From a virus (Duplodnaviria > Heunggongvirae > Uroviricota > Caudoviricetes), in IMG/VR virus record IMGVR_UViG_2537562216_000005: DNA of 6,099 bases. One strand, written 5' to 3'. The position numbers and the translations under genes were made by a program. Positions 1-6,099 of this stretch are shown one piece after another (the stretch's first letter is position 1; the number at the start of each line of letters is the position of its first letter). The notes under the pieces are model-generated. The model was not told the origin of the DNA. It worked only from the letters and a program-made list of their open reading frames with translations, and did no database searches.

Positions 1-773
1 CCGCTGTATTGCCGCGTCTGCGGGTTATAGTTCGACGGCACCTGCAGAATGCGCCCGCGCAGATGATAATTACGGCTCACCTGCTGGCTGCCGAACTGCT
101 CCGAATCCACCTGCACGCCGACCAGTGCCGTGTTCGGGTAGCCCTGTTTCACATCGATGATTTCGGTGTATGACGACCAGAGCGTTTTGTTCTGCAGCTG
201 GTCTGTGGTGCTGTCCGGCGTCATCCTGCGCATCCGGATATTGAACGGGCGCGGCGGCAGGTTATCCACCACCACCGAGGCCAGATACTGCGAGGTGGTT
301 TTGCCCTTAATGGTGATGTCTTTTTCCGTCACCCAGCCACCATTACGCTGGATCTGAACCAGCAGGCGGACTTCCGACGGATTCCTGTCCCCCTTTGAGG
401 TGGTTTCCACCAGTGCCTGCACGCCGAAGGTAAAACGCAGTCGGTCAATGTTTGCCGACGTGATGGTCCGGGTGATCGGCGTGTCGTATTTCACTTCCGT
501 ACCCAGCACCGTCTCGGAGCCGGAGGATTCAAATCCCTCCGGCGGTGTCTGCTCCTGCTCACCGGCCCGGAACACCACCGTGACGCCGGAGATATTGGTA
601 TTCCCCTCACTGTCCAGCACCGGCGTACTGTTCAGCAGCACGCTTTTTAATCCATCCACCGGACCTTCAACCGGCCCTTCGCTGATGGCATCGATCACAC
701 TCAGCAACTGCGTGGACTTCAGGTTGTCCTTCGCTTCGCGCGGGGTATGCCCCTTACTGCTGCCTTTACCCAT
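1..773 (-). CDS. J: Tail tip / central tail fibre (host specificity) protein J, N-terminal ~257 codons; partial, continues beyond the window start
   Basis: Reverse complement of 741..773 reads ATG GGT AAA GGC AGC AGT AAG GGG CAT ACC CCG = MGKGSSKGHTP, which I recognise as the lambda gpJ N-terminus. GGAG lies 8 nt upstream of the ATG (revcomp of ~782..785). The start sits 60 nt downstream of the I stop, as in lambda. I did not translate the rest of the frame down to position 1, and the supplied ORF track only lists complete ORFs, so openness to the window edge is assumed from the lambda layout. Confidence 0.88.
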   Translation of the reverse strand, partial: MGKGSSKGHTPREAKDNLKSTQLLSVIDAISEGPVEGPVDGLKSVLLNSTPVLDSEGNTNISGVTVVFRAGEQEQTPPEGFESSGSETVLGTEVKYDTPITRTITSANIDRLRFTFGVQALVETTSKGDRNPSEVRLLVQIQRNGGWVTEKDITIKGKTTSQYLASVVVDNLPPRPFNIRMRRMTPDSTTDQLQNKTLWSSYTEIIDVKQGYPNTALVGVQVDSEQFGSQQVSRNYHLRGRILQVPSNYNPQTRQYS

Positions 774-795
774 TCCTCACGCTCCATAAACGACA

Positions 796-815
796 AAACC
801 GCCCGCAGGCGGTTT
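796..815 (-). terminator. Putative terminator-like stem-loop in the I-J intergenic spacer (perfect 8-bp stem, 4-nt loop, T-rich tail on the minus strand)
   Basis: 796..803 (aaaccgcc) pairs perfectly with 808..815 (ggcggttt) around loop cgca (804..807). On the minus strand the hairpin reads AAACCGCC-TGCG-GGCGGTTT followed by TGTCGTTTAT, i.e. a GC-rich core stem with a U-rich 3' tail. The plus-strand reading has no U-tract after the stem. Function is not established. Confidence 0.3.
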
Positions 816-833
816 CACATAAAACATTTTGCA

Positions 834-1505
834 TCAGCGACCAATCACCACAACCTGACCACCGTCCCCTTCGTCTGCCGTGCTGATCTCCTGAGAAACC
901 ACGCGTGACCCCACGCGCATTTCCCCGTACAGAACAGGCAGAACATTGCCCTGGGCAACCATGTTATCCAGTGAGGAGAAATAGGTGTTCTGCTTACCGT
1001 TATCCGTTGTCTGTGTACGGGGAGTTCTGGCTTTCGGTGCCAGCATCTGCGCCACACCACCGAGCACCATACTGGCACCGAGAGAAAACAGGATGCCGGT
1101 CATACCACCGGCCCCAATGGCTGCCCCCCATGCTGCAAGGGTGGCTCCGGCGGTAAAGAATGATCCGGCAATGGCGGCAGCCCCCAGGACAATCTGGAAT
1201 ACGCCACCTGGCTTGGCCCCGGCGACTCTGGGAACAATATGAATCACAGCGCCATCAGGCAGAGTCTCATGTAACTGCGCCGTTAACCCGGACGTGCTGA
1301 CGTCCCGCCCGGCAATCCGTACCTGATACCAGCCGTCGCTCAGTTTCTGACGAAACGCCTGGAGCTGTGTGGCCAGTGCCCGAATGGCTTCAGCCCCCGT
1401 TTTCACACGAAGGTCGATGCGGCGGCCAAATCGTTGTAAATCCCCGTAAAGGCAGATGCGTGCCATGCCCGGTGACGCCAGAGGGAGTGTGTGCGTCGCT
1501 GCCAT
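834..1505 (-). CDS. I: Tail assembly protein I (223 aa); N-terminal ubiquitin-like domain ending in Gly-Gly (aa 100-101), then a glycine/alanine-rich hydrophobic segment
   Basis: 223-aa ORF starting MAATHTLPLASPGMARICLYGDLQRFGRR, matching lambda gpI in sequence and length. Stop TGA at 836..834. Overlaps the 3' end of K by 103 nt in a different frame, as in lambda. Confidence 0.93.
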   Translation of the reverse strand: MAATHTLPLASPGMARICLYGDLQRFGRRIDLRVKTGAEAIRALATQLQAFRQKLSDGWYQVRIAGRDVSTSGLTAQLHETLPDGAVIHIVPRVAGAKPGGVFQIVLGAAAIAGSFFTAGATLAAWGAAIGAGGMTGILFSLGASMVLGGVAQMLAPKARTPRTQTTDNGKQNTYFSSLDNMVAQGNVLPVLYGEMRVGSRVVSQEISTADEGDGGQVVVIGR

Positions 1506-2146
1506 TTGTCGGTATACCTCTCTCGTTTGCTCAGTTGTTCAGGAATATGGTGCAGCAGCTCGCCGTCACCACAGTAAATGGCGGCATGATTCGGCACCGA
1601 TGAACCAAAACAGCACAGCAGTACATCGCCCGGCTGCGCCGCTGACAACGGCACCTGATACAGCCCCGTTGCCTCCAGATTATCCAGATAGAGATTCTGG
1701 CCGTTACGCCACCAGTCATCCTCACGATGAAAATCCGGCATCTCAATCCCCGCCAGATGGTAAGCGTCCCGGAACAGCGTGTAACAGTCCATCACCCCGT
1801 GCTCAAAGCGTCGCCCGGTGAGATGCGGCACACAGCGGAACTTATGAATCGCCCCCCGGCAGACCAGCCACCACGGCAAATCACTCTGCACCTGCAGCCG
1901 CCGGTCAGCATCACTCAGCCAGGGCAGACCACCGGGGTGACTGTGGACCAGCGCCACAATCTCACCCTGAATTTCTGCCTGCAGCCAGTCCTCCGGAGCC
2001 ATCCGGAAATACGCCTCCGGCTCACCGGAGATATTCACGCAGGAAAAATATCTTTCCTCCTCCGGCGTTCTCACCACGAAGCCGCACGACTCCGCTGGCG
2101 CACATCGCCGGGCGTGCGCCAGAATCGCTGATTCTGTCTGTGTCAT
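1403..2146 (-). CDS. K: Tail tip assembly protein K, long form (247 aa) with N-terminal JAB/MPN metallopeptidase-like domain and C-terminal NlpC/P60 cysteine peptidase-like domain; the classical lambda annotation starts at the internal Met (2002), giving 199 aa
   Basis: The frame is open from 2188, but residues from MTQTESAILAHARR (ATG at 2146..2144, 4 nt after the L stop TAA at 2153..2151) are the plausible long form. HSHPGGLPWLSDAD fits the JAMM pattern HxH-x7-S-xx-D (about 1945..1904). NlpC/P60-like Cys (DCYTLF, about 1786..1784) and His (NHAAIY, LLHH) are present. The internal Met (RMAPEDWLQ) at 2002 is preceded by GGAGG about 11 nt upstream. Stop TGA at 1405..1403. Confidence 0.85.
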   Translation of the reverse strand: MTQTESAILAHARRCAPAESCGFVVRTPEEERYFSCVNISGEPEAYFRMAPEDWLQAEIQGEIVALVHSHPGGLPWLSDADRRLQVQSDLPWWLVCRGAIHKFRCVPHLTGRRFEHGVMDCYTLFRDAYHLAGIEMPDFHREDDWWRNGQNLYLDNLEATGLYQVPLSAAQPGDVLLCCFGSSVPNHAAIYCGDGELLHHIPEQLSKRERYTDKWQRRTHSLWRHRAWHASAFTGIYNDLAAASTFV

Positions 2147-2150
2147 GGGA

Positions 2151-2849
2151 TTACTGCGAAAGTTTGTTAATGGAAAGGAAGCCGCCAAAGTTGCCGACGT
2201 TATTGCGGAACTTACAACCGCTCAGGCATTTGCTGCATTTATCCTTCGTGATATCGGACGTTGGCTGGTCATATTCATCCGCGACCGCCGGACCGTGATA
2301 ACCGCACTCATCGCCGCGATAGGTCCAGGTGCAGGTGTTGGCCAGCATGATACGTCCCGGAAAAACAGCGCCGTCCGTTTCCGTCGGCGTGGACAGTACA
2401 AAGGAGGCACTCACCGCGCTCAGTTCGCTGCACTGCTCGATGCGCCAGCGGCTGATCACCTCCTGCTCCGGATCGGCGTCACTGTTTCCGTTGACGAAGT
2501 TCACCGCATCCAGAAAACGGGCGTAAACCTTACGCCGGACCACCGTTCCGCCGACCAGACTCTGCAGATCTTCCGCCATCCCGGTGACCATACCGTACAG
2601 GTTAGAAACCGTCAGTGTGGGGCGCGTACTGGTGCCTTTGCCATTCAGTTCAAAACCGCTCCCCTGAATGGGATACGCCTGATACTGCCTCCCCTGCCAG
2701 GTGACCGGCTCACCTTTTTCGTTCTGCTCATTACAGAAAAAATAACGTTCTCCACCGACCTCTGTCAGATCGATTTCCCAGAGCACCACGCTGGCCGACT
2801 GCTCCGCACGGGTGCATTCATTCAGTGTTTCCTGCCGGATATCCTGCAT
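2151..2849 (-). CDS. L: Minor tail protein L (232 aa)
   Basis: ORF beginning MQDIRQETLNECTRAEQSASVVLWEIDLTEVGGERYFFCNEQ matches lambda gpL in sequence and length. Start ATG (2849..2847) overlaps the M stop as TGATG. Several Cys residues near the C-terminus (CSKCLSGC) suggest a metal/Fe-S-binding motif. Confidence 0.95.
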   Translation of the reverse strand: MQDIRQETLNECTRAEQSASVVLWEIDLTEVGGERYFFCNEQNEKGEPVTWQGRQYQAYPIQGSGFELNGKGTSTRPTLTVSNLYGMVTGMAEDLQSLVGGTVVRRKVYARFLDAVNFVNGNSDADPEQEVISRWRIEQCSELSAVSASFVLSTPTETDGAVFPGRIMLANTCTWTYRGDECGYHGPAVADEYDQPTSDITKDKCSKCLSGCKFRNNVGNFGGFLSINKLSQ

Positions 2850-3178
2850 CAGTTCACCACCTGTTCAAACTCTGCGCTGAACTCAACACGCAGCATACTG
2901 ACCCGCGACGACCATTTTGCGCAGGTCACCTTTATCTGCCGCCACTCATAAGGCGGCGTCCACAGAAAGGATTTCCAGCCCCCGTGCTCTTCCAGAAACG
3001 ACTCCAGTACCGTGGCCTCCTCACGGGAGACAGAAAGCGTCACGCTGTACGTTTTCAGGTTGGCATTCAGCCCGGCAGGCGCTCGCTGGGAATAGCCATC
3101 ACCAAAGCGCACCTTTCTTACAGAAGGGACCGAAGCCACATCCATACCGGGTTTCACTTTCCAGCGGAAGGTTTTCAT
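2849..3178 (-). CDS. M: Minor tail protein M (109 aa)
   Basis: ORF beginning MKTFRWKVKPGMDVASVPSVRKVRFGDGYSQ matches lambda gpM in sequence and length. Start ATG overlaps the H stop as ATGA (3178..3175). Confidence 0.95.
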   Translation of the reverse strand: MKTFRWKVKPGMDVASVPSVRKVRFGDGYSQRAPAGLNANLKTYSVTLSVSREEATVLESFLEEHGGWKSFLWTPPYEWRQIKVTCAKWSSRVSMLRVEFSAEFEQVVN

Positions 3179-5730
3179 CGTCCACCTCCGGAGAACAGGC
3201 CACCATCACGCATCTGTGTCTGAATTTCATCACGGGCACCCTTGCGGGCCATGTCATACACCGCCTTCAGAGCAGCCGGACCTATCTGCCCGTTCGTGCC
3301 GTCGTTGTTAATCACCACATGGTTATTCTGCTCAAACGTCCCGGACGCCTGCGACCGGCTGTCTGCCATGCTGCCCGGTGTACCGACATAACCGCCGGTG
3401 GCATAGCCGCGCATCAGCCGGTAAAGATTCCCCACGCCAATCCGGCTGGTTGCCTCCTTCGTGAAGACAAACTCACCACGGTGAACAATCCCCGCTGGCT
3501 CATATTTGCCGCCGGTTCCCGTAAATCCTCCGGTTGCAAAATGGAATTTCGCCGCAGCGGCCTGAATGGCTGTACCGCCTGACGCGGATGCGCCGCCACC
3601 AACAGCCCCGCCAATGGCGCTGCCGATACTCCCGACAATCCCCACCATTGCCTGTTTAAGCAGAATTTCTGTCATCATGGACAGCACGGAACGGGTGAAG
3701 CTGCGCCAGTTCTGCTCACTGCCGGTCAGCATCGCCGCCATATTCTGCGCAATACCATCAAAGGTCTGCGTGGCTGCACTTTTAACCTGCGACATACTGT
3801 CCGTGGCGCTCTCTTCCCACTCACTCCAGCCGGACTTCAGGCCTGCCATCCAGCTCCCGCGAAGCTGGTCTTCAGCCGCCCAGGTCTTTTTCTGCTCTGA
3901 CATGACGTTATTCAGCGCCAGAGGATTATCGCCATACTGTTCCTTCAGGCGCTGTTCTGTGGCTTCCCGTTCTGCCTGCCGGTCAGTCAGCCCCCGGCTT
4001 TTCGCCTCAATGGCGGCCCGTTTTGCCCGTTGCTGCTGTGCGAATTTATCCGCCTGCTGCGCCAGCGCATTCAGGCGCTCCTGATACGTGACCTTATCGC
4101 CAAGTGCAGCCAGCTGGCGCTTGTACTCCAGTGTCTCATCTTTATGCGCCAGCAGGGATTTCTCCTGTGCGGACAGCTGGCGACGTTGTGCCGCCTCCTC
4201 CAGTACCGCAAACTGACTCTCCGCCTTCCACAAATCCCGGCGCTGCTGGCTGATTTTCTCATTCGCTCCGGCATGCTTCTCCAGCGTCCGGAGTTCTGCC
4301 TGAAGCGTCAGCAGGGCAGCATGAGCACTGTCTTCCTGACGATCGCCCGCAGACACCTTCACGCCTTTCGGCTTTTTCAGCGTCGCTTCATAATCCTTTT
4401 TCGCCGCCGCCATCAGCGTGTTGTAATCCGCCTGCAGGATTTTCCCGTCTTTCAGTGCCTTGTTCAGTTCTTCCTGACGGGCGGTATATTTCTCCAGCGG
4501 CGTCTGCAGGCGTTCGTAAGCCTTCTGCGCCTCTTCGGTATATTTCAGCCGTGACGCTTCGGTATCGCTCTGCTGCTGCGCATTTTTGTCCTGTTGAGTC
4601 TGCTGCTCAGCCTTCTTTCGGGCGGCTTCAAGCGCAAGACGGGCCTTTTCACGATCATCCCAGTAACGCGCCCGCGCTTCATCGTTAACAAAATAATCAT
4701 CCTTGCGCAGATTCCAGATGTCGTCTGCTTTCTTAAACGCAGCCTCTGCCTTAATCAGCATCTCCTGCGCGGTATCAGGACGACCAATATCCAGCACCGC
4801 ATCCCACATGGATTTGAATGCCCGTGCTGTCCTGTCTGCCCAGGTTTCCAGCGTGCCCATGTTCTCTTTCAGGCGGCGGGTCTGGTCATCAAACCCTTTC
4901 GTCGCGGCCTCGTTCGCCGCCTGCAATGCCCCGGCTTCTTCGCCGGAACGCTGCAACTGAGCAACATACGCAATCTGCTCCGCCGTCACGTTATGGAACT
5001 GGCGCGCCATCGCTGTCAGCCCCGACGTCGGGTCAGTGGTCAGCTTCCCGAAGGCTTCAGCGACCTTGTCCACCTCCACGCCGGATGCAGAGGAGAAACG
5101 CGCCACACTCTGGCTGATGGACGCAATCTGAGCCTCACCGCTTACCCCCGCCTTAACCAGTGCGCTGAGTGACTCGCTGGTCTGGTTAAACGTCAGCCCT
5201 GCCGCCTGCCCGGCTCTGGACAGGACCAGCATACGATCTGCCGTCAGCCCGGCCTGATTGCCGGAAAGGACCAGCGTTTTGTTGAAATCGGACAGGGTTG
5301 AGTTGCCCTGATACCAGGCATACGCCAGCGCACCGGTCGCCACCGCCAGCGAGGTGGCCCCCACCATCGGCAGGGTGATCGCACCGGCAAGCCCCCGGAA
5401 CATGGGGATCATCCCGCCGAAGGAGTCCTTCACCTGACCCCCCTGTTGCAGCAGGATCAGCCACGGACTTTGCCCGCCTGCAAGCTGCGTGGCCACGTCA
5501 GTGAACTGCGCAGGCAGCATACGCATGGCGGCTTTATACTGCCCGACGGAAATTCCCGCTTTCTGTGCAGCCAGCGCCTGCCGGTTCATCGACTGTTCAA
5601 CGACTGTCGCTGTTTTTTTCGCATCACTTTCCGTACCGGAAAAATGACGCCTGACTCTGGCCATCTGCTCGTCAAATCTGGCCGCATCCAGACTCAAATC
5701 AACGACCAGATCGCCTACCGGTTCAGCCAT
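3175..5730 (-). CDS. H: Tail length tape measure protein H (851 aa)
   Basis: 851-aa ORF beginning MAEPVGDLVVDLSLDAARFDEQMARVRRHFSG, recognisable as lambda gpH. It has a long Ala/Gln/Glu/Lys/Arg-rich central region with a coiled-coil look, and a Gly-rich hydrophobic C-terminal segment (IVGSIGSAIGGAVGGGASASGG). Its start overlaps the T stop by 8 nt, as in lambda. Confidence 0.95.
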   Translation of the reverse strand: MAEPVGDLVVDLSLDAARFDEQMARVRRHFSGTESDAKKTATVVEQSMNRQALAAQKAGISVGQYKAAMRMLPAQFTDVATQLAGGQSPWLILLQQGGQVKDSFGGMIPMFRGLAGAITLPMVGATSLAVATGALAYAWYQGNSTLSDFNKTLVLSGNQAGLTADRMLVLSRAGQAAGLTFNQTSESLSALVKAGVSGEAQIASISQSVARFSSASGVEVDKVAEAFGKLTTDPTSGLTAMARQFHNVTAEQIAYVAQLQRSGEEAGALQAANEAATKGFDDQTRRLKENMGTLETWADRTARAFKSMWDAVLDIGRPDTAQEMLIKAEAAFKKADDIWNLRKDDYFVNDEARARYWDDREKARLALEAARKKAEQQTQQDKNAQQQSDTEASRLKYTEEAQKAYERLQTPLEKYTARQEELNKALKDGKILQADYNTLMAAAKKDYEATLKKPKGVKVSAGDRQEDSAHAALLTLQAELRTLEKHAGANEKISQQRRDLWKAESQFAVLEEAAQRRQLSAQEKSLLAHKDETLEYKRQLAALGDKVTYQERLNALAQQADKFAQQQRAKRAAIEAKSRGLTDRQAEREATEQRLKEQYGDNPLALNNVMSEQKKTWAAEDQLRGSWMAGLKSGWSEWEESATDSMSQVKSAATQTFDGIAQNMAAMLTGSEQNWRSFTRSVLSMMTEILLKQAMVGIVGSIGSAIGGAVGGGASASGGTAIQAAAAKFHFATGGFTGTGGKYEPAGIVHRGEFVFTKEATSRIGVGNLYRLMRGYATGGYVGTPGSMADSRSQASGTFEQNNHVVINNDGTNGQIGPAALKAVYDMARKGARDEIQTQMRDGGLFSGGGR

Positions 5731-6099
5731 ACCGGACTCCTCCTGCGATCCCTTCTGATACTGTCATCAGCATTACGTCATCCTCCGTCATGTCCGCCAC
5801 ATCCGGGGAAGCGGGGATAACTTCATTCCCGTCCGGGCCAAAGCGGACGCCTCCGGCAAGCCCTGCCGCTTTCTGCATCAGCACATCATCTTCAGGCTCT
5901 TCGTCAGCCTCGCGCCGGTTCAGCAGACTGAAATCCAGCGGATGCATATCCGGATCGCTGAAAAACAGGCTGAGTACGGTGTACGTCAGCCCGGAAAAGT
6001 GCATATCCAGCAGAACATCATGAAAATAATGGGTACTGTAAAAGCGGTGCCAGTCGGCATACTCCGTGGATGACATCCCGGCAAGCATGGCGCGCCAGT
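5723..6099 (-). CDS. T: Tail assembly chaperone T-frame segment (C-terminal part of the G-T frameshift fusion); partial, reading frame continues past the window end
   Basis: ORF ...WRAMLAGMSSTEYADWHRFYSTHYFHDVLLDMHFSGLTYTVLSLFFSDPDMHPLDF...GGVRYG* matches the lambda T reading frame. Stop at 5725..5723. The frame is still open at 6097 (codons upstream of the listed Met read W-R-A). By lambda geometry the G stop and the G-T slippery site lie about 40-55 nt beyond the window end. Confidence 0.85.
   Translation of the reverse strand, partial: WRAMLAGMSSTEYADWHRFYSTHYFHDVLLDMHFSGLTYTVLSLFFSDPDMHPLDFSLLNRREADEEPEDDVLMQKAAGLAGGVRFGPDGNEVIPASPDVADMTEDDVMLMTVSEGIAGGVRYG

What the first reader, a model, noticed from the sequence alone, without database searches (positions are those of the whole stretch)
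834..2146. Ubiquitin-like domain (gpI) paired with a JAB/MPN plus NlpC/P60 double peptidase (gpK) inside the tail-tip assembly genes
Seen in sequence: gpI has a ~100-aa N-terminal domain ending in Gly-Gly (..HIVPRVAGAKPGG, aa 100-101), followed at once by a Gly/Ala-rich hydrophobic stretch. The overlapping upstream gene K carries a JAMM-type motif (HSHPGGLPWLSDAD) and a papain-like NlpC/P60 Cys/His set (C121, H187, H199/H200 in long-form numbering). Established knowledge: comparative genomics (Iyer, Burroughs and Aravind, 2006) predicted that lambda gpI is a beta-grasp/ubiquitin-like protein and gpK a JAB plus NlpC/P60 fusion. Inference: K may cleave I after the Gly-Gly, or hydrolyse an I conjugate, during tail-tip assembly. 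To my knowledge this has not been shown biochemically, so it is the least-understood element of an otherwise textbook region.
Basis: partly seen in the sequence, partly recalled or inferred. Interest (0 to 1): 0.55.

Follow-up and report, generated by a model that had tools for sequence, protein, structure and literature searches.

The report
Lambda tail-tip ubiquitin-like domain and protease
Two overlapping tail genes of a lambda-like phage encode a tail-tip plug protein that carries a removable ubiquitin-like domain and the double protease that removes it; the pairing is real, but it was predicted in 2006 and has since been reported as tested, so it is not new.

Summary

Iyer et al. (2006) predicted this cleavage. 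Cryo-EM of lambda sees gpI only from about residue 101 or 134 onward. gpK is absent from virions. [quoted passage not shown] F-pyocin data agree.

One refinement: the family-conserved ubiquitin-type C-terminus is G96-A97 (IVPRVAG-A, aligning with CysO ILPAVAG-G). The role of the invariant NlpC/P60 active site remains open.

The parts
1403..2146 (-). Gene K, long form (247 aa): cytoplasmic tail-tip assembly protease that is not part of the virion
   Evidence: ORF and motifs. Pfam Prok-JAB plus NLPC_P60. Annotated at 247 aa in phage 21 and ev017 but at 199 aa in lambda records. gpK is absent from virions by mass spectrometry.
1853..2140 (-). JAB/MPN+ (JAMM) metalloprotease domain of K, residues 3-98. 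Catalytic E19 is at 2090-2092. The motif H68-x-H70-x7-S78-x2-D81 is at 1904-1945.
   Evidence: Pfam E = 3e-13. E19, H68, S69, H70, S78 and D81 are invariant in 11 phages at 27-57% identity. The K profile hits solved JAMM proteins 2kks (7e-12), 2kcq, JAMM1 5lda, AfJAMM and Rpn11. E19 and residues 1-48 are missing from the 199-aa lambda annotation.
1475..1816 (-). NlpC/P60 (C40) papain-like cysteine peptidase domain of K, residues 111-224. C121 is at 1784-1786, H187 at 1586-1588 and H199/H200 at 1547-1552.
   Evidence: Pfam E = 3.1e-13. D120, C121, N186, H187, H199 and H200 are invariant. Weak profile matches to MepS/Spr and LytE. Its substrate is unknown.
834..1505 (-). Gene I (223-aa precursor): ubiquitin-like pro-domain, two hydrophobic helices and a C-terminal plug domain
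   Evidence: ORF. It has 3 amino-acid differences from lambda gpI as deposited in PDB 8iyk.
1215..1466 (-). Ubiquitin-like beta-grasp domain of I, residues 14-97, ending in the family-conserved P92-x3-G96-[A/S]97. G96-A97 is at 1215-1220.
1203..1208 (-). It lies in a short variable linker (residues 98-101).
   Evidence: Present here. Conserved in only 27 (G100) and 46 (G101) of 58 homologues, and the linker varies in length. The closed-state lambda model is described as resolved from residue 101.
1041..1202 (-). Two Gly/Ala-rich hydrophobic helices of I (residues 102-155; H1 and H2 in the literature), proposed elsewhere to insert into the host outer membrane
   Evidence: GRAVY +1.5, 44% Gly+Ala. 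The model places helices at 101-129 and 136-155. G108, G143 and G150 are invariant. Described.
837..1040 (-). C-terminal plug domain of I (residues 156-223), which stays in the virion tip lumen as a trimer bound to the C-terminus of gpH
   Evidence: Cryo-EM descriptions. F176, N181, G186, P190, G194, G199 and S204 are nearly invariant.
1403..1505 (-). K/I overlap of 103 nt in different frames (64 nt if I starts at M14)
   Evidence: Both differences from lambda that fall in K codons 214-247 change the K protein. Homologous pairs in other phages overlap by only 1-20 nt.

Best explanation
This is the lambda-type gpK/gpI tail-tip maturation pair.

Proposed mechanism:
1. gpI is made as a 223-aa precursor. 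It has an N-terminal ThiS/MoaD-type ubiquitin-like beta-grasp domain (about residues 14-97), a 4-residue linker, two hydrophobic helices and a C-terminal plug domain.
2. gpK is made from the long 247-aa reading frame. It is a soluble, non-virion enzyme with a JAMM zinc metalloprotease domain and an NlpC/P60 cysteine peptidase domain.
3. After gpI has docked with gpJ and gpL in the nascent tip, the JAMM domain recognises the beta-grasp domain as a deubiquitinase recognises ubiquitin.
4. It cuts at or next to the conserved G96-A97. [quoted passage not shown]
5. Removal acts as an assembly checkpoint that licenses the tip to bind the tape measure and nucleate the tube.

Status of each step:
- Shown here: the domain identities, the fold, the conservation of both active sites and of G96, and the presence of all three modules in every locus sampled.
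- Taken from the literature: absence of the N-terminal domain and of gpK from virions, and cleavage by gpK.
- Inferred: the exact bond; which of the two peptidase domains cuts (JAMM is favoured); and the role of the domain before removal, as a steric block and/or a solubility chaperone for the hydrophobic helices.
For: - Domains: Pfam hits for both K domains and for I. The K profile hits solved JAMM proteins, including the archaeal JAMM1 that processes ubiquitin-like SAMPs. The best NCBIfam hit for K is 'desampylase'.
- Fold: confident model of I residues 11-97, matching SAMP1, MoaD and CysO.
- Selection: complete JAMM and Cys-His-His sets are invariant at 27-57% identity. P92 is invariant and G96 nearly so across 57-58 homologues at 31-60% identity. 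G96-A97 aligns with the terminal Gly-Gly of CysO.
- Co-occurrence: 10 of 10 sampled K genes next to an I gene, from Providencia, Burkholderia, Klebsiella, Escherichia, Vibrio, Moraxella, Rhizobium and Stenotrophomonas phages, carry both domains. A cyanophage has all three modules. Phage records with gpI, K-NlpC and K-JAB number 1726, 1748 and 1387, with matching genus breakdowns.
- Literature:
  - The 2006 prediction.
  - gpI resolved only from residue 101, 134 or 135.
  - gpK not detected in virions.
  - In F-pyocin, the N-terminus of PA0640 is absent from mature particles but present in stalled tips, and the gpK homologue PA0639 is required.
Against: - The direct experiment is known to me only from a second-hand conference summary. 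No primary data were available, and a paper of August 2026 still calls the function of the gpK counterpart unclear.
- The cleavage site is not established. The JAMM assignment for the cut rests on analogy, and the equally conserved NlpC/P60 site has no explanation in this model.
- F-pyocin PA0640 loses its N-terminal region when expressed alone in E. coli, so host proteases can also remove it.
Confidence: 0.85

Rival explanations
1. The NlpC/P60 cysteine peptidase domain, not the JAMM domain, makes the cut in gpI. In this reading the JAMM domain mainly binds the beta-grasp domain or makes a different cut.
For: C121, H187, H199 and H200 are as invariant as the JAMM residues. [quoted passage not shown] Papain-fold enzymes include many deubiquitinases (established knowledge).
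Against: JAMM enzymes are the known partners of ThiS/MoaD-type ubiquitin-like proteins, and K's nearest named relatives are desampylase and JAMM1. The meeting report attributes the activity to the 'deubiquitinating domain'. Every K homologue sampled keeps a complete JAMM motif.
Confidence: 0.12
2. gpK acts as an isopeptidase on conjugates. [quoted passage not shown]
For: [quoted passage not shown] JAMM enzymes cleave isopeptide bonds (established knowledge).
Against: No E1 or E2 is encoded in the window, and lambda is not known to encode one. The conserved Gly of gpI is internal, so conjugation would itself need prior cleavage and activation. K is required for tail assembly in ordinary laboratory hosts (classical lambda genetics). 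The F-pyocin homologue is needed in a setting with no Bil system described. K sits beside an I gene carrying the ubiquitin-like domain in every locus sampled, which fits a dedicated substrate. A secondary anti-Bil role is not excluded.
Confidence: 0.07
3. gpK is the phage's cell-wall hydrolase: the NlpC/P60 domain cuts peptidoglycan during infection or lysis, and the JAB/Ubl resemblance is incidental.
For: NlpC/P60 enzymes are typically peptidoglycan endopeptidases. K gives weak matches to MepS/Spr and LytE and to TIGR02219 'putative phage cell wall peptidase'. The lambda enzyme that opens the cell wall at entry is unidentified.
Against: gpK is not detected in virions by mass spectrometry and is not resolved in any cryo-EM map, so it cannot act at entry. 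This reading does not explain the invariant JAMM site or the loss of the gpI N-terminus.
Confidence: 0.04
4. The ubiquitin-like domain is not cleaved in lambda. It stays attached and is merely disordered, so it is invisible to cryo-EM.
For: Two lambda studies simply report the N-terminal part as unresolved, and one speculates that it may still have a function.
Against: About 100 extra residues per chain, three chains per tip, would need to fit in or near a closed lumen. F-pyocin peptide coverage shows true loss in mature particles, and the meeting report states cleavage. A conserved JAMM partner would have no purpose.
Confidence: 0.03

Closest known systems
Phage lambda gpK / gpI (TAPK / TAPI of Iyer, Burroughs and Aravind 2006; UniProt 'tail tip assembly protein K / I')
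   Same: This is the same gene pair. The region is 97.4% identical in DNA, with the same gene order L-K-I-J and the same overlap. The domain architecture and the predicted cleavage match the 2006 paper.
   Different: There are 3 amino-acid changes in I (Q49 for P, P99 for S, T164 for I) and 10 in K, none at catalytic or conserved positions. Lambda records annotate K as 199 aa, which removes E19 and half of the JAB domain.
F-type pyocin PA0640 (tip plug) and PA0639 (gpK homologue) of Pseudomonas aeruginosa
   Same: PA0640 is a gpI homologue whose N-terminal region is absent from mature particles but present in assembly-stalled tips. The gpK homologue PA0639 is absent from particles and is required for tip formation. 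The authors call this a 'proteolytic checkpoint'. The 200-aa PDB chain 25vf_9, labelled only 'putative phage tail assembly protein', matches the gpI profile at E = 1.4e-50. That it is PA0640 is my guess from the matching length; I did not check the source organism.
   Different: It is a tailocin, not a phage. The authors did not identify the protease and did not note the ubiquitin-like/JAB logic.
JAMM proteases paired with ThiS/MoaD-type ubiquitin-like proteins: Mec+/CysO, QbsD/QbsE, archaeal JAMM1 (desampylase) with SAMPs
   Same: A JAMM enzyme acts at the C-terminal Gly of a MoaD-like beta-grasp protein. The gpI domain is structurally closest to SAMP1, CysO and MoaD, and K is closest to JAMM1/desampylase.
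   Different: In those systems the beta-grasp protein is the working product, a sulfur carrier or modifier activated by an E1 (established knowledge). Here it is a discarded pro-domain on a structural protein, no E1 is present, the second residue is Ala or Ser rather than Gly, and the protease is fused to an NlpC/P60 domain.
Eukaryotic ubiquitin-ribosomal protein fusions (UBA52, RPS27A)
   Same: The logic is the same: an N-terminal ubiquitin fold fused to a structural protein of a large assembly, removed by a deubiquitinase, and thought to aid production or assembly of the partner (established knowledge, not tested here).
   Different: The lineage, the protease class and the cargo are unrelated. 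This is an analogy only.
Bil (BilABCD) and related bacterial ubiquitin-like conjugation defence systems
   Same: They involve a ubiquitin-like protein and a JAB-type deubiquitinase, and they act on the siphophage tail tip.
   Different: [quoted passage not shown] The K/I pair is phage-encoded, has no conjugation machinery and promotes assembly.
Phage T5 baseplate hub protein pb3 plug domain
   Same: It occupies the same position and has the same tripod plug role as the C-terminal domain of gpI.
   Different: In T5 the plug is an internal domain of pb3. The source read here mentions no ubiquitin-like pro-domain and no gpK-type protease for T5.

Membership tests
JAB/MPN+ (JAMM) metalloproteases (Pfam PF14464 Prok-JAB) | Profile match above the curated threshold | tested here: met
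   50.1 bits against a cut-off of 25, E = 3e-13, K residues 3-98. 10 of 10 homologues also pass.
JAB/MPN+ (JAMM) metalloproteases (Pfam PF14464 Prok-JAB) | Catalytic motif E ... H-x-H-x7-S-x2-D (zinc ligands plus general base) | tested here: met
   E19, H68, H70, S78 and D81 are present and invariant in 11 phages. The motif is complete only in the 247-aa reading of K.
JAB/MPN+ (JAMM) metalloproteases (Pfam PF14464 Prok-JAB) | Zinc-dependent peptidase or isopeptidase activity on a ubiquitin-like substrate | not testable with these tools
   Only a second-hand report that gpK cleaves the gpI ubiquitin-like domain.
NlpC/P60 (MEROPS C40) papain-like peptidases (Pfam PF00877) | Profile match above the curated threshold | tested here: met
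   50.1 bits against a cut-off of 23, E = 3.1e-13, K residues 111-224. 10 of 10 homologues pass.
NlpC/P60 (MEROPS C40) papain-like peptidases (Pfam PF00877) | Cys-His-(His/polar) catalytic triad in the canonical order | tested here: met
   C121, H187 and H199 (plus H200) are present and invariant.
NlpC/P60 (MEROPS C40) papain-like peptidases (Pfam PF00877) | Hydrolysis of a cell-wall peptide or another defined substrate | not testable with these tools
   The substrate is unknown. Absence of gpK from virions argues against a role at entry.
ThiS/MoaD-type ubiquitin-like beta-grasp proteins | Beta-grasp fold | tested here: met
ThiS/MoaD-type ubiquitin-like beta-grasp proteins | Conserved Gly at the C-terminal end of the fold (Gly-Gly in canonical members) | tested here: met
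   G96 is present in 56 of 58 homologues and aligns with the penultimate Gly of CysO. The next residue is Ala or Ser in 53 of 58, not Gly. Here the Gly is internal rather than a free C-terminus.
ThiS/MoaD-type ubiquitin-like beta-grasp proteins | Partner E1-like adenylating enzyme, with a sulfur-carrier or conjugation function | tested here: not met
   No E1- or E2-like ORF is in the 6.1-kb window or in the flanks of the sampled loci. gpI therefore shares the fold and the JAMM partnership, but it is not a functional ThiS/MoaD/SAMP-type carrier.
Lambda tail assembly protein I family (Pfam PF06805) | Profile match, and position between K and J in a lambda-type tail-tip module | tested here: met
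   98.3 bits against a cut-off of 23.8. Gene order L-K-I-J.
Bacterial ubiquitin-like conjugation systems (Bil and similar) | E1, E2, a free ubiquitin-like protein ending in Gly, and a deubiquitinase in one operon | tested here: not met
   Only the deubiquitinase-like and ubiquitin-like modules are present, and the ubiquitin-like module is fused to a structural protein.

The most novel reading that the evidence does not exclude
The strictly conserved NlpC/P60 active site of gpK has no assigned substrate. It may carry out a second, undescribed processing step in tail maturation. [quoted passage not shown] A secondary anti-Bil deubiquitinase role for the JAMM domain is a further possibility.
Probability: 0.12. 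Interest if true: 0.6.

Novelty: already known. Interest (0 to 1): 0.22.

Why it matters
The pair is a clear prokaryotic case of a ubiquitin fold and a JAMM deubiquitinase working as one unit without any conjugation machinery. A removable ubiquitin-like pro-domain gates one step in building a virus tail. This bears on the origin of ubiquitin signalling and on the engineering of phage tails and tailocins.

None of that is new to this window. The idea dates from 2006 and the experiments have been reported. This analysis adds four practical points:
- The conserved ubiquitin-type terminus is G96-A97, not G100-G101.
- The 199-aa lambda annotation of K removes a catalytic residue.
- The 190-aa annotation of I truncates the beta-grasp domain.
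- The role of the NlpC/P60 site is still unexplained.

Tried and rejected
- Single-sequence AlphaFold of gpI gave an unusable model (mean pLDDT 39). The alignment-based run replaced it.
- The search for related loci with gpI alone returned 80 loci, each 98-99% identical to the query. With the diverse alignment it failed for lack of a conserved 7-10 residue stretch. I switched to tblastn against annotated phages and fetched 14 diverse loci.
- Apparent K-I and JAB-I 'fusion' proteins among close homologues were examined. P0009 (351 aa, NlpC/P60 plus Lambda_tail_I) comes from a one-member cluster, consistent with a frameshift. P0030 joins half a JAB domain to half a ubiquitin-like domain, which looks like a deletion. 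Neither is evidence of natural fusion.
- A programmed K-to-I frameshift was considered because of the 103-nt overlap. Other phages overlap by only 1-20 nt, and the overlap comes from a lineage-specific C-terminal tail on K. I found no support for a frameshift.
- The Synechococcus phage S-H1 hit looked like an I homologue without a ubiquitin-like domain. Profile comparison showed the domain is present, so it is not a decoupled case.
- Rfam found no RNA family in the window. The promoter scan of 700-2300 found no sites.
- Three further literature searches found no primary paper or preprint with the gpK/gpI cleavage experiments. The T1 tail-tip paper says nothing on the matter.
Full report
**1. 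What the window is**

The 6,099-base window carries, on the minus strand, the lambda tail genes:

| Gene | Coordinates | Size |
|---|---|---|
| T part of G-T | 5723-6088 | - |
| H | 3175-5730 | 851 aa |
| M | 2849-3178 | - |
| L | 2151-2849 | - |
| K | 1403-2146 | 247 aa |
| I | 834-1505 | 223 aa |
| J (start only) | ATG at 773 | - |

The stretch 700-2300 is 97.4% identical to phage lambda and up to 97.6% identical to other lambdoid phages. M and L match their Pfam families. Rfam finds nothing.

**2. Check of the observation**

- I has G100-G101 in ...HIVPRVAGAKPGG. A 54-residue hydrophobic Gly/Ala-rich stretch follows (GRAVY +1.5).
- K, read from the ATG at 2146, has H68-S-H70-x7-S78-x2-D81 plus E19, which is a complete JAMM motif. 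It also has C121, H187 and H199/H200.
- Pfam scores K as Prok-JAB (residues 3-98, E = 3e-13) plus NLPC_P60 (111-224, E = 3.1e-13), and I as Lambda_tail_I (14-97, E = 3.5e-28). All are well above the curated cut-offs.
That paper found the ubiquitin-like domain in 'TAPI' and the JAB plus NlpC/P60 domains in 'TAPK'. It proposed that the JAB domain releases the ubiquitin-like domain by cutting at its C-terminal-most glycine.

**3. Is gpI 1-101 a beta-grasp?**

A single-sequence model was useless. With an alignment of 57 homologues at 31-60% identity, AlphaFold2 gives pLDDT of 93 or more in every 10-residue block from 11 to 90. The order of elements is strand, short helix, strand, helix, strand, strand, which is a beta-grasp.

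**4. Where the domain ends**

The counts among 58 diverse homologues are:

| Position | Present in |
|---|---|
| P92 | 58 |
| G96 | 56 |
| [A/S]97 | 53 |
| G100 | 27 |
| G101 | 46 |

The segment between residue 97 and the hydrophobic helix varies in length. A profile of the ubiquitin-like region alone aligns CysO '...DGDTLTILPAVAG89', whose chain ends at G90, with gpI '...DGAVIHIVPRVAG96', followed by A97. That match has E = 0.3 on its own, but the structural match to the same chain backs it.

The ubiquitin-type 'Gly-Gly' position is therefore G96-A97. Ge and Wang state that the closed-state lambda model is resolved from residue 101, which fits a cut at either place. I could not determine the scissile bond.

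**5. Is gpK a working enzyme, and does it travel with the domain?**

In 11 K proteins at 27-57% identity, the following residues are all invariant:
- JAMM set: E19, H68, S69, H70, S78, D81.
- NlpC/P60 set: D120, C121, N186, H187, H199, H200.

The phage hosts were Escherichia, Providencia, Burkholderia, Klebsiella/Raoultella, Vibrio, Moraxella, Rhizobium and Stenotrophomonas. All 10 fetched homologues pass both Pfam thresholds.

The K profile hits solved JAMM proteins: 2kks, 2kcq, the SAMP-processing JAMM1, AfJAMM and Rpn11. It hits MepS/Spr and LytE more weakly.

tblastn against 50,697 phage records finds gpI in 1,726, the NlpC/P60 half of K in 1,748 and the shorter, more divergent JAB half in 1,387. 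The genus breakdowns are almost the same.

The one apparent exception was Synechococcus phage S-H1. It turned out to have a separate JAB ORF, an overlapping NlpC/P60 ORF and a 432-aa I homologue with the ubiquitin-like domain (hhalign probability 99.8%). I found no decoupled case.

**6. What the literature adds**

- Lambda cryo-EM studies resolve gpI only from residue 135, 134 or 101. It appears as a trimeric plug that holds the C-terminal helices of gpH.
- gpK is not detected in virions by mass spectrometry.
[quoted passage not shown] The gpK homologue PA0639 is absent from particles and is required for tip formation. The authors describe a proteolytic checkpoint but did not identify the protease.
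[quoted passage not shown] The methods named were structure prediction, biochemistry and phage mutants. Cleavage happened only after gpI had engaged other tip proteins, which enforces stepwise assembly.
- I found no primary paper or preprint. A paper of August 2026 still calls the function of the gpK counterpart unclear.

**7. Mechanism**

The best-supported account has four steps:
1. gpI is made as a precursor.
2. Its ubiquitin-like domain probably blocks premature docking of the tape measure and tube. It may also keep the two membrane-type helices soluble (inference; the steric-shield idea is).
3. Once gpI sits in the J-L-I complex, the JAMM domain of gpK cuts at or beside G96-A97.
4. The free domain and gpK leave, and the fragment of about 12.5 kDa remains as the plug.

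My confidence is 0.85. The rival readings are cutting by the NlpC/P60 domain, a conjugate-isopeptidase or anti-Bil role, a cell-wall hydrolase, and no cleavage at all. Each is set out with evidence in the Rival explanations section.

**8. Comparison and novelty**

This is lambda gpK/gpI itself, with 3 and 10 amino-acid changes at non-critical positions.

It works like the JAMM/ThiS-MoaD pairs Mec+/CysO, QbsD/QbsE and JAMM1/SAMP. It fails the membership test for a carrier or modifier system because there is no E1 and the ubiquitin-like domain is a discarded pro-domain. The nearest functional analogy is the eukaryotic ubiquitin-ribosomal protein fusions.

The finding is correct and already known. 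The open residue is the unexplained, strictly conserved NlpC/P60 site. One speculative target is the gpH to gpH* cleavage, whose protease is unknown.

**9. Annotation points**

- Lambda records annotate K as 199 aa starting at M49. This removes E19 and half of the JAB domain. Phage 21 and RefSeq ev017 use the 247-aa frame.
- The frame is open in lambda, and the Pfam match starts at residue 3.
- I is annotated as 223, 210 or 190 aa in different records. The 190-aa version would remove the first two beta strands and the conserved G21, L23 and G27.

Noticed in passing
window 2003-2146 (-), K codons 1-48: Lambda records annotate K as 199 aa starting at M49, which has a GGAGG upstream. The 247-aa frame starts 4 nt after the L stop and is the only one that includes catalytic E19 and the first half of the JAB domain. 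Phage 21 and RefSeq ev017 annotate the long form. The 6 substitutions against lambda in these 48 codons are 3 synonymous and 3 non-synonymous, too few to be decisive.
   Followed up: partly
window 1403-1505 (-); I starts at 1505 (M1), 1466 (M14) or about 1406 (codon 34): The start of I is annotated inconsistently across databases, at 223, 210 or 190 aa. The 190-aa form, which gives a 4-nt overlap with K, would cut off beta strands 1-2 of the ubiquitin-like fold. Most distant homologues start at the position of M14. The long K/I overlap is specific to the lambda lineage and comes from an extra C-terminal tail on K; other phages overlap by 1-20 nt.
   Followed up: partly
window 796-815 (-), between the I stop (834) and the J start (773): A GC-rich hairpin, AAACCGCC-UGCG-GGCGGUUU, followed by UGUCGUUU lies in the I-J spacer. 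The fold has dG -20.5 kcal/mol and z = -2.1. It is annotated as a terminator in the phage 21 record, but the simple terminator scan missed it. It could attenuate J expression or stabilise the upstream mRNA.
   Followed up: partly
L089 (Synechococcus phage S-H1) 1331-3352: In this cyanophage the JAB domain (ORF 1331-1741) and the NlpC/P60 domain (ORF 1720-2112) lie in separate overlapping ORFs, the second of which is not annotated. The I homologue is 432 aa, with about 185 extra C-terminal residues of unknown nature. This is either a true split of K or a frameshift in the record.
   Followed up: partly
L087 1715-1939; L088 1429-1929; L093 328-1921: Extra genes are inserted between K and I in some phages. 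ECP1 has a YebO-like small protein. Vibrio phage Pm34 has a 166-aa protein with no family. Vibrio phage Cla has an anti-repressor and a KilA-N pair on the opposite strand, plus a zinc-ribbon protein. Strict K-I adjacency and translational coupling are therefore not required.
   Followed up: no
window 3175-5730 (-), gene H, C-terminal Gly-rich region: The tape-measure protein is 851 aa here (853 in lambda according to the literature). It carries the glycine-rich stretch (...GSIGSAIGGAVGGGASASGG...) near where gpH is cut to gpH* and gpHC. The site and the protease of that cut are stated to be unknown.
   Followed up: no
protein P0168: A 2,783-aa representative protein matched gpI residues 10-59 in 24 separate stretches (E = 8e-38). 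Its sequence is a short, degenerate tandem repeat that looks like translated satellite DNA, so the match is probably spurious and not a poly-ubiquitin-like protein.
   Followed up: partly
proteins P0009, P0013, P0015, P0017, P0030 and others: Many near-identical E. coli database entries fuse part of K to I (335-389 aa), and one joins half a JAB domain to half a ubiquitin-like domain (245 aa). Nearly all are clusters of one or two sequences. They look like frameshifts or deletions in prophages or assemblies rather than natural fusions.
   Followed up: partly

Follow-up and report, generated by a model that had tools for sequence, protein, structure and literature searches.

Tail-tip genes in the window and two candidate starts for K

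The window, the whole 6,099-nt stretch of DNA that we analyzed, carries the tail-tip section of a late operon of lambda type on its minus strand, with the gene order H-M-L-K-I as read from the open reading frames. It shares 96.9% DNA identity with lambda over 1.6 kb and is most similar, at 98.6%, to a prophage of E. coli. K is preceded by the reading frames of H (3175-5730, minus strand), M (2849-3178, minus strand) and L (2151..2849, minus strand; 232 aa), the last of which is also annotated in lambda and its relatives. It is followed by gene I (834..1505, minus strand; 223 aa), which matches the Pfam family Lambda_tail_I at 98.3 bits over residues 14-97 and overlaps the final 103 nt of K in a different frame. 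The sequence '..RVAGAKPGG' was found in I, and K lies between an L homologue and an I gene whose ubiquitin-like domain ends in Gly-Gly, which is the arrangement of a lambda-type tail-tip module (TAPK with TAPI; PMC1779556). The N-terminal ubiquitin-like domain of I is the reported substrate of K (PMC1779556; PMC12908700). Iyer et al. (2006) described TAPK as a JAB domain joined to an NlpC/P60 domain and predicted that it cuts TAPI at the glycine that ends the ubiquitin-like domain and so frees this domain (PMC1779556). [quoted passage not shown]

The K reading frame runs unbroken from position 2146, through an internal ATG, to the stop codon at 1405-1403 and encodes 247 aa. This long form (1403..2146 with its stop, minus strand) is backed by the open reading frame, by Pfam and AlphaFold results and by the same 744-nt CDS in PGAP annotation and in the phage 21 record. 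Its proposed true start is an ATG (MTQTES...; 2144..2146, minus strand) standing 4 nt past the L stop; the stop codon TAA (2151-2153) and the 4-nt spacer 'tccc' (2147-2150) form the junction (2147..2153, minus strand) at which translational coupling would take place. The internal ATG (2000..2002, minus strand) encodes Met49 of the long form (..YFRMAPEDW..) and is the classical lambda K start, used in J02459, NC_001416 and OM418625. A GGAGG resembling a Shine-Dalgarno (SD) sequence lies 11 nt before it (2014..2018, minus strand), within the codons for Pro43 and Glu44 and the first base of codon 45.

We re-read every coordinate in the sequence and agree with the earlier note that the frame is open to the ATG at 2146, 4 nt past the L stop. 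Its statement that this ATG lacks an obvious SD sequence was borne out by the duplex energy with the 16S 3' end, which was +0.7 kcal/mol. The GGAGG that it placed about 11 nt upstream of the ATG at 2002 was located at 2018-2014 and gave an energy of -9.5 kcal/mol, similar to the values of about -9 to -11 kcal/mol for the other genes (H, -10.3; M, -10.8; I, -9.3 kcal/mol). A TTG at 2188, the start of the longest open reading frame (261 aa), was also considered and rejected: it lies inside L, its frame relation to L shifts with a spacer of 4 or 5 nt, and homologue N-termini fall within 0-7 residues of Met1 in 87 of 95 cases.

Existing annotation contains both forms. PGAP gives a 744-nt CDS, named 'C40 family peptidase', in all three E. 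coli prophages that we inspected, DE3 included, and 744 nt is also the length in the phage 21 record and in PV340536. K is 199 aa long in J02459, NC_001416 and OM418625, in the last of these despite the presence of a G that is described below, and for a sizeable minority of clusters the gene callers likewise gave 199 aa (P0056, P0057, P0062, P0068). A 2020 review that worked from the 199-aa sequence recognized a single domain, the peptidase, which it placed at residues 52-182 of the 199 (PMC7291167).

Conservation and predicted fold of the first 48 residues

The 48 codons that are absent from the classical K (2003..2146, minus strand) were assessed by conservation, modelled secondary structure and domain matches. 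The JAMM motif, the role of its Glu and the MPN+ signature have been defined (PMC300881). In the long form, a motif E-x48-H-S-H-x7-S-x2-D can be read, in which the GAG codon of Glu19 (2090..2092, minus strand) would supply the general base and H68-S69-H70-x7-S78-x2-D81 (1904..1945, minus strand) the remainder of the zinc site, as judged from sequence reading and conservation. E19, in the context AESCGFVV, lies 49 residues N-terminal of H68, so that the full motif E-x(n)-H-S/T-H-x7-S-x2-D is found in the 247-aa form only and the 199-aa form lacks the Glu. Similarly, the long form scores 50.1 bits with Pfam Prok-JAB (PF14464; gathering cut-off 25) and covers positions 3-103 of the 114 in the profile, while the short form scores 21.0 bits, below that cut-off, and covers only positions 65-103. 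The 48-residue fragment alone matches positions 3-41 of this profile (E = 5e-5). An NCBIfam desampylase model aligns with residues 3-115 of the long form only, at a score far below its curated cut-off.

The second domain is common to the two forms. An NlpC/P60 domain at residues 111-224 (1475..1816, minus strand), whose catalytic residues are predicted to be C121, H187 and H199, matches PF00877 over the entire profile (1-105 of 105; 50.1 bits, cut-off 23), which places K among the C40 peptidases, and Foldseek matches of this part were MepS/Spr and C. difficile autolysins. This domain would stay intact in a 199-aa protein.

To compare K with distant homologues, we searched 1.84 billion cluster representatives exhaustively and obtained 2631 matches. 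The alignment A1 consists of K and 95 full-length matches of 32-57% identity (96 sequences), and its N-terminal counts carry a selection bias, since members were picked for a match that began by query residue 20. Conservation in A1 extends upstream of the internal Met, across residues 1-48 and down to 32% identity: G22 and N38 are present in 96/96 sequences, E19 in 94/96, F47 in 93/96, C21 in 89/96 and P17 in 87/96, and the mean conservation of residues 1-48 is 0.40 vs 0.46 for the remaining JAB domain. Among the zinc-site residues, H68 and D81 never vary, and at least 90% of the sequences keep S69, H70 and S78; in the NlpC/P60 domain, D120 is invariant, C121, H187 and H199 are each found in 95 of the 96 sequences and H200 is conserved in at least 90%. 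Four further representatives of low identity were retrieved from outside A1: the ExCG motif is present at the N-terminus of two, a third is a fragment that lacks a start, and only P0249 starts near Met49.

An AlphaFold model computed with A1 as input had a pLDDT of 97.2 and a pTM of 0.92; a single-sequence model was discarded (pLDDT 34.5). The modelled secondary structure includes a helix at residues 3-15 and strands at 21-26 and 31-36, all within the first domain. The best Foldseek match in the PDB was the Pyrococcus desampylase PfJAMM1 (5LD9/5LDA; TM 0.65 on target, 2.9 A), in structures of the free protein and of the protein with the ubiquitin-like substrate SAMP2 bound, followed by AMSH, CSN5 and Rpn11. 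Likewise, a profile search of PDB sequences retrieved 2KKS, 2KCQ and 5LD9, with E values from 1e-11 to 1e-14. The AlphaFold model, the Foldseek matches and the profile search all assign the domain to the MPN fold. The family pattern 'P-x-E-a-C-G' aligns with 'EVCGF' of PfJAMM1 and 'EACGL' of 2KKS, with E19 on the corresponding Glu, as would be expected if, as the earlier note proposed, the catalytic JAMM glutamate lies in the extension. E19 is thus the predicted general base of the JAMM site, its placement relative to the zinc site being judged from alignments. In the model, the first 48 residues contribute the opening helix of the JAB domain, two strands of its sheet and this Glu, so a protein starting at Met49 could not be expected to form an active JAB domain.

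A different reading of the long form is that its JAB domain is a dead scaffold, similar to MPN-minus domains, in which the Glu is structural and only NlpC/P60 is an enzyme. This appears very unlikely, because all of the motif residues are conserved: the five JAMM residues are present, each at 90% or more, which is the MPN+ signature (PMC300881). A ubiquitin-like domain ending in Gly-Gly is moreover encoded next door, and gpK has been reported to cleave gpI (PMC12908700). In favor of a scaffold, gpK appears to be absent from virions, as cryo-EM and mass-spectrometry studies did not detect it there.

Selection on the extension was examined in close relatives. Pairwise dN/dS against relatives of at least 90% identity was uninformative, with only 0-5 synonymous changes in the 48 codons, and dS was saturated past approximately 25% protein divergence; pooled polymorphism and a comparison with an E. 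albertii copy were used instead. Loci gathered from viral and genome collections supplied 82 distinct 744-nt alleles. Codons 1-48 vary mainly at third positions among these alleles (13/7/29 variable sites at first, second and third positions), and the minimum nonsynonymous/synonymous ratio per site was 0.27 in these codons vs 0.20 downstream. The comparison with the E. albertii copy gave an omega of 0.105 in codons 1-48; in the two downstream parts, omega was 0.14 and 0.09. The ratio of 0.27, the third-position bias and the omega of 0.105 are consistent with purifying selection over 2003..2146. We also anchored 81 distinct close alleles on the HSHP motif, so that their N-terminus was not assumed. 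Codon 1 was ATG in all 81, the E19 codon was GAG or GAA in all 81, and no in-frame stop was found within codons 1-48 of these alleles.

These results bear on the possibility that only the 199-aa K is real and that the stretch between L and the ATG at 2002 is an untranslated spacer. Such a view would account for the strong internal SD sequence and the many automatic calls of 199 aa, and it is the one embodied in the reference annotation (J02459, NC_001416, OM418625). We consider it almost certainly wrong, in view of the conservation of residues 1-48 in distant homologues, with G22 and N38 invariant and E19 nearly so, the third-position bias and lack of stops in close alleles, the Pfam match of the fragment itself and the position of the 199-aa form under the Prok-JAB threshold; the reference annotation follows from a 1-nt gap (see below). 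From five independent lines of evidence, namely domain models, distant homologues, close alleles, modelled structure and gene context, we conclude that the 48-residue extension is real coding sequence. The suggestion in the earlier note that the long form is probably the real product is supported by the Pfam threshold, conservation, selection, fold and the context of the L stop, all of which agree.

A single base absent from the lambda reference

Alignment of the L-K junction showed that a G at position 2012 of the window (minus strand) is absent from J02459 and NC_001416, where its place would be after reference base 14266 and before 14267; the classical ATG (reference 14276) lies 10 nt downstream of this site. 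The site reads GAGGC-TATTTCCGTATG in J02459 and NC_001416 and GAGGCGTATTTCCG in the window, phage 21, lambda imm21 and the DE3 prophage. In the reference, which is without the G, the open reading frame from the upstream ATG ends after 76 aa, and the K frame meets a TGA 7 codons upstream of the ATG at 14276. With the upstream K frame closed by this TGA, the annotators of 1982 had no choice of start.

In the sequences available to us, the site occurs 102 times; the G is missing from four of these copies, in J02459, NC_001416, OR474059 (UNVERIFIED) and OR974322, and is found in the other 98. Fourteen lambda contaminant contigs, in assemblies of Neobacillus, Pseudomonas, Shewanella, Bradyrhizobium and others and thus from independent sequencing runs, all have it. 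Compared with J02459 over up to 3741 nt, 13 of the 14 showed no mismatch and one showed two, and the single gap in each was the G. The additional G is also found in DE3, lambda imm21, PV340536 and LC730321, which otherwise agree with the reference here; most copies in this set, the contaminant contigs included, show no mismatch. LC730321 was considered as a representative of the strain that Sanger sequenced and was set aside, as it has 15 reported differences from J02459; because of these differences it cannot by itself prove a reference error, and the contaminant contigs are the better argument. In view of these comparisons, the missing G is most simply explained by a mistake in the sequence of 1982 or, at most, by a variant private to it.

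The two other records without the G, OR474059 and OR974322, are identical to J02459 across the 901 nt examined; they may have been assembled against the reference or, less probably, represent a real, viable lambda stock that lacks the G.

Our literature searches found no published statement on a G after 14266. A commercial DNA supplier presumably lists a G insertion at 14266.

The earlier note treated the 199-aa K as an ambiguity between start codons. That description is correct for the window, where both ATGs are in frame, and fails for the lambda reference, where the frame is broken by the 1-nt gap. As judged from the aligned records, the classical 199-aa K is an artefact of one missing G and not the outcome of a choice between two in-frame ATGs. 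The long form itself was already known in substance (Iyer et al. 2006; PGAP), and our addition, a useful one in our view, is to trace the old annotation to a single G missing from the reference. Lambda is the reference for siphophage tail assembly, and RefSeq NC_001416 and some recent curated records keep the truncated 199-aa K. Work based on this sequence misses the JAB domain, and an expression construct made from it would be without the catalytic Glu and two core strands. The single-base cause therefore offers a concrete fix for curation and clear guidance for cloning and expressing gpK, although it brings no new biology.

Probable initiation at the L-K junction and comparison with known systems

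The window and phage 21 have an L-K spacer of 4 nt, whereas that of lambda measures 5 nt, so that the frames of L and K are not fixed relative to each other. Across 12 loci, most of them diverged, the K start overlapped the stop of the L homologue as 'TGATG' in 5, followed it after a gap of 4-11 nt in 6 and lay 35 nt away in 1; that is, K began between -1 and +11 nt from the L stop in 11 of the 12 loci and once at +35. In the window, the 4-nt gap and the SD energy of +0.7 kcal/mol present the geometry of a coupled gene pair. Because the start has no SD sequence and lies 4 nt past the L stop, initiation is most likely carried out by ribosomes that have just finished L, and we infer from this geometry that K translation is probably coupled to L. 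In such a mechanism, ribosomes ending L would reinitiate at the SD-less ATG 4 nt further on, which would tie K output to that of L and keep it low, as would fit a non-structural assembly enzyme.

With a strong, conserved SD sequence at the ATG at 2002 and none at the ATG at 2146, some internal initiation is plausible, and both isoforms might be made: 247 aa through coupling to L, and a 199-aa protein with only the NlpC/P60 domain, from the internal GGAGG and ATG, with a separate role. The energy of the internal site is comparable to those of H, M and I, GGAGG is kept in 80/81 close alleles and the internal ATG in 77/81, and the peptidase domain is complete in the short form. However, codon 49 is CTG, ATA or ATT in the other four close alleles, and in A1 position 49 is Ile, Leu or Val in most homologues (Ile in 60/96, Met in 13/96). 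Given this lack of conservation of the internal Met, a short isoform, if it exists, is no family-wide feature. The GGAGG lies within the coding region, where it encodes Pro43, the consensus residue of the family in A1, and Glu44, and it is no more conserved than the adjacent codons; its 11-nt spacing also exceeds the optimum. In addition, the short form would retain a JAB remnant of approximately 57 residues that lacks the helix and two strands of the model and would probably be unstable. We therefore regard the production of two isoforms with separate roles as rather unlikely. A more specific version, in which lambda-like phages deliberately make a low-abundance full-length K, coupled one-to-one to L, together with a more abundant 199-aa K that has only the NlpC/P60 domain, seems to us quite improbable; if it were true, two peptidase activities would operate at different stoichiometries in tail-tip assembly.

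It is, on the other hand, very likely that K starts at the ATG at 2146, that its 247-aa product combines a JAB/MPN+ domain (E19, H68, H70, S78, D81) with an NlpC/P60 domain (C121, H187, H199), and that the 199-aa form is an artefact, with translation of K probably coupled to that of L; for this reading we draw on sequence comparison and structural modelling. In this reading, the 247-aa K would remove the ubiquitin-like domain from the N-terminus of protein I, whose gene lies downstream, while the tail tip is being assembled.

The nearest known counterpart is K of the DE3 prophage (WP_000194780.1, 'C40 family peptidase', 247 aa), which has the same place in H-M-L-K-I, the same length and the same JAB plus NlpC/P60 architecture. 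The window K protein is 96% identical to the lambda copies in the contaminant contigs; it differs from lambda by a few substitutions (e.g. R26, E30, S35, A50, I59) and by the 4-nt L-K spacer, which it has in common with phage 21. The reference lambda K (AAA96551 / NP_040598, 199 aa; J02459 14276..14875) corresponds to residues 49-247 of the window K and lacks residues 1-48, and hence the JAMM Glu.

Archaeal and bacterial JAMM/MPN+ desampylases (PfJAMM1, 5LD9/5LDA; HvJAMM1), which release ubiquitin-like proteins from fusions, have in common with K the fold and the motif E...HSH-x7-S-x2-D, with the Glu in 'E-x-C-G', and by analogy they may also share a substrate logic, a beta-grasp ubiquitin-like domain ending in Gly-Gly. 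In contrast to these enzymes, with which its identity is 21-24%, K is fused to an NlpC/P60 domain, and it would act in tail-tip assembly on gpI, a linear fusion of a ubiquitin-like domain and a protein, whereas desampylases act in sulfur-carrier or protein-modification pathways. Finally, the C-terminal domain of K resembles MepS/Spr of E. coli (C40) in that it matches PF00877 from end to end and keeps the Cys-His-His residues; unlike MepS/Spr, K has no signal peptide or lipobox, and its setting is cytoplasmic assembly.

Alternative starts of gene I and its overlap with K

Gene I, which lies downstream of K on the minus strand and encodes an N-terminal ubiquitin-like domain, overlaps the end of K over window positions 1403-1505. 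The last 21 residues of K, those overlapping I, form its least conserved segment. The classical ATG start of I at 1505 is preceded by a Shine-Dalgarno (SD) sequence of -9.3 kcal/mol (duplex energy with the 16S rRNA 3' end) and yields a 223-aa product, which matched the Pfam Lambda_tail_I profile from position 2 to 83 with 98.3 bits and was the sole form with that coverage. An alternative GTG start at 1406, which overlaps the K stop and yields a 190-aa product, is the annotation choice of PGAP and of the lambda record PV340536; this form covered profile positions 26-83, with 67.2 bits. Because the 190-aa form matches positions 26-83 of the profile and not 2-83, the ubiquitin-like domain of I is probably truncated by pipelines that call K correctly.

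Lambda re-sequencing and decaying K copies

Over the whole genome, the Lambda_AGU record (LC730321) has 15 reported differences from the 1982 lambda reference (J02459), two of them adjacent (21704-21705). Among the 15 are two single-base insertions, a G after 14266 and, in the side-tail-fibre region, a C after 20835; at position 139, one nucleotide is deleted.

Low-coverage lambda contigs (loci L008-L020, L029, L030 and L034) were present within assemblies of unrelated organisms, among them Neobacillus, Pseudomonas, Shewanella, Bradyrhizobium and Enterococcus. Some of these, at approximately 48.4-48.5 kb, were entire lambda genomes. The contigs are evidently laboratory contamination or spike-in, and they served as independent re-sequencing of lambda. 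The query matched MW057783.1, named 'Campylobacter phage CJLB-4' (48,361 bp), at 96.9% identity, and the identity, coverage and bit score of this match equal those of lambda records; MW057783.1 is probably lambda contamination filed under a different host name.

Frameshifts or premature stops in the JAB domain were found in K of E. coli ECMA0423 (L050, L051) and Shigella flexneri SFBU1023 (L054). These copies are prophage genes in decay and illustrate a K gene without constraint.

Other operon junctions and the tape-measure gene

Tight junctions were also found elsewhere in the operon, at M/L, where TGATG holds both the stop of M and the overlapping start of L (window 2849-2852), and at H/M, where the H stop and M start overlap by 4 nt (3175-3178). 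In contrast to the K start, those of L and M are each preceded by an SD sequence, with duplex energies in the range -7 to -11 kcal/mol. The tape-measure gene H (3175-5730) has a long, glycine-rich C-terminal part and encodes 851 residues, as compared to 853 in lambda.
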